Source of the DNA: Thermoplasmata archaeon
Lineage (GTDB): Archaea > Thermoplasmatota > Thermoplasmata > RBG-16-68-12 > JAFNFQ01
Assembly: GCA_041489255.1 (NCBI GenBank)
Contig: JBGPQV010000001.1
Location: forward strand, 324,099-388,098
Direction: 5' to 3'
Length of the DNA: 64,000 nt
Of the stretch, positions 1 through 64,000 are shown one piece after another. The notes under the pieces were generated by a model that made no database searches, was not told the origin of the DNA, and was given only the letters and a program-made list of their open reading frames with translations. Both the position numbers and the translations under genes were made by a program. Each line of letters starts with the position of its first letter. The stretch's first letter is position 1.

Positions 1-996
1 GAACAGCACTCTCTCTGCTTTCTCCGGAGGGACTCCGCTCCTTACCGCAACGTGAGAGACGAGAAGGCCCGGGTCGATCTTGACCTCCGCCCTGCACGTC
101 ACATCGATGGCGAGCTTCGCCTCGACGAGCGCCTTGTACAGCCTGTTGCTCCTCGGCTGCCATCCGATTGCGGCGAATGGGTGGTACCCCCGCCAACCGG
201 CGAGGACTGCCGAAAGCATCGCCAGCTTCGGCGTGTCGTCATGGGAGAACTCGGGAATGTGCCACCCGGCGAAGATGTGGTCCAGGCTGCCTGGTTTCCT
301 GATTACCGACCGCCTCTCGCCCATCTGGGGCGGCTCCTTCAGGTTCATCGGCTCCGGCGGCTGCTCCGGCTTGAACCCGCCGAACCTCGCGCGGATCTTC
401 TCCATTGTCGCCGCTTCATCGAAGCCGCCGACCACCACCATCGCCGCGTTGTTCGGCGCATAGTACCTGAGGTAGTGGCGGTACATCGTGTCCCTGTCGA
501 GGCGCTGCAGGTCCTGCTTCCAGCCTATGGGGAGCCAGTGGTACGGGTGGATGTGGAAGGCGTTGCTCCAGAGCTCCTCCTCCGCGACGAACTCCGGCAT
601 GTTCTCGGCGCCCTCCCTCTCGGAGATGACGACGGTCCTCTCCGACTCGAACTCCTTCTGCTCGAACGCGGCGTTGCGCATCCTTTCCGCCTCGATGAAG
701 AGAGCAGTGTCGACCGCGTCGGCGGGCACGGTCTCGAAGTACGCGGTGAAGTCTGTGTCGGTAAAGGCGTTTAACTTCCCGCCAAGGCGGCCGATGAGGA
801 GGTCTATGTCGCCCTTCTTGAGCTTCCCCCCGCCCTTGAACAGCATGTGCTCGACCCAGTGAGTCGAACCTGTCATGCCGGGGCGCTCGTTCCTGGAGCC
901 TATGTGATACCCGATCCAGACGCTGACCGCCGTCGCCCCGGGTATCTGCTTCAGAATCACCTTGAGACCGTTGTCCAGCTTGGTGACCGTGGCCAT
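1..996 (-). CDS. M16 (insulinase/pitrilysin) family zinc peptidase, 3' end beyond window edge
   Basis: Not in the ORF track because it has no stop in the window. Manual translation from ATG at 996: MATVTKLDNGLKVILK...GSRNERPGMTGSTHWVEHMLFKG, with the inverted HxxEH zinc motif; the frame is also open at the window edge. Confidence 0.92.
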   Translation of the reverse strand, partial: MATVTKLDNGLKVILKQIPGATAVSVWIGYHIGSRNERPGMTGSTHWVEHMLFKGGGKLKKGDIDLLIGRLGGKLNAFTDTDFTAYFETVPADAVDTALFIEAERMRNAAFEQKEFESERTVVISEREGAENMPEFVAEEELWSNAFHIHPYHWLPIGWKQDLQRLDRDTMYRHYLRYYAPNNAAMVVVGGFDEAATMEKIRARFGGFKPEQPPEPMNLKEPPQMGERRSVIRKPGSLDHIFAGWHIPEFSHDDTPKLAMLSAVLAGWRGYHPFAAIGWQPRSNRLYKALVEAKLAIDVTCRAEVKIDPGLLVSHVAVRSGVPPEKAERVLF

Positions 997-1108
997 GGGG
1001 CTGGATAAGGTCGCACGCCCCTAAAGCTTTGGCCTGGTCGGCGGAGGCTGGCGGCGCGGGAGATGACACCTGAGAACCGCCGCCAAGTTCTTAGCCGAAG
1101 AGAATCAA

Positions 1109-2128
1109 TTGCCACCCGTGCGCAGACAATGCCTGGTCGTGCCGAAACGCAGAGCCGAGGAGGTCAGGCGCAGCCTACTTGAACGAGGGCTCTTGGAGAA
1201 ACACCTGACTGTTCTCAGAGAGGGCGACTTCATCCTGTTTCCCGTCAGGGAGCGGTTCGACTCTGAGTTCCGCTTCGAGGAGAAAGAATTCTCCGAGGCG
1301 TTCAAACCAATCTCGCATTACAGCGAGGTGGTCGACGTCCCCGAGGATCTCAAGTCACTTTTGCCGACGTCGCTCGACATCATCGGCGACATCGCGCTCG
1401 TCCGAATGCCCGATGAGTTGCGAGACTATGGCGGGGCGGTTGGAGATGCCATCCTCAAGGCCTACAAGAGTGTGCTCTGCGTCTTCGCGGACGAGGGCGT
1501 TGGCGGGGAGTACAGGATCCGCAGGCTGCGTCACTTGGCGGGAGAGAACAGGACGAGGACTGTCCACCGCGAGCACGGCCTCTCGTATTCAGTCGACGTC
1601 TCGAAGGCCTATTTTTCTCCAAGACTCGCGAGTGAGCGTGTGAGGGTCACAGAGCAGGGCAAACCTGGCGAGGTAGTGCTCGACCTGTTCACAGGCGTCG
1701 GACCTTATGCCATAATGATCGCAAGGAAAAGCAAACCATCGATAGTCTATGCCGTCGACAGCAACCCGGCCGCCTTCGAGCTGCTCGAGGAGAATGTGCG
1801 GGTGAACAGAGCGGAGAAGGTCAAGGCGATCCTGAGCGACGCCAGAGAGGCTCTGAAGAAGATAGGCAAGGTCGATAGGCTCATCCTCGATCTGCCGCAG
1901 TCAGCGCGTGATTTCTACATCGATGCACTCAGGTCTGTGAAGGTTGGCGGGATGCTGCACTACTACGAAATCGTCGAATTCGTCGAACTGGAAGACAGAA
2001 AGGAATGGCTGATCGAGGAAGCAAAGCGGCATGGAGTCGGTGTTGAACTCATCGTCACCAAAGAAGTGAAAACCTACTCTCCCGCCCAGAGGCACTTCGC
2101 CTTCGACCTCAGGGTTTCCCGAGCGTGA
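1109..2128 (+). CDS. trm5: Trm5/Met-10+ family tRNA (m1G37 / wyosine pathway) SAM methyltransferase
   Basis: LPTSLDIIGDIAL, YFSPRLASER and VLDLFTGVGPY motifs; archaeal N-terminal D1 domain present. Confidence 0.85.
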   Translation: MPPVRRQCLVVPKRRAEEVRRSLLERGLLEKHLTVLREGDFILFPVRERFDSEFRFEEKEFSEAFKPISHYSEVVDVPEDLKSLLPTSLDIIGDIALVRMPDELRDYGGAVGDAILKAYKSVLCVFADEGVGGEYRIRRLRHLAGENRTRTVHREHGLSYSVDVSKAYFSPRLASERVRVTEQGKPGEVVLDLFTGVGPYAIMIARKSKPSIVYAVDSNPAAFELLEENVRVNRAEKVKAILSDAREALKKIGKVDRLILDLPQSARDFYIDALRSVKVGGMLHYYEIVEFVELEDRKEWLIEEAKRHGVGVELIVTKEVKTYSPAQRHFAFDLRVSRA

Positions 2129-2591
2129 TGCCCCTCTGGTCCTGGTAGTTGCCGGACCTCTCGGCGTACAGCTTCATCGGCTTCGACTCGAGTCTCTCGA
2201 ACACAATCTGCGCGAAGGTCTTCCCTATCTCGAGCTCCAGAGGCTCGGAGGAGGAGTTCAGGGCGGGGAGGGTTAGCGTGCCCCGGAAACCAGAGTCGAC
2301 CTTGCCGAAGGACGCGATGACTCCCTTCCTGATCCAACTTGTCCTGAGCCAGAGCTGGGCGGTCAGCATCGCGCCGAGGTCGACCACCTCCTCCGTGCTC
2401 ACGATGAAGCGGGTCATCGGCGGGATCTTGACGGTGCCCTGAGTGACCTTGGAGTTCTGTCCCGGGATGAGGATTTCCGCAATCCCGAGGTCGTAGCCGT
2501 TGGGCGTGAGACGGCTGTCGCTGTATGGGTCGATCTTGAGTTCACCGACCTTGACGGCGTGAGAGATGTCGCCATCCGAAAGCACAGCCAC
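2109..2591 (-). CDS. dcd: dCTP deaminase/dUTPase family protein (possibly dUTPase only)
   Basis: AVLSD, PNGYDL, LRTS..R.G, KVDSGFRGTLTL, AQIVFE, Y..Q.GITL; start placed at GTG 2591. Confidence 0.85.
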   Translation of the reverse strand: MAVLSDGDISHAVKVGELKIDPYSDSRLTPNGYDLGIAEILIPGQNSKVTQGTVKIPPMTRFIVSTEEVVDLGAMLTAQLWLRTSWIRKGVIASFGKVDSGFRGTLTLPALNSSSEPLELEIGKTFAQIVFERLESKPMKLYAERSGNYQDQRGITLGKP

Positions 2592-2627
2592 GTTAACCGT
2601 GAGATAGCGTGCGTTCAAAAACCTTGT

Positions 2628-3302
2628 CTAGAGGCGCTCAAGAGCCTCTGGGAGATCAGACAGTGACAGTATCTCCAAGTCCGGTTTCTCCTCCTCCGAC
2701 GTAGCTTCCTGAGGCCCGAAAATCCCCCACTTGAACCTCACCGTCTTCATCCCAAGGCGTTTGGCGGGAGTGACGTCATTGTCGATCCTGTCTCCGACCA
2801 TCGCCGCCTCGGACGGCTTGCAGCCAGCCTTGTCCAGGGCCATCTTGAAAATCCTGGCATCGGGTTTCCAGAGCTGGACCTCGTCCGAGATGATGATGAC
2901 GTCGAACATACGATTCCACCCGACCTTGTTCAAGAGGTCGTGGATTCCTGCCTCCTGATTCGCGATTACACCTAGCTCGTGCCGCGCTCTCACCTTCTCT
3001 ATGACCTGTTGCGACTCGAGGAACGGCGACTGCAGCTCCGGCCCCTTGCCCTCGATACGGCTCATCAGTTCCTTCATCAGAGGGTTGACGAGGCCTTCTT
3101 TTCCTGTAAAGTGCTCGATCAGGGATTTGAGGACAGGGACGCGCTTCTTCACGAGAAGATTGCGCATGTTGACGAACTCGTCCATCGTCACGTTGTAACC
3201 GCGCTCAGCGAACATGGTCAGCATCGTGCCATAGATGTAGTCGTGGAAAGGCAGGTCATCCAGCAGGGTCCCGCCAAGGTCGAAGAAAACCCAGCGAATC
3301 AT
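2628..3302 (-). CDS. HAD-family hydrolase (subfamily IA)
   Basis: FFDLGGTL motif I, KPD and MVGDRIDND motifs; start moved to MIRWVFF. Confidence 0.9.
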   Translation of the reverse strand: MIRWVFFDLGGTLLDDLPFHDYIYGTMLTMFAERGYNVTMDEFVNMRNLLVKKRVPVLKSLIEHFTGKEGLVNPLMKELMSRIEGKGPELQSPFLESQQVIEKVRARHELGVIANQEAGIHDLLNKVGWNRMFDVIIISDEVQLWKPDARIFKMALDKAGCKPSEAAMVGDRIDNDVTPAKRLGMKTVRFKWGIFGPQEATSEEEKPDLEILSLSDLPEALERL

Positions 3303-3369
3303 CGATGAGGAAGACCCGCGGTGGGCTAAAGGTTTATCTGGAATCGCCCAATCGTCATTCGGTGGTATC

Positions 3370-4530
3370 ATGGACTTCCGTTTGACTCCGGAGCAGCAGA
3401 TGGTGCGAGAGATGGCGCGTGACTTCGTCGATAAGGAGGTCATGCCTCACGCGCGGGATTGGGAAGAGAAGGGCGAGATCCCTCGCTCGATAACGGACAA
3501 GATGGCGGAACTGGGCTTCATGGGCGCGCCGACACCTATCGAATACGGCGGAGCAGGCATGGACTATGTCTCGTTCATGCTCTTGATCGAGGAGGTGGCG
3601 CGGGGCTCCTCGTCGCTCAGGACCACGATGTCAGTTCACATCTCGCTCGCGCAGTCTCACCTGCTGCAGTTCGCGACCGAGGAGCAGAAGCAGAAATGGG
3701 TGGTTCCTCTCGCGAAGGGCATCAAGCACGGGGCATGGGCCCTGACCGAGCCGAACGCGGGGAGCGACGCGGCGAACCAGCAGACCACGGCAAGGAAGGA
3801 GGGCAACCACTACATCCTGAATGGCGCGAAGCGGTTCATCTCCGACGGCGGCGTGGCGGACTACGTCATCGTGTTCGCGAGGCTGCCGGGCACACAGAAG
3901 TACGATGGCATCTGCTCGTTCTTGATGGAAAAGGGCACACCAGGGTTCTCCGTCCCCAAAACAGAGACGAAGACGAAGCTCGGGCTAAGGGCATCGCCCA
4001 CGGCTGACCTCGCCTTCGACGACTGCAAGATACCTGCCGATCACCTGATTGGAAAGGAGGGTGATGGCTGGAACCAGGCGATGTACGTCCTCAACCAGGG
4101 CAGGCTAGGCGTGGCGGCGGGCGCAGTGGGACTCGCCAGGGCGGCATTCGAGGCAGCGGTGAAGTACTCCAAGGAGAGGAAGACTTTCGGGCGGCAGATT
4201 GGGGCGTGGCAGCTGATCAAGGAGATGATCGCCGAGAGCGCCGTGGACATAGACGCCGCGAGGTTCCTCGTCCTCAGGGCTGCGCAGCAGAAGGACCTCG
4301 GCGAGGACAACACGCTGGCGGTGAGCATGGCGAAGCTGTTCGGAGCGCAGATGGCGCAGCGCGTCACGGACCGTGCGATCCAGATCCACGGCGGTTACGG
4401 ATTCAGCGGCGACTTCGAGGTCGAGAGGTACTTCAGGGACGCGAGGATACTCGGGCTGTACGAGGGAACAAACGAGATACAGAAGATAATCATCTCGGAC
4501 AGGATACTGGGACCATTGGAGAGGAAGTAG
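3370..4530 (+). CDS. Acyl-CoA dehydrogenase
   Basis: ALTEPNAGSD, NGAKRFI, KLGLRAS, QIHGGYG, LYEGTNEIQ. Confidence 0.97.
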   Translation: MDFRLTPEQQMVREMARDFVDKEVMPHARDWEEKGEIPRSITDKMAELGFMGAPTPIEYGGAGMDYVSFMLLIEEVARGSSSLRTTMSVHISLAQSHLLQFATEEQKQKWVVPLAKGIKHGAWALTEPNAGSDAANQQTTARKEGNHYILNGAKRFISDGGVADYVIVFARLPGTQKYDGICSFLMEKGTPGFSVPKTETKTKLGLRASPTADLAFDDCKIPADHLIGKEGDGWNQAMYVLNQGRLGVAAGAVGLARAAFEAAVKYSKERKTFGRQIGAWQLIKEMIAESAVDIDAARFLVLRAAQQKDLGEDNTLAVSMAKLFGAQMAQRVTDRAIQIHGGYGFSGDFEVERYFRDARILGLYEGTNEIQKIIISDRILGPLERK

Positions 4531-4652
4531 CCCCGCTCACTCTTCAATGCCCGTTGCTGGATTCCCACAAGACAAGATTATTATTGACCGGCTTCCCATT
4601 ATCCTTGTCTTCTCCGCAGAAACCAGTTTATAAACCAATTGCCAATTCCCGG

Positions 4653-5291
4653 ATGCAGGCGATTTCACTGTTCAAGAGACTGATGAGCCGTACTCCGCCC
4701 GAAGAAAGGTTCTGGACATGGTTCGCCCAGAATTCCCGCGCGCTTCTAGAATCGGAAGATTTCGAAGGTCCATTATTTGACGAACTGACAGAGGAACTTG
4801 AAGGAGTAGAAGCCGGGCTCGTATGGGAGATGGGGATCCATGAGTGGGGACGTGAGATAATCATTAGTGCAGACGGCAACCGGAATTTGTTTCCAACAGT
4901 TGAGAAGATGGTCGCAGCCGCGCCACGAATCGAGGGTTGGAAGGTTGTAGCTTTTCGCCCTCGCAAGGCGCTTGACCTCACCCTCCAGATTGGCGACTTG
5001 AGCCTGAAGGCGGAGAATATATCCTATATGATGAGACCCGGCTCACCAGGAAAAGTGAGCCTTGACATCTACATCGATGACTTCAGAAAAGATGATCAGC
5101 GATTCATAGAGCTTGCTTTCATCTTCTTGGATGCCGCATTGGGAGAATACGACATGGAGACGAAAGTTGCGGATGTCAATTTTGATTCACGACAAGGGGC
5201 TCTTCCGAACATGAACCTGCGACCTTTCGGGTATCTTCCTGTGGAATTCGATTCATTCTTCGGAAAAACGCCTGATGTCAGCAAGAGATAA
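4653..5291 (+). CDS. Hypothetical protein (FWxWF...IISADG...AP...W..AFRP type), AT-richer than neighbours
   Basis: Globular-looking 212-aa ORF starting MQAISLF; TTTATAAA box at 4627-4634 just upstream. Confidence 0.7.
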   Translation: MQAISLFKRLMSRTPPEERFWTWFAQNSRALLESEDFEGPLFDELTEELEGVEAGLVWEMGIHEWGREIIISADGNRNLFPTVEKMVAAAPRIEGWKVVAFRPRKALDLTLQIGDLSLKAENISYMMRPGSPGKVSLDIYIDDFRKDDQRFIELAFIFLDAALGEYDMETKVADVNFDSRQGALPNMNLRPFGYLPVEFDSFFGKTPDVSKR

Positions 5292-5337
5292 GCGCATTGG
5301 CATGTGGTCAAACCAAGGGATGGACCTGCCTGCCATG

Positions 5338-6624
5338 TTATGGCGCGAACCTTGCGGGAGTCCTCGGGAACGGTATCGCGTCCCTGATGTGCTCCAGCCT
5401 GCAGATGAACTGTATGAGCCTCTCCATCCCCATGCCGAACCCGCTGTGCTGCACCGATCCGAACCGCCTGGTGTCCAGGTACCACTGATACCTGCCCAGG
5501 TCCTCTCCCTGATCCTTCAGGTTCTGCTCCAGGACCTTGATGTCCTGTTCCCTCTCCGACCCGCCTACCAGTTCGCCGACCGTCGGCGCGATGACGTCGA
5601 ACGCGAGCACGACCTCCGGATCGTCCTTGTCCCTCGCCTTGTAGAATGCCTGCGACACCTTCGGATAATGCGTCACGACTATCGGAACCTTCGTGTCCTT
5701 CGTGAGCTCCCTCTCCTCGAGCGTCCTGAGGTCCTGCCCCCATTCGAGACTCATCCCCGCCGTCTCCAGGATCTTCAACGCCTCGTTGTACCTCATGTGC
5801 TTGAAAGGCGCCTTCACCTGCGCGATGTCCGCAGGATCGACCGCTAGTAATCGAAGGTCGTCGGTGTTCTCCTTCACGACGCGCTGACATGCGTGCGAGA
5901 TCACGCCTTCCGCGTGCTTGATCACGTCCTCCATCCCCGCCCATGCCTCCTCCATCTCGCAGTGCCAGTACTCCGTGAGGTGCCTGGTAGTGCGCGACTT
6001 CTCCGCCCTGAACGAAGGACCGACATAGTATATCTTTCCAAGGCTCTCCACCAGCGCCTCCGCGTACAGCTGCCAAGACTGCGTCAGGTAGGCCTTCCGC
6101 CCAAAGTACTCCAGCTCGAACAACGTCGAGCCGCCCTCGCTACCCGCCGGCGTGATCATCGGCGGGTGCGCCTCGAAGTAACCCCCGTCCCGGAAGTACT
6201 CGTGCACCGCCCCGAATACCGTATGTCTCACTCGGAAAATCGCCGCCATCCTCTGCGAGCGTATCCAGAGGTGCCTCACGTCGAGGAGGAACTCCTCCGA
6301 GAGGTCCTGCTGTATCGGGAACTTCTCCGCAAACTGCTCGACCTTGAAATCCGCGACTCGCAACTCGCATCCTCCGGGCGCGCGCGTGTCCTCGGTCACC
6401 TTCCCCCGCACGATGACGGACGACTCGATGAGCGCCTTCTCGGCATCGGCGAACTCGTTCTCTGACAGGCTTCCCTTCGTGATCGCGGTCTGAATGACGC
6501 CCGTGCCGTCCCTGACCACCACGAATATCTTCCCGCCAACGGTCCTCGTGCGGAATATCCAGCCGCGGATCTCCACGTCCTCGCCGACGTGGCCGCCCTT
6601 CAGTATCTCCTTGACCGTCAACAT
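5338..6624 (-). CDS. asnS: Asparaginyl-tRNA synthetase
   Basis: OB fold, EGGSTLF, AYLTQSWQLY, FRAEKSRTTRHLTEY, GFGMGMER motif 3. Confidence 0.95.
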   Translation of the reverse strand: MLTVKEILKGGHVGEDVEIRGWIFRTRTVGGKIFVVVRDGTGVIQTAITKGSLSENEFADAEKALIESSVIVRGKVTEDTRAPGGCELRVADFKVEQFAEKFPIQQDLSEEFLLDVRHLWIRSQRMAAIFRVRHTVFGAVHEYFRDGGYFEAHPPMITPAGSEGGSTLFELEYFGRKAYLTQSWQLYAEALVESLGKIYYVGPSFRAEKSRTTRHLTEYWHCEMEEAWAGMEDVIKHAEGVISHACQRVVKENTDDLRLLAVDPADIAQVKAPFKHMRYNEALKILETAGMSLEWGQDLRTLEERELTKDTKVPIVVTHYPKVSQAFYKARDKDDPEVVLAFDVIAPTVGELVGGSEREQDIKVLEQNLKDQGEDLGRYQWYLDTRRFGSVQHSGFGMGMERLIQFICRLEHIRDAIPFPRTPARFAP

Positions 6625-6820
6625 CGCGGCGGAAGATAATCGGCAGACTAGATAACGCTATCTTGCACGCGCTGTCTTGGACGACTGCACCCTGCTTCCG
6701 CATTTCTTGCCGCGCAAGATAACTGATACGGATTGAACCTGAGAGAGATTGCCCGCGACTCTCGCACCTTCTGCCGATGCCAAGAGTCAGTAGATCGCCG
6801 CGCGGAACAAAGCATGAAAT

Positions 6821-7291
6821 ATGATTCATCATTCACCGCCAGCAGTGATCCGCAGAGCGAATACCGACGACGTCGAGGAACTCTACCTCCTCGAGACGAT
6901 ATGCTTCAGAGAGAGGCGTTTCAAGAGAGAGCACATCCTCTGGATCCTCCACAATCCCCATGCCGCCACGTTCATCGACAGGGACGAGAAGACCCGGGGG
7001 ACCCTGATGCTCCTGGCGGAGGGCAACGTCTGCCGCGTGCTGTCCCTTGCGGTGCACCCCGCAGTCCGCATGCAGGGGATAGGGAAAGCGCTGATGGCGG
7101 TGGCGGAGGAATGGGCGATTGAGAACAAGGCGAGCGTGATGAAGCTCGAGGTCAGCACGAGCAACGTCGGGGCCATCGATTTTTATAAGAAGCTGGGCTA
7201 TGAAAATGCCGGCCTGCTCGCGCATTACTACTCTTGGGGCGAGGACGCATACTCGATGAAGAGGGAGCTCGCCCAACGTGCAAAGTCTTAA
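6821..7291 (+). CDS. RimI-like GNAT N-acetyltransferase
   Basis: LAVHP..R.QGIG, LEV..SN..AI.FY.KLGY, YY..GEDAY.M. Confidence 0.9.
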   Translation: MIHHSPPAVIRRANTDDVEELYLLETICFRERRFKREHILWILHNPHAATFIDRDEKTRGTLMLLAEGNVCRVLSLAVHPAVRMQGIGKALMAVAEEWAIENKASVMKLEVSTSNVGAIDFYKKLGYENAGLLAHYYSWGEDAYSMKRELAQRAKS

Positions 7292-7325
7292 GTTTGCCAA
7301 CTGGATGCCCCCGTGAAGACCAAGA

Positions 7326-7793
7326 ATGCTGCCCCTCCCTAGAAAATTCTTCGTGACGTCGGGCAAAGCCGTGAGCAAGATCTCGGACCTCAATGCTTTT
7401 GACGAAGCCCTCCTGAATGCCGGCATGGGCGAGCAGAACCTCGTGTCGGTCTCGAGCGTCCTGCCAATCGGCGTCATGCAGGTGAGGTACAGGGAACTGC
7501 CGATGGGCGCGATCACCCATTGCGTCCTCGCGCAGCAGCGCGGCGGGGAAGGGGAGATGATAGCGGCGGGGATAGCCTACGGCTTCAGGCAGGACGGGCT
7601 CGGCGGTTACGTCGCGGAAGGCCATATACACGGGACGAAGGAGGCGCTGAAGGAAGTCCTCGAATGGAAGATGGGGGAGATGGCGAAGCTCCGCGGGGTG
7701 CGCTTCAAGAGCCTGAACTACAAGATCGAGGAGGTCAGCATCCCAATGGACCACTACGGCGCCTGCCTGGCCGCCCTGGTGTTCCTGATCTAG
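7326..7793 (+). CDS. pdaD: Pyruvoyl-dependent arginine decarboxylase
   Basis: LNAFDEALLNAG..NLVSVSSVLP with the Ser-Ser self-cleavage site. Confidence 0.9.
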   Translation: MLPLPRKFFVTSGKAVSKISDLNAFDEALLNAGMGEQNLVSVSSVLPIGVMQVRYRELPMGAITHCVLAQQRGGEGEMIAAGIAYGFRQDGLGGYVAEGHIHGTKEALKEVLEWKMGEMAKLRGVRFKSLNYKIEEVSIPMDHYGACLAALVFLI

Positions 7794-7797
7794 TGCG

Positions 7798-8265
7798 GTG
7801 GCGCCCTTGTACGGCGTCGTTGTCTGTTCGAAGTGCAAGAGAGCCAAGGGCGTGCGCATCGGGCAGAAGACAACTCTCTGTCAGTGCGGGCAAATTATCA
7901 AACTCACCACCGCCAAGATCAAGTCCCGCACCGCTGATGCAAGGCAGCTCGCGAAGGCCGTGGGCCTCGAGAGTGCGAGATTGCGCGGTGGACGCGAGGA
8001 ATACGAGAAAGCCGCGCAGCCACCAAGAAAGGGAAGAGGAGCCCACGGTCGAGTCGCCGACGCCGCCGAAAAAGCGGGCAACAGAGATGCGAAGGTCAGG
8101 GCTGTTGCGGTGGGACTGTCGCGGGAACTGGGCACCTTCTCCGCGAGGGATTTCGCGGTGGTGCTCGTCAGCCTCGGCATATCGAGTCCTGAAAAGCGCC
8201 TCGAGGAACTCATCGAGACCAGATTCATCTACCAGCCGAGCCCGGACCGTTACAAGGCTGTCTAG
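7798..8265 (+). CDS. Archaeal zinc-ribbon protein with C-terminal winged-helix-like region
   Basis: CSKC...CQCG at the N-terminus; IYQP..DRY end typical of a wHTH wing. Confidence 0.7.
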   Translation: MAPLYGVVVCSKCKRAKGVRIGQKTTLCQCGQIIKLTTAKIKSRTADARQLAKAVGLESARLRGGREEYEKAAQPPRKGRGAHGRVADAAEKAGNRDAKVRAVAVGLSRELGTFSARDFAVVLVSLGISSPEKRLEELIETRFIYQPSPDRYKAV

Positions 8266-8993
8266 TCCTTCCTCGCGCGCGCCCTGCGCTCCTTGCGCGC
8301 CCTGCGCCTGAACTCAGGCGGCAACGTCTCCTGGAATGTGATTGAGCACGCGAAGAAGTACAATAACAGGCCGACACCGAGCGAGGCGAATATGGATAGG
8401 TAGATCAGCCATTCGGGGCCCGAGGAAAGGAGGAAAGGCACCGCCGGAATCGTGTAGACCAGCCTCGCGAACAGAGCCCTGAGCAGGTACGACCACGGAA
8501 GTCCCTTCGAGCAGCCGTAACCTATCAGCGCCCCTGTCGTCGCCTCCATCGCCGCGAAGCCGATCGAGAATAGAACCAGCAGGGTGAAGGTGAATGGGTC
8601 GGTCGTCAGGTTCGGGTTTCCCAAGCCGAAGGAGAGCACGACTGTCGCGGCAATTCCGAGCCCTAAGGCGAACCCGTAGAAGGTCGACGAGAAGTTCTGC
8701 CTGTAGCCCTTCCTGTTCAGGTACACCAACTTGAATGTCTCCTCGAACATCGCGATCGCCGCGAGCGCGATCAGGATTGACGCGAAGTCGAACCGCGGCA
8801 GGTTGAGCGAGATCAAGCTCGACAACGTGCCCATCACCAAGCCGACCGCCAGTGAGAAGAATATCCGCCTGTCGTCGAAAAGTGCCTTCTCGATGCGGGG
8901 ATACGTGTACCTCCTCAGGCCCAACCACATCAGGACGAGCGCCGGGACGATGCCGATTGCGAACGAAGCGAGGAACAGCAGCTGGTCCGCCAT
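8262..8993 (-). CDS. Polytopic membrane protein, degenerate PrsW-like family
   Basis: About 7 TM segments; FEETFK (EExxK) motif; G.ALGLG; His motifs absent. Confidence 0.65.
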   Translation of the reverse strand: MADQLLFLASFAIGIVPALVLMWLGLRRYTYPRIEKALFDDRRIFFSLAVGLVMGTLSSLISLNLPRFDFASILIALAAIAMFEETFKLVYLNRKGYRQNFSSTFYGFALGLGIAATVVLSFGLGNPNLTTDPFTFTLLVLFSIGFAAMEATTGALIGYGCSKGLPWSYLLRALFARLVYTIPAVPFLLSSGPEWLIYLSIFASLGVGLLLYFFACSITFQETLPPEFRRRARKERRARARKD

Positions 8994-9063
8994 GAGCGTG
9001 CATCGATTCAGGCCTGCGTAGTTAAACGTTCTGAGACCAAGGGGGTTAGACTTAAGTGAGGGA

Positions 9064-11151
9064 GTGTCCTTTGAAGAGAACGACGCGAGCGCCCGAGTGC
9101 GACAGGTGACCCGATTGCCCAAGAAGAACCCCTACCAAGTGCCCTGTCCGCTGTGCGGGGAACCCCTTGACCCCGAAGCTGCCAAGTGCAAGAACTGCGG
9201 GGCCTCGGTGCCGAAGCAGACCAGGGAAAGCCTTACCGCCCTGATGGACGGGCTGATGGTCGACGCCCAGAAGGCGCAGCGCCTCTACAACCTGGGCTAC
9301 AGGAAGCCCCAGGAGCTCAGGGGAAAGGACCTCGACGAGGTGCTCTCGCAGGAGCCCAAGCTCTTCCTGTGCCCCTCCTGCGGTGCCTTCGTCCACGAGA
9401 AGGACGAGAAGTGCCAGCGCTGCGGCGCCGAGTTCGGCGGGGACGCGATGGAGATAGAGGACTTCCTCGTGCGGGAGGAGAGGCCATGCCCGCATTGCGG
9501 CGAGCCGATACATGTCGACGCCGCCATGTGTCCCGCCTGCGGCAAGCCGGTGGCCGAGCCCAAGGGCGTCAGCCTCGGCTCGACCTACATGTGCCCGTCG
9601 TGCGGCGTCACCGTCCTCGAGGGGCAGAAAGAGTGCGAGGTCTGCGGCCAGAACCTTTCGGCGACGGCCCTGATAGCGAGCAAGGCAATGGAAATCGAGG
9701 CGAAAGCCTGCCCCAAGTGCGGCGGGACACTCGACCCCGAGACAGGCATCTGCCCGTTCTGCTCGAAGGAGGAGAAAGACGAAGAGGGCATGGAGGAGAT
9801 AGACCAGTTCCTCGAGCACCTGTCAGCGCTGCCCGCGGGGAAGGGCGGCCCCAAGCCAAAGGAAGCCCCCCCACCAACGGCCAGGAAGCCCTCGATGGAG
9901 GAAATTGAGGAGCTTATAGCCCCTTACAAGGCGCCGGAGCCTGAGAAACCGCCAGAGGAGGAGATCAAAGCGGAGGCGGCGCTTGAGGAGCTGGAGGTCG
10001 AGGTCAAGTCCCTCCCCAAGGTGAAACTGCTCAAGCCGTCCTACTCGAAGCTCGTGCGGGCCCCTGCGGCATCCAGGGCCGTGATGGAATCACGCGGCAT
10101 ACTCGCCGCCGCCGAGTTCATGCTCTACGCGACTGCCGTCGCCTTGTCACTGCAGTACTTCGCATCGAAGACCGGCAGCGCGGCCCTCGAATGGGCGCTG
10201 TTCATCTTCTTCGGTGCGGCCAGCGGGGCCGCGCTCGGCGCCACGGCCCTTCTTGTAGCGGACATCAGGAGAGCGATTTCCCGCTCCTTGCTTCCCCTCC
10301 TTGGAACCTTCGTGCTCCTCTCGGTGCCCCTGCACTGGTACGGCGGTGTCCCCGTTCCCTCCTACGCCGACCTTGCGTTGACCGTGGCGGGAATGGCCCT
10401 CTTCATGCCGACGGTCCTGCGGAGGCGGGGCAGGTTCGGGTGGCTCGGCGCGTGGTCCGGCGGCTCCGTAGTCGCGATGACCCTGACCCCCGCATACTCG
10501 CTGTCCGTTAATCTTGGCGGGGACCTCGTCAGCTCAGTGCTCTGGGTCTCCTCCGCCGTGCTCGTGTTCACTGGCGTGGCGATTGCGATCGAGGTTCGCC
10601 GGTCGCATCGCAGCATTGAGGTGAACCTCCGCCAGGGCGAGGAGGACTTCAGGAGACGGGACTTCACCAAGTCTGTCGAGGACTACGACAAGGCCATCGA
10701 GATCGCAAGGAGGAGCGGGGAGGACAGCGTCGCGACGCCCTGGTACAGCAAGGGCGCGGCCCTGGTCGTCATGGGCCGATACGAGGAGGCGCTCAAGGCG
10801 ATCGACGAGGCCCTCAGAATCAACCCCAACAACGAGGTCGCCTGGGTCAACAAGGGCAACGCGCTCTCGCGCATGAACGACTATAGGGGAGCGCTCAAGG
10901 CCTTCAACGCGGCTCTGAGAGTCAACCCCCGCTACGAGGTCGCCTGGAACAACAAGGGCAACACCCTCGCCCGCCTCGGCAGGTACACGGAGGCCCTCAA
11001 GTGCTACGAGCTGGCGATCCAGATCGACTCAAAGTACAGGGGGGCCTGGGTCAACAAGGGCTACGTGCTCGCGAAGATGGGCGAGTACGACGAAGCGGCG
11101 AAATGCGCGGAAACCGTGATGAAACTGAGCGGAGTATCGGTGCCGGCGTAG
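9064..11151 (+). CDS. Multi-zinc-ribbon / membrane / TPR protein
   Basis: Ten CxxC pairs, a Pro/Glu-rich linker, about 6 TM helices and C-terminal TPRs (AW.NKG..L). Confidence 0.85.
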   Translation: MSFEENDASARVRQVTRLPKKNPYQVPCPLCGEPLDPEAAKCKNCGASVPKQTRESLTALMDGLMVDAQKAQRLYNLGYRKPQELRGKDLDEVLSQEPKLFLCPSCGAFVHEKDEKCQRCGAEFGGDAMEIEDFLVREERPCPHCGEPIHVDAAMCPACGKPVAEPKGVSLGSTYMCPSCGVTVLEGQKECEVCGQNLSATALIASKAMEIEAKACPKCGGTLDPETGICPFCSKEEKDEEGMEEIDQFLEHLSALPAGKGGPKPKEAPPPTARKPSMEEIEELIAPYKAPEPEKPPEEEIKAEAALEELEVEVKSLPKVKLLKPSYSKLVRAPAASRAVMESRGILAAAEFMLYATAVALSLQYFASKTGSAALEWALFIFFGAASGAALGATALLVADIRRAISRSLLPLLGTFVLLSVPLHWYGGVPVPSYADLALTVAGMALFMPTVLRRRGRFGWLGAWSGGSVVAMTLTPAYSLSVNLGGDLVSSVLWVSSAVLVFTGVAIAIEVRRSHRSIEVNLRQGEEDFRRRDFTKSVEDYDKAIEIARRSGEDSVATPWYSKGAALVVMGRYEEALKAIDEALRINPNNEVAWVNKGNALSRMNDYRGALKAFNAALRVNPRYEVAWNNKGNTLARLGRYTEALKCYELAIQIDSKYRGAWVNKGYVLAKMGEYDEAAKCAETVMKLSGVSVPA

Positions 11152-11255
11152 GCAATCGGCGTCTCAATTCGAAGACTTTACCATACAAACTATAAGCCCT
11201 CGGAGACCATTAGTATACAGACAGGAAAGCTGGACGGGCGAGTACCTTTCTAGCC

Positions 11256-13775
11256 ATGGGAGAACGGCTTGCCGCCCGCCCGCTGACTCTTAAAGGGGAG
11301 AAGGCCCTGAGGCACACAGGTGGTCGACAGAGAGACGGCGTCAGAGGAGCGGTTCCCCTACTCGCCGTCCTGCTCGTTGCCATTGCCGTCTCTACCCTCC
11401 TCGACGCGCCGAGCGCCCGGGCCTTCCCCCAAACCACGACTCGAGACGGATACTTCGCCAGTGCCGGCTTTGGGGATATGGCGGTGGTCGATGTCAACGG
11501 CGATGGCCACAAGGACATCGTGCTGTCGAATCGCGCCGCGCCTGACGGGAACGGGACATTCACCGTATGGCTCTACAACCCTACCTTGAATGGATATGGG
11601 AATGTCCCGGATGCGGTAGTCAAGGTTCCACGGCATCTGCGGATGATCGTAGATGACCTAAACAATGACAATCGCCTCGATGTTGTCATCCTGACAGAGC
11701 AGCCCACCACGATTTGTAGCGTCGGTCCTCTCGTGTGGGCCACGGTGTGCGTCTACATACAGCCTCTGACGGGGTTCCGGTTTGTGCGCGACGCGACTGC
11801 CATGATTCGAGCTCCCGGCGCGATTGACATCGCAGCAGGCGCTCTGAGAGGAACCGCCGCAGGGAAGGATATCGCTGTACTATATCCCGACAGGGCCACA
11901 GTCTACAACGCCATCGGCGCTCCCCCCTATTACCCAACATCCGCCGACAAGACAATCACAAATTCATCAGGCTACACCAGGATAATGGCCGATGATGTGA
12001 ACGATGACGCGTTTGACGACCTTGCGCTCGCCAATCCGAACGAGGTCAAGATCCTATTCGGGACACCCAGCGGCATAGTCGACTGCGATGAGATCAACTG
12101 CAGAGCCTACCCGGTTCCGGGCAGCCAGACAGGCAATGTGTCGATCGTGGTCGCAGACGTTCTCGGGGATTCCAGGCCAGACATCGCCATGGTTGTGTCA
12201 AACAGCTCGAAGTCCACCGGGACAATCGTCATCCTTGAGCGGGTTGACCCCCCGCTGGCATGGAATTTCACCGAGAGATTCAGAAGGACTGCAACGGATT
12301 TCACCGACCAGCTGACCTTCGGCGACTTCAACGCAGACGGAGCGAACGACATGGCGGTGGTCCTCTATTCGAGAGGAGATGTCGCCGTCTATTACCGGAA
12401 TCCGAGCGGGACGTTCGACGGCACATTCGAATTCCTACTCAGCGGTACGAACGCCTCCGGCAAGAACGAGAAGATTGGCCACGGGGACTTCAACGATGAT
12501 GGATTGGAGGATATCGCGCTCAGGTCACCCGACTCGGTTTCCTTCTTCCTGCAGCAGGATGCCGAAGTCCAGAAGTGGATACCGGGAGCGTGTCCCGACG
12601 ACTGTCCTCGTTTCAACCAAGGAGGGTCGGGAGACAGTCTGATCAACCTGTCAGACTACTTCATGGATGACCATGGACCTATCATCTATTCGATTTCGCA
12701 ATCGTCGCCGGATATAGTTGCGAGCCGGGACGGGACGTATCTGGACTTCACGGTCGTGACTCAAGGCTGGACCGGGGTCATGAGATTCAATGTGTCGGCG
12801 AACGACCTTTATCCGGGACATCAAGCCGCCGTGAGTCAGTTCGAGGTCATGGTCAACGGTGTCCCCGTGATCACCAGCACGCCGCCGGCGCAGGTCACCC
12901 TTGGGGGGGAGTACGATTACCTGCCTGTGATATACGACCCATCCGCCGTTCCCGGCTATAGCGACTCGCATACGTTCACCACGCTCGGCGTCACGCCGCC
13001 CGGTCTGTCCCTCGATGTCAACTCCGGGCTGGTGCGATGGCGGCCGTCTGTCACAGGCGACTTCACGATCACGATACAAGCAACCGACAACTACGGCGCC
13101 AAGTCAGCCCCACAGACCTTCACCATAACCGTCGTCCAAAAGCCCAACGAGCCGCCCTCCGGCCCACTTGGCATACCTCTCCCGAACGACACCAACGGGA
13201 TGATTGTACTCATGGCAATACTGGGCGCCATCCTCCTCATCTCTTCGATCTTGGCGGTGAACGAGAACGCCAAGTACGGCTTCCTCCTCATGCTCCTTCC
13301 CCTCTACAGCAAGATCAAGCGGGAGAAGGTCCTCGACCACTTCATCCGCGGTCAGATCTTCGGCTACGTCATGGCGAACCCGGGGGAGCACTACAACGCA
13401 ATCAAGCAGGCGCTGGACATAACGAACGGCTCGCTCGCGCACCACCTCAGGACGCTCGAGAGAGAGCACTTCGTCCAGAGCAAGAGGTTCGGCCTCTACC
13501 GCAGGTTCTACCCCTGGGCAATGCGCGTGCCCGAGGACGGCTACTTCCGTATGAACGAGATACAGAAGAGCATCCTCGCCCTGTGCAGGAACCAGCCTGG
13601 CGTGTCGCAGAAGGAGCTCGCTGGCTCGCTCAACCTCACGCCCCCGACAATCAACTATCACATCGCGATCCTGGCAGAGCATGGCCACGTCTCGGTGATA
13701 CGCCGGGGAAGGAAGACCCAAATCTACGTCCTCAAGGGGGCTGAAGATGAAGCTCATCGACAAGTACCCCATTGA
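11256..13775 (+). CDS. Secreted FG-GAP/VCBS repeats + Ig-like domains + TM + cytoplasmic tandem winged-HTH (COG3398-like)
   Basis: Signal peptide; DVNGDGHKDI/DFNADGANDM-type repeats; PVITSTP...PPGLSLD..SGLV.W.P Ig module; TM; RGQIFGYV.ANPG.HYN.I...L..HL..LE; second HTH. True start is probably downstream of 11256. Confidence 0.85.
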   Translation: MGERLAARPLTLKGEKALRHTGGRQRDGVRGAVPLLAVLLVAIAVSTLLDAPSARAFPQTTTRDGYFASAGFGDMAVVDVNGDGHKDIVLSNRAAPDGNGTFTVWLYNPTLNGYGNVPDAVVKVPRHLRMIVDDLNNDNRLDVVILTEQPTTICSVGPLVWATVCVYIQPLTGFRFVRDATAMIRAPGAIDIAAGALRGTAAGKDIAVLYPDRATVYNAIGAPPYYPTSADKTITNSSGYTRIMADDVNDDAFDDLALANPNEVKILFGTPSGIVDCDEINCRAYPVPGSQTGNVSIVVADVLGDSRPDIAMVVSNSSKSTGTIVILERVDPPLAWNFTERFRRTATDFTDQLTFGDFNADGANDMAVVLYSRGDVAVYYRNPSGTFDGTFEFLLSGTNASGKNEKIGHGDFNDDGLEDIALRSPDSVSFFLQQDAEVQKWIPGACPDDCPRFNQGGSGDSLINLSDYFMDDHGPIIYSISQSSPDIVASRDGTYLDFTVVTQGWTGVMRFNVSANDLYPGHQAAVSQFEVMVNGVPVITSTPPAQVTLGGEYDYLPVIYDPSAVPGYSDSHTFTTLGVTPPGLSLDVNSGLVRWRPSVTGDFTITIQATDNYGAKSAPQTFTITVVQKPNEPPSGPLGIPLPNDTNGMIVLMAILGAILLISSILAVNENAKYGFLLMLLPLYSKIKREKVLDHFIRGQIFGYVMANPGEHYNAIKQALDITNGSLAHHLRTLEREHFVQSKRFGLYRRFYPWAMRVPEDGYFRMNEIQKSILALCRNQPGVSQKELAGSLNLTPPTINYHIAILAEHGHVSVIRRGRKTQIYVLKGAEDEAHRQVPH

Positions 13776-13968
13776 GAGGATGAAGGACAAGGCGGTCAGG
13801 CTCAGCTTCCAGTGCCCCTACTGCAAGTCCTGGCGGATAGAGATGAACCGCCCCGAGGACATGAGCTTCTTCACGGGAGTGCAGTGCGTCAAGTGCAAGA
13901 CCCTCGTGCTGCTGGACAGCTTGAGCGTCGTTGTCGTCCGAGAAGGCCTGATGGAAGAGGCGCACTGA
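13747..13968 (+). CDS. Small zinc-finger protein
   Basis: CPYC...CVKC; overlaps the end of the upstream gene; host-like codon usage. Confidence 0.65.
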   Translation: MKLIDKYPIERMKDKAVRLSFQCPYCKSWRIEMNRPEDMSFFTGVQCVKCKTLVLLDSLSVVVVREGLMEEAH

Positions 13969-15183
13969 TCAGTCTGCGAGCATCATCGCCGCGAACACCT
14001 TTGCGTCCGCCACGAGGTTGTCGATCTTGACGTGCTCCTTCGTCGAGTGCGCGGTCTCGTCGCCCGTCGCCCACACCACCGAGTCCGCACCCGCCCGCCT
14101 GAAGTAGGCTGCCACGGTCCCGCCGCCGATGCCGACCACCTTCGGCTCGACCTTCCTGACCGTCCTGAGCGCCTTCCCCAGTGCCGCCACGAGCGGCGAG
14201 TTCACCGATGTCGGGGGGCTCGACTCATTCTGGACGATGCCCAGGTCGACCTTCACCTTGTGAGCCTTCTTGACCGCGTTGACCTGCTGGCGGACCGTGG
14301 CCAGGACGTCGTTGTTCCTGTAGCGGGGCAGGATGCGGCAATCGAAGAAGAACACGTCCTCGCCGGGGATCGTGTTCACGTTCGGCACGTTCGATTCCTT
14401 CTTCGTAGGCTCGAACGTGGAGACTGGCGGGACGAATATCGAGTCCTTCCCGCCGAACCTCTGATGCAGCGCCTTGTCGAGGCGTCCGATGAGGTCCGCG
14501 CCCGCCCTGTGAGCGTTGATGCCTTTATCCGGCCTCGAACCGTGTTCCTGCTTCCCGTGGATCGTGAACTTCAGCCAGAGGATGTTCTTCTCCGCCACCT
14601 CGATCTCGGCGCCCTTGGCGGTGCCCCAGTCGGGGCAGACCAGCCAGTCGCCCTTCTTCACCATCCCTTCTCGGATTATATGCTGCGCGCCGTAGTAGCT
14701 GCCGGTCTCCTCGTCGGCCACCCAGGCGACCGCAACCGGCCTCGGCGGCTCGATCATGCAGTCCTTCAGGGCCTTGAGCGCGAACAGCGACGCCACACAT
14801 GCCTGGCCGTTGTCCTCCACCCCCCGCCCGTAGATCTTTCCGTCCTTGACCACGGGATCGAAAGGGTCATGGGGCCATTCCTTGAGGTTGCCAGGCGGAA
14901 CCACGTCGACGTGTGAGAGTATCCAGAGGCGCTGCTTGCCCTCGCCCCTGCGGACGATGAGGTTCGGCCTGATTCCAGACGGTACCCTTTCGTCCTTCGC
15001 GTCGCACCTCTCCACCCCGAACCCGTAGAGGAGAAGCTTGCGCTGCAGCCACTCCGTCTTCTTGAGCTCCCCCTCCCCGCCAGAGCCGGGGTCGAGGGCC
15101 GGAATCCTGCAAAACTCGACGAGTGTCTGGACCATCTCATCGCGGTAGCCGTCGATCGCCGAAAGGACCGCCTTCAGTTCCAT
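13969..15183 (-). CDS. M20 family metallohydrolase (ArgE/DapE-like)
   Basis: SHVDVVPPG, GRGVEDNG, ADEETGS, HGSRP, NTIPG, C-terminal AH. Confidence 0.92.
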   Translation of the reverse strand: MELKAVLSAIDGYRDEMVQTLVEFCRIPALDPGSGGEGELKKTEWLQRKLLLYGFGVERCDAKDERVPSGIRPNLIVRRGEGKQRLWILSHVDVVPPGNLKEWPHDPFDPVVKDGKIYGRGVEDNGQACVASLFALKALKDCMIEPPRPVAVAWVADEETGSYYGAQHIIREGMVKKGDWLVCPDWGTAKGAEIEVAEKNILWLKFTIHGKQEHGSRPDKGINAHRAGADLIGRLDKALHQRFGGKDSIFVPPVSTFEPTKKESNVPNVNTIPGEDVFFFDCRILPRYRNNDVLATVRQQVNAVKKAHKVKVDLGIVQNESSPPTSVNSPLVAALGKALRTVRKVEPKVVGIGGGTVAAYFRRAGADSVVWATGDETAHSTKEHVKIDNLVADAKVFAAMMLAD

Positions 15184-15302
15184 GCGGCCGGGATGCGGGA
15201 TTCGGACGATAAGCGTTTTGCAGTCGACATGGCGGGAAAGGTGACTCCCGCAGTTTCCGTCAAAAAGCTTATCACCGGCCCATCGCTTACACCGCTGGAT
15301 AT

Positions 15303-15662
15303 ATGGCAGACATAGCCGCCCTCGAACAGATTCTGAACGAGCTCGAACAGGTCGACGGCATCACGAACGCGGTCCTCGTGTCGAGGAGCGGGATGCACAT
15401 AGCCGGCAAGGTGCCCGAGGGCGCGCATCCGGAGACTTTCGTCGCGATGTTCGCGATCCTCCTGGGTGCCGCCGAGACAGCGACCTCGGAACTGAGGGAC
15501 GAATTGGGGTCGGTGGTGCTGAACCTCGGCAACAGCAAGATGGCCATAATCAACGATGGCCCCAAGGCGCTCTTCGTCCTGCGACTCAAGAAAGACGCGA
15601 ATCTAGAGATGGTCGTGAGGGAAGTCGCAGTCTTCTCCAAGAAGATGGAGGAGTACCTCTAG
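15303..15662 (+). CDS. Roadblock/LC7 (MglB-like) protein
   Basis: GI..AVLVSRSG..IA, FVAM.A.LLGAAE.A..EL pattern; 119 aa. Confidence 0.88.
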   Translation: MADIAALEQILNELEQVDGITNAVLVSRSGMHIAGKVPEGAHPETFVAMFAILLGAAETATSELRDELGSVVLNLGNSKMAIINDGPKALFVLRLKKDANLEMVVREVAVFSKKMEEYL

Positions 15663-15676
15663 TCGGCGGGCGAGCC

Positions 15677-16345
15677 TCAGATCCTTCTGAACCCTCTGCC
15701 CATCCACTCCACAACCGATTTGGGCACGTACCTCATTGTCGCCCTCAGGCCCCTGTTCACTCCCGCAACATCGGTGCGCCTGCCCGCCAGAGATTGGAGG
15801 ATGTCGTCCTCCTTCTGGAGCCTCTCTTCCAGCACGGTCACCGCCCTACCGATCTCGTCGATGAAATGTCCGTCGCTCCCGCCGGTCCGGCCTTTCCCGG
15901 CCTGCGCGGCCAGGTCAGTCGCCCGCCCGTTCCCCCGCCTCGACGTCCTCGCATTCTGGACCTCGTAAACCGCGAATGGGGTGTCCAAGGTGACTCTCTC
16001 CCCGAGCCCGGACCAGAACCTGTAGGGATGCGCCGCCACCGCCACGCCGCCCTGAGCCGCGATCCGCTCGACGGTCTCCTGGGGCGTCAGGTCCCTCGGG
16101 ATCAGCTCCTTCACGCCATAGCCGAGGATGTGCCCCTCCGTCGTCGAGACCTCGATCGCCCCGAGGACAACGAACCCCTCGAACTCCTTCGCGAACTCCC
16201 TCGCGTCCTTCACTCCCGCAATCGCGTTGTGGTCGGTGAGGGCGATGCCGTCGAGGCCGAGCGACCTCGCCTGCCTGACGATGTCCCTCGGGTCGAGCCT
16301 TGAGTCGGGGGAGTGGCGCGAGTGGGTGTGAAGGTCCAGCCGCAT
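15677..16345 (-). CDS. PHP-family metal-dependent phosphoesterase
   Basis: DLHTHS..S.D, ALTDHN, GH, AHPY, GGSDGH. Confidence 0.92.
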   Translation of the reverse strand: MRLDLHTHSRHSPDSRLDPRDIVRQARSLGLDGIALTDHNAIAGVKDAREFAKEFEGFVVLGAIEVSTTEGHILGYGVKELIPRDLTPQETVERIAAQGGVAVAAHPYRFWSGLGERVTLDTPFAVYEVQNARTSRRGNGRATDLAAQAGKGRTGGSDGHFIDEIGRAVTVLEERLQKEDDILQSLAGRRTDVAGVNRGLRATMRYVPKSVVEWMGRGFRRI

Positions 16346-16346
16346 C

Positions 16347-18485
16347 CTATCTTACCGCCGCGCCTTCTTGGATGCCTTTGTCGGCGAGCACGTGCTTCCC
16401 TCCCGCCATCAGGGGCACCCTGAGCTTCCCCGCGCTCCCGTGGAAGTACGCCCTGTGCTCCGCTCCCACAGCGAACTTGAACTTCTGGAAATCTTCGAAG
16501 CCAATCATCGAGGCGCCCTTCTTCCCGAGCAACTGGCTCCCGAGAGGGACGTCGCCTGGCGGGATAAGTATGGCGACATCGGCGGGGCCCTCCGCTGCCA
16601 GGAGCATGCCATTGGACTCTATCCCCCGCAACTTGGCGGGCTGGAGGTTGCACAGTACCGCGATGCGCTTCCCCGCGATCTCCTCTTTCTTGTAGTTCTG
16701 CCTGATCCCCGCCACGAGCTGTCTTTTCTCGTCCCCGAGGTCGACCTGCAGCACATACAGCTTGTCCCCGCGCGGATGGTCTTTCACGTCGACTATCCGA
16801 CCGACCCTGATGTCGAACAGGTCAGCCTCCCCTCCGGATGCAACCTGCACCTCCTCAATCTTGCTGAAGAGGGGCTTGCCTACGCGGAGCTTCTGGCCCG
16901 CCGGAATGTCCTCGAGCGCCTCGGTCCATCTCTGCTCGCTCACGTTCGAGTCGTACCCGAGCATGTTCCAGAGCCTCTGCGATGAGAAAGGCAGGAAAGG
17001 CGCCATGATCACCGCGAGCGCCCTGCTCGTCCTCACCGCGACGTGGATGGCGGTCCCGCAGGCGGCCTTGTCCGTCCTCACCGAGTCCCAGGGCGCCTTC
17101 TGGTCGAAGTACTGGTTGCCCAGGCGGGCGAGTTGGATCGCTTCCCTCAGTGCGTCCTTGAAGTGGACGAAATCCAGGTTCTGCCCGACCTTCTTCCATT
17201 GCTCCTCGATGTTCCTGATCATCGCCTTGTCCGCGCCGTCGGGGAAGCCCGCCGCCGGCACGGCGCCGTCGAAGTTCTTCGACGCGAACGTCAGCGCGCG
17301 GTGCACGAAGTTGCCGTAGACCGCCAGGAGCTCCGAGTTGTTCTTCGCCGCAAGATCCTCGAAAGTGAATTCCGCGTCCCTCATCTCCGGCATCGTCGCG
17401 GTCGCATAGTACCTGAGCGCGTCGGGATCGTACCTCTCAAGGAGCTCCGGCAACCACACGCCGACCCCCCGCCCTGACGACATCTTCGCCCCGCCGGTGT
17501 TCAGGAACTGGTTGGCGGGGACATCGTACGGCAGGTCCAGCTTCTCGTCGTAACCCATGAGGATGGACGGCCAAATGATCGTGTGGAACGGTATGTTATC
17601 CTTGCCGACGAAGTAGTAGTGCTTGGCTTTCGGGTCGTACCACCAGTCCTTCCACTTCTCAGGTTCACCTCTCCTCCTCGCCCATTCGATGCTGGTGGAA
17701 AGATAGCCTATCACCGCCTCGAACCAGACGTAGATCCGCTTGGTCTCGTAGCCAAGCAGAGGTATCTCCACACCCCATTCGATGTCCCTGGTGACCGCCC
17801 TGTCCAGCAGCCCCTCCCTCATGTAGCCCATGGTGAACGCGAGGACGTGCTGCCGCCAGTAGCTCTTGTCCTTGAGGTAGTCGCGCAGCCTCTGCTCGAA
17901 ACCACTGAGGCGGAAGAAGAAGTGGTTGGTCTCACGCTTGACCGGCGTGGTCCCGCATATCTTGCACCTCGGGCTCTCCAGGTCGAAGGGGTCGAGGATG
18001 TGCCCGCAGTTGTCGCACTGGTCCCCCCTCGCCTTGTCGAACCTGCAGTTGGGGCAAGTGCCCTCGACGTACCTGTCTGGCAGGAATCGATCGCACTTGG
18101 GGCAGTAGGGCGACTCCATCGTTTTCTCGAATATCTTCGCGTCCCTGTACAGCTTGAGGAAGATGTCCTGGACGACCTTCTTGTGGTTCTGCTCCGAGGT
18201 TTTCCAGTAGAGGTCGCACGATATGCCTAGCTTCTCGAAGTTGCTCGAGTGCAGCTGGTGGAACCTCTCCGCGACCTCGGCTGGGGTCTTGCCCTCTTGC
18301 TCCGCGCGGAGCGTCGTCGGCGTGCCGTGCTGATCGCTGCCGCTGACCATCAGGACTTCGTCGCCCTTCATGCGGTGATATCTCGCGAATATGTCCGCTG
18401 GCAGTTGGGCTCCGGCCATATGGCCGATGTGCCTCGGTCCTGAGGAATACGGCCACGCGATACCGATGAATATCTTCTCTGGCAT
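16347..18485 (-). CDS. metG: Methionyl-tRNA synthetase with C-terminal tRNA-binding domain
   Basis: AWPY..GPRHIGH, zinc knuckles, YVWFEA, GKDNIPFH, KMSSG, Trbp111-like C-terminus; start at MPEKIFIG. Confidence 0.97.
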   Translation of the reverse strand: MPEKIFIGIAWPYSSGPRHIGHMAGAQLPADIFARYHRMKGDEVLMVSGSDQHGTPTTLRAEQEGKTPAEVAERFHQLHSSNFEKLGISCDLYWKTSEQNHKKVVQDIFLKLYRDAKIFEKTMESPYCPKCDRFLPDRYVEGTCPNCRFDKARGDQCDNCGHILDPFDLESPRCKICGTTPVKRETNHFFFRLSGFEQRLRDYLKDKSYWRQHVLAFTMGYMREGLLDRAVTRDIEWGVEIPLLGYETKRIYVWFEAVIGYLSTSIEWARRRGEPEKWKDWWYDPKAKHYYFVGKDNIPFHTIIWPSILMGYDEKLDLPYDVPANQFLNTGGAKMSSGRGVGVWLPELLERYDPDALRYYATATMPEMRDAEFTFEDLAAKNNSELLAVYGNFVHRALTFASKNFDGAVPAAGFPDGADKAMIRNIEEQWKKVGQNLDFVHFKDALREAIQLARLGNQYFDQKAPWDSVRTDKAACGTAIHVAVRTSRALAVIMAPFLPFSSQRLWNMLGYDSNVSEQRWTEALEDIPAGQKLRVGKPLFSKIEEVQVASGGEADLFDIRVGRIVDVKDHPRGDKLYVLQVDLGDEKRQLVAGIRQNYKKEEIAGKRIAVLCNLQPAKLRGIESNGMLLAAEGPADVAILIPPGDVPLGSQLLGKKGASMIGFEDFQKFKFAVGAEHRAYFHGSAGKLRVPLMAGGKHVLADKGIQEGAAVR

Positions 18486-18690
18486 CTGGAATTGCAAGAA
18501 GGTAGAGAGCGACTTAAAGGATGCGGTATGGCCCCGGGACTGCGCGCGTTTCAATATCACGGCGGTTGCATGAAGTATTGACCTCGGACAACCGCCTCGA
18601 TACGGCCACAAGTGGCCTCGAAGGATGACTTGCGAGCCCAATGACAGTTCGAATCACAGGTGAGGTTGACATTGATGACGAGGGACCGCC

Positions 18691-19377
18691 CTACCCAGAC
18701 TTTGTCTCGCCCGTTATCTTCCCGTCCTCGATCTGGAGGACCCTATGGGCTATGTGCGCGACTCTCTGGTCATGCGTCACGACCACCAGCGTCTTCTTGA
18801 GCTCCTGATTAAGGCGCCTCATCAGATCCAAGACTTCTTGTCCCGTCTTCGTGTCGAGCTCGCCGGTTGGCTCGTCGGCGAGTATTAATGGCGGGTCGTT
18901 GGCCAGCGCCACGGCGATTGCTATGCGTTGCTGTTCCCCGCCACTGAGCTCGTCGGGGCGGTGATTCGCGCGCTTCTTCATGTCCACGAGCGAGAGGAGT
19001 TCACCGGTGCGGCTCTCGCGCTTCCCGCCATCCAACCCCGCGAGGCGCATCGGGAGCTGGATATTCTCCTCGGCGCTCAGGGTCGGCACCAGGTTGAAGA
19101 ACTGAAACACGAAGCCGACTGCGTCGCGACGGTGGCGGACCAGATCCGCATCGCTTAAATCTGGCAGGTTTACCCCGTCGACCTCAAGCCGACCGGCGGT
19201 CGGCCTGTCTATGCCGCCGATCAGATTCAGCAATGTCGTCTTCCCGCACCCGGAGGGCCCCTGCACCGCCACCAGCTCTCCATTCTCGATATCCATGTCG
19301 AGACCCCTGAGGGCGATCACTTCCGACTTTCCCATTTTGTAGACCTTGATGAGGTCCTTCGTCATGATGCGAGGCAT
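18691..19377 (-). CDS. LolD/MacB-type ABC ATPase
   Basis: [30 protein letters not shown]. Confidence 0.95.
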
Positions 19378-19378
19378 G

Positions 19379-22141
19379 TCATCCACCTCTGAGCTTGAGC
19401 ACCCTGGCAATGTCCATCTTGGCGACCCGCCAAGAAACCAAGAACACGGTGAGCAGCATCGCTGTGGGCGCGAGGACAAGGAGATACAGCGTCTCCACCG
19501 GGATGCGGAATGGGTAGGGAACGAGCGACTGGACGCCGCCGATCGACCCGCCGAAGAACGCCAGCGAGGTCAGGTATGACGAGACGAGGCCGATGCTCAA
19601 TCCCACCAATAGGCCTATCAGCATGATCGAGAGCGCCTCCCCCACAAGCAGCCCCGCGGTCTGCCAGCCGGTCGAGCCCCTTGCGGTTATCGCGGCGAAC
19701 TCGACATCGCGCTCGATCGTTGCTGCATAGATGATGAGGCCGATCCCTACGGTGAGTATCACGATGATGTAGGCGATCTCCACGTAAATGAAGCCGAAGA
19801 GGGACGAGAACAGCGGGCCCGACGTCGCCTGCTCCAGCTCCTCCTGGTACACACGAATCCCCGAAGCCCCCAATGCCTGCACATCCGCTTTCGCGGCGCG
19901 CCAGTCCGCGCCTTGCTTCAAGTCGACGAGGTATGTCGTATCGAAAGGGATTTCGTAGTCCAGCGGTGACTCGAACAACTCACGAACCGTGACATTGCTC
20001 ACATAGATCATGGCGGGCACGTAGTACTGCCCGATGACTATGCCAGGCAGAGTCTTGACGACCCCGCCAATCGTCACGTTAATTTTCCGCGTAATCGAAT
20101 CTGTGCCGTTGAAAAGGGTCTGGTCCAGAGCTATCCTGTCCCCGACAGCCAGGTAATTGGCATCCAAGTAACTCCGCGAGACGAGCACCTGCCCCTCCGT
20201 CTTGAGCACCGCCTTAGCTCCCTGTGAATCGAGGCTCTCGAAATACCATGGCTCTGGCTGGGTCACCGCGAAGTAGGAATCTGCTTCGAGCACGCAGACC
20301 CGGGTGTATCCATATTCTGCGACTATTTCCGCAAACTCGAACTTCGTCACCGCCGCGACCTGCGGGAGCGAGGTTAGGTTCGATCTGAACGTCTCATCCG
20401 ATGACGGGGGAGAGATCGACATGTCGGCCCCGATCGATGCACGGACTTGGCTCTCTTGATAGGCCTGCTGGGACCCGAGGGTGGCGAAGACGAAAATGCC
20501 GAACCCGAGACCAAGGGCGATTATGAGCGCGATGTTGGCAGACCTCCTTGGGTTCCTCGAAAGATTGCGGCTGATTATGTAATAAAGATTCTTCGCGACG
20601 GGTTTGCACACGCGAGCCGTCCACTCATACACCTGCCCGGTTGCGCGCGTTAATAGACGGGTCGTGCCAACAATTAGGAAGATCGGGGCGAACGGCAGGA
20701 GGACTGTGAATATCATTCCGATGAGGAACAACATGAAGTCAGCGGGCGCAGACCTGCTCCATATCACTACCCCATAGGTGAACACCGAGAGTGCGACGAG
20801 GATGATGTCCGTGCTCGGTTTGTAATGAATCTTGGTCTCACCGGGCGCGTAATACTTCAGAGTCTCCACTATGGGGAGATTCGCTGTCCTCTTCGCGGAG
20901 CGATAGCTGATACCCGCCATGAGGACTATGCTCAAGATCAAGACAGAAACTATCGTGTCCAGCGACAACACGATGTCATTGTAGCGGGCCGTTAGACCCG
21001 AGGCGGAGGGATTCACGTATCCTACGATGAAACGGCTGAAGACCAAGCCGAGTGGGATGCCGATTGCGGTGGCGAGAACTCCTCCCAGAATGGCATCCAT
21101 GATCAACACGCCGATGATCTGTCTCTCCCTCGCTCCTCTGGTCTTGAGCACCGCGAGCTCCCGCCTACGTTCGGCGTGCCCCAACTCTGCCCCTATGATT
21201 CCGAGGTAGAGGCCGAGAAGGATGACAGGCAGCGAAAGAGCAAGGAAGACGAGCCGCTGGATCGTTAACGTCATGCTGAAAAGCGAGATTGAGCCCGACA
21301 GGTTATCCTGAACGTATCCTGCATACGGTGCCAATGCGGCCTCCAGCTGCCTACCGATTCTGGCGAGGTTGCGCTCTGTGCCAGCCAAATCGTACGGATC
21401 GAGGAAACGGGCATGGTCGATCCAGACCTCGCCTTGTGTCAAGTCCATATAGGAAGCTGGCATTCCCAGCTGCTCCCCGACCCAATCGATGTCGTTGATG
21501 TTCACGAATGAATAAATCCAGTAGTTCCAGTTGCCGCCGTAATAGCTGGACTGAGCGGGAGTCACGATTGCTGCAACAGTAAGATTTAGCAGACGCGACC
21601 GAAAAGTCCCATTAATCATGTCGAATTCCGAGTATTCATAGGTAACCACACCCCCGATTCTGACATCGAGGATACTCGCCGCCTCTGACCCCAGGGCCAC
21701 ATTGCCGCGAGGGAGTTCGAGGGAGCCGATGATTGTCGCGTCGCGCGGAATCGAAGGAGGATCGCTCGAATCTATTCCGTAGAAGGAGACGTCGAAACGC
21801 GAAGAATCGTTTTCCTTCCAGATCGTCAAACCGCCAATCTGTCGATAGACGACAACGTCGGTAACACCGGGGACCGCCAGCGCGGCGTCACGGATATCTG
21901 TCCAGTTCCCTTGGAAGGCGGTTATGCCATAGTCTCCCCACGGATTGTAGAGCAAGGCTTCGAACGATGACCGTGCGGATGAATCGATCGCGATGAACGT
22001 ACCAGAGACGAAGGTGATCGCCAGGACGACGCCGATCACGGAGGAGAGCGTCCTGCGACGGCTCCTAACGAAACTCGTGACTGAGTACCTCAACAGACCC
22101 AGTTTAATCCCTCTGCGGCGCGGAGGCGGCTTCGCAGTCAA
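19379..22141 (-). CDS. FtsX/MacB-like ABC permease (duplicated, large extracytoplasmic loops)
   Basis: Two FtsX-like halves (ERRRELAVLKTRGA; ERDVEFAAITARG); adjacent ATPase. Confidence 0.9.
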   Translation of the reverse strand: MTAKPPPRRRGIKLGLLRYSVTSFVRSRRRTLSSVIGVVLAITFVSGTFIAIDSSARSSFEALLYNPWGDYGITAFQGNWTDIRDAALAVPGVTDVVVYRQIGGLTIWKENDSSRFDVSFYGIDSSDPPSIPRDATIIGSLELPRGNVALGSEAASILDVRIGGVVTYEYSEFDMINGTFRSRLLNLTVAAIVTPAQSSYYGGNWNYWIYSFVNINDIDWVGEQLGMPASYMDLTQGEVWIDHARFLDPYDLAGTERNLARIGRQLEAALAPYAGYVQDNLSGSISLFSMTLTIQRLVFLALSLPVILLGLYLGIIGAELGHAERRRELAVLKTRGARERQIIGVLIMDAILGGVLATAIGIPLGLVFSRFIVGYVNPSASGLTARYNDIVLSLDTIVSVLILSIVLMAGISYRSAKRTANLPIVETLKYYAPGETKIHYKPSTDIILVALSVFTYGVVIWSRSAPADFMLFLIGMIFTVLLPFAPIFLIVGTTRLLTRATGQVYEWTARVCKPVAKNLYYIISRNLSRNPRRSANIALIIALGLGFGIFVFATLGSQQAYQESQVRASIGADMSISPPSSDETFRSNLTSLPQVAAVTKFEFAEIVAEYGYTRVCVLEADSYFAVTQPEPWYFESLDSQGAKAVLKTEGQVLVSRSYLDANYLAVGDRIALDQTLFNGTDSITRKINVTIGGVVKTLPGIVIGQYYVPAMIYVSNVTVRELFESPLDYEIPFDTTYLVDLKQGADWRAAKADVQALGASGIRVYQEELEQATSGPLFSSLFGFIYVEIAYIIVILTVGIGLIIYAATIERDVEFAAITARGSTGWQTAGLLVGEALSIMLIGLLVGLSIGLVSSYLTSLAFFGGSIGGVQSLVPYPFRIPVETLYLLVLAPTAMLLTVFLVSWRVAKMDIARVLKLRGG

Positions 22142-22521
22142 AAGCTTTTCGTGGTATCAACCACCTCGACTTCGATTCACCAGACCATTGGACCCTCACG
22201 GTCGCGGTCTCGACCGCATGATTCCCGGCGTCATTCCCGCCGCGATTCTGCACGCCGGAATACACCGGGCAGGACTCCGATAGGTTTAAGCTGGGCTTTA
22301 AAAAGGAAATTTCTGAGCTTTAAATAGCCAGCATCGGATATTATCCGTCCTGATAATCAACACGAAAACCACTTACGGCAGGGAGATGCAATGGGGTCAT
22401 ACGGGATCCGGGGCTAATGTGACCTTGAGTCAACCTCCAAGGTCGCCCACCTCCTCGATTCCCTCCCCCTCCCCCGGGTCCCCGTGTTTTATCTCTTCTT
22501 CTTGGAAACGCCGCAGGACTC

Positions 22522-23343
22522 TCAAAGGACAATCCAAATCAATAGCGCAATTCCGACCGCGAGGCAGTAAGGTGCGAAAGCGTAGAACCTCGCCCTCGAA
22601 ATGATCGCGAACAGCAATCTCAAAGCGAAAAAAGCGGAAATGGCGGCGGAAACGAGAGCGATAGTCAAGCTGAGCGCGTCGACGTTGAGACTTCCCGAAC
22701 CGGCATCGAGAAATCCCGCCATGGCGGCTCCGAGTATTGCGGGGACAGCAAGCAAGAAGGAATATTTCGCCACCCGGACTCTTTCCGCTCCGAGCATGAG
22801 GCCGGTGGATATGGTCGTGCCCGAGCGCGAGATTCCTGGAATGAGAGCGATGCCCTGGACCGCACCGACCGCCAACGCACCAGCTGTGCCCAACGGTTTC
22901 CTGTCTCTCTTGCGGACAGCGTAGGTCAGGGAGAGCACGACCCCGGTGATGATCAGCCCGATTGCAACGACCGTTAGCGAATGGAATAGAGGCTTGGTCC
23001 ACCGCCAGAGAACGAAGCCTATCAGAGCGGTCGGTATCGTCCCGATGACGATGAGCCAAGCGGTCATCGCGCCATCTTCCTCCTTGAGGACGACTGATGG
23101 CTTCTCTCCCGCCCGCCATCGTCTCATGAACCTCGCAAGAGATTTGAATATCTCGGCGACTTCCTTTCTCAGGAACACCAGGACGACCAGAGCCGTCGCC
23201 ACGTGAAGCAGCACGTCAAACATGACGGGCACGTCGAGTCCCCAGACCTCCTGCAGGATCACCAGATGCCCTGAGCTGCTCACGGGCAGCCACTCAGTCA
23301 GACCTTGCACGATGCCTAGAATCAGCGCTTGGACCGCGTCCAC
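22522..23343 (-). CDS. uppP: Undecaprenyl-diphosphate phosphatase (BacA/UppP family)
   Basis: GIVQGLTEWLPVSSSGHL and ALIPGISRSGTTI signature motifs. Confidence 0.95.
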   Translation of the reverse strand: MDAVQALILGIVQGLTEWLPVSSSGHLVILQEVWGLDVPVMFDVLLHVATALVVLVFLRKEVAEIFKSLARFMRRWRAGEKPSVVLKEEDGAMTAWLIVIGTIPTALIGFVLWRWTKPLFHSLTVVAIGLIITGVVLSLTYAVRKRDRKPLGTAGALAVGAVQGIALIPGISRSGTTISTGLMLGAERVRVAKYSFLLAVPAILGAAMAGFLDAGSGSLNVDALSLTIALVSAAISAFFALRLLFAIISRARFYAFAPYCLAVGIALLIWIVL

Positions 23344-23487
23344 GTGACCGCGCGTGGAGTCGCAACGACCGACTTAATGCTTTGGAGACGGTTTTCGGCT
23401 GGTCGCGTGACTTGCTGGATTAGATGGACTTACAACGCAATTTAAATACGCCCAGACCGCTGAGTTCAATGTCCCCTAGACGGCGGG

Positions 23488-25581
23488 GTGGTCCAAATGC
23501 CTACAAAGCTGAGACTCTCGATTGTTGTCGCTTTGCTGCTGACTGCGTCCTTCCTGCTCGTCCCCGCCAACTTCGTCAAAGCCCAAGATACCGAACCGCC
23601 CTGGGTGGCCTCCCACTACCCGGCCAACGGGATGGCCAACGTGCCGCTGAGCGCCAATATCTACGTCAACTTCAGCGAGCCGATGAACCAACTCTCCGTG
23701 AACGTCGGAATAATGCCATTAATCGCCTTGACGCCATCGTGGGACATGACACAGCAGTCGGTGATTTTCAGTCACGCCGTATCATACACTCCGAGCACGT
23801 GGTACACTGTGACGGTCAATGGCAATGACTTGGCGGGAAATCCGCTGGACGGCGACCACGACGGCACCGGCGGCGACCCGTTCATCTGGACGTTCATGAC
23901 GGGGTGCGGCCGCTGCATTCTGAGTACCGATCCCAGAGACGGCGAGGAGAATGTCGGCCTCACCAAGCCAATAACTGTCACCTTCAGCGAGAGGATGGAC
24001 GGCGCAACGATCACGGTGAACATCCTCCCCGTAATGACCTTCGCCCCGATCTGGAACAGCGGTTTCACAATCCTGACCCTGACCCATGCGAATCCGTTCG
24101 CCCAATGCACCGTCTACCGCGTGACCATCGGTGCTCCGGGCCTCGACCCCGGGCCGGTGCCGAACCCTTGGCAGTTCACGACCACCGGCTGTCCGCCGGT
24201 GATAACTGGCATCTCTCCTCAGCAGGTTGATGCCGCCCTCGATGCACCAATCCGCATCGACTTCAGCACGACGATGAACAACGCAACGGTCACGTGGACC
24301 CTCAACAGGACATTGACCCTCGCGTCCTCCTGGAATATCGACAACACCACCCTGAACCTCACCCATGATGTGAAGTTCCTCCCCTGCACGGACTACAGCT
24401 ATTCAATTACAGGTAAGGACATGTTCGGGCAACTGCTGGACAACGGCTCTTTCCCGATGCCTTACAACTTCACGACAATCTGCACATATCCGAAGGTACT
24501 CCAGACATCCCCGAGCCGCTCACAAGACAATGTGCCACTCGACGCGCCGATTGTGGTCAGCTTCAGCGAGTCTATGGACACTACGTCCGTGGAAGACTCC
24601 TTCTCCTACAACGACGACCGCCTGACCTTCTTTAACAAGACCGATGGCACCTCGTCGTGGAGCCAAAATAACTCAACATTCACGTTCGCGCCGAACAAGC
24701 CATATCGAACGGAGATTACGTATAATGTTCGGGCAAACGCGACCGCTCACGGCCTCGGCAACAACCCACTCGACGGGAATTCGAACGGCGTTCCAGACGG
24801 TCGTCCTGCGGACGATTATGTGTGGCAGTTCACGACCGCACAGGTCAGCGACACGACCCCGCCTACGGTGCAGACGGTCAGTCCGGCCCCTGATGCCACG
24901 GGGGTCCCCAAGGCCACCGCAGTCGTCATCACCTTCAGCGAGGCCATGAACAAGTTCTCGGTCGAGCATGCGATACAGATCACAGATGGCAGGGGCGCCT
25001 TTAATCCAAGTTGGCCCGACAATAAGACCGTCAGCTTCACTCTGGATCCTGGCCTCTTTTATGGAACAGCCTACACGGTCACCATCGATAACACGGCATC
25101 TGACCTCGTGGGGAATCAAATGTTTTCGGACTTCGTGTGGACATTCACGACTGAGAACTGGCGGGGGGACGTTCACGGCAGGGTGGTCGATGATGCTAAT
25201 GGCAGCCCGATATCCAACGCGACGGTCACGCTCGACGGGACGCAGACGCTGACAGACGGGGACGGGAATTTCACATTCAGGAACATCGAACAGGGGATAT
25301 ACGTCCTCAATGTCATGAAGGACGGCTATGACTCGAGCAGCGATTCCAAAGGCGTCGGACAGGGGGCGCTGCAGGACCTCGGCACTGTTAGATTGCACAA
25401 GACTCAGGTCGGACAGAGCAACGTGCTCTTTGTAGCGGCGACTGGCATCATCATAGCCGTTGTGATCGTGCTGCTCCTCCTCATCCTGCTGTCACGCAAG
25501 CGGAGGAAAGTGCAGCCCACGACATTCGAGCAGTGGAAGGGCGAGGTCGCCGAGGTCGAGAGGCCGGACAGCGGTCAGTGA
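23488..25581 (+). CDS. Surface protein: about 5 Big_5/SbsA-type Ig domains + carboxypeptidase-regulatory-like domain + TM anchor
   Basis: Signal peptide; repeated P..G..NVP....I.V.FSE.M; DxDxDG loops; many NxT/S sequons; C-terminal TM with basic tail. Confidence 0.88.
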   Translation: MVQMPTKLRLSIVVALLLTASFLLVPANFVKAQDTEPPWVASHYPANGMANVPLSANIYVNFSEPMNQLSVNVGIMPLIALTPSWDMTQQSVIFSHAVSYTPSTWYTVTVNGNDLAGNPLDGDHDGTGGDPFIWTFMTGCGRCILSTDPRDGEENVGLTKPITVTFSERMDGATITVNILPVMTFAPIWNSGFTILTLTHANPFAQCTVYRVTIGAPGLDPGPVPNPWQFTTTGCPPVITGISPQQVDAALDAPIRIDFSTTMNNATVTWTLNRTLTLASSWNIDNTTLNLTHDVKFLPCTDYSYSITGKDMFGQLLDNGSFPMPYNFTTICTYPKVLQTSPSRSQDNVPLDAPIVVSFSESMDTTSVEDSFSYNDDRLTFFNKTDGTSSWSQNNSTFTFAPNKPYRTEITYNVRANATAHGLGNNPLDGNSNGVPDGRPADDYVWQFTTAQVSDTTPPTVQTVSPAPDATGVPKATAVVITFSEAMNKFSVEHAIQITDGRGAFNPSWPDNKTVSFTLDPGLFYGTAYTVTIDNTASDLVGNQMFSDFVWTFTTENWRGDVHGRVVDDANGSPISNATVTLDGTQTLTDGDGNFTFRNIEQGIYVLNVMKDGYDSSSDSKGVGQGALQDLGTVRLHKTQVGQSNVLFVAATGIIIAVVIVLLLLILLSRKRRKVQPTTFEQWKGEVAEVERPDSGQ

Positions 25582-26442
25582 TCACTTGTAGTCGTAGAAG
25601 CCCCGGCCGGTCTTCCTTCCGAGCCGCCCGGCCTTGACCATCTTGCGCAGCAGCGGGCACGGCCTGTACTTGGGGTCTCCGAGGCCGTTTTGCAGGACGG
25701 TCATGATGTCCAGGCAGATGTCGAGTCCTATCAGGTCCGCCAGCTCCAGCGGCCCCATCGGGTGGTTGAAACCGAGCTTGGCGACCGTGTCGATCGCCTC
25801 CTTCGTGGCCACCCCTTCCTGGAGGCAGAAGATGGCCTCGTTGATGAACGGCATGAGGATCCTGTTGGCGGCGAAACCTGGGAAGTCCTGGACCTCCACC
25901 GGGGTCTTGCCGAGCTTCGCGGAGAGGTCGAAAACCACCTTGACCGTCTCGTCGCTCGTCTGCAGCCCGCGGATGACCTCGACCAGCTTCATCAGGGGCA
26001 CGGGGTTGAAGAAGTGCATGCCCACGAACTTCTGCGGGCGGTCCGTTGCGGCGGCGAGCTCGGTTATCGAAATGGAAGACGTGTTCGAGGCGAATATGAC
26101 GTCGGGCCTGCACAGCTTCGCGAGCTCACGGAATGCCTCCTTCTTCACCTCGGGGCTCTCGAACACCGCCTCGATGATTAGGTCGCAGTCGGCCAGGTCC
26201 TTCCATTCTGTCGTGCCCTTCACCCGCGACTGCACAGCCGCCTTCTCCTCGGCGGTCATCTTCCCTTTCTCGACTCCTCTCGAGAGGCTCTTCTCTATCG
26301 TGGCGAGGCCTTTCTGCACGAACCTGTCCTCGATGTCCCTCATCGCCACGCTGTGTCCGCTCTGCGCGAGGACCTGAGCGATCCCCGCCCCCATCGTTCC
26401 AGCGCCGATTACTCCGACTTTCCTGATCTCCAAGAACATCAC
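25582..26442 (-). CDS. hbd: 3-hydroxybutyryl/3-hydroxyacyl-CoA dehydrogenase
   Basis: [46 protein letters not shown]. Confidence 0.95.
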
Positions 26443-26572
26443 CGGCGGACGGAAAAGCGGCGGGTTATTTCAGGGCTTCCGTCCGGCGGCCTGGCGGTTG
26501 GCGGCAAGATCTCGGGTCGAGAACCCGGCCTGGCACACCCTCCCCGTGTCCGCGGTCAGATCGGCCCGGCCG

Positions 26573-27745
26573 TCACATGTTCTCGATGAGCATCGCCATG
26601 GCATTGCCGCCGCCAAGGCAGATGGTGACGACGCCTCTCCTCGCGTTCCTGTCCTTCATGGCGTATATCAGGGTCGCGAGTATCCGCGCTCCCGAGCAGC
26701 CGATCGGGTGACCGAGGGCAACCGCCCCGCCATTCACGTTGAACCTCTCCCGCGGGATCCCCAGCTCCTTCATCACCGCCACGCTGGCGGAGGAGAAGGC
26801 CTCGTTGTGCTCCCAGAGGTCGATGTCCTTGACCTCGAGGCCTGTCTTCTTCAGGAGCTTCCGCACCGCGGGTATCGGGGCCTCCATGACCCATTCCGGC
26901 TTGACGCCGGCGCTCACGTAATCGACTATGCGAGCGAGCGGTTTGAAACCTTTCTTCATTGCCGCCTCGGAGGACATGACGACAGTGGCGGCACCGCCAT
27001 CGCTCAGCTGCGAGGCGTTCCCCGCCGTGACCTTGCCGTCCTTCTTGAACGCGGCCGGCAGCTTCGCCAGCTTCTCGACCGTCGAGTCGGACCTGATGCC
27101 CTCGTCCTGCTCGAACATCCTCTTCTCTGCCTTCAGTTCGACCGGGACGATCTCCGCCTTGAACTTGCCGTCCTGTGTCGCCCTGTTGGCCTTCATGTGG
27201 CTCTCGTAGGAGAAACGGTCCATGTCCTCGCGGGTGACGTTGTACCTGTCTGCGACAATCTCGCCTGTCATGCCCATGTGGAAATTGCTGTAGACGTCCC
27301 ACAGACCGTCGTACACCATCGCGTCGACCAGCTTGACGTCGTTCATCTTCGAGCCCCAGCGCAGTTCGCGGACCACGTAGGGGGCGTTGCTCATGCTCTC
27401 CATTCCTCCCGCAACGATTGTCTCCGCACTGCCGGCCTTAATCGCGTCGGCTGCGACACCGACAGCCTTCAAGCCAGAGGCGCAGACCTTGTTGACGGTG
27501 AAGGCGGGGACCGAGTCAGGTATCCCACCGGCCAGGGCCGCCTGGCGTGCCGGGGCCTGACCCAGACCGGCGGTCACGACGTTGCCCATGATGACCTCGT
27601 CGATCTCGACCGGGTTCACTCGCGCCCGGGCAACCGCTTCCTTTATCGCGATGGCGCCTAGCTGCGTAGATGAAAACCCCATTAACGATTTCCCATACCT
27701 GCCAATCGGCGTGCGGCATGCACTGATGATGACTGCTTCTGACAT
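26573..27745 (-). CDS. Acetyl-CoA C-acetyltransferase (thiolase)
   Basis: NKVCASG, NEAF, GGAVALGHPIG, ICLGGG. Confidence 0.96.
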   Translation of the reverse strand: MSEAVIISACRTPIGRYGKSLMGFSSTQLGAIAIKEAVARARVNPVEIDEVIMGNVVTAGLGQAPARQAALAGGIPDSVPAFTVNKVCASGLKAVGVAADAIKAGSAETIVAGGMESMSNAPYVVRELRWGSKMNDVKLVDAMVYDGLWDVYSNFHMGMTGEIVADRYNVTREDMDRFSYESHMKANRATQDGKFKAEIVPVELKAEKRMFEQDEGIRSDSTVEKLAKLPAAFKKDGKVTAGNASQLSDGGAATVVMSSEAAMKKGFKPLARIVDYVSAGVKPEWVMEAPIPAVRKLLKKTGLEVKDIDLWEHNEAFSSASVAVMKELGIPRERFNVNGGAVALGHPIGCSGARILATLIYAMKDRNARRGVVTICLGGGNAMAMLIENM

Positions 27746-27983
27746 TCTTTGCCCCCGGACGATTCGGAGAAAGCGCCACCGGTTATGAAGGTTGCCTGAT
27801 TACTGTATTGAGGGATGGCTCGGGCGCCACCTTGTATTCACTGGCTTGCACCCAGGCCTTCTCCTCGATGTCTATCGCAGCTTGGCTATCTGAAGGTTGG
27901 CTGGGCGAGTCGTCTAATGCAGTAGGTGATCCGCAGACGGCGTTGTCGCCATTCCCCTGTCGATGCCCAGAACGCTCGAATGA

Positions 27984-28883
27984 CTATGGCTGCGTCGGCG
28001 GCCGATAGGGCCCCTGGGGAGGTTGATACGGTCCTGGCGGCGGCTGGCCGTAAGCCGAGTAAGGAGGCTGCACATACACACCCTTCCGCCTCTGTCGGGA
28101 TCTCATGACCGCGAACAAGACGGCGACTATTACAACGACGAGCACGATGACAATCATGAGGATGATGAGCAGCGATCCCATCGACGCGTTCTGGTATTTG
28201 AAGGATTTCAGGTCGAGGTCCATTCCCATGGTCAATGATAGGCCCATGACCGAGCCGTTCAATTTCGCAGCGTAGCCAATCGAGTCCGAGTAGTAGATTC
28301 TCCCGGGGGACCCGCCGCCGCGCGGTGTCTGGGTGACCGTGAACGTGTTGAACGTGCCGGCAGGAACGGTGACGCTCGTTGGACCGGAGACCGAGAAATC
28401 GTTCGTGAGGGTGCTTGTCACATGGCTGCCGCCGGAAGTCGTGTTGCGCGTGCTGGTGGATGACCACGTCTGTCCGTTGCTCAGCGGGAACTGGAAGGTC
28501 TCCTGTGGCGGGTTGTAGGTGTCCACTGTTGTGAACCCCATGAACGATTGATATGTCTTCACCATGGCGAGGTTCGATGTCTTGAGGTAGATGTAGCTGG
28601 TCAAGGTGAAAGACGTTCCCCCGCTCGATACTGCGATGGTCACCGTGCAATTGAATGACTCGTACTCGGATGTGTCGATGGCCAGGGTGAATTTGTCCGC
28701 CACCTGCAGACGGACTATCACCGAGTACATGGCGCCGGAGATGTCGACGGAGCCGCTATATTCCCAGTAGTCGCCAATCGACCACGTTGGGGAATTACCT
28801 TGCGCCTTCGCCACGGGCGCGAGGATTACGAACGATCCGAGAACTAGCACGGCAACACCGAGAATCGATGCGAGCTTCCTCAT
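27984..28883 (-). CDS. Secreted, C-terminally anchored protein with Pro/Gln/Tyr-rich cytoplasmic tail
   Basis: Signal peptide MRKLASIL..., P.WSIGD.W.Y and V.VPAGTF motifs, TM, then QPPYSAYGQPPPGPYQPP. Confidence 0.8.
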   Translation of the reverse strand: MRKLASILGVAVLVLGSFVILAPVAKAQGNSPTWSIGDYWEYSGSVDISGAMYSVIVRLQVADKFTLAIDTSEYESFNCTVTIAVSSGGTSFTLTSYIYLKTSNLAMVKTYQSFMGFTTVDTYNPPQETFQFPLSNGQTWSSTSTRNTTSGGSHVTSTLTNDFSVSGPTSVTVPAGTFNTFTVTQTPRGGGSPGRIYYSDSIGYAAKLNGSVMGLSLTMGMDLDLKSFKYQNASMGSLLIILMIVIVLVVVIVAVLFAVMRSRQRRKGVYVQPPYSAYGQPPPGPYQPPQGPYRPPTQP

Positions 28884-28966
28884 GTTTTCAACACCTGATC
28901 GTTTGCTGGCATTGCGAACGGCGCTGGGCATATAAATATCGCGCAATCGCGTGCGACAACTGATAG

Positions 28967-29041
28967 CGGGCACGAGGGGATTCGAACCCCTGTCGGAGGC
29001 TCCGAAGGCCCCAAGCCTAGTCCAAACTAGCCGACGTGCCC
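28967..29041 (-). tRNA. tRNA-Arg(TCG), no encoded CCA, no intron
   Basis: Hand-folded cloverleaf: acceptor GGGCACG/CGTGCCC, D stem GGCT/GGCT (two G-U pairs), anticodon stem GGGGC/GCCTC with loop CT-TCG-GA, T arm AGGGG-TTCGAAT-CCCCT. Confidence 0.95.
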
Positions 29042-29286
29042 GGCGGCCGATGATGGCCTGCTTAGATATTCCTTGTGGTGACGCCAATCTTCAGGTTTCG
29101 AAAGCTAGCGTTCGCGTGAACGCACCAGTGTTCTCGTGACGTTTTCCTCTCTCGTGCGGACTCTCATCAAGATTCCTTTCTAGGAAATCACTTCATCTGA
29201 ATCCTGAACATCGCCATAATGCCCGTGTCGTGCAGGGCGGTGCGGAGGAGTGAGCTGCCAAGATCCAACGTCATGCGCGATGAAGC

Positions 29287-30051
29287 CTATTGAATGGGGA
29301 AGCCGCATCTAGGGCAGAAGGGACCATCCACGGCTTGGGCACCACACCGGCGGCAGAACTTCGCGCCAGCGGGGGATTGTGGCGGGCTTTGTATTTGGGG
29401 CTGCGGACCTTGTTGACCCATCGCCGGGTAAGGCGGCGGGCCCTGTGCTGCTGTCGGCTGGTAGACCGGCTGAGAGGGGCTCTGCGGGCCTCCAGTCTGA
29501 TAGCCCACCTGCGGCTGCGGTGTATGCATAGGCGGCTGATATCCTTGGTATTGCATGGCACCGGCAGACGCGTATTGGGGGTGCTGAGGTGGCGGAAGTA
29601 GGACACCCCTGTACATTTTCCTTGCTGCGAATAAACACACAACTGTGAGGATTCCTCCTATCGCCGGCCCGTAGAATCCTGCGCCGAACCACCAGTCATC
29701 CGAGCCTGAGACTGCAGCCACGAAGATCATGGCACCGACGATAACCAAGACGAGCTCAATGACGGAGAGATAGAACGCGAGAGAGACAACCCTCGGCGCA
29801 AGCGAGTTCGGATTCATGGCGCCCTTAAGTGATATCGCCGCGGTGTACACGAACGGCAGTCCAAGTGCAATCATAATCGCAAGAGTGACCGGATTACTTA
29901 CACCGATGTAGCCCCATTCCTGATAGCCTGCATAGTAGTTGTAATTGTACCAGCCGCCGAAATCTGTCAGAATCAGCAGCATGAAACCTGCCCCGCTGCC
30001 AATCAAGGCGCCTACGAATAGTCCGCTCCTCGAGTCTTGAGCCAAGTTCAA
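29287..30051 (-). CDS. Four-TM membrane protein with P/Q/Y-rich linker and C-terminal zinc ribbon
   Basis: 4 hydrophobic helices; low-complexity tail; FCRRCG...FCPRCG. Confidence 0.8.
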   Translation of the reverse strand: MNLAQDSRSGLFVGALIGSGAGFMLLILTDFGGWYNYNYYAGYQEWGYIGVSNPVTLAIMIALGLPFVYTAAISLKGAMNPNSLAPRVVSLAFYLSVIELVLVIVGAMIFVAAVSGSDDWWFGAGFYGPAIGGILTVVCLFAARKMYRGVLLPPPQHPQYASAGAMQYQGYQPPMHTPQPQVGYQTGGPQSPSQPVYQPTAAQGPPPYPAMGQQGPQPQIQSPPQSPAGAKFCRRCGAQAVDGPFCPRCGFPIQ

Positions 30052-30182
30052 CCCCGTGGATCATGATTCCTGCTTCGCCTCATTAAAGTTACGGATTCTG
30101 TCGACTTCTGAATGAATCCGCGAGCGATTGGCGGGAGGAACACAGGAGAATCGGAAGACGACTGGAAGAGCGGCCGACGCGG

Positions 30183-30566
30183 CTACTCGCCGATTTGCTT
30201 CTTATAATCCGATGCGCTCAGCAGGCTTTTCGCTTCGCCGGGATCTGTCATCTCTACCTTCGCAATCCAGCCCTTGCCATAAGGATCCTTGTTGACGACC
30301 TCGGGCGAATCGAGCAGTCCGTCATTGACTTCGACCACTTTCCCCGAGACAGGTGCGTAGATCTCCGACGCCGACTTCACCGATTCGACCACTCCGAGCA
30401 CATCCCCGGACTTCAGGGCTTTTCCGGCCTTCGGCAATTCGACGAAGACGATGTCGGTCAACTCGTGCTGAGCGTGATCCGTTATCCCAACAATGGCCTT
30501 CTTCCCCTCGATCCTCACCCACTCGTGATCCTTGGTGTAATGCAAGTCGTCCGGAACCTTGGTCAT
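30183..30566 (-). CDS. gcvH: Glycine cleavage system H protein
   Basis: YTKDHEW, GITDHAQ, VESVKSASEIYAPVSG (lipoyl Lys), DPYG.GWI. Confidence 0.95.
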   Translation of the reverse strand: MTKVPDDLHYTKDHEWVRIEGKKAIVGITDHAQHELTDIVFVELPKAGKALKSGDVLGVVESVKSASEIYAPVSGKVVEVNDGLLDSPEVVNKDPYGKGWIAKVEMTDPGEAKSLLSASDYKKQIGE

Positions 30567-30613
30567 CGAAGCACCGCGCCGCAAATCCTGCTGGCGGTTA
30601 TGAAGGTTTCTAG

Positions 30614-30799
30614 TTAGTACTTCCCCTTCTTGTAGATGAGGGGCTGATGGGACCAAGCATTCTCGCTGCGCACCTTGTGTATCCACCAGACGTAGAAGCC
30701 CACCATGAGGAGGAGCCCGACAGCCAAGGCGGAGAACATGCAGAGGACGTTCGAGGTAAGCGAGTTCCAGATGTCGCCGAAGAACTCAACGATTCCCAT
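30614..30799 (-). CDS. Small single-TM protein
   Basis: 61 aa, one TM helix, fills the gap in a co-directional run of genes. Confidence 0.55.
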   Translation of the reverse strand: MGIVEFFGDIWNSLTSNVLCMFSALAVGLLLMVGFYVWWIHKVRSENAWSHQPLIYKKGKY

Positions 30800-31475
30800 A
30801 GAGATTCACCGCCACGACGAAATAGTTGTCATGGGACTTGAAATGTTGCCCGATTTCGAGGCCCGCCTCGGCAATCAGATGCTCGAGCTCGCCCTCGACG
30901 AAGAGGTGGTAGAACCGCCTGATTGCCTGACCTTCCTTAGACTTTATCGCGATCAGGACGTCCCCGAACCCTTCCTTCTTCAGCTTGTGCCTCTCGAGGA
31001 TCCTCTGGAACCGCCTCTGCTCGAACGCCCAGACGCTGACAAATGCCTTGCCGCCGGGTCTGAGGCACCGCCGTATCTGCTCCAGACTTCTAATGCGCTC
31101 CTGGCGGGTTGGCAGGTGATGCAGCGCCGCAATGTAGAGGCAAACGTCCACCGACGAATCCTTGATTGGCGGTGCGGTGACGTCTGCTTGGATCAGATTC
31201 ACATAACCCGCCACGGAATTCTCTTTCGCGCTCATCGCTGCCCGCCCGAGCATCCCCCGCGCGAAGTCGATGGCGGTCACCCTGTGCCCCGCCATGGCGA
31301 AATGAACGGCGTTCCTGCCGGAGCCGCATCCAAGCTCAAGGACCGTCCGATCCCGGGGCAGTGTCTTCTCGAAATCGATGACGTCGGTCCACGGAGTCTT
31401 CCTCCTCTCCTCCACGTCCTCGGCGATTTCCTCGTAGGTTCTCAGTACCGAGGCCTTCGTGGCGGGAGGATCCAT
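30786..31475 (-). CDS. Class I SAM methyltransferase, Trm9/ALKBH8-MTase-like
   Basis: LELGCGSGRN, IAALHHL, L.PGG...VSVWA.EQ, RFYHLF.EGEL. Confidence 0.8.
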   Translation of the reverse strand: MDPPATKASVLRTYEEIAEDVEERRKTPWTDVIDFEKTLPRDRTVLELGCGSGRNAVHFAMAGHRVTAIDFARGMLGRAAMSAKENSVAGYVNLIQADVTAPPIKDSSVDVCLYIAALHHLPTRQERIRSLEQIRRCLRPGGKAFVSVWAFEQRRFQRILERHKLKKEGFGDVLIAIKSKEGQAIRRFYHLFVEGELEHLIAEAGLEIGQHFKSHDNYFVVAVNLYGNR

Positions 31476-31519
31476 GTCGTCGAGCGATGAACGAGTAATC
31501 GCAAAAGGCTTCCGGCGGC

Positions 31520-32698
31520 TCACAAGGCGAAGTGAGCGTACTTCATCTCGTCCAGGACTCGCTTCCTGATTTCCTTGACGGCGGGAAGCTTCCTCACGAG
31601 CCTGCCCTTCCTCAGGTACTGGACCATGGCGGGCTTCACCTCGCCTTTGCATCCGGGGCACTCGCGGACATCGACCTCGTAGCAGCCGTGCTCCACGCAG
31701 CGCATCAGGTGCTTGCGCCCGCCGAACTTCCCACGCTTCGCCACAGGCTTGCCCTCCATCTCAACGATATCGAAGGCAAAGTCGATCGTCGGCGCGTTCG
31801 ACAGGGTCGTGCCGATGCCGAAGCCATCCACGCCCGCCTCGAGCAGTTCGGGTATCTTCTCCTCGGAGATGCCGCCGCTCACGTAGAGCTTCGCGTCCTT
31901 GTGCCCGCGGATGTCCAGCTCCCAGCGCACCTCCCTGACTATCGAAGCGAGATTCCCCCTGCGCGTCGAGTGCGTGTCGATCCTCACCCCCGCCAGATCC
32001 GGGATCACCTCCGCCGCGATGTTCGCCTCGATCTTCTCGTCGTAGTAGGTGTCCACAAGAGCGATTCGCGGTATTTTCTTCTCCAGGTGTCTATGCATCG
32101 CCTCGAACGCCTCTTTCGGCCCGCCCATGACGATCGTGAGGGCGTGGGGCATCGTGCCGACAGGCGAGAGGCCAAGTCGCTCCGCTCCCAAGGGTGTCGT
32201 AACGTCATCGAGCCCTCCGATGTAGACCGAGCGCTCGATCATCGGCGCGACCCCAGGGTGCATGCGCCTGACGCCGAAGCTGATGATCCTCTTGTCGCCC
32301 GCCAGCTTTCGGACCCTCGCCGCTTTGGTCGTGATTCCACTCGCCTGGCACAGGAGGCCGAGCATCGGGGTCTCGAACAGGCCGAACCCGCCATATGGCC
32401 CTTCGACCGTCATCACCGGCGTCGGGATTCCGCTGGCGGTCTTCGGGGTGAAAAGGCTCCCCTCGGGTATCGACCATAGGTCGACAGGTTTGCCCTCCAG
32501 CAGCCTGACCGCTTCCTCCACACCGGACAGCACACCCCACGCCCATCCGTCTGGGAGGCTGTGAGTGGTGACCTCGCCGAGCACGCTCACCCTGTCCCTC
32601 TTCTCCTTCTTCAAAATCTCCAGGGTCCTCTGGAAGTAGATGTCGCTCGTCTTCCCCCTCAGGATGTCCTGTTCGGTCGCGATGTTGAAGCGCGTCAA
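31520..32698 (-). CDS. pncB: Nicotinate phosphoribosyltransferase (archaeal type)
   Basis: SDIYF, ET..LG, SFGVRRMHP, GTMPHA, VRIDT, SGGI, FGIGT. Confidence 0.92.
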   Translation of the reverse strand: MTRFNIATEQDILRGKTSDIYFQRTLEILKKEKRDRVSVLGEVTTHSLPDGWAWGVLSGVEEAVRLLEGKPVDLWSIPEGSLFTPKTASGIPTPVMTVEGPYGGFGLFETPMLGLLCQASGITTKAARVRKLAGDKRIISFGVRRMHPGVAPMIERSVYIGGLDDVTTPLGAERLGLSPVGTMPHALTIVMGGPKEAFEAMHRHLEKKIPRIALVDTYYDEKIEANIAAEVIPDLAGVRIDTHSTRRGNLASIVREVRWELDIRGHKDAKLYVSGGISEEKIPELLEAGVDGFGIGTTLSNAPTIDFAFDIVEMEGKPVAKRGKFGGRKHLMRCVEHGCYEVDVRECPGCKGEVKPAMVQYLRKGRLVRKLPAVKEIRKRVLDEMKYAHFAL

Positions 32699-32939
32699 GG
32701 TGGCTCCTCCTCTGGTTCGAGGCCGCTACATTGGATGATGATATAAGAATTCCCTCACGCGCAAGGCTCGGGCTGCAACATTTTGACAATGAGGCCGGAC
32801 AGTCTGTAGAGCAATGCTTTCAGTCTGCTCCCTCGAAACGAGTCAAGAGCCTCGTCCATTTTGCCCAATTGAACAAGAAATCCCCCGCAGGAGGCGCGAA
32901 AGCGTCAGGATTATGGTGGGCTCGCGCATGCCCGCCATC

Positions 32940-34013
32940 ATGCAATTTCCTGCTTTCGACCTATTGCACTGGTTCATCGACAACCACGCCGCCAGGTACA
33001 ACATCTCTCTCAGCGACATGCTCCCCGCCACCTTCGACGAGGTCAAGATCAAACTCGAGGACCTGAACATCGCCGAAAACTTCGTCAACGGCCGCCCGGA
33101 GCTCAGGCAGCTCCTCGCGGGCCAGCACGGAGTCGAACCTGACAGCGCCATCGTGACGGCGAGCTGCAGCGAGGCGAACCTGGATGTCTGCATGGCCCTG
33201 CTGAAGCCTGGCAACGAGGCTATCGCGGTCATGCCGAACTACCCGCCGCTGAGGGACCTGCCTAAGGGGCTCGGCGCAAAGGTAAAGGAGCTCATGCTCC
33301 GCCCCGAGGACGATTTCGTCTTGGACCTGAAGGCACTGGAGAAGGCGGTCACCAAGAAGACCCGCCTCGTGATCATGACGAACATCAACAACCCCGCCAG
33401 CTCCATCATCACAAAGGGGCAGCTCGCGGGGATCTCCGAGATGGCCGAGCGGAAGGATTTCCACGTCCTCTGCGACGAGACGTTCAGGGAGCTCGCCTTC
33501 GAGAAGAAGCCTCCGACCGCCGTGCAGTTCGGAGACCGGATGGTCGTGACGAACACGATGTCCAAGGTGTATGGCATGGGCGGGCTCAAGATCGGCTGGA
33601 TACTGGCCAGGGGAAAGGCCCTGGACAGCATCAAGAACGTGACCGAGTACAACACCGTCTGCCCCTCCGGGATCAGCGACCGCATCGCCCTGGCGGTCCT
33701 GAAGGAAAAGGACAGGTTCATCGAGAGAGCAAGGAGCATCATCAAGCGCAACAGGCCCGTCGTCGAGGACTGGCTGAACCGGAACGACAGGGTGCACTGG
33801 AACGACCCCGGCGTCGGCAACGTCGCCTTCCCCAAGGTGGACGCCGATGTTGATCGCCTCGCGGCTGTCCTGCTGAAGGACTACAGCACCATCATGGCCT
33901 CGGGCTCTTTCTTCGGGGTCAAGGGGCGGTTCCGACTGGGCTTCGGGCGGAAGACCGAGGACCTTGTGACAGGACTGGAGAACTTCGACACCGCTCTGAA
34001 GTCGATGGCCTGA
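32940..34013 (+). CDS. PLP-dependent class I/II aminotransferase
   Basis: NNP, DE.F, TMSKVYGMGGLKIGW, final RLG; exact start uncertain (32913-32940). Confidence 0.9.
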   Translation: MQFPAFDLLHWFIDNHAARYNISLSDMLPATFDEVKIKLEDLNIAENFVNGRPELRQLLAGQHGVEPDSAIVTASCSEANLDVCMALLKPGNEAIAVMPNYPPLRDLPKGLGAKVKELMLRPEDDFVLDLKALEKAVTKKTRLVIMTNINNPASSIITKGQLAGISEMAERKDFHVLCDETFRELAFEKKPPTAVQFGDRMVVTNTMSKVYGMGGLKIGWILARGKALDSIKNVTEYNTVCPSGISDRIALAVLKEKDRFIERARSIIKRNRPVVEDWLNRNDRVHWNDPGVGNVAFPKVDADVDRLAAVLLKDYSTIMASGSFFGVKGRFRLGFGRKTEDLVTGLENFDTALKSMA

Positions 34014-34020
34014 GCGAGCC

Positions 34021-34608
34021 TCACATCTCCGCTTCTCTGCGGTCGAGCTCGTTGTGCACGATAGTGATGCACTGGTTCGAATGCAGGGACCGCGGCCCGA
34101 GGCTGAGGACTGCCGGGTCATGGGCCATGAGCGCCTTCTCTTCCTCCTCGTTGAAGTCGAGATGGTCCGAGAGCACGAAGATCGCGTCTCTGGGAACACG
34201 GTGATTCCTCATGTCCTCTCCATCTTCCTTGAGAAGGACAAACGGCCCGCCAAGAGTCTCCAGCAGCTTCGCGAACCCCATGCCCGAGACATAGATCCCC
34301 GGGGTGCTCATTGACTCGGCAATCGACTCGATCTGCAGGGCCCGGAGGAAGAGCGCAGCGGTGCTCCTCTCGTCGGGATTGAGGTGCCTCAGCTCAGCCC
34401 CCACCATCCGGATCGTCCTCGGCGGTCTCGAGGGGCCGCAGAGCACGAGGTACAACTCGACATCCATGCGGATGCCATGAGAGAGGAGGAAGGCCGAAGC
34501 GGCGCAGCGAGCGAGCACGTCGATCCTGCCAGAGGTGCCGGGGACATCATCGAGTGAGAAATCCGGGGACGTGTGGGCCTCGTGGCCTAGCACCAGAAAT
34601 CGATGCAC
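34021..34608 (-). CDS. trmY: tRNA pseudouridine-54 N1-methyltransferase (SPOUT)
   Basis: FSLDD.PG.SGR.D...RC, LSHGIR, PDERS, FVLSDH, SLGP..LH..QCI.IVHNELD. Confidence 0.93.
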   Translation of the reverse strand: MHRFLVLGHEAHTSPDFSLDDVPGTSGRIDVLARCAASAFLLSHGIRMDVELYLVLCGPSRPPRTIRMVGAELRHLNPDERSTAALFLRALQIESIAESMSTPGIYVSGMGFAKLLETLGGPFVLLKEDGEDMRNHRVPRDAIFVLSDHLDFNEEEEKALMAHDPAVLSLGPRSLHSNQCITIVHNELDRREAEM

Positions 34609-34655
34609 GACGCCCGAAAGGGTTCAAGCAGTTAATAGATTCATCAGTCTGAGTT

Positions 34656-34868
34656 TTAGGACTTGATTTCGTATCCGAGCTTCTCGGCCAGTATGTTGAA
34701 CAGCTCCTCCATCGACACGCCGAACAGCCGGCGTATGTTCGCATCCGTGATCGCGATGCGACGTAGTCTGCGCAAAAGCACAGGCTCGCGCCTGCGCAGC
34801 ATCGTGTCTATCTCCGCCTGGAGATCCTTCACCGTCATATCAGTCTGGACTGTTGCCAAATCTTCCAA
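34656..34868 (-). CDS. Small hypothetical helical protein
   Basis: 70 aa amphipathic ORF, co-directional with neighbours, GGTGGA SD-like element upstream. Confidence 0.5.
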   Translation of the reverse strand: MEDLATVQTDMTVKDLQAEIDTMLRRREPVLLRRLRRIAITDANIRRLFGVSMEELFNILAEKLGYEIKS

Positions 34869-34962
34869 ACCATTATTATGTGATGTCCACCGCTAAATAA
34901 CTTGCTATCGAGTAGCACGGACGATGTGCGGTGTGGGATGACGAGTTTGGCCGGGTTCTCCT

Positions 34963-35664
34963 CTACTTGAATATCTCCCCGGTCTCCCGCGACCAGAACA
35001 GCAGGTCGAGGTCAGCCAAGGGTATGCCCACCCTTGAGGAGAACTCCTTCATCAGCGCCTCTATCCTGAGGTATTCCTTCTTGGTCAGTGTCTCTGGCAC
35101 TTTGTCGATGATCCCGTGGCGGTGGAGGTTCTTGACTATGTGGCGGTCCAGGATCGCGAGCTGTTCGCCCTTCCCGACGTTCCTGAGGAAGTGCCCCGCC
35201 TCCTTGTAGCCCAGGCCGAGGATGTTCCGCACGAGCCACTCGCGGGCCTCGAAGGGATTCTTGAACCCCTCCATCCTCTCCTTCAGAGTCCACCTGCCGT
35301 CACGGAAGAACTCCTCTCTCGCGGCGACTATCCACCGCGCCTTGCCCTCCGGGAATCTGACGCCCTCGAGATGTCGCAGGACCTCGGTCGAATCCCCTTT
35401 CCAGATCGCCCCGCTCTCCAGGAGCCTGCCTATCGCCTTGTCGCAGATCCTCGCCTTGGACTGGGGAGTGAGCAGGCAGAAGCACAGCTCCGTGAATATC
35501 TTCTCATCTGATTCCTCGCCGACCTCCCTGAATTCGTCGAGCCGACAGCGGATGGCGTCTTTCTTCTCCCTGTGATGCCCGATGAGCTCGTCCACCTCGC
35601 GGTATCCGTGGAAGTCATCCAGCGTCTTGGACACGGTCCTGGCCTGCTGCACGGACATGGGCAC
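34963..35664 (-). CDS. ogg: 8-oxoguanine DNA glycosylase/AP lyase (Ogg2-type)
   Basis: ELCFCLLT, GLGYKEAGHFLRNVG, AILDRH, C-terminal Lys. Confidence 0.92.
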   Translation of the reverse strand: MPMSVQQARTVSKTLDDFHGYREVDELIGHHREKKDAIRCRLDEFREVGEESDEKIFTELCFCLLTPQSKARICDKAIGRLLESGAIWKGDSTEVLRHLEGVRFPEGKARWIVAAREEFFRDGRWTLKERMEGFKNPFEAREWLVRNILGLGYKEAGHFLRNVGKGEQLAILDRHIVKNLHRHGIIDKVPETLTKKEYLRIEALMKEFSSRVGIPLADLDLLFWSRETGEIFK

Positions 35665-35694
35665 GCGTCTCTGGCCAATAAACCAATCGCGAAT

Positions 35695-37233
35695 CTAGGC
35701 TGACTTGCCCCAGTCCCTGAGCATCCTGATCAGGAGTCTTGCGGGGATTCCGCTCGGCCCTTTGGGCATGTATGTCTTGTCGATGCTCTCCGGCCCGCCA
35801 TGCACCCAGACCGTGCCCGCGATGTCCAAGTGCGCCCATGGAGTTGCCCCGACGAACTGCCTGAGGAACATCCCCGCCGTGATGCAGCCTGCGCTCTTCC
35901 CGCCAGTGTTCTTCAGGTCTGCGAGGTCGCTTTTGATCTGCTCCGCGTATTCGTCGAACATCGGCAGTTCCCAGACGCGCTCGCCCGTGTCCAAGCCCGC
36001 TTTGACGAGCCGGCGGACGAGCTTCGAGTCGTTCCCCATGACGGGCGTCACCCTCTTGCCCAGGGCATAGACGGCCGTCCCGGTGAGCGTGGCCACGTCG
36101 ACGATGGCCTGCGGCTTCAGCGTCTCAGCGAAGACCAAGGCGTCGGCGAGGATGAGGCGGCCCTCAGCGTCGGTGCTCAGCACCTCGACCGTCTTCCCGC
36201 CATACATCTGCAGGACGTCCCCCGGCCTCTGCGCACGGCCGGAAGGCATGTTTTCAGCAAGAGGCGCGAGGGCGATGATGTCGAGGGGCAGCTTCAGCCG
36301 CGCGGCGGCACTGATGGTCGCGAGGACCGTGGCCATTCCCGCCATGTCGTGCCTCATCTCCCATATCGGCCCAAGCGGACCCTCCTGCGGCTTCAGGGAT
36401 ATCCCGCCGGTATCGAACGTTATCCCCTTGCCGACGAGGACGATCGGCTTTCCCCGCCTGGCCCCCTTGTACTCGAGCACGAGGAATCTTGGCGGCTCCT
36501 CACTCCCTTTGCCCACCGCCAAGACTCCGCCCATCTCCATGTCTGCCATCTGCCTCTCGTCGAAGACCTTGCACTTGAACCCCGAATTCTTCGCCACCTT
36601 CGAAGCGAACTCCGCGAGCTTCTGCGGCGGCTTGTCGTTGCTCGGCATGTTCACCAAGTCGCGGACCATGTTGCCCGCCGATGCGACGATGACGCCGCTC
36701 TCGACGGCCCTCTGCATGACGCCGACGCGGGCCGTCTCCGTCGTGACCATAGTCATGACGTCGGGGTCTTTCTTCCCTTCATCGCTCGTCTTGTAGCGCG
36801 TGTACCGGTAGAGCGCGAGCAATGCCCCCTCAGCCGTTGCTTCCGTTGACTCACGGATGTCGAGCCCGCCGATGCCTGCACCGTGCACAATCGTGGAGAA
36901 GCTCCTCAGGCCGATCTCCCTTGCCTGCAGCGCGACCTTGCCCGAGACTTCCCTGATGCGGTCGAGCTTGAACTTCTCCCTCTCGCCGAGCCCGACGATC
37001 ATGACACGTTTCGCAGGGAGCTCGCCCGTGGCAGGAAGCACCGCCACCTCCTTGAATTTTCCCTGGAAGTCGCCCGATTCGATAAGCTTTGAAATCGCCC
37101 TGCCCGTCGCCTTATCCACCGCACCGGTCGCCCCGCCGGGCCGCTTCACTCCCTTGAACAGGTTGACCACGACGGCCTCGTCCCGCCATTCCGCAATGTC
37201 CCCGACCTTCACCTCGAGCTTCATCATCGTCAC
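35695..37233 (-). CDS. pepA: Leucyl aminopeptidase (M17)
   Basis: VGKGITFDTGG.SLK, DM.G, TDAEGRL.LAD, ATLTG, WAHLDIAG. Confidence 0.95.
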   Translation of the reverse strand: MTMMKLEVKVGDIAEWRDEAVVVNLFKGVKRPGGATGAVDKATGRAISKLIESGDFQGKFKEVAVLPATGELPAKRVMIVGLGEREKFKLDRIREVSGKVALQAREIGLRSFSTIVHGAGIGGLDIRESTEATAEGALLALYRYTRYKTSDEGKKDPDVMTMVTTETARVGVMQRAVESGVIVASAGNMVRDLVNMPSNDKPPQKLAEFASKVAKNSGFKCKVFDERQMADMEMGGVLAVGKGSEEPPRFLVLEYKGARRGKPIVLVGKGITFDTGGISLKPQEGPLGPIWEMRHDMAGMATVLATISAAARLKLPLDIIALAPLAENMPSGRAQRPGDVLQMYGGKTVEVLSTDAEGRLILADALVFAETLKPQAIVDVATLTGTAVYALGKRVTPVMGNDSKLVRRLVKAGLDTGERVWELPMFDEYAEQIKSDLADLKNTGGKSAGCITAGMFLRQFVGATPWAHLDIAGTVWVHGGPESIDKTYMPKGPSGIPARLLIRMLRDWGKSA

Positions 37234-37404
37234 CGGAGGTCCAAATGGAAGTCACGTTAAGACACTTTCGCGGCAGGCGTGAAGGAGCGGTGCACAATCA
37301 TCTCCTTTTCTCGACTGGTCAGCGTGACTGGTGCTCGAAAACGGTGCGTGATTGCGGTCGCAGCCTGACAGCGGCGTTTGACAGCCGTTCAGCCAGTCCC
37401 TTGT

Positions 37405-38034
37405 TCACGGAAGCTGAGACGGCAACTTCTTCAGGTCGTCTATCCGCCTGTTCACCGCCGCCCAGTCGATGTTGTCCGTGAACGCCTGGAGGTAGTCCGC
37501 CCGCTTCACCCCGTAGTCGATGAAATATGCGTGCTCGTAGACGTCCATTATGAGTAGCGGCCAAGCCCACCAGACGCCGCCGATGTCGTGCCTATCGCAG
37601 ACGTAGTTGTGCAGCCTGCCGTCCAGGAAGTTGTAGGCGGTGACGACCCAGCCGCGCGCCGATGTCCCGGCGGCCTTCAGGTCCTTCACGAAGTTGTCGA
37701 ACGAGCCGAAGTCCCTGTTGATGAGCTCGGCGATCTTCCCCGTCGGCTGCCCCCCGGCGCCGCCGAGGTTCTCGAAGTAGCCCTCGTGCAGCGAGACGCC
37801 GTTCGTCGCGAATATCTCCTCGATCTTCAGCTCTCGGTAGTCGCTGTAGGTGCCGTTCCCCGCGGCCTCGACCTTGCTCAGCTTGTCGTCGATCTCGTTG
37901 ATCTTGTTGACGTAGCCCTTGTACAGCGTGTCCCTGTGCTCCTGCAGCTGCCTGTCGCTGATCTTCTTCAGCTTCCCCTCAAGCGGGAAGCCTCTCACAG
38001 CCCTCTTCCCCTTCTCTACTCGCAGGTATTCCAT
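37405..38034 (-). CDS. sod: Fe/Mn-family superoxide dismutase (divergent subgroup)
   Basis: EH..LY.GYV, LHEGYFENL, FGSF..F, MDVYEHAY.IDY. Confidence 0.88.
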   Translation of the reverse strand: MEYLRVEKGKRAVRGFPLEGKLKKISDRQLQEHRDTLYKGYVNKINEIDDKLSKVEAAGNGTYSDYRELKIEEIFATNGVSLHEGYFENLGGAGGQPTGKIAELINRDFGSFDNFVKDLKAAGTSARGWVVTAYNFLDGRLHNYVCDRHDIGGVWWAWPLLIMDVYEHAYFIDYGVKRADYLQAFTDNIDWAAVNRRIDDLKKLPSQLP

Positions 38035-38150
38035 GTTCTCATGCCTTCGCCACTCGGGATGCTCCCACCATCACCTGGGAGCAATTCATGAAGAGATGTG
38101 GCGTGCGGGAGATGCAACGCTCGCATAAAAAGCTGTTTTGAATGATGGAC

Positions 38151-38930
38151 TCAATCCCACTTCTCGAATCTTACCATGCCGAAGCCCATCTCCTCGCACA
38201 TGGGCTTGGTCTCCTCCAGCATGTGCCTCAAGCCGCAGATGTAGGCGTGCGTGCCCCCCGGTTCCTTGATCTCGTCCCTGAGGAATTGCTGGACGTGCCC
38301 GACGCGCCCTTTCCATTCCGGCGTCTCCGGTCTGCTGATGACATAGACAAGGTGGAAGTTCGGGTGGTCCCTCGCGAGCTTCTCGAGGTAGTCGATGTAC
38401 ACCATCTCCTTGACGTACCTCACGCCCTGGAAGAGCCAGAAGTGCCTGGCCGGATCGATGTCCGAGTCCTGGCGGTAGATGTGCCCCAGCATCGAGATGA
38501 AAGGCGCGACCCCGGTTCCGGTCGAGATGAACGCGACATCGTTCGCCACCGGCTCGAGGAGGACGAAGCGCCCGAGCGGACCTCTCATCCTCACCTGCGC
38601 GCCAGGCTCGAGGTCGGCGAGGTAGTTTGACATGAAGCCGTCAGGCACCTTCCTGATGCACAGCTCCAGGTAGTCCTTCTGCTCCGGCGGTGAGGCGATG
38701 CTGTACGGACGCGAGACGCTCTTGCCTTCCTTGTCGACCATCACGGAGACGAACTGCCCCGGTTGGAAGTCGAAGACCCCGCCATCGATCTTGAGGCGGA
38801 CGAAAGAGATTGTGTCGGTCAGGTTCTCCACTTCTCTGACCGTGGCCCACGCGCTCACCGGCCTGAACTTGATTGTGGGTTCCGGGGGGATCGCTATTGC
38901 GGGTGGTTTTCCCGATGGCGGTTGAGACAT
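38151..38930 (-). CDS. Ferredoxin-NADP reductase-like FAD/NAD(P)-binding oxidoreductase
   Basis: FQPGQF, RPYSIAS, G.MS..L, TGTGVAP, YICG. Confidence 0.92.
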   Translation of the reverse strand: MSQPPSGKPPAIAIPPEPTIKFRPVSAWATVREVENLTDTISFVRLKIDGGVFDFQPGQFVSVMVDKEGKSVSRPYSIASPPEQKDYLELCIRKVPDGFMSNYLADLEPGAQVRMRGPLGRFVLLEPVANDVAFISTGTGVAPFISMLGHIYRQDSDIDPARHFWLFQGVRYVKEMVYIDYLEKLARDHPNFHLVYVISRPETPEWKGRVGHVQQFLRDEIKEPGGTHAYICGLRHMLEETKPMCEEMGFGMVRFEKWD

Positions 38931-38987
38931 CCTCTGTCCGGAGCGCAAGAACCGTTCGGCCCGTGATAAACGTTTGCGAAAGCCCGC

Positions 38988-39485
38988 TCAGGCGATGTAG
39001 CTGGCGTTCCCCCTGTCGAAGCCTTGGACCAGCTCGAGGTTGAGCTCCTGCGGCTGCCAGGCCACGTCCGGGTAGACGAGGTTGGGGAAGAACTTCTCGA
39101 AGCCCCTGGCAATCTGCGTGACTACATGCTCCTCGCCGAAGAGGCTGATGCTGATCTGGAGAACCTTGTTCCTGCACTGTGACTCGTTGATGAACCCCAG
39201 GCTGTGGAGGTACTCATGCAGCAATACGTGGAAAGCATAGTAGGGATACAGTTCGGGCTGTGTCTCCTTGATCCTGGCGAGGGGCACCTTGTTCATGACG
39301 ATGATGTTGGTGCCTATCGGGAAGAATGCTCCTATGAAGCCCTGCGGGTGATTGCCGAGGTCGGCGAGGGCCAACATCAGGCCGCCCCTCGTGTAGCCGA
39401 CGTCATGCTCGACAGCCCTCTTCACGACTTCGAATATGTCTGCCAGGCTCTTGGCGTTCTTCAGGAACTCCGGGAAGTTCATCAT
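38988..39485 (-). CDS. Hypothetical zincin-like metalloprotein
   Basis: LLHEYLHSLG (HExxH) in a compact 165-aa ORF. Confidence 0.7.
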   Translation of the reverse strand: MMNFPEFLKNAKSLADIFEVVKRAVEHDVGYTRGGLMLALADLGNHPQGFIGAFFPIGTNIIVMNKVPLARIKETQPELYPYYAFHVLLHEYLHSLGFINESQCRNKVLQISISLFGEEHVVTQIARGFEKFFPNLVYPDVAWQPQELNLELVQGFDRGNASYIA

Positions 39486-39535
39486 GTGTGAATAGTCAAG
39501 GGACCGCCATTAACCCTCGCAATTGCCGAATGTCG

Positions 39536-39946
39536 TCACCGGGGCATCCGCGAGATGAGGATGACATCGGCGTGCAGGACCCCTTTCACGCTCTTCAGGG
39601 CCTTGACGAGCGAGTCGACCCTGGCCGCCTTGCCGGAGACGACGAGCACCTCGAGGCACCGCGTCTCGGAGATGTGGAAGTGGGTGGAGGACCTGATGTC
39701 CTTGTAGAAGTCGTGCTGCATCTCGAGTATCCGCCGCGTGGCGAAGCTGCTCGCGCTGTCGTAGAATATCGTCACCGCCGCCAGGACGCTGCCCGACGAG
39801 GACTGCCAGGCGCGGTCAGACAGGGCGCTCCGGATGAGGTCGCGGAGGGCCTGCGACCTGTTCGAGTACCCGCCGTCCCTTGTGATCCTGTCCAGCTCCT
39901 CGAGAAGCTCCGGCTCAATGGAAATCCCGACCCTGGCTACCGGCAT
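39536..39946 (-). CDS. nikR: Nickel-responsive regulator NikR
   Basis: RHH (RVGISI...NRSQALRDLIR) plus ACT domain with QH...THFH.....CLEV nickel ligands. Confidence 0.93.
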   Translation of the reverse strand: MPVARVGISIEPELLEELDRITRDGGYSNRSQALRDLIRSALSDRAWQSSSGSVLAAVTIFYDSASSFATRRILEMQHDFYKDIRSSTHFHISETRCLEVLVVSGKAARVDSLVKALKSVKGVLHADVILISRMPR

Positions 39947-40078
39947 GATGTCACCTCCCCCGGGAGTCGCGTGTCCGTAGAAATACGTTTTGTGCACGAT
40001 TGGCGCCGCCTAGGGACAGGCGCGGCGGGTCCGGCCTGTCATGGCTCCCTCTAATGCATGAAGGAAGGGTTTATTAGG

Positions 40079-40105
40079 ATAGCACGATTCTGCGAATCGT
40101 AATAC
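40079..40105. promoter_or_regulatory. Candidate NikR operator immediately downstream of a TATA-like box (TTTATTAG, 40070-40077)
   Basis: ATAGCAC-GATTC-TGC-GAATC-GTAATAC dyad; half-site and spacer geometry like known NikR boxes; lies between divergent nikR and ECF genes. Confidence 0.7.
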
Positions 40106-40143
40106 CGCCGGCATTGCGGTGGAAGACGCAGAAGGGGAGCACA

Positions 40144-40794
40144 GTGCACATTCCCGATGGGCTCATGGACCCTGTGGTCTGGGTCATCGGATTCGTCGTT
40201 GCGGTGCCGATCCTGTTCATCGTCTTCCGGAGACTCGGGAGAGAGACCGACGAGGACCGCATGCCGTTCATGGCCGTCCTTGCGGCGGGGATCTTCGTCG
40301 CGCAGATGCTGAACTTCCCCGTGGCGGGAGGCACGTCGGGGCACCTGATTGGGGCGGCGCTGGCGGTGGTCCTCGTCGGACCGGCGGCTGCAATGGCGGT
40401 GCTGACCGTGGTCATCGTCATCCAGTCTCTCTTCTTCGGTGACGGGGGCATCACCGCACTCGGGCTGAACCTGCTCAACATGGCGGTTGTCGCGCCGCTC
40501 GTTTCAATGCTTGTCTACGCTGCATCCAAGCGGAACCTGAAGGCCTCAATCTTCGCCGCTTCGTGGCTGTCGGTGTTCCTAGCCGCCTTCGCCACCGCCA
40601 TCGAGCTCTCCGCCAGCTTCCTGATTTCGGGCGGCACCTATGGAATCACGCCGTTCATCGCGCTTCCCGCCATGCTGGGATACAACGCGGTGATAGGCGT
40701 CGCGGAGGGCATCATCACCGTCGGGATCTGGGCCTTCATCTCACAGGTCGCGCCGGAGATTACGAAGGTAGGGAACGAGGAGGTTGCTCAATGA
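40144..40794 (+). CDS. cbiM: Ni/Co ECF transporter S component (NikM/CbiM)
   Basis: GTG start gives the diagnostic MHIPDG N-terminus; GTSGHL.G, Q.LFFGDGG.TALG.N. Confidence 0.93.
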   Translation: MHIPDGLMDPVVWVIGFVVAVPILFIVFRRLGRETDEDRMPFMAVLAAGIFVAQMLNFPVAGGTSGHLIGAALAVVLVGPAAAMAVLTVVIVIQSLFFGDGGITALGLNLLNMAVVAPLVSMLVYAASKRNLKASIFAASWLSVFLAAFATAIELSASFLISGGTYGITPFIALPAMLGYNAVIGVAEGIITVGIWAFISQVAPEITKVGNEEVAQ

Positions 40795-41072
40795 AGCGCG
40801 GGCCTGCGGCCTACCTCGCCGCGATTGCGGTTGTTTTCGCAATCCTCCTCCCGCTCTATTACGTGTTCAGCTACGGGAAGAATGACTCTCTTGAGCGGAC
40901 GATAGAGGAGGGGAACAACAATCAGGGAGGCTCGACATACAACGCGCCGTTCTCGTATGGCGGGAGCTATCTGGAGAGCCTGGTTTTCGGCATCCTCGGC
41001 ATGGTCCTCGTTTTCGCCGTGTTCTACGCGCTGTTCTTGGTCGTGAGGAAGAGGAGGATGCGACATGAGTAA
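40791..41072 (+). CDS. Small two-TM accessory subunit (NikN/CbiN-like)
   Basis: ATGA overlap with cbiM; TM-loop (NDSLE, compare PDGLE)-TM. Confidence 0.75.
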   Translation: MKRGPAAYLAAIAVVFAILLPLYYVFSYGKNDSLERTIEEGNNNQGGSTYNAPFSYGGSYLESLVFGILGMVLVFAVFYALFLVVRKRRMRHE

Positions 41073-41841
41073 TCTCATTTGGATCGCGTCGTCGGCTCAC
41101 CTCACGACCCCGACATCGCCAGACGAGTTCGCGTCCCGGAGCAGGTTCTACCGCCTAGACCCGAGGGCGAAGCTGGTCTCCGCCTTGATCTTCGCGGTCG
41201 CGGTGTCGCTGATGACCCATGTCTGGCCTCTCATCCTCGCGTTGCTCACCTCGCTGTTCGTCCTCGGGCTGAGCGGGCTCAGGCTGAGGGCCATCTCCCG
41301 CCAGATGATGCTGGTCGCGCTGCTCGTCCTCATGATCGCACTTCCCGTCTACTTCTTCCGGGGAATCGAAGCGTTTGTTGCGATGCTACTCCGCGTGTTC
41401 TCGGCGACCATCGTCCTGCTCGTGATGGTCCTCACCACCGCAAGCGCGGACCTCGCCGGCGGGATGAGACGCCTCGGCCTGCCGAAGTCCTTCGTCGCCA
41501 TGCTCGCGCTGACTTACCGATACCTGTTCCTCTTCGGGGATGAGGCGAAGCGGATGACCAAGGCTCGCGAGAGCAGGGGAGGAGGTCACGGGCGCAATCT
41601 CCTAGACAGGCGGGTGCTCCAGACAATCTCCACGACTGCCGGAATGATCCTCGTCAAGGCGTACAGGCGTGCGGCGAGGATCAACAGGGCGATGAGAGCG
41701 CGCGGCTACTCTGGCGAGGCGGTGACCGGTGCGAAGCTCAGGATGAGGATGCCGGATGGCGGGCTGGTCATTGCGGTGTCCATCTTCTCCGTGTTCCTCT
41801 TGCTCGTGAACTGGGGGTTCGTTCAATGGATGCGGTTGTGA
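41065..41841 (+). CDS. cbiQ: ECF T component (NikQ/CbiQ)
   Basis: LDPRAKL, LTYRY, ARESRG, AMRARGY. Confidence 0.92.
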   Translation: MSNLIWIASSAHLTTPTSPDEFASRSRFYRLDPRAKLVSALIFAVAVSLMTHVWPLILALLTSLFVLGLSGLRLRAISRQMMLVALLVLMIALPVYFFRGIEAFVAMLLRVFSATIVLLVMVLTTASADLAGGMRRLGLPKSFVAMLALTYRYLFLFGDEAKRMTKARESRGGGHGRNLLDRRVLQTISTTAGMILVKAYRRAARINRAMRARGYSGEAVTGAKLRMRMPDGGLVIAVSIFSVFLLLVNWGFVQWMRL

Positions 41842-42707
41842 CGCGCGGCCTCGGCTACAGGTACGACGACGGCACGACCGCCCTGGAGGGTTTGGACCTG
41901 GCCATTCGTCAGGGGGACCGCGTCGCCATCCTCGGCCCGAACGGGGCGGGGAAGTCGACGCTGCTCGAACTCCTGATGGGGTTCCATTTCCCGTTCAGCG
42001 GCACAGTCGAGATTTTCGGAGAGCAGCTGACGAAGCGAAACGCGGATGAACTCAGGCGGCGGCTCGGCATCCTGTTCCAGGACCCCGACGACCAGATCTT
42101 CCTGCCGAGGGTCTGGGACGACGTGGCGTTCGGGCCGCTGAACATGAAGCTGGACGGCGGGGAGATCGAACGGAGGGTCGAAAAGGCGCTGAACGTGGCG
42201 GGCATCGCGAACCTCAGGGACAGGGTTCCTCACCGGCTGAGCTACGGGCAGAAGAAGAGAGTCGCGATCGCGGGCGTGCTCGCGCTCGATCCTGACGTCC
42301 TCCTGCTCGACGAACCGACGGGGGGCCTCGACCCTGGATCGCGAGTAGAGTTGATCAGGACGGTCAACGGCCTCGACAAGACGATAGTCGTCGCGACGCA
42401 CGATGTCGAGGCGGCGGTGATGATGACGGATCGCGCGGTCGTCCTCCACGGGCACAAGCTCGCTGAGGGCGACTTCAGGCAGATACTCTCTGACCGCGCC
42501 CTCCTGGATCGAGCGAACCTCAGCGTCCCCGCGATAACGCACCTCTTCCAGGTCCTCGACAGCCTCGGCTATCCGTACGAGGAGCTGCCACTGGAGATCG
42601 AAGAAGCGGTCGACCAAATAACGAAGACCCTGGTGAGCGGCGACAAGCACGCCCACCTGCACATTCACGAGCATCCCTCAGGGGACACGGCCGAGCATGA
42701 GGATTAG
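41826..42707 (+). CDS. cbiO: ECF ATPase (NikO/CbiO) with His-rich tail
   Basis: GPNGAGKST, FQDPDDQ, LSYGQKKRVAIAG, C-terminal HAHLHIHEH. Confidence 0.93.
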   Translation: MDAVVTRGLGYRYDDGTTALEGLDLAIRQGDRVAILGPNGAGKSTLLELLMGFHFPFSGTVEIFGEQLTKRNADELRRRLGILFQDPDDQIFLPRVWDDVAFGPLNMKLDGGEIERRVEKALNVAGIANLRDRVPHRLSYGQKKRVAIAGVLALDPDVLLLDEPTGGLDPGSRVELIRTVNGLDKTIVVATHDVEAAVMMTDRAVVLHGHKLAEGDFRQILSDRALLDRANLSVPAITHLFQVLDSLGYPYEELPLEIEEAVDQITKTLVSGDKHAHLHIHEHPSGDTAEHED

Positions 42708-42846
42708 AGTGCTAGAAGACACATAGACAAGACTCGCGAACAAGAGAATCATGGACGGAGAATGGCGTCGAGCTGAAATGCCAGAATCATGGGAACGTGG
42801 GCATGTTCAGCATTTTCAAACCGAGAAGTAATGTCTAGCGAACACA

Positions 42847-43587
42847 TCAATCCGTTTCTGTGCGAAGACCCTCCTTCTCCAGTTTTCGGAGGAGGTCCTC
42901 CCAGGACATGCCTTTCCCAGTGTTGACTTGCCAGATTCGCCCAGATTCTTCGGTCGAGTAGCCAGCGTCCCAGACAACGCCTGCATCCATCAATTCGTCC
43001 TCTAAGCGCAAGAGGCGTTTCAATTCATTGTCTCCACTTGGGATGATCCGAATTCGCCGCGGGGTCGAATCGTTGCGCTCTCGATTAATCGCGGGTGATG
43101 CAAATTCATCTTGGGCAAGAAGCAGATTCAAGGATTTGGATATCTCGTCGTCTATCGTTCGGTAGCTATGCAGGCCGTGGATTCCTACTGGTCCAGTGGG
43201 ACCAGGCAATTCGTTGTTGGACTCATCGAAGTATCTCTTGAAATGCGTTTTGTCTTTCCATTCCCACAGGAAACAATGCGGGGCCAGCGTCTCCCCTTTC
43301 ATAAACGGCAGATGATCGATGGTCATGAAGTAGCCTTTACTCCATGGCAGCAGATTCGTCATGATTGGCGGTAAAAGCAGGTTGTTCGACGATAAGACGT
43401 CGCGACTTGGCAATTCTGGTTTCTTGGAGTGTGTTTTGAATATGTAGACAAGAATCACATTCTTCATTGGCCCGATTGACGCTGTCGTACTGATGACACG
43501 GCCAAACCGGTAGTCATTGTCCGGAAGTTGCAGAACAAAGACATCTCCCCGCTGCGGCTTCTTGCGAGATGGCCTCAAGATCCTCAT
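42847..43587 (-). CDS. Imm26-like immunity-protein domain plus C-terminal extension; AT-richer insert
   Basis: KKPQRGDVF.LQL.D..Y.FGRV and W.KGYF..I patterns recalled for Imm26; start placed at MRILRPS. Confidence 0.65.
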   Translation of the reverse strand: MRILRPSRKKPQRGDVFVLQLPDNDYRFGRVISTTASIGPMKNVILVYIFKTHSKKPELPSRDVLSSNNLLLPPIMTNLLPWSKGYFMTIDHLPFMKGETLAPHCFLWEWKDKTHFKRYFDESNNELPGPTGPVGIHGLHSYRTIDDEISKSLNLLLAQDEFASPAINRERNDSTPRRIRIIPSGDNELKRLLRLEDELMDAGVVWDAGYSTEESGRIWQVNTGKGMSWEDLLRKLEKEGLRTETD

Positions 43588-43871
43588 ATTTGTTACTCCG
43601 TTCAAATCCTTCACCCCATAGATTCGGCTAGGCTCCACCCCAGTCCACTGCAGCCAGATGCCATAGACGACAGCTACTATGATTTCTCTGATATTTAGGA
43701 ACACCGGACCTCTGCGGTGTCCAAATCGGCTTCGATCGACATCGTTCGCAATGCCTGCAGAATCATTTATGCCATCCGTCACTCGACCTCCATGACGACC
43801 TTCTCCCGCCAGAATATTGCGTAATTCCGCGACAATATCTCCCGCCACAAAACGTTTTATCGGCGTGCACT

Positions 43872-44723
43872 TTGCCTCCGAGCGTGGGTCTCCTAATCCG
43901 CCTCGCGAGCAGATGGGTCGCCGGCATCCACATGGAGGACGCCCTCAAGCGCGCGGCGGAACTGAACAAGCTCAAGATAGGCGCGATACTCAACATCCTC
44001 GGCGAGCACTACGAGGACCGCAAGTCGATCGAGGAGACCGTGGCGGAGTACCTCGAGCTGATAAAAGCGATCACCGACAGGGGGCTCGACGCGAGCGTAT
44101 CGATCAAGCTCTCTCAGTGCGGGCTGATGATCGACGAGGAATGCTGCAGGAAGAACATAGAGACGATCCTCGCCAAGGTGAAGGAGACCGGCAACTATCT
44201 CTGGATGGACATGGAGAGCTCGAAGTACACGGACGCGACGATCCGCATCTACGAGCACTGCCTGAAGCTGTACCCGAGGGTCGGCCTGGCGGTGCAGACG
44301 AACCTCAAGAGGACAGAAGCGGACGTCAGGCGGCTGATGAAGGAGGGCGGGATGGCCAGGCTCACCAAGGGCGCTTACAGGGAGGACCCCGCCATCAGCT
44401 ACCCGAAGAGGTCCGATACCACTGTGAACTTCAGCAAGATACTCAGGTATCTCTTCGAGGAGTGCGACAACTTCGCCGTCGCCACGCACGACATCGACAT
44501 GATCGACGAGAGCCTGGAGCTGGGCAAGAAGCACAACAAGAAGTTCGAGTTCCAGATGCTCCAGGGCGTGCGGGAGAAGCTAGCGGCGGAGCTGGCGGGC
44601 AAGGGGTACAGGGTGAACGAGTACGTCCCCTACGGGCCGAGGTGGCTCGCCTACTTCACCAGGCGCCTCAAGGAGAAGCCGGGCAACATCCTCACGATGT
44701 TCAAGTCCCTCGTCAGCGGCTAG
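43872..44723 (+). CDS. Monofunctional proline dehydrogenase
   Basis: RWVAG, LGE, SIKLSQ.G, DME, RL.KGAY.E, ATHD, EFQML.GV, YVPYG..W..Y..RRL.E. Confidence 0.93.
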   Translation: MPPSVGLLIRLASRWVAGIHMEDALKRAAELNKLKIGAILNILGEHYEDRKSIEETVAEYLELIKAITDRGLDASVSIKLSQCGLMIDEECCRKNIETILAKVKETGNYLWMDMESSKYTDATIRIYEHCLKLYPRVGLAVQTNLKRTEADVRRLMKEGGMARLTKGAYREDPAISYPKRSDTTVNFSKILRYLFEECDNFAVATHDIDMIDESLELGKKHNKKFEFQMLQGVREKLAAELAGKGYRVNEYVPYGPRWLAYFTRRLKEKPGNILTMFKSLVSG

Positions 44724-44786
44724 CTCGAGGACGACCGGGGTGACCTTATTATACCGCCAAAGATTCCGATGCCCCGAGGCTGAAAC

Positions 44787-46763
44787 ATGTCCCATCCAGC
44801 CTGGCTCCCGTATGTGCTGACGGTCTTTCTGGCGGTGTGCATCGGCCTCTTCCTGCACCGCCTCTACCGGATCATCCGCCTCCTGCGTGTGGGAAAAGCG
44901 AAGGAGAAGCGGTGGGACCACTTCGGCCGACGACTCGTCGCGCTCATCACTCTCGGGATCTTCCAGAAGAAGGTCTACCACAAGGAGGTGGCTGTGGGAC
45001 TGCTGCACGGGTTCATCTTCTGGGCGTTCGTCTTCCTGGGGGCGAGCATCGTCGAGATCACGGCGCAGGGCTATGCGCCAGGGTGGCAGCTGCCCGTGCC
45101 CGAGTTCATCCGCGGACCGCTGTACTTCGCGGAGGAGGGCATCGCGAGTCTCGGGTTCCTCGGCGTGCTGATGGCCTTCTACCGCAGGTATGTCGTGCGA
45201 CCGAAGAAGCTCATGCACGAGGGGTTCCGCGCCGCCACGGTCGTCCTCATTTTCATCATGGGCATCGTGCTGACCGTCCTGTTCTACAATGTCGCCGAGC
45301 ACGCTCTGGGCATCGCTGCGGATCCTCAGTGGAAGCCCATCTCCGGGGCCCTCGCGAGCATCTCGATCATCAACGTGGACCCAGAGCTGCTCTGGTGGAT
45401 CTCCTGGACCGCGCACGTCCTCTGCCTCTACACGTTCCTCGCATACGTCCTGTACACCAAGCACTCCCACATCCTGTTCGCGCCGTTCAACTCGTTCTGG
45501 GTCAACCTGAAACCGAAAGGTGAAATCAAGCCGATAGACCTCGAGAAGACCGAGGTCTTCGGCGTGCATCGCGTCGAGCAATTGAGCATGCGGCAGCTGC
45601 TCGACGGGTTCGCGTGCACGGAGTGCGGGCGCTGCACGGACAACTGCCCCGCGAACAGGACGGGGAAGCCGTTGGACCCGATGCATCTGATCATCCACAT
45701 GAGGGACACCCTCGTCGATCAGGGGCCCGCGATCCTGGCGGGAAAGACGGAGGGGCTCCCCGACATGTTCCAGACAGTGCACTCGGAGGAGCAGATCTGG
45801 GAGTGCACGACATGTTACGCGTGCGTCTACGAGTGCCCCGTGCTGAACGAGCACGTGCCGAAGATCATCGAGATGCGCCGGCACCTGGTCCTGATGGACG
45901 GGAAGATGCCGACCCAGGTGATGGACGTCTTGCGCAATGTCGAGCAGAACTACAACCCCTGGGGGATAGGGTGGGACCAGCGGGGGAAATGGGCGGAAGG
46001 CCTCGATATCAAGACGTTGGCGGATGACGCGAACGTGCAGTACCTCTTCTGGGTGGGATGCGTGGGGAGCTTCGACGAGCACGGGAAGAAGATCGCTCAG
46101 TCAACCGCGCGGCTCATGAAGAAGGCCGGGGTCAGCTTCGGCATCCTCGGTCCGGAGGAGAAGTGCACGGGCGACCCCGCGAGGCGCATGGGCAACGAGT
46201 ACCTGGCGCAGACGATGATCAAGCAGAACATCGAGACGCTGAACAAATACGCCGTCAAGAAGATCATCACGATGTGCCCGCACTGCTTCAACTCGCTCAA
46301 GCACGAGTTCCCGGACTTTGGCGGGAAGTACGAGGTCGTGCACCATAGTCAGTTCCTCGCGAGGCTGGTCAGGGAGGGCAGGCTGAAGCCGAGCAGGGAG
46401 GTCAGCGAGGTCGTCACATATCACGACGCCTGCTACCTTGGGCGGTACAACGATGTGTTCCAGGAGCCTCGCGACATCCTTGCGTCCATACCGGGCCTCA
46501 GCGTCGTCGAGATGGAGAGGTCCAAGGAGACTTCGCTCTGCTGCGGCGGTGGTGGCGGGCGGCTGTGGATGGAGGAGACGGTCGGGAAGAAGGTCAGTGT
46601 AGAGAGGACTGAACAGGTCCTCGCCGCGAAGGCGGAGACAGTGGCGACCGCGTGCCCCTACTGCACGATCATGTTCGACGACGCCGCGAAGGTCATGGAC
46701 ATCGAGGGCAAGCTGAAGCGGAAGGACATCGCTGAGATCCTCGAGCAGTCGGTCGGCGGTTGA
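44787..46763 (+). CDS. Membrane-bound Fe-S oxidoreductase (FadF / HdrED-like; TM + 2x[4Fe-4S] + CCG domains)
   Basis: TM N-terminus, CTECGRCTDNCP, CTTCYACVYECP, YHDACYLGR, CCGGGG, TACPYC. Confidence 0.92.
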   Translation: MSHPAWLPYVLTVFLAVCIGLFLHRLYRIIRLLRVGKAKEKRWDHFGRRLVALITLGIFQKKVYHKEVAVGLLHGFIFWAFVFLGASIVEITAQGYAPGWQLPVPEFIRGPLYFAEEGIASLGFLGVLMAFYRRYVVRPKKLMHEGFRAATVVLIFIMGIVLTVLFYNVAEHALGIAADPQWKPISGALASISIINVDPELLWWISWTAHVLCLYTFLAYVLYTKHSHILFAPFNSFWVNLKPKGEIKPIDLEKTEVFGVHRVEQLSMRQLLDGFACTECGRCTDNCPANRTGKPLDPMHLIIHMRDTLVDQGPAILAGKTEGLPDMFQTVHSEEQIWECTTCYACVYECPVLNEHVPKIIEMRRHLVLMDGKMPTQVMDVLRNVEQNYNPWGIGWDQRGKWAEGLDIKTLADDANVQYLFWVGCVGSFDEHGKKIAQSTARLMKKAGVSFGILGPEEKCTGDPARRMGNEYLAQTMIKQNIETLNKYAVKKIITMCPHCFNSLKHEFPDFGGKYEVVHHSQFLARLVREGRLKPSREVSEVVTYHDACYLGRYNDVFQEPRDILASIPGLSVVEMERSKETSLCCGGGGGRLWMEETVGKKVSVERTEQVLAAKAETVATACPYCTIMFDDAAKVMDIEGKLKRKDIAEILEQSVGG

Positions 46764-46770
46764 GTCTCCC

Positions 46771-47508
46771 TCAGAGCTTCTTCAACGCGGCGGGAAGTTC
46801 CGCAAGCGAGGCGATGATGGGCCATCGCCCTTTTTCCGGATTAGAATGCTCGGGGCGGATCATCTGGAAGCACCGCGCGCCCATCGTCGATACAGGTGCG
46901 AGGTAGGCGGGGATGTCGTCGACGACCACCGCCTCGGCGGGTTTGATATTCGTGATGCCGAAGGCGCGCCTCCAGTAGTGAGGCCTGTCCTTCTTCGCCT
47001 TCGCGTTCTCCAGGAAGACGAGGCCATCGAACATCTCCCTGATGCCGCCGCCCACGAGCGCGAACTCGCCGTTCGAGCGCGTCGCATTGGTCGAGAGGAA
47101 GATGCTGTGGCCGTCCGCCTTGAGCTCGCCGATTGCGGGCTTGACATCGGAGTACAAAGCATCGATCCCCGAGACAATCTCGGCTTCCAGTTTCATCCAG
47201 TAGGTGTTCAGGTTCGGCGGTAGCGGCAGGCCCGCCATCTCGAACGCCATGCGGAGGTGGTCCATCTCCATCCTCTGCACCGCCCTGACCCATTCGTCCC
47301 CGTCCCTCATGTCGCCCTGAAGAGAGTCGAGCCTCGCCCCTTCGGCGGTGTACCACGCGTATGTCTCATCGTGGATCTGCTTTCCCTTGGCGACAGGAAC
47401 GCCGAAGTCGCGGCTGAGTATCTCCGCATACCGCCGCCGGTAGTGCTGCTCCATCAGTCCCGGGTCCGCGAGGACGCGGTAGAGGTCCAGGAATATCGCC
47501 CAGGGCAT
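46771..47508 (-). CDS. HAD-family hydrolase
   Basis: IFLDLYRVL motif I variant, LSTN, K, VVDD. Confidence 0.8.
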   Translation of the reverse strand: MPWAIFLDLYRVLADPGLMEQHYRRRYAEILSRDFGVPVAKGKQIHDETYAWYTAEGARLDSLQGDMRDGDEWVRAVQRMEMDHLRMAFEMAGLPLPPNLNTYWMKLEAEIVSGIDALYSDVKPAIGELKADGHSIFLSTNATRSNGEFALVGGGIREMFDGLVFLENAKAKKDRPHYWRRAFGITNIKPAEAVVVDDIPAYLAPVSTMGARCFQMIRPEHSNPEKGRWPIIASLAELPAALKKL

Positions 47509-47661
47509 CGCGTGCGCAAGGCCAGATGCCGTCTAAAGCGTTGCGGTGGTCATGTGAATCTGAAAATGTGGTGCACGGAAGTGCGTTACTGTGGTCATAG
47601 TGGGCAATAATATAATCAATGCATGGCCAATTAGGCTCACAAGAATCATGAGGTATCTGCG

Positions 47662-48234
47662 GTGAAACCTACAGACTGTGAAATGAGTAATCCCTGGCTC
47701 GGGCTCCTTCTTGATTCGAAATACCTCGCTGAGGCTAGGTCAACGGCGCGAGAGAAGCTTGCTTGGGAGAGCTTTGAAGGTAGCTTGAATATGAAGATGA
47801 GCTGGACCACCGACGCAGAGACAAGCCACTACGCTCCACATCAGGGTACGCTCCGGGTCGATCACGTAGTGGTCAGCGCGGTGATGGATGAACTGATCGC
47901 CACTTGCAAGCAACTTAGACGAACGCGCTCCGCTGCATCTCAGATAGTTCTCCATGGGACATCTCTCGAGCTTGCGATGAAGGCCCGCGGAGCAACGGTC
48001 GAAATCAGTTTGCTGGAATACGTGGACTACTCTGAGCGAGAACGGAAACTTGGAGTCCTAACGCTTACTCGCGACATGTTTTTCACGACTGTTGCTAGAT
48101 TCGTCGATGATTTCCTAGACCAACTCGTCCTGACGATTCGTTCGCTTTCAGATCACAAAGCTGTCTTGTACCTGCGGAAAGAGGCAGAAACGCTTGCCAA
48201 GAGTGGCCACCTTCGGCAGGAACATAGTGGTTGA
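47662..48234 (+). CDS. Hypothetical protein, AT-richer insert
   Basis: 190-aa ORF with non-host codon usage; TATATAA box at about 47610; no motif recognised. Confidence 0.5.
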   Translation: MKPTDCEMSNPWLGLLLDSKYLAEARSTAREKLAWESFEGSLNMKMSWTTDAETSHYAPHQGTLRVDHVVVSAVMDELIATCKQLRRTRSAASQIVLHGTSLELAMKARGATVEISLLEYVDYSERERKLGVLTLTRDMFFTTVARFVDDFLDQLVLTIRSLSDHKAVLYLRKEAETLAKSGHLRQEHSG

Positions 48235-48369
48235 ATGTCTCCAAGTCTGCAAGCTTGCAGTCACGGAAAGAGTCACGTCCGTAGGATGAATCCGATGAAG
48301 AGTGCGCTCAAACCCTTCGTTGGGAAAGATGTCGTCAAAAAAATCGATTGAGCCCCGGTGCGCTTTGCA

Positions 48370-48405
48370 CCGGGCCCGAGACATCCAGATGTCTGCCTCA
48401 GGCAA
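48370..48405 (-). pseudogene. Possible 5' stub of a truncated HEPN gene
   Basis: Overlaps the MNT stop; MPEADIWMSRAR resembles MKEEAEAWMRRAK of the intact HEPN at 55243, then the similarity ends. Confidence 0.5.
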
Positions 48406-48715
48406 GGATCAGGCCCTCCCGCCGCACGCTCCGGCCGAAGATGGTCTCTCCGGTCCGGTCGAAGTCCTCGAGGGCAATTGGCTTCGCGGAAATGTACACC
48501 CCTTCACGCATCAGCACGTCGATAGCCTCCTGGGCCAAGGACACGCGGAACATCCAGGAGGTGTCCTGAGTCACGACAAGGACGTCGATGTCCGATTCCT
48601 CCCCGTAATCTCCCCGGGCAACGGAACCGAAGAGGATCACATTCTGGATGCGCTCGCCGTACTTCGCTTTGAGTCGGCTGGCGAATTCCTTGGCGAGTCT
48701 ACATCGGTCCTTCAT
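48398..48715 (-). CDS. Minimal nucleotidyltransferase (MNT/MntA-type antitoxin)
   Basis: ILFGSVARGD...ESDIDVLVV (GSx10DxD); 105 aa. Confidence 0.9.
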   Translation of the reverse strand: MKDRCRLAKEFASRLKAKYGERIQNVILFGSVARGDYGEESDIDVLVVTQDTSWMFRVSLAQEAIDVLMREGVYISAKPIALEDFDRTGETIFGRSVRREGLILA

Positions 48716-48999
48716 GTCCTCGGATTCTTATGATGCATTCAGCATATTAAGGACATCGAGCGGGTAGCTCGTGGGAATCGCCGACTCGTTCCTCGTCAGC
48801 TTCTCGACTCGAGACATGGATTCCGCTCTGTCATTGCCTCCGCGAGGACCCGCAACGGCGGTGCCCGACCGACCCGCCGCCGATAACGGAAATCTCATGA
48901 AGCACGTCCGGTTTAGGCGTTTCCGCCGCCAAGATGCGGCGCCACCGCACAACAAGGCGCACACCTCAGGCCCAAGGGACGGAAGGTCGTGACAGCAGA

Positions 49000-50460
49000 T
49001 TGAAATACAGCTGGACAGTCCTCACGGTGACCACGGTCGGGGTCCTGATGGCGGGCCTCGACACCAGGATAATCATCATCGGCCTCCCCCAAGTCGCCAC
49101 CGCCCTCCACGCGGACGCCGAGCAGGCGATTTGGTTCACTCAGGCGTACATCCTCGGCAGCACCGTCGCCCTGCTCCTCATCGGCAGGATAACCGACATC
49201 GTCGGCAGGGTGAAGATCTACACTGCGGGCTTCGTCGTCTTCACCCTCGGCTCGCTCCTCACAGGCCTGAGCACGAGCCCCATGCAGGTCATCGCCTTCA
49301 GGGGCCTCCAGGGGCTCGGCGGGGCGATGCTCATCACGAACAGCGCCTCGCTGATCGCCGACGCGACCCCGAGCAAGAACCTGGGGTTCGCCATGGGCAT
49401 CAACCAGATCGCCTTCCGATTCGGGGCGATGGCGGGACTGACCGTGAGCGGCATCATCCTCTCCTACCTCGACTGGCGGGCGCTGTTCTACATCAACGTC
49501 CCGATCGGCATCTTCGGGACCGTCTGGGCGCACCGCAGGCTCAAGGAGATCGCGCGCGTGGAGAGAGGGGCCCCGATCGACTGGACCGGGTTCCTCGCCT
49601 TCACGGTGTTCATAGTGAGCTTCCTCCTCGCCCTCACCTACGGCGCGTACGGCATAAGCGCGGAGGGCCTCGTCTACCTGCTTATCGGGCTGAGCGTCGC
49701 CAGCCTCGTCATCTTCATCGCCCACGAGAGGAGGATACAGCATCCTCTGCTGGACCTCAAGCTGATGAGGATAAAGGAGTTCGCCGGCGGCGTCACCGCG
49801 CAGCTGATCAACTCGATCGCCTGGGGGGCGGTCCTGCTGCTCCTCAGCCTGTACTTCCAGCTGGTCGTCGGGCTGGCGCCGCTCGATGCGGGGATCAGGA
49901 TCATACCTATCGACATCGCCTTCCTCCTGACGGGGCCCATCAGCGGGAAGCTCTCCGACAAGTACGGGCACATGCCATTCACGACCACCGGCCTCGCCCT
50001 CGGGAGCGTCTCCCTCTTCCTCTTCTCCACCGCCGATGCGAACACCCCCTACGCGCTCATGGCCGTGTACATGATGGTGTTCGGCGCGGGGATCGGCTTC
50101 TTCGCATCCCCGAACATGAGCTCGATCATGGGCTCGGTCCCCGAGGACAGGAGGGGCATAGCGTCCGCCGTCAGGGCGACCTTCTTCCAGACGGGCAACG
50201 TGATCAGCGTCAGCCTCGCCGTCCTCCTGATGACCATCGCCGTGCCGTATCAGGTCATAACATCCGTCATCTCATCCGCGAACGTCGTCATTCCCGGGTC
50301 GGAGAGGGCCCTGTTCGCCGCAGGGATAAGCACCGCCTACGTCTGGATGGCGGTCCTGAACGCCGTGGCGATCATCCCCTCGATGCTCAGAGGGAAGAAG
50401 GCGGTTCCCAAGGACCTCCCGCCGGAGCACAAGTACGAACCTCCGACGTTGCCCAATTGA
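49000..50460 (+). CDS. MFS drug:H+ antiporter (DHA2, 14 TM)
   Basis: LD..I..I.LP, GR..D..GR, R.LQG.GGA, WR.LFYINVPIG, HPLLDL. Confidence 0.93.
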   Translation: MKYSWTVLTVTTVGVLMAGLDTRIIIIGLPQVATALHADAEQAIWFTQAYILGSTVALLLIGRITDIVGRVKIYTAGFVVFTLGSLLTGLSTSPMQVIAFRGLQGLGGAMLITNSASLIADATPSKNLGFAMGINQIAFRFGAMAGLTVSGIILSYLDWRALFYINVPIGIFGTVWAHRRLKEIARVERGAPIDWTGFLAFTVFIVSFLLALTYGAYGISAEGLVYLLIGLSVASLVIFIAHERRIQHPLLDLKLMRIKEFAGGVTAQLINSIAWGAVLLLLSLYFQLVVGLAPLDAGIRIIPIDIAFLLTGPISGKLSDKYGHMPFTTTGLALGSVSLFLFSTADANTPYALMAVYMMVFGAGIGFFASPNMSSIMGSVPEDRRGIASAVRATFFQTGNVISVSLAVLLMTIAVPYQVITSVISSANVVIPGSERALFAAGISTAYVWMAVLNAVAIIPSMLRGKKAVPKDLPPEHKYEPPTLPN

Positions 50461-50695
50461 TTGCTTGGACGGTCATATGCAATGAGAGGCGAACGGCCAT
50501 GAAAGGAGTGCGCCCACTCAATCGGATAGTACATTCACACCTCCTCTGCAAATAGGAAGTTCAATGTGGGGTGATTTCGAACCAGTGATGGCGATCTCTT
50601 CACGATATCTCAAATATTTCAAGATAGATGATTGCATACCTAAAGCGGAGACGATAGCGATTACTCGCGCCCTTCTCGGTGGAAAGTCGGGAAAG

Positions 50696-51562
50696 ATGAG
50701 TCTCCCTTCCGGCGTGGCGGGAGGTTCCTACAAAGCGACTGTCCCGCTAATCAGGCCGTCGAAGCTCACTAGCAAGCGGCGCGGCGGTATCGGGAAGAAT
50801 CTCAGCGAGGGCTGGTGCCTGAACTTCGCGGTAGGCTGCACTCACGGCTGCCCCTTCTGCTACGTGGACGCGATCCACAAGAGGTTCGGGGGCCGCTATG
50901 GCAAGCAGACAAAGAGGCGGTGGGGCGACTACTTCCTGGCACCCTACAACCTCCAGAGCGCGATAGAGAAGACCCCGTGGGAGCGCTGGCGGGGGAAGGA
51001 GGTCATGATGTCCTCGACGCACGACCCCTACCTGCCGGTCTTGGCGGATGCCGCGAGGGAGATCCTGGAGCACGCACTGCCGGCCGGCGTCAGGCTGTGC
51101 ATCCAGACGAGGTCCACGCTGGCGGCGAAGGATTTCGACATGATCGCGGAGTACGACGGCCAGGTCCGCCTGCAGGTCTCGATCGCGACGATGAGCCGCG
51201 AACTGTCTCGGAAGATAGAGCCGAGAGTCCCGCCGCCGGAGAGAAGGATGAAGATGCTGGCGGATGCGAAGCGGGCGGGGCTCAGGGTCGGGGTCATCAT
51301 CGCACCGGTTTTCCCCGCCAACCGTCTCAGGCCGGACATCGGGGAGGACCTGGCGGGGATTGCCGCCAACCTCGCGGAAATCGAACCGGACCATGTCTAT
51401 GGAGAATCGTTGCACATCCGCGGAGAGAATGTTCAACTTGTAGAGGAGGTCCTCGGTGATCGGCTCAGACTGACGACTGGTTTTGACAGGGGCGCGGGGC
51501 GTCTTTTCCACTGCGAGCTTGAAAGAGTGGGGCTAAACGGCACCTGGTGGCCCGATCATTAA
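50696..51562 (+). CDS. Radical SAM protein, spore-photoproduct-lyase-like family
   Basis: GCTHGCPFCY (Cx3Cx2C), MSS..DPY.P, IQTRS, IEP..P.P..R; start uncertain (50564-50696). Confidence 0.85.
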   Translation: MSLPSGVAGGSYKATVPLIRPSKLTSKRRGGIGKNLSEGWCLNFAVGCTHGCPFCYVDAIHKRFGGRYGKQTKRRWGDYFLAPYNLQSAIEKTPWERWRGKEVMMSSTHDPYLPVLADAAREILEHALPAGVRLCIQTRSTLAAKDFDMIAEYDGQVRLQVSIATMSRELSRKIEPRVPPPERRMKMLADAKRAGLRVGVIIAPVFPANRLRPDIGEDLAGIAANLAEIEPDHVYGESLHIRGENVQLVEEVLGDRLRLTTGFDRGAGRLFHCELERVGLNGTWWPDH

Positions 51563-51679
51563 GATGAGCACTTCGCACGTATCGCTCCATGACCGAGAAT
51601 CCTGTTCCATAGCGTGAGGTCGTCGATGGCGCAGCCGACTCAATCAGCCGTTTTCATGTAGAATCACCACGTGACATAG

Positions 51680-52225
51680 TCAAGGAGTAATCAAGACGAG
51701 CCATCTTCCATAAGGAAATGGCGACGACGAATTCGGCGACGAACCATTCACTCTTAAACACCATTTGGCGAACCTCTCCTGAAGTGCCCTTCCAGCAGCG
51801 CTCTCTACGCCCACACCAACAGATAGGAAGACCTCGCGCTTATTCTTCGTTTGTATTCTCAGCCCAAATGCTGCCTCTCGCCGCTGCCGCATCCGCGTGA
51901 TGTCCGCGAACGAGACATAGCCCCGTTGTTTCGCGGTCTCGTAGTGCAGGCCATCGTTCGAAAGGCCGATCCTTAGAGGGGCATCGCTACGCCAAGTGAC
52001 TTCGTTGAGGAAGTACGCAAGACCGCCGGAAATCAGGCCAAGCGATATCATTACTGCAGATTCTGATGGGCTCAGGTGGAAGGCAATCGAGAACAATGTG
52101 AGGGATCCTGACCCGAGAAGAAGCCCGAAAAGCAAACGACCCGCAGAATACCGTTTCTGGATAACCCAGAAGTCTTCCACGGCATACCAGATCGGGCTTT
52201 CGTTCCTGTCATTCGAGGAGTTCAA
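51680..52225 (-). CDS. Hypothetical protein with two TM helices and a PH-like beta domain
   Basis: Two hydrophobic helices, then LRIGLSNDGLHY...VSFADIT; start uncertain. Confidence 0.55.
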   Translation of the reverse strand: MNSSNDRNESPIWYAVEDFWVIQKRYSAGRLLFGLLLGSGSLTLFSIAFHLSPSESAVMISLGLISGGLAYFLNEVTWRSDAPLRIGLSNDGLHYETAKQRGYVSFADITRMRQRREAAFGLRIQTKNKREVFLSVGVGVESAAGRALQERFAKWCLRVNGSSPNSSSPFPYGRWLVLITP

Positions 52226-52342
52226 GGGACCGCCAAAGGAACGGCTCGCGGGGATTTAGCAGTTGCTGCCGCCATCACTTCGGGAGGAGAGTTGAATAAA
52301 CCATGGCGGTGAAGAGGCCACGACGCAGCCCCTCGTCCTCGT

Positions 52343-52364
52343 GTTATCCCTAAGTAGGGATACC
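52343..52364. repeat. 22-bp palindrome, copy 1 (GTTATCCCTA-AG-TAGGGATACC)
   Basis: Read directly from sequence; paired C/G change in both arms relative to copy 2. Confidence 0.9.
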
Positions 52365-52415
52365 GACCGGGGTTGTGGATATCACCATGGGGCTTCGACG
52401 GTCGCCCGTCCCGTT

Positions 52416-52437
52416 GTTATACCTAAGTAGGTATAAC
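52416..52437. repeat. 22-bp palindrome, copy 2 (GTTATACCTA-AG-TAGGTATAAC, perfect 10-bp arms)
   Basis: Read directly from sequence. Confidence 0.95.
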
Positions 52438-52475
52438 GAGGAGGCTGCGGATCTTGCCGCCGCGGTCTCTCCGGC

Positions 52476-52721
52476 TCAGAACCGCCTCATCCGTTCCAAC
52501 GCCCTCCTGTATCTCGTGAGGCGCAGGTCAACCTCGGCCTTCGCATCGATCGCGTGCTCCAGCAGCATCCTAACCGCCTTCTCGCCCGTCTCCGTAGATC
52601 CGACGCGACCGACGTATCTCTCCACCTTCTTGCTGGTGCCGTTCGACCTCTCGTATCGCCAGAAATAGAGGTACCGCCCGCCGTGCACGACCTTCGTCGC
52701 GAGCCCGCATCCCAGTTCCAT
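52476..52721 (-). CDS. 81-aa basic protein resembling the SSV1 D-335 integrase N-terminal domain / DUF6788-like DNA-binding protein
   Basis: GGRYLYFWRYERSNGTSKKVERYVGRV three-strand motif followed by a long helix; no catalytic tyrosine-recombinase domain. Confidence 0.65.
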   Translation of the reverse strand: MELGCGLATKVVHGGRYLYFWRYERSNGTSKKVERYVGRVGSTETGEKAVRMLLEHAIDAKAEVDLRLTRYRRALERMRRF

Positions 52722-52792
52722 TGTTATCCCTAAGTAGGTATAACAGGAGGTGGACAAGGTGTTTGACGGGGGAGGTCTATGAATGTGGTGGC
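52673..52792. repeat. 120-bp direct repeat, copy A (contains palindrome copy 3 at 52723-52744)
   Basis: Colinear with 55390-55509 at offset 2717: 75/78 identical, then 11 divergent nt, then 27/31 identical (hand alignment). Confidence 0.95.
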
Positions 52793-52952
52793 TTGAAGAA
52801 TGCCTATTGATGGAGGAGTTGTCGATCGTGGCGGGCCAGCCGCAGCCGGTGAACCTGCCGCCACTGGTTTGGCGGTAGATTCTCGCCGTCATGTTCCTCC
52901 CATGCATCCTGTCTTCGGTCCTGGATTGCGGTTGCGAGATGAAGTCGTATCC

Positions 52953-53564
52953 TCATCTCTTGTCGGCGACTTGACGCCTTGAACGGGCGGGCACGATGAG
53001 GTCTCTTTCACGGAGCCATGCCTTCAGCCGCTGACGCGCCTGCCATCCGTACTCCTCGGGCAGCAGGTCCGGGATCGCCGGCGCCGCGAGCCGCAGCGTC
53101 TCGATGCCCGCGAGCTCTCTCAGCCGGTTCAGGTCGAGCTCGTTGCCTCGTTCGTGGAGGAGCACCGCCACATCGGACAGGTCCATTTCCCTCCCTGCGG
53201 CCAGCTTGAGGCGGAGGAGGTCCTCAAGGGACGCCGCGAAGACCCTGGTCCCTCCGTAGGAGAGCTCCCTGCCCCGGCGGAACATCTCCTCGTCGATCTG
53301 CACCTCACCGACTGACCGCGTGTAGACGTCCACCTCGCCCACGTCTCGCCCCTTGAACGCGTGCTTCACCAGGTGCGGAGACCTGGAATGGGAGAAGCCC
53401 ATCCCGAGGAGGCAGGAGCGCAGCTCGGGGAAGTCCCTCTCCCGGACGACGAGGTCGATGTCGTGAGTGCTGCGATACGGAGCGTAGCACTCCACGGCGA
53501 CACCGCCGATGAACATCACCCTGTTCCCCAGGCGCACGGCGATGTCCCTCACGACCGCGTTCAC
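52953..53564 (-). CDS. AbiEii/DUF6036-like nucleotidyltransferase (putative type IV TA toxin)
   Basis: IGGVAV..Y...RSTHDIDLVV and SLEDLL.LKL.AGR..D..D motifs; GTGA overlap with the upstream gene. Confidence 0.8.
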   Translation of the reverse strand: MNAVVRDIAVRLGNRVMFIGGVAVECYAPYRSTHDIDLVVRERDFPELRSCLLGMGFSHSRSPHLVKHAFKGRDVGEVDVYTRSVGEVQIDEEMFRRGRELSYGGTRVFAASLEDLLRLKLAAGREMDLSDVAVLLHERGNELDLNRLRELAGIETLRLAAPAIPDLLPEEYGWQARQRLKAWLRERDLIVPARSRRQVADKR

Positions 53565-54190
53565 GTCCGCGCGACTACCTCCTCGAAGACCTTGAGCATG
53601 CAGTCCGCGTCGATGCGCAGCCCCGGCGCGCGGGCCTCCTGGAACTCGATGTAGATCCGAGCGCCGTCGAGCCCGTGCCTGCCGCCGAGACGCACGCAGT
53701 CCTCGACCAGCCGGCGGTGTCCCACGAGGGTGTAGCCTTCCACGGTGTGCGTGTCCGCCAGGGTCTCGTCCGGTGCGCGCAGCAGGATCAGGGTCGCCCT
53801 CTCGCCACGCCCCGCTCTCCTCACTTCGTGCCCTCTAAGGGCCGATTCCCACTCCTCCAGCGGCTTGACATAGGCCCAGGCGGTCGCGGGGGACTGGTAC
53901 CTGGTGAGGAGCCACGCCGCCACGTCGAGGGTCAGAGCGTAGGCGAGACCTGTCTCGCGCGCCGTCTCCCGGAGAAGCCCGGCGGCAGCCAGCGGCCCAC
54001 CCGCGTGGATCAACCTGGTCAAGGTCGTGAAGGGGTCGAGGGCACGATCGAGCGCGTCCCGGGTCTCGCTGGATGGCCGGAGGCGGCCTGTCTCCATCAG
54101 GCTCAGGGCAGTCCTGCTGATGCCCGCGGCGGCTGCGAGTTCCGCCTGGTTGAAGCCCATGCTCAGGCGTCGCTCTTGCAGGTTCATCAT
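53561..54190 (-). CDS. XRE-HTH + AbiEi-like antitoxin
   Basis: NQAELA.AAGISR.ALS.METGR..PS HTH; C-terminal YALT..AAW...Y and G..LV.....D...GGR. Confidence 0.75.
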   Translation of the reverse strand: MMNLQERRLSMGFNQAELAAAAGISRTALSLMETGRLRPSSETRDALDRALDPFTTLTRLIHAGGPLAAAGLLRETARETGLAYALTLDVAAWLLTRYQSPATAWAYVKPLEEWESALRGHEVRRAGRGERATLILLRAPDETLADTHTVEGYTLVGHRRLVEDCVRLGGRHGLDGARIYIEFQEARAPGLRIDADCMLKVFEEVVART

Positions 54191-54210
54191 ATGTTAAGTA
54201 AGGTTAACAT
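54191..54210. promoter_or_regulatory. Candidate autoregulatory operator ATGTTAA-GTAAGG-TTAACAT
   Basis: Perfect 7-bp arms directly abutting the antitoxin start codon. Confidence 0.7.
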
Positions 54211-54584
54211 TGATATTTGAAGGCTCCGGCGGTTCATGTGGCGTTGCAGCTCGAGGGGGTTGTCGTTGCCCATGATTGTGGCGGGAGTGTCGAAGATAAA
54301 CGAGGTCATGCCTCCGTGGCGGGAGATGCAGACGCCGCCATCCTCGCGAACCGACCCGCAGGCGGGGCAGACAATCATCTTGAAGGAATGGCGGGAGTCC
54401 GTCTCGGCGGTGGCGAGAGGCGAGAGGAGGGTGAGAGTAGTCCGCCAGCCGTAGCCGCTGAACCTGTCTGGTGACTCAATCCCGCATAGATATCGTTCGA
54501 CGGCAGTCCTGGCCGTATCCTCGTCATCCCGCCTCATCTGTTCCTCCAAGCCTGACCTCAGGGGAGCTGGCGTCCCCGCGCCGC

Positions 54585-54905
54585 CTAGGCCTCTACTCCT
54601 TCCTCGACAGCCACGCTGACGAGGGATATCCTCCTTCTGTTCTTCTCGAACTCCTCCGGCGTCAGGCATATCATGTCGACTGGGATTCCTCTCCTCCAGA
54701 GCAGCCTCAGCCCCACGGATCTCTTGAGGAAGCCCATGCCGGCGAAGGTCCTGCTGACTATGATCATGTCGACGTCGCTGTCGGGCCTGCTGTCGCCTCG
54801 CGCGTATGAACCGAACACTATGAGCCGGTCTATCGGGACAAGTCGGGAGGCCTCGTTCTTGAAGGCCCTCACACGCCGCATCACTTTAGCCGGGAGCTTA
54901 CCCAT
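54585..54905 (-). CDS. Minimal nucleotidyltransferase (MNT)
   Basis: VFGSYARGD.RPDSDVDMIIVS; GGAGGTG SD; overlaps the HEPN 3' end. Confidence 0.9.
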   Translation of the reverse strand: MGKLPAKVMRRVRAFKNEASRLVPIDRLIVFGSYARGDSRPDSDVDMIIVSRTFAGMGFLKRSVGLRLLWRRGIPVDMICLTPEEFEKNRRRISLVSVAVEEGVEA

Positions 54906-55243
54906 TTCACCACCTCCCTGGAGGCCTTCACCACGTTCCTCACGTCCTCTCTCGTCCCCAGCTCCGGCATGTCCGGATATCTCGTCCCCGTGTATGCAGG
55001 GCTGACGATCGCGCACATCTTCAGTACCTCGGATGGCGCCTCGACCTCAGCGGCGAGCTCGACGAGGTCGTGGCTCCTCCTGAACGTCCCATTCGTCTCT
55101 ATGGACAGCGCCTTCAGGGCCTTTTCGGCAGCCTGCTGCGCGTAGAACGCTGCGGCGTCGTATATCTTCCCTTGGAAGTTGTAGCGAGAAATCATCGCGT
55201 CCCTCTTCGCCCTCCGCATCCATGCCTCGGCTTCTTCCTTCAA
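54881..55243 (-). CDS. HEPN domain protein
   Basis: W..RA..D, AAFYAQQAAEKALKA, SHDL.EL, Y..TRYPD. Confidence 0.9.
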   Translation of the reverse strand: MKEEAEAWMRRAKRDAMISRYNFQGKIYDAAAFYAQQAAEKALKALSIETNGTFRRSHDLVELAAEVEAPSEVLKMCAIVSPAYTGTRYPDMPELGTREDVRNVVKASREVVKWVSSRLK

Positions 55244-55389
55244 CGCCCTACCTTCCTAGTCTTTCCGACCGGAACGCCACCGGCACGGACAACATGCCCC
55301 GTTCCCCGATATAACCTTCGGCTTGCTGACCGGGCTGGCCAGGTATCAGCGCAAAGGGCGTCCCTTGATGTCGCTCAGCTCGCCCCAAC

Positions 55390-55509
55390 ACCGCCCGCCG
55401 TGCACGATCTTCGTCGCGAGCCCGCATCCCAGTTCCATTGTTATACCCAAGTAGGTATAACAGGAGGATTGCGTGACCTTTGGCGGGGGAAGTCTATGAA
55501 TATGGTAGC
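55390..55509. repeat. 120-bp direct repeat, copy B (palindrome copy 4 at 55440-55461 plus the first 16 codons of the 81-aa gene)
   Basis: Encodes MELGCGLATKIVHGGR on the minus strand and then diverges. Confidence 0.95.
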
Positions 55510-55794
55510 CGCGAGATCGCCTACCGAAGGAGGGGCTCTTGACGATTCCCGAAGGAGAAGTAGGAGCCATGGCGTCTTGAGACGACGATGGTGTGCCCTT
55601 TCTTCTTCAGCCGGCTCAGAGTCCCGTCCCGCCCTCCCGACCATTGAGAGCAGATGAACGGGCTTCTCAGCGACCCGCTTATGTTCTGAGGGCTATCGAA
55701 TGACCTGGTTACGAACCAGAACTGAGTGGCAGACCTGTGGATCTGACATGTTTGTGGCCTTCGCGTCCATGTCCACAGCCGGAACAGGCTTTCG

Positions 55795-56109
55795 AACGAC
55801 GTGCACAGCTTCTCGGCGCATGCGCACAGGTCTCATGCCAATGCGCACGGCTTCTCGGCGAATGCGCTCAATGTCTCGGCAAATGCGCATAGGAGTCGTG
55901 CGAACGCGCACAGCTCTTCGGCCAATTCGCTCAAGAGTCATGCCAATGCGCGTAGAAGCTGGGAAAATGCGCACAATAGCCGTGCCGATGCGCACAGCTC
56001 CTCGGCGAATGCGCTCAAGAGCTATGCCAATGCGCACAGGAGCTGAGCGAATGCGCTCAATAGTCGTGCGAATGCGCACAACATTCATGCCGATTGACCG
56101 AACATCCGT
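55795..56109. repeat. Array of about 15 x 21-nt units: conserved GCSAATGCGCWCA core + about 8 variable nt
   Basis: Units start at 55795, 55816, 55837 ... 56089 with exact 21-nt period and no indels; terminal units are degenerate. Confidence 0.92.
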
Positions 56110-56251
56110 GACAGTCGGCTCGATGTCCATCCCACCGCTCGGAACATGCATTCAAAATGGCCTCAATCTGGCGTATCCGTGGATGACTGAAAATCAAGAC
56201 GTCGCTGCGCCAAATCAGATGTCCGCCAGCTCACTGAGCCCTCGCAAGAGT

Positions 56252-56611
56252 CTAGTCCTTTGCCGCGGCAGCCTGCTTCTCCCGCCGCTTGATCTTGCTC
56301 CGGATCCTCCTGATAATCTTCGAGTCGGTGCTGTTCTTCCCGTAAGCCCCGATCACTATGTCCAGGTCGCCCGACGCCTTGACCTGAAGGCCACGGGTCA
56401 GCTTCACGGTCTTCTTCGTCGCCTCCTTCGCAGCGACCTTCAAGGACTCCTGCTCGGCGTTCGAACTCACAGCGGTTTCATGCAGCTCCTTCAGCTCCCT
56501 GATCAACTTGTCCGCGTCGATGCCTAGCTTCTTGAGCTTCTCCTTCTCAGTCTCAAGGAGGGTGATGACGTCGGCCGAGAAGCCTATGATCTCCGTCTGA
56601 GACAGACTCAT
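56252..56611 (-). CDS. 119-aa all-helical hypothetical protein with basic C-terminus
   Basis: GGTGGAGG SD before MSLSQTEIIGF; host-like codon usage; ends IIRRIRSKIKRREK. Confidence 0.8.
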   Translation of the reverse strand: MSLSQTEIIGFSADVITLLETEKEKLKKLGIDADKLIRELKELHETAVSSNAEQESLKVAAKEATKKTVKLTRGLQVKASGDLDIVIGAYGKNSTDSKIIRRIRSKIKRREKQAAAAKD

Positions 56612-56867
56612 GTGCCCGTAAACCTCCACCCGATGAGGGGGAGGATAGATATTCCCCCGGTGGCCTCTTAATAGTTTCTCACAGATGTGCCTGAAAGACG
56701 GCAAGCCTGAGGATAAGCGAGGTCCGACCGGGGGATGTCCGCCCGCCCATAGGGAGAACAATCCGATGTTATCAGATTTGTGAACGCTGCCAAGAAGGAT
56801 GCGACCGCGAAGCGGGAGATTCCGCACCCGATGTACAGCTTCGCCTTGATCGTCTTCCCGCTGGGGC

Positions 56868-58970
56868 CTATCTTGCGGAGGCTTCCTCGGTTCCAGTCTT
56901 CTTCTTCATCGCCCTTGTAACAAGAACAACCAGACCTAGAATTAGGATCGCACAGTCCACCGCCATGCCGACTCCGACCACGGGAGGAATGCGCAGTTCC
57001 CCCGTGAGGAACGAGATGACTCCAGTTACCGCCTCTGCAGCGACGAACGGCATCGGGGTGAGGATAAACGCCTTCGCCACCGCCATCCTGTCCTTCCCGC
57101 CCTTCCACGGCTTCCTCCTCGAAGACCAGACTCCCGCCACGAGCAGGACAGTCGCGAAGATGAGGGCCACTATCGGCTTGTAGTTCACCGCCACCTCGGG
57201 CGGTGTCGTCGTCCCCTCAACGGTCACAACGAGCCACCTCTCCCTTTCTGTATTGTTCAGCATGTCGTTGGAGAGATAGGAGATGTTGTGCTCTCCCTCG
57301 GGGAGCGTGAAGCCGCCAGAGTATGTGATCCAGCTCCCGCCATCGATCCTGTACCTGGTGACGTTCACTCCGCATCCCGGGTCTGTGGCGGTGAGGGTGA
57401 ACGCTGTGGCGGTTGTCGCCTGCTCCTCGCTCTTGTGGATAGTCGTGGCGGGAGGAGTGTCGTCCACGGTCAGGTTCATCGTGTTAGAGTCTTCCATGTT
57501 CCCCGCCCAGTCGAGAGATTGCCACTCTATCTTGTGCACTCCTTCCCCTGCCAGGAAGAACGTGCCCGTGGCGGTGTAGTTGACAGGACTCCCGCCATCG
57601 ACCGTGTACGTGGTGTTCCTTATCCCGAGACCGCTCTGGTCGAGGACGGAGAAGTCAAGTGGCGTGGTTGACTTGACGAAGGTCACCGTGGCGGGGGAGG
57701 TGCAGTTTGGAGAGCCGACGACAATGGACGTGATTGGTCCGATTGTCACGTCGATGTTCCATACGTAGATGTTGTTGTCCTCGTTCGACTCAGAGAGATC
57801 GGAGAGCGAGTCCACCGCAACCGCCACAGTTGCGGACTGCGGCGAGTACGGCGCGACCCAGTCCGCATCATACGCTGCACTGGTCTCACCCGCGCCGAGT
57901 GGCGGCACGGTACTACTGTTGAAGGGGGAGGATGGCGTCGTCTCATTGTAGAACGAGACAGTGGTCCACTTCGAGGGGTTCGCCGCTCCCTGGTTTCTCA
58001 CCTGCGCGCTCAACCTCACCGTCATGCCCAGGCCCGTGTGGATCGGAGACGGAGGAAGGGGATTGAACGGGACGTAGTCGGGCAGCCCGGGGACGGTGAC
58101 CCTCGCGACGATCCTCACGACGTTGTTGTCCTTCCTCGACTCAGTCACGTTGGCATAGTTGTCCACTGTGACGTCGAGGTACTTGTCACCCGCCACGGGA
58201 GGTGCGGTCCATGTCACGTTGAGCCGCCAGCCAGCCGGGCGGCTCGAGCGAGGGGGCACGCTCGGGACGTTGAAGAGGCCAAGCGACACCGACGCGCTGG
58301 AGTCGTAGAACGAGACCGTCGTGGGGACGGTGGCACCTGTGAACCCGAAGTTCGAGACATTGGCGGAAACCGTATAGGTGCCGCCCGCCTGCACGGTCAC
58401 AGGGCCCAGGGTCGCGCCTGGAGCGTAGGGCCCGCCGAACTCGGTCCCGGCGAACGCCACCGCGTTCGGGACGAGGTCGACATCAGTAATGACTATATCC
58501 CACCTCTGCCAGTTGTCAAGGATGCTCCAGGCGATGCTGTTGTTCTGCGTGCCGAATGGGGTGAACTCCCCTGGATCCCCCGTCCCGTTGCTCGTCGCAT
58601 TGATCAGCAGCCAAGGCGTGCCGAGGATGTTGCCCGCGTCCACCTGCACTCGGTACCAGTCCCCGTTGCTCCAATTCCTGTCCTTCTCGGTGGCGGGCAG
58701 TACGACGCTGTACGCTCCCATCGACGTCGTGTACCACTGTGGCCATGGCGGGTACCGCCAAGCACTGCTCCAGTCGTTGTCATGATTTACGTAGATTGCA
58801 AAAGAAGTGTTGTTCGCCCACTGCGTGTTGCCGAGGGGCGTGCCGTCGCTCAGGTGGACAAGGCCTGTGAGGTTCATGTCGTCGGCAGCAGCGTGAGCTG
58901 ACGGTGGGATCAGAGTCGCAGGCAGAAGCAAAAGAGATGCCACGATAGCGAACACGCGCCAGCCCGTCAT
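56868..58970 (-). CDS. Surface protein: CARDB domains + Ig-like modules + 3-TM C-terminal anchor
   Basis: Signal peptide; V.N.G...A and VD....V.ES.E.NN CARDB motifs; D.AGN.E and DDTPP.T modules; TMs. Confidence 0.85.
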   Translation of the reverse strand: MTGWRVFAIVASLLLLPATLIPPSAHAAADDMNLTGLVHLSDGTPLGNTQWANNTSFAIYVNHDNDWSSAWRYPPWPQWYTTSMGAYSVVLPATEKDRNWSNGDWYRVQVDAGNILGTPWLLINATSNGTGDPGEFTPFGTQNNSIAWSILDNWQRWDIVITDVDLVPNAVAFAGTEFGGPYAPGATLGPVTVQAGGTYTVSANVSNFGFTGATVPTTVSFYDSSASVSLGLFNVPSVPPRSSRPAGWRLNVTWTAPPVAGDKYLDVTVDNYANVTESRKDNNVVRIVARVTVPGLPDYVPFNPLPPSPIHTGLGMTVRLSAQVRNQGAANPSKWTTVSFYNETTPSSPFNSSTVPPLGAGETSAAYDADWVAPYSPQSATVAVAVDSLSDLSESNEDNNIYVWNIDVTIGPITSIVVGSPNCTSPATVTFVKSTTPLDFSVLDQSGLGIRNTTYTVDGGSPVNYTATGTFFLAGEGVHKIEWQSLDWAGNMEDSNTMNLTVDDTPPATTIHKSEEQATTATAFTLTATDPGCGVNVTRYRIDGGSWITYSGGFTLPEGEHNISYLSNDMLNNTERERWLVVTVEGTTTPPEVAVNYKPIVALIFATVLLVAGVWSSRRKPWKGGKDRMAVAKAFILTPMPFVAAEAVTGVISFLTGELRIPPVVGVGMAVDCAILILGLVVLVTRAMKKKTGTEEASAR

Positions 58971-58973
58971 CCG

Positions 58974-61466
58974 TTAGACCCCGGTGAACACGACCATGGT
59001 CGGAGTCGATGCTGAGACTTGAATAGCCATGACCATGGTTAGACCTGTGTCGTACATCCCAGGAGGCATCCAAGCGGCGTGAGGGACCCAGTCCCCGCGA
59101 GCGATGTCGTACCACAAGACCCCAGTGATGTTCGGGGCCAAGAGGGAGGAGATGTCAGGCGTCACGTATATCCCACTGGCATAAGGACGGAGGGGTAATC
59201 CGAGGGCGCGATACCCGGGTCCCAATGAGATCGCGGAGACGCCGACGCTGTACGTGCTCGGTCCCCGCCAGTATGAGTCCTGCACGGGAACGACGAAGTA
59301 GAACCACTGGGTGCCTGATAGGAGCGCGCCGGCATGGACGACGGACGCGGTTCCCGTTCCCTTCGCGGGGACCGTCGCGAGGAGCTTACTGTCAGTCCAC
59401 GGGTCACCGCGCAGCCCCGACGGCGTTGACGCGACGTACACCTCGTACGTCTCGTTGGGGAGACCGAAGCCCGGGATCTCGCTCCACGTCACGACGACGT
59501 CGGCCCCGGACGCCGTGGCAGCGATTGTCCGCGCGGTCGTGTCCGGGTCGAAGCCAGAGAGCGCATAGGGAGGCCACCCCGCGTAGTCGATCATCGCACC
59601 GGGGAGGCCCGTGAACGTGGACGTCGCCGGGGCGGTGAACGTCCCGACGTACCCCTCGCCGACTTTGAGAGCGCGGGCGGGGTCGCCGGTGCCGGGCACG
59701 AACCGCCATGCACCCGCCTCCATGTAGGCGAATGAGGACGCACCTGTCGCGGCGACGAACTCGCCTACCGTGTCGACCCATCCGGGCTGCGCGTAGTCTA
59801 TCCACGGGTACGGATACAGCGGGAGGGAGAGCGTCGCCGTCCCGCCTGTGAACGCTTGGGTCCACTTTCCCGCCGTGTTGCTCGTCGCACCCGCCCTGTT
59901 CCACGTCGCGTTCCGCGCACGGAGCACGTAGTACCGTGAACCCACGTTGAGGGCGGCGCCCGCGTCCGTCCATGTCATCACGTTCCCGAGGGAAACTGCG
60001 GGCGCGGAGAAGTCGAAGCCCGTTGGGGTGTCCGCCTCGTACAGCAGGTATGAGTCCGCGAGCCTCGCGGGCTTCCAGGTGATAATCACGTCAGGTCCAG
60101 CGGACTGCGCGGTCAGGTTCCGCGGGACGCCGGGGGCGGGCACCGTGTAGAACGGATAGCGGTCGACCCCTTTCGGTCCAACTGGGCGGGGCGTGTCCCC
60201 GATCCCGTCCGCGCCCGGTATGTCCTGCATGGGACCTTGGAGAATGTCGTCGCCCGCGTAGTCGGACCAGTGGTTGCCGCCGCTCGGGTAGCCGTCGTCC
60301 CACACGGTGCGGAGGAAGTCATCCTCAGCTTGCACAACATTGCCGACGAACCAATTATGGTACACATAGTTAGGCCCCCCCGTGTCACGGACCCATGCCC
60401 CCAGGCCGTTCGAGCGGAGCGTGTTGTCGCTCAAGGTGACGTTCGACGAAAAGGATAGATAGATGCCGATGGCGTTGCTGACAATCGTGTTGCCGGTCAC
60501 ATTCGCATACTCCACAGTGTCCAGCACGAATCCCGATCCCCCGTTGCCGGAAACCTCGTTGTCCCTGACGGTTGCATTCCGGGCGAGGATGACGCCGATT
60601 CCTGCCTGACCGCCTTCGACTCTCCGGATCCGGTTCCCCGCCACCAAGACATCGGAGATAGGTTGAGATGGAGAGAAGCCACTCACCAGGACGCCCCAGG
60701 AGCAGTCGCGCGCCTCGTTGCCGATTACGGACGTGCGGTCGCCCTCAACGAGAATACATTGCGAAAATCTTCCTTCAATCACGTTCCCGAAGATCTGGGC
60801 GTCATTGGCTTGCGTGCTAATCGCGTCGGCGTTGAACGTCCCTGGTCGCGACCGGAGCACATTGTAGGAAATGTCGAGGGAGGAACTGCCCATCTCCTGG
60901 ATTCCAGCCCCGGAAATGTTCACGATTTCGTTGCTCGTGATGGACACCGTGTGGACGTCATTCAACCATATCTCTTCGGCCTCGGCGAGGTGAACTCGCT
61001 CCAGCACGAAGTCATCGGCCCCATCTGCCAAGATTTTTCCCTCTTCAATCGTCGCGTCGCGGGCCAAGAAGGACCCCGAAACCGTGATGTAGACATTGTC
61101 GCTGGGACCTGGTTTCGTGGCGTTCGGGGAGAAAGTGACAGGAGCCGCAGCGGTCCCGATTGCCTCCAGGCTGCCAATCACCACGAGGGTGGAGGACCGG
61201 TTGAACAGAACCTGGACCCCCGCGTCGATGTAGAGTGTCGATCCCGCGGTGACGTCGACCGAACCCTCGATCCAGTACGGGTTGCCCGCCGGGGTCCACG
61301 TCACGATCCCGGAAATCGGGCCGCCCACCCGCGTCCCCGTCGGCTGAATCGGGCTTGGAGAGGAGGGCCTTGAGACTGCCGGCGAGGAAAAATCCACGGC
61401 AGGGAGGGATGCAGCCAAGATCACGAGGGTGGTCAGGAGCGCGACGGCCACCCCTGTTCGTGACAA
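58974..61466 (-). CDS. Secreted right-handed parallel beta-helix (NosD/CASH-like) protein with Fn3-like domains
   Basis: WT.AGNPY.I, repeated I..N.I....GI, WDDGYPSGGNHWSDY.G.D...DGIGDTP, P.VPRNL.A. Confidence 0.85.
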   Translation of the reverse strand: MSRTGVAVALLTTLVILAASLPAVDFSSPAVSRPSSPSPIQPTGTRVGGPISGIVTWTPAGNPYWIEGSVDVTAGSTLYIDAGVQVLFNRSSTLVVIGSLEAIGTAAAPVTFSPNATKPGPSDNVYITVSGSFLARDATIEEGKILADGADDFVLERVHLAEAEEIWLNDVHTVSITSNEIVNISGAGIQEMGSSSLDISYNVLRSRPGTFNADAISTQANDAQIFGNVIEGRFSQCILVEGDRTSVIGNEARDCSWGVLVSGFSPSQPISDVLVAGNRIRRVEGGQAGIGVILARNATVRDNEVSGNGGSGFVLDTVEYANVTGNTIVSNAIGIYLSFSSNVTLSDNTLRSNGLGAWVRDTGGPNYVYHNWFVGNVVQAEDDFLRTVWDDGYPSGGNHWSDYAGDDILQGPMQDIPGADGIGDTPRPVGPKGVDRYPFYTVPAPGVPRNLTAQSAGPDVIITWKPARLADSYLLYEADTPTGFDFSAPAVSLGNVMTWTDAGAALNVGSRYYVLRARNATWNRAGATSNTAGKWTQAFTGGTATLSLPLYPYPWIDYAQPGWVDTVGEFVAATGASSFAYMEAGAWRFVPGTGDPARALKVGEGYVGTFTAPATSTFTGLPGAMIDYAGWPPYALSGFDPDTTARTIAATASGADVVVTWSEIPGFGLPNETYEVYVASTPSGLRGDPWTDSKLLATVPAKGTGTASVVHAGALLSGTQWFYFVVPVQDSYWRGPSTYSVGVSAISLGPGYRALGLPLRPYASGIYVTPDISSLLAPNITGVLWYDIARGDWVPHAAWMPPGMYDTGLTMVMAIQVSASTPTMVVFTGV

Positions 61467-61714
61467 TATCCTTCACCTCCGAACAAGAAGAGGGTCGGAG
61501 GCCGATAAAACTTTCTGCGACGCCCCTAGGAGGCTGTGCATCTTCGCACCACCTAGCGCTCCCTCGAGTCAGAGTATGTCGGGAGGCGCGGTGAAGCCAG
61601 ATGGCTGGCCTTGGCTCGCGTTTTGATTGGATTCGTCATCTGTCCCGACCGGTCCGCTCCCATAGAATTCGCGTAATGCGAAACCATCGCGAAGCATTAT
61701 TCCCTGTATTTGGA

Positions 61715-62209
61715 TCAGACGAAGTAGAATGTGTAGGGGGGCCACTCGCCTGAGTTGTCCACGGAGCAGAGGACCGTTCCGGATTGCGTGTAGGAGACCG
61801 AGACGGAGTAGATGACCCACATGGAAGAGGAGCGCGTGACGCCAGGCACATCAATGTAGAAGCTGTCCGTTTGGGGCCCGTTCATCCCCCCCGTGGTGTA
61901 CTTATCTCTGGAGCCTGAGTATGGGTTTCCCCCGTATATCGTACTCATCTGGAAATGGTGCTTGATCTGGGGCGAACTCCCAGCCCGCTCGTCGAACCAT
62001 TTTATATCCATCGGCACGCGTAAAGTGTCGGGGCTGCTCCCCAGCGTTACAGACACTTCGTGGGGATAGGTAATGTAAGGCATGCAGTCGCTATCCGTGA
62101 CATGGGTATATCCATCCGCCGCGGGAGCCGTCGTCAATGCGGCCGCCAAGGGCATCGTCAACACGATCAAGCTTACCAAGCCCACAGTCCATAAGATTCG
62201 TGTTCTCAT
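61715..62209 (-). CDS. Small secreted beta-rich hypothetical protein
   Basis: GGAGGTGA SD; signal peptide MRTRILWTVGLVSLIVLTMPLAAA. Confidence 0.7.
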   Translation of the reverse strand: MRTRILWTVGLVSLIVLTMPLAAALTTAPAADGYTHVTDSDCMPYITYPHEVSVTLGSSPDTLRVPMDIKWFDERAGSSPQIKHHFQMSTIYGGNPYSGSRDKYTTGGMNGPQTDSFYIDVPGVTRSSSMWVIYSVSVSYTQSGTVLCSVDNSGEWPPYTFYFV

Positions 62210-62416
62210 ATTATCACCTCCAGACGCGAGAGCCTTCACACATCCTCCGCGCCCTCGCACTTCCGGCTATCAATCCTGATAGCGTCTGCAGGCAAGAAAC
62301 CATCGTACTTACATTCCGTACACCCGCCCCCAAGACGAATTCCATCAGGAAATAGTCTCCACAATCATGCCGAGATTCTTTCCACTCATGATTGGTCGGC
62401 AAGATAGACGCCGCCC

Positions 62417-62524
62417 GTCGAGTCCTTCGAGGAGCACGGCTCGATACACGCGGACGACGAGATGGACAAGGAGCACCGCGAGGACTACGAAGTCATTGTC
62501 AAGGAGGGGCTGAACCCCGACTAG
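62417..62524 (+). pseudogene. Possible 3' remnant of a lost gene
   Basis: VESFEEHGSIHADDEMDKEHREDYEVIVKEGLNPD* in host-like codons with no long upstream ORF. Confidence 0.35.
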
Positions 62525-62533
62525 TTGAGGGGC

Positions 62534-64000
62534 TCATTCAGGCATAGGAGCCTTCACGCGCATCCTGAAGATGGCGACCGTCAGGCCTGCGACGAGGATG
62601 ACCACATCGACTCCCGTCCCCAAGTCAACGACTGGCGGTATCGACAACAATCCTGTCATGAACGAGACGATTCCTGTGGCGGTCTCGAGGAGAATGAACG
62701 GCAGGGAGGTGATCGTGAACGCCTTCGCCACCGCCATCCTGTCCTTCCCGCCCTTCCACGGCCTCCTCTTTGAAGACCAGACTCCCGCCACGAGCAGGAT
62801 AGTCGCGAATAAGAGAGCAACTATCGGTTTATAGTTCACAGTTGTCTCTGGCGGTGTCGTCGTCCCCTGCACAGTTACTACGAACCGCTTTTCCCCCTCA
62901 GTGTTGTTCAGCATGTCGTTGGAGTAGTAGGTGATGTTGTGCTCCCCTTCTGACAGAGTGAAGCCACCAGAGTAGGCCGCCCAGCTCCCGCCATCGATCC
63001 TGTACCTGGTGACGTTCACCCCGCATCCCGAGTCGGTGGCGGTGAGGGTGAAGACGGTGGCGGTTGTCGCCTGCTCTTCGCCCTTGTGGATAGTCGTGGC
63101 GGGTGGAGTGTCGTCAACGGTCAGGTTCATCGTGTTAGAGTCTTCCAGGTTCCCCGCCCAGTCGAGAGATTGCCACTCTATCTTGTGCACTCCTTCCCCC
63201 GCCAGGAAGAAGGTGCCCGTGGCGGTGTAGTTGACCGGGTTCCCGCCATCGATCGTGTACGTGGTGTTCCTGATCCCGAGACCGCTCTGGTCGAGGACGG
63301 AGAGGGAGAGGGGGGTGGTCGATTTGACGTATGTGGTCATGGCGGGGGAGGTGTAGTTGGGATAGCCGATGATCAAGGAGGTGATCGGCCCCGTGACGAC
63401 GTTTACCGTCCATGTGAACACATTGTTCTCCTCGTTCCACTCCGTCACGTTGTTCCAGTAGTCGATGTCAGTGGACACGCGGTAAGTGCCCGGGATGGCG
63501 GGAGAGATCCACGTGGCGGTGAACCTAGAGGAGTTACCGCCAGGGACAATCGGACTCACCGTAAAGGTCCTGAATGGCGTGGCAGGAGCGGTCGAGTTGT
63601 AGAACGCCAGGACTGTGTCCGTCGCGGCGGTGGCGTTGCCCCCGCTGTGAACCGCGAGCGAGAGGGAGACTTGGGAGGAGAAGCCGACCCTGATTGGCGG
63701 GACTGGCTGCTCGTTGATTGGCGAGTAGTCAGGCATCGTGACTGGAGCTGTGCCGTTGTACCCCGCCACCGCCTCCGCGATCGTCTTCGCGCCTTCCACG
63801 TTCCCCGCCACGTCAGTTGCTATCGTGTGGAACCTGTAGTTCCCCTTGCCGTCGGGGAAGGGGAAAGACCAGGACCACGGCGGCGAGTACCTCGTGCCGA
63901 ACGCCGTCCACGCGCTCCACGACGAGTTGTCGAGGGGGGCGTAAGAATAGAAGAGGGTGACGTTCGCCACACCGCTGAGGTTGTCGCTGGCGGTGGCGTC
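62534..64000 (-). CDS. Surface protein paralogous to 56868-58970; 5' end beyond window
   Basis: Frame open to 64000 (DATASDNLSGVANV...); CARDB plus near-identical C-terminal module. Confidence 0.88.
   Translation of the reverse strand, partial: DATASDNLSGVANVTLFYSYAPLDNSSWSAWTAFGTRYSPPWSWSFPFPDGKGNYRFHTIATDVAGNVEGAKTIAEAVAGYNGTAPVTMPDYSPINEQPVPPIRVGFSSQVSLSLAVHSGGNATAATDTVLAFYNSTAPATPFRTFTVSPIVPGGNSSRFTATWISPAIPGTYRVSTDIDYWNNVTEWNEENNVFTWTVNVVTGPITSLIIGYPNYTSPAMTTYVKSTTPLSLSVLDQSGLGIRNTTYTIDGGNPVNYTATGTFFLAGEGVHKIEWQSLDWAGNLEDSNTMNLTVDDTPPATTIHKGEEQATTATVFTLTATDSGCGVNVTRYRIDGGSWAAYSGGFTLSEGEHNITYYSNDMLNNTEGEKRFVVTVQGTTTPPETTVNYKPIVALLFATILLVAGVWSSKRRPWKGGKDRMAVAKAFTITSLPFILLETATGIVSFMTGLLSIPPVVDLGTGVDVVILVAGLTVAIFRMRVKAPMPE

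Follow-up and report, generated by a model that had tools for sequence, protein, structure and literature searches.

A small helical-protein gene linked to non-coding, dyad-symmetric arrays of 21-bp repeats in Thermoplasmata-type archaea

Plasmid iterons, such as those of R6K, RK2, F, P1 and pPS10, are direct repeats with a length of about 17–22 bp and a phasing of roughly two helical turns, located beside the gene of the Rep initiator. In the partition systems parC-ParR, tubC-TubR and sopC-SopB, tandem phased sites are coated cooperatively by a small dimeric protein, which in the case of TubR is a winged-helix protein. The type III toxin-antitoxin system ToxIN has repeats of about 36 nt upstream of the endoribonuclease toxin gene, which is read through a terminator, and TIGR-Tas combines a Nop-domain Tas protein with arrays that carry unique dual spacers.

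Bacterial genomes also contain tandem repeats of constant size (20–23 nt) and variable sequence, described by Subirana & Messeguer, for which the accessible text of the paper gives no explained function and suggests a protein polymerizing on DNA (PMC8161180). We analyzed a 64-kb stretch of DNA from a Thermoplasmata archaeon, referred to as the window, in which a gene for a 119-residue protein is followed by an array of 21-bp units. Gene and array are linked, the array is non-coding and dyad-symmetric, it turns over in whole units, and it evolves in concert. A literature search for a described gene-linked 21-bp array returned only the papers by Subirana & Messeguer on repeats; the gene-array linkage appears to be undescribed, and constant-size repeats as such are in print for bacteria. 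To this puzzle the locus adds an archaeal case, a candidate reader next door, a facultative winged-helix partner and the dyad symmetry of the unit. The module comprises the following features.

56612..56828, minus strand: upstream block, promoter region or unknown element (94% identity over 207 nt)
56252..56611, minus strand: gene for the 119-residue all-helical protein, stop codon TAG (open reading frame, codon score, paralogues, predicted fold)
56110..56251, minus strand: spacer between gene and array, with T4 runs only, at +58 and +94 after the stop
55795..56109, no strand assigned: non-coding dyad-symmetric 21-bp array of about 15 units (periodicity, core, codon score, dyad test)
55693..56151, minus strand: xRIx open frame of 152 residues across the array, an open reading frame not regarded as a gene
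55612..55794, no strand assigned: post-array flank, part of the conserved module (79% identity over 168 nt to the same-genus orthologue)

The arrays share with the bacterial constant-size repeats that they are non-coding, occur many times per genome and keep one unit size across many arrays of differing sequence. Those repeats were described for bacteria, whereas the host of the window is an archaeon, and while the accessible text names no linked gene (PMC8161180), here a specific small-protein gene precedes the dyad-symmetric arrays. The likeness to iterons lies in repeats phased at about two turns beside the gene of a candidate binder. However, no Rep-like family or fold was found in Pfam, NCBIfam or the PDB, the arrays have about 15 units each and number at least 26 in 2.7 Mb in place of one origin, and the units are dyad-symmetric instead of purely direct. 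Partition centromeres likewise consist of tandem phased sites, and the facultative partner is, like TubR, of the winged-helix type. In contrast to these systems, the constant neighbor is all-helical and not a ribbon-helix-helix protein, many chromosomal copies exist, and an all-against-all comparison of neighbors gave no ParM, TubZ or ParA as a recurrent family. ToxIN and TIGR-Tas also pair a small repeat array with a protein gene, but our array lies downstream, behind a terminator-like T-run, with a period of 21 nt instead of about 36 nt; no Nop, ToxN or PADLOC family and no RNA structure signal was found, and a 42/84-nt higher-order repeat takes the place of the unique spacers of TIGR-Tas. 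CRISPR arrays differ in the same respect, the 21-nt units being devoid of unique spacers, and no cas gene was present among the scanned neighbors in the window.

The first 21-nt unit starts 143–164 nt past the stop codon of the gene, on its lower-coordinate side. All units from 55795 to 56109 lie in one register, and 13 of them, at 55816–56088, are clean. Self-identity of the array is 0.60, 0.64, 0.61 and 0.64 at lags of 21, 42, 63 and 84 nt, while every non-multiple of 21 among lags 1–129 stays at or below 0.40. Tandem Repeats Finder reports periods of 42 nt (4.9 copies) and 84 nt (2.4 copies, 81% matches), both with 0% indels. An earlier note on this DNA had described about 15 indel-free 21-nt units downstream of the gene, which these values confirm; its description of a constant core with variable spacers holds for the core. 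The core is GCSAATGCGCWCA, which contains the palindrome TGCGCA. The eight “variable” bases of the unit, however, are a few related types in alternation, which gives rise to the 42/84-nt higher-order repeat and removes the basis for a CRISPR- or TIGR-like layout. Columns 1–13 of the unit form the conserved block, in which columns 3 and 11 wobble, and conservation is therefore not 3-periodic. The motif AATGCGCWCA occurs six times in the 64-kb window, always within the array (0.31 expected; six reached by 0 of 100 shuffles). Contigs from three other sediment samples span the module with no differences to the window copy.

The gene is present in 14 copies in the 2.7-Mb genome. Within the 210 nt downstream, identity at lag 21 is at least 0.48 in 11 of the 14 paralogues; upstream, it exceeds 0.40 in none. 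A scan of metagenome loci over lags 6–66 with a threshold of 0.48, some of the loci being near-duplicates, gave 21, 42 or 63 nt as the strongest downstream period in 37 of 57 evaluable loci, as against 4 of 58 upstream. Homologues thus carry the downstream arrays that the earlier note had proposed to look for by periodicity analysis, and the candidate module of protein and repeat is real and recurrent, with no description found. Genome-wide, 62 regions appear at lag 21, none at lag 20 and four at lag 22; about 26 of the 62 are termed orphan arrays, with unrelated units (at least 26 per 2.7 Mb), and the unit consensus differs between arrays of the genome. The family gene is absent beside 13 of 27 arrays in the genome, three of these 13 lying at contig ends, which indicates that an array can persist without a reader encoded beside it. 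Three arrays are preceded by a C-terminal fragment of the gene only, and in two modules a second copy of the 3′ end of the gene follows the array. Contigs break within arrays. The link is weaker in another genus, for which 12 rows, one a duplicate, give 11 distinct loci; two of these extend downstream by just 221 and 667 nt. In 4 of the 11, a lag of 21 is among the top downstream values (at least 0.48), with 43 as its equal in one, and in three further loci 21 is the best upstream lag (0.47–0.51).

The AF2 model of the 119-residue protein (pLDDT 89.6) has four helices and no strand, and its C-terminal segment is basic, with a net charge of +8 across residues 91–119. Homodimer prediction gave a score of 0.68 (best of three controls 0.00). 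Among proteins of known structure, 20 of 30 in which one chain pairs with itself attain this mark, as does 1 of 23 solved as single chains. Contacts agree to at least 90% across three runs, with a partner pLDDT of at least 82, and the predicted contacts 57–57 and 61–61 place the two chains in a two-fold arrangement, so that the model points to an antiparallel homodimer. At E ≤ 1e-3, 356 representative clusters are related to the protein, and it has no family in Pfam, the PDB sequence profile, NCBIfam, PADLOC or PHROGs, which returned single sub-threshold rows only. Foldseek found nothing in the PDB at E ≤ 0.001, the best matches being Rop-like helical hairpins at E of 3 or higher, and the wide VIA-align search returned rows of generic long helices throughout, the top one reaching Z 8.5 across 53 residues. 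A TIGR-TasR chain among these rows (Z 6.7) was regarded as noise. As the fold searches yield generic helical matches only, no DNA-binding fold is recognized, and the candidate reader would represent a new helical family with a predicted dimeric state. Viral contigs contained no relative of the protein. Named relatives are metagenome-assembled genomes labeled Methanobacteriota or Thermoplasmata archaeon; the nearest ESM Atlas clusters are bacterial hypothetical proteins from Acidobacteriota and Chloroflexota (scores 0.95–0.96), which we take as a lead only.

The basic C-terminal motif is near-identical in all paralogues, whereas the cores of the arrays differ (TGCGCA, ACATGT, GCATGC and others). 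Such a combination is easier to reconcile with a common partner, or with contacts to the DNA backbone, than with this helix reading bases. The same-genus orthologue has an in-frame TAG in the gene and still keeps its array.

In 33 of 51 arrays, that of the window included, identity to the array’s own reverse complement lies above 95% of column-permuted controls. The window array scores 0.48 in this comparison, with controls at 0.38 ± 0.028 (z 3.8; 0 of 200 controls reach 0.48). Short inverted repeats within the unit stand out in about 10–13 of 26 arrays, 10 being those in which at most 2 of 200 permutations reach the observed count and 13 those at ≤0.025; the window array itself shows no excess, with six such repeats (arms of 5, loops of at most 7) seen and four to six expected. 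A motif common to two close paralogues is present in opposite orientation relative to the gene (5 vs 0 and 0 vs 2 copies). Indels occur in whole units: one of 42 nt separates the window array from that of the orthologue, and another pair of arrays differs by two of 21 nt. The arrays evolve in concert and change faster than the gene. Between the genome of the window and that of the same-genus orthologue, the core went from GCGCAT in 11 of 13 units to GCCGGT/GCCGAT in 7 of 13. Near-identical modules (92–96%) are found between unrelated flanks in these two genomes, and arrays that have no remaining sequence similarity keep the 21-nt period without indels.

In 10 of 12 paralogues, the 160 nt that follow the stop contain a run of T5–T8, compared with T5 or longer in 2.7% of random 160-nt windows. 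A hairpin together with the T-run is seen in two paralogues. Judged by sequence, the T-run is terminator-like and may make the gene a transcription unit separate from the array. The spacer is about 75–80% identical to that of the same-genus orthologue, and homology to this orthologue stops near 55612, the sequence beyond being unrelated. The upstream block is more conserved, at about 97–99% identity for 56660–56821 versus 81% for the gene; it has no Rfam family and fold z-values of −2.4 and −3.1. A fragment of the end of an ETF-alpha gene abuts the window’s module.

We tentatively read the array as a phased DNA platform for the predicted dimer encoded next to it. The module would run from the small gene for a helical dimer with a basic end helix, through a T-run terminator and about 100–400 nt, to the 21-bp array. 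A length of 21 bp corresponds to two turns of B-DNA, and a period of 21 bp with one dyad core per unit therefore places all cores on one face of the helix. The array would act as double-stranded DNA, a phased landing platform that takes up one symmetric protein per unit, and the protein would polymerize on it as a nucleoprotein filament. The likeliest reader is the protein encoded by the neighboring gene, which we infer to bind the array with one dimer per unit, and a winged-helix protein from the upstream gene may help or replace this reader in a quarter to 40% of modules. Several observations count against this reading: the constancy of the basic motif across differing cores, the arrays that lack an adjacent family gene, the weaker link in the other genus, the in-frame TAG of the orthologue, the change of core between the two genomes and the lack of a recognized DNA-binding fold. 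The role of such a complex in the cell might be, for example, local chromosome organization, insulation or silencing. Among the three readings first proposed, namely DNA scaffold, small RNAs and peptide, the DNA scaffold fits best because of the dyad symmetry, the whole-unit steps and the lack of a coding signal.

A heptad-repeat or hypervariable peptide encoded by one of the array’s open frames is barely credible, even though 21 nt equal seven codons and both genomes, those of the window and the same-genus orthologue, share an uninterrupted 152-residue xRIx frame on the gene’s strand with identical start and stop. The frames are as the earlier note gave them, the minus xRIx and plus MRT frames being open and the plus ANAH frame containing TGA stops, but codon-usage scoring, per-frame substitution counts and open-frame counts mark none of them as coding. 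The codon score of the xRIx frame is −0.027 (about 0 for the array), as opposed to +0.187 for the 119-residue gene, a value similar to that of real genes. Relative to the orthologue, the array frames show 13/76, 28/62 and 22/60 synonymous/non-synonymous codon differences and the small gene 26/28, the first pair belonging to the xRIx frame with codon-position substitutions of 35/52/39. No frame has a synonymous excess, and a single conserved frame under purifying selection, as sought for a heptad-repeat (coiled-coil) gene, was not found in the array. The conserved block is instead 13 contiguous bases without 3-periodicity, and conservation extends about 90 nt beyond the xRIx stop. Stops in all six frames close 11 of 40 related arrays, the open strand is inconsistent (22 forward, 28 reverse), and two long arrays in the genome have no spanning frame at all. 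The array is non-coding, which leaves both the hypervariable peptide and the ordinary heptad-repeat gene considered in the earlier note unsupported. An array that is transcribed, with the repeat RNA bound whole or after processing into units by the basic helical protein, as in type III toxin-antitoxin or guide-RNA arrays, would account for the basic tail, and the position behind a terminator could give the array a transcription unit of its own; bacterial 52-nt satellites, for which transcription is reported in the accessible text of PMC8625621, provide a precedent. We nevertheless consider it quite improbable, as the fold energy of the array is no better than that of shuffles (z −0.92 on the gene’s strand, −1.66 on the opposite one), the units read alike on either strand, the shared motif changes its orientation to the gene between close paralogues, and the “spacers” are not unique sequences. 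Rfam, at the gathering threshold and at E ≤ 1, matched no family to the array; its only rows were a tRNA at another place and a single miRNA taken as chance. Among 24 public sequencing runs, no RNA run was listed as carrying the locus.

The two other rivals accept the array as DNA. In one, it is a selfish or neutral satellite that travels with, or arises from, a small cassette recombining into gene ends; its period would be inherited from a single ancestral array and kept by unequal crossing-over, and the protein would have an unrelated job. The arrays that have no family gene beside them, the near-identical modules amid unrelated flanks, the lone C-terminal fragments ahead of three arrays and the second 3′ ends after two, the ETF-alpha gene end at the window’s module, the fast concerted evolution of the arrays and the contig breaks within them all speak for such a cassette. 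Drift would not, however, produce the enrichment of dyad symmetry, and the satellite also sits poorly with the indel-free period in arrays without sequence similarity, with the preference for the downstream over the upstream side, and with the same period reported for bacterial arrays that are unrelated, constant in size and variable in sequence (PMC8161180). We regard it as unlikely, though a serious contender. In the other, the array is a DNA platform but the factor that reads it is encoded elsewhere and would be a chromatin protein or a regulator of the winged-helix type, the helical protein being accessory or unrelated. Immediately upstream, 7 of 17 modules here and 14 of 59 metagenome loci have a winged-helix gene, and seven larger proteins (370–900 residues) elsewhere in the genome begin with a domain of this winged-helix type; the constancy of the small protein’s basic motif across array cores and the existence of orphan arrays are also in keeping with a reader of this kind. 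Yet most modules, that of the window among them, have no adjoining winged-helix gene, and apart from the small gene or its 3′ end the arrays have no constant neighbor, which makes a reader from elsewhere about as improbable as the RNA.

If a platform read by the neighboring dimer is correct, Thermoplasmata-type archaea would possess a new family of DNA-organizing proteins, each genome containing a dozen or more pairs of protein and array, and a gene-linked array at two helical turns may explain the bacterial 20–23-nt constant-size repeats. The descriptive puzzle would then become a question for the bench: does the protein coat its own array, and is the 21-bp spacing needed? A stronger form, in which the modules are a self-contained protein-DNA address system, each paralogous dimer recognizing and polymerizing on its own array in a dozen or more orthogonal pairs per genome by a principle that extends to the bacterial repeats, strikes us as rather doubtful.

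Upstream of the window copy, neither a winged-helix gene nor a relic of one was found. Where present, the winged-helix gene gives sub-threshold matches to Crp, TrmB, MarR and PadR. Modules and arrays are not enriched near large open reading frames, 11 of 28 lying within 1.5 kb of a frame of at least 650 residues compared with 58% of random segments. The tie to a defense-like island suggested earlier is not borne out, as neighbors differ at every paralogue and no PADLOC family matches, despite two toxin-antitoxin-like nucleotidyltransferase pairs near the window’s module. In the all-against-all comparison, the recurrent neighbor families are the winged-helix gene and PKD surface proteins only.

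On the lower-coordinate side of the small helical-protein gene lies an array of 21-nt units. Together, gene and array form what we call the module, and the features of the locus discussed here are the following.

56252-56611, minus strand: small gene, 119 aa, stop codon TAG
55795-56109, lower-coordinate side of the small gene: 21-nt array in a single register, with 13 clean units at 55816-56088
54585-55243, downstream of the module: HEPN and nucleotidyltransferase pair, toxin-antitoxin-like
52956-54193, downstream of the module: HTH_3 protein and DUF2204-like nucleotidyltransferase pair, toxin-antitoxin-like

The first unit begins 143-164 nt past the stop codon of the small gene. Array identity is 0.60, 0.64, 0.61 and 0.64 at lags 21, 42, 63 and 84, and at most 0.40 at all remaining lags up to 129; Tandem Repeats Finder calls the array at periods of 42 and 84, without indels. 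The units beside the helical gene are as the earlier note described them. Each contains a conserved block of 13 contiguous bases with wobble at columns 3 and 11, and the 64 kb (60% G+C) contain six copies of the motif AATGCGCWCA where 0.31 are expected, all six inside the array. The eight remaining bases, which the earlier note calls variable, are not unique spacers; they fall into a few related types that alternate, which makes the array a higher-order repeat. It has no second DNA-level copy elsewhere in its genome.

A search of its own 2.74-Mb genome gives 14 matches to the small protein, and a profile search 16 at E<1e-8. In 210-nt windows downstream of the 14 copies, lag-21 identity is at least 0.48 in 11 and at least 0.45 in 13, whereas upstream it stays at or below 0.40. 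Over the whole genome, 62 regions (16.5 kb) lie above the lag-21 threshold, some of them short stretches within long, well-scoring genes; the same threshold is passed by 0 regions at lag 20, 4 at 22, 17 at 18 and 12 at 24. Long arrays make up about 26 of the lag-21 regions, and none of their frames has a coding score. The family gene or its C-terminal fragment adjoins 14 of 27 arrays examined, and 13 have no adjoining family gene, three of these at contig ends. No unit sequence is common to arrays of different paralogues. The ends of several contigs fall within a 21-bp array or just past a small gene (C9:92-449, C16:81-470 and C7:98174-98361 in the window's genome, G000; C80, C81 and C73 in genome G001). 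Because assemblies break in the arrays, the copy numbers given are minimum values.

The family is present in 6 of 41 relatives and in 5 of 301 genomes of the class, all from two genera of one order, and the named records with relatives are MAGs that carry the label Methanobacteriota or Thermoplasmata archaeon. Searching 1.84 billion representatives with a profile gave 356 clusters at E<=1e-3, mostly of 120-130 aa. Among lags 6 to 66 (threshold 0.48), scanned in 80 metagenome loci of which some are near-duplicates, the top downstream lag was 21 in 27, 42 in 7 and 63 in 3, that is, in 37 of 57 evaluable loci, compared with 4 of 58 upstream. The protein-plus-repeat module proposed in the earlier note is real and recurrent. 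The link is weaker in the second genus, where 21 is among the top downstream lags (>=0.48) in 4 of 11 distinct loci (12 rows with one duplicate, two loci having only 221 and 667 nt downstream), tied in one of the four with lag 43. Three other loci of that genus have 21 as their best lag on the upstream side (0.47-0.51). The representative search also contains a remote relative of 425 aa (P0095), called as one long protein with two copies of the helical domain and then a tail of heptad period (identity 0.51 at lag 7) resembling a translated 21-nt array; this layout hints that the pairing extends to distant homologues.

A codon model trained on 599 long ORFs scores the CARDB, small and HEPN genes at +0.128, +0.187 and +0.095, and the best array frame at -0.027. 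An orthologous module is found in a second genome of the same genus, with flanks unrelated beyond window positions 56828 and 55612. Between the two, the small gene has 26 synonymous and 28 non-synonymous codon differences (substitutions by codon position 22/14/36), and the 152-aa array frame 13 and 76 (35/52/39); the best of the other array frames gives 28 and 62, so that no frame has a synonymous excess. Conservation runs past the stop of the open frame for about 90 nt more. Among 40 non-redundant metagenome arrays, a stop-free frame is present on the gene's strand in 22, on the other strand in 28 and on neither in 11. The codon score, the codon differences and the lack of a consistently open strand lead us to reject an ordinary heptad-repeat gene, and the earlier note's account of the reading frames, none of them clearly coding, is accurate. 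The window array and its orthologue differ by one 42-nt gap, and another orthologous pair by two 21-nt gaps. Mean pairwise unit identity is 0.65 within the window array, 0.56 within its orthologue and 0.52 between them; GCGCAT occurs in 11 of 13 window units and 2 of 13 in the orthologue, where 7 of 13 have GCCGGT or GCCGAT. The array units evolve in concert.

Each array was also compared with its own reverse complement, with column-permuted versions as controls. Identity lies above 95% of controls in 33 of 51 arrays; for the window array it is 0.48 against 0.38 +/- 0.028 (z 3.8, reached by 0 of 200). Such symmetry would be predicted for double-stranded sites that serve symmetric dimers, not for coding sequence, and it makes frames on both strands look alike. 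Of 26 arrays, about 10-13 have prominent short inverted repeats within the unit: in 10 the observed count is equalled or exceeded by no more than 2 of 200 permutations, and 13 have a value of 0.025 or lower. These repeats are not prominent in the window array, where the dyad is a 6-8-bp palindrome around TGCGCA. Two close paralogues carry the same extended half-site in opposite directions relative to the gene (5 vs 0 and 0 vs 2; small numbers). Folded as RNA, the window array does not surpass shuffled sequences (z -0.92 and -1.66), and it matches no Rfam family. We consider it highly probable that the array acts as a DNA element, non-coding, with phased and dyad-symmetric units, and that it is linked to the small gene.

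The small protein has no match in Pfam, NCBIfam, PADLOC, PHROGs or any PDB sequence. Its AlphaFold model (pLDDT 89.6, 16-row alignment) has helices at residues 5-21, 23-28, 33-90 and 95-117, and fold searches with it return generic helical rows only. Net charge over the last 29 residues is +8; the C-terminal part is where the family is most conserved, and many remote relatives have an additional Pro/Thr-rich tail. In a homodimer test the protein scored 0.68 and the best control 0.00. The mark of 0.68 was attained by 20 of 30 proteins whose solved structures are pairs of one chain and by 1 of 23 whose structures are single chains; at least 90% of contacts agree between runs, with partner pLDDT of at least 82. 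In the predicted dimer, residues 57 and 61 each contact their own counterparts (57-57 and 61-61), which puts a two-fold axis midway along the long helix; the protein is thus predicted to be an antiparallel homodimer with a basic helix at each end. Tentatively, and with the odds somewhat against it, this dimer may read the neighbouring array and polymerise on it.

Subirana and Messeguer described bacterial tandem repeats of constant size (20-21, or 20-23, and 52 nt) and variable sequence, which they term enigmatic; their suggestion is a protein whose polymerisation on DNA would require the constant size (PMC8161180, PMC6749651, PMC8625621). Our arrays share the defining features that could be tested, and differ in being archaeal and gene-linked. 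We found no description in the literature of a linkage between the small gene and a 21-bp array. The module lacks at least one defining feature each of iterons with Rep, type III toxin-antitoxin systems, TIGR-Tas and CRISPR, and probably of partition centromeres as well.

A run of at least five T residues follows the stop codon by 53-140 nt in 10 of 12 full-length paralogues, compared with 2.7% of random 160-nt windows, and is preceded by a hairpin in two; the window copy has T4 runs only. The array is thus probably not part of the small gene's transcript. TAG is the stop codon in 10 of the 12, a count that is not independent owing to shared descent, against 34% of ORFs of at least 300 aa; the same-genus orthologue (L010:1501-1857) has an in-frame TAG within the small gene.

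Directly upstream, on the same strand, 7 of 17 modules here and 14 of 59 metagenome loci have a gene of 140-180 aa. Because its product matches Crp-like, TrmB, MarR and PadR helix-turn-helix models, each below threshold, it is a putative winged-helix DNA binder. The same domain type heads seven larger proteins (370-900 aa) elsewhere in the genome, including C12:62142-64835, C20:31498-33438 and C1:119439-120833. The window module has neither this gene nor a relic of one upstream, its neighbour there being a 700-aa CARDB surface protein. The remaining neighbours vary from copy to copy, and large ORFs are not enriched near modules or arrays. The two nucleotidyltransferase pairs do not recur at other copies, which leaves the suggested defence-island setting unsupported as a feature of the module. 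Block 56612-56830, immediately upstream of the small gene, is 94% identical over 207 nt between two species (about 97-99% from 56660 to 56821, against 81% for the small gene); it matches no Rfam family and has fold z of -2.4 on the minus and -3.1 on the plus strand.

The main rival explanation is that the arrays are selfish or neutral satellites, and several cassette-like signs feed it. Near-identical modules lie between unrelated flanks in the two genomes, only a C-terminal gene fragment precedes three arrays, and a second copy of the gene's 3' end lies past the array in two modules. These second copies (C2:253071-253346 and C36:7403-7747) carry the basic motif and a Pro-rich tail, and are 83% identical to each other. 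In addition, a short ETF-alpha gene-end fragment adjoins the window module at about 56826-56885, overlapping the 3' end of the CARDB gene. An ETF-alpha-like gene end presumably occupies the same place in the same-genus orthologue (L032:1603-1764), with 54 codons that include what we take to be the ETF-alpha motif and no Pfam match at E<=0.01. The window fragment matches Pfam ETF_alpha below the cut-off (E 2.6e-4) and contig C39:133-193 of the same genome at 88%, and resembles a gene end displaced next to an insert.
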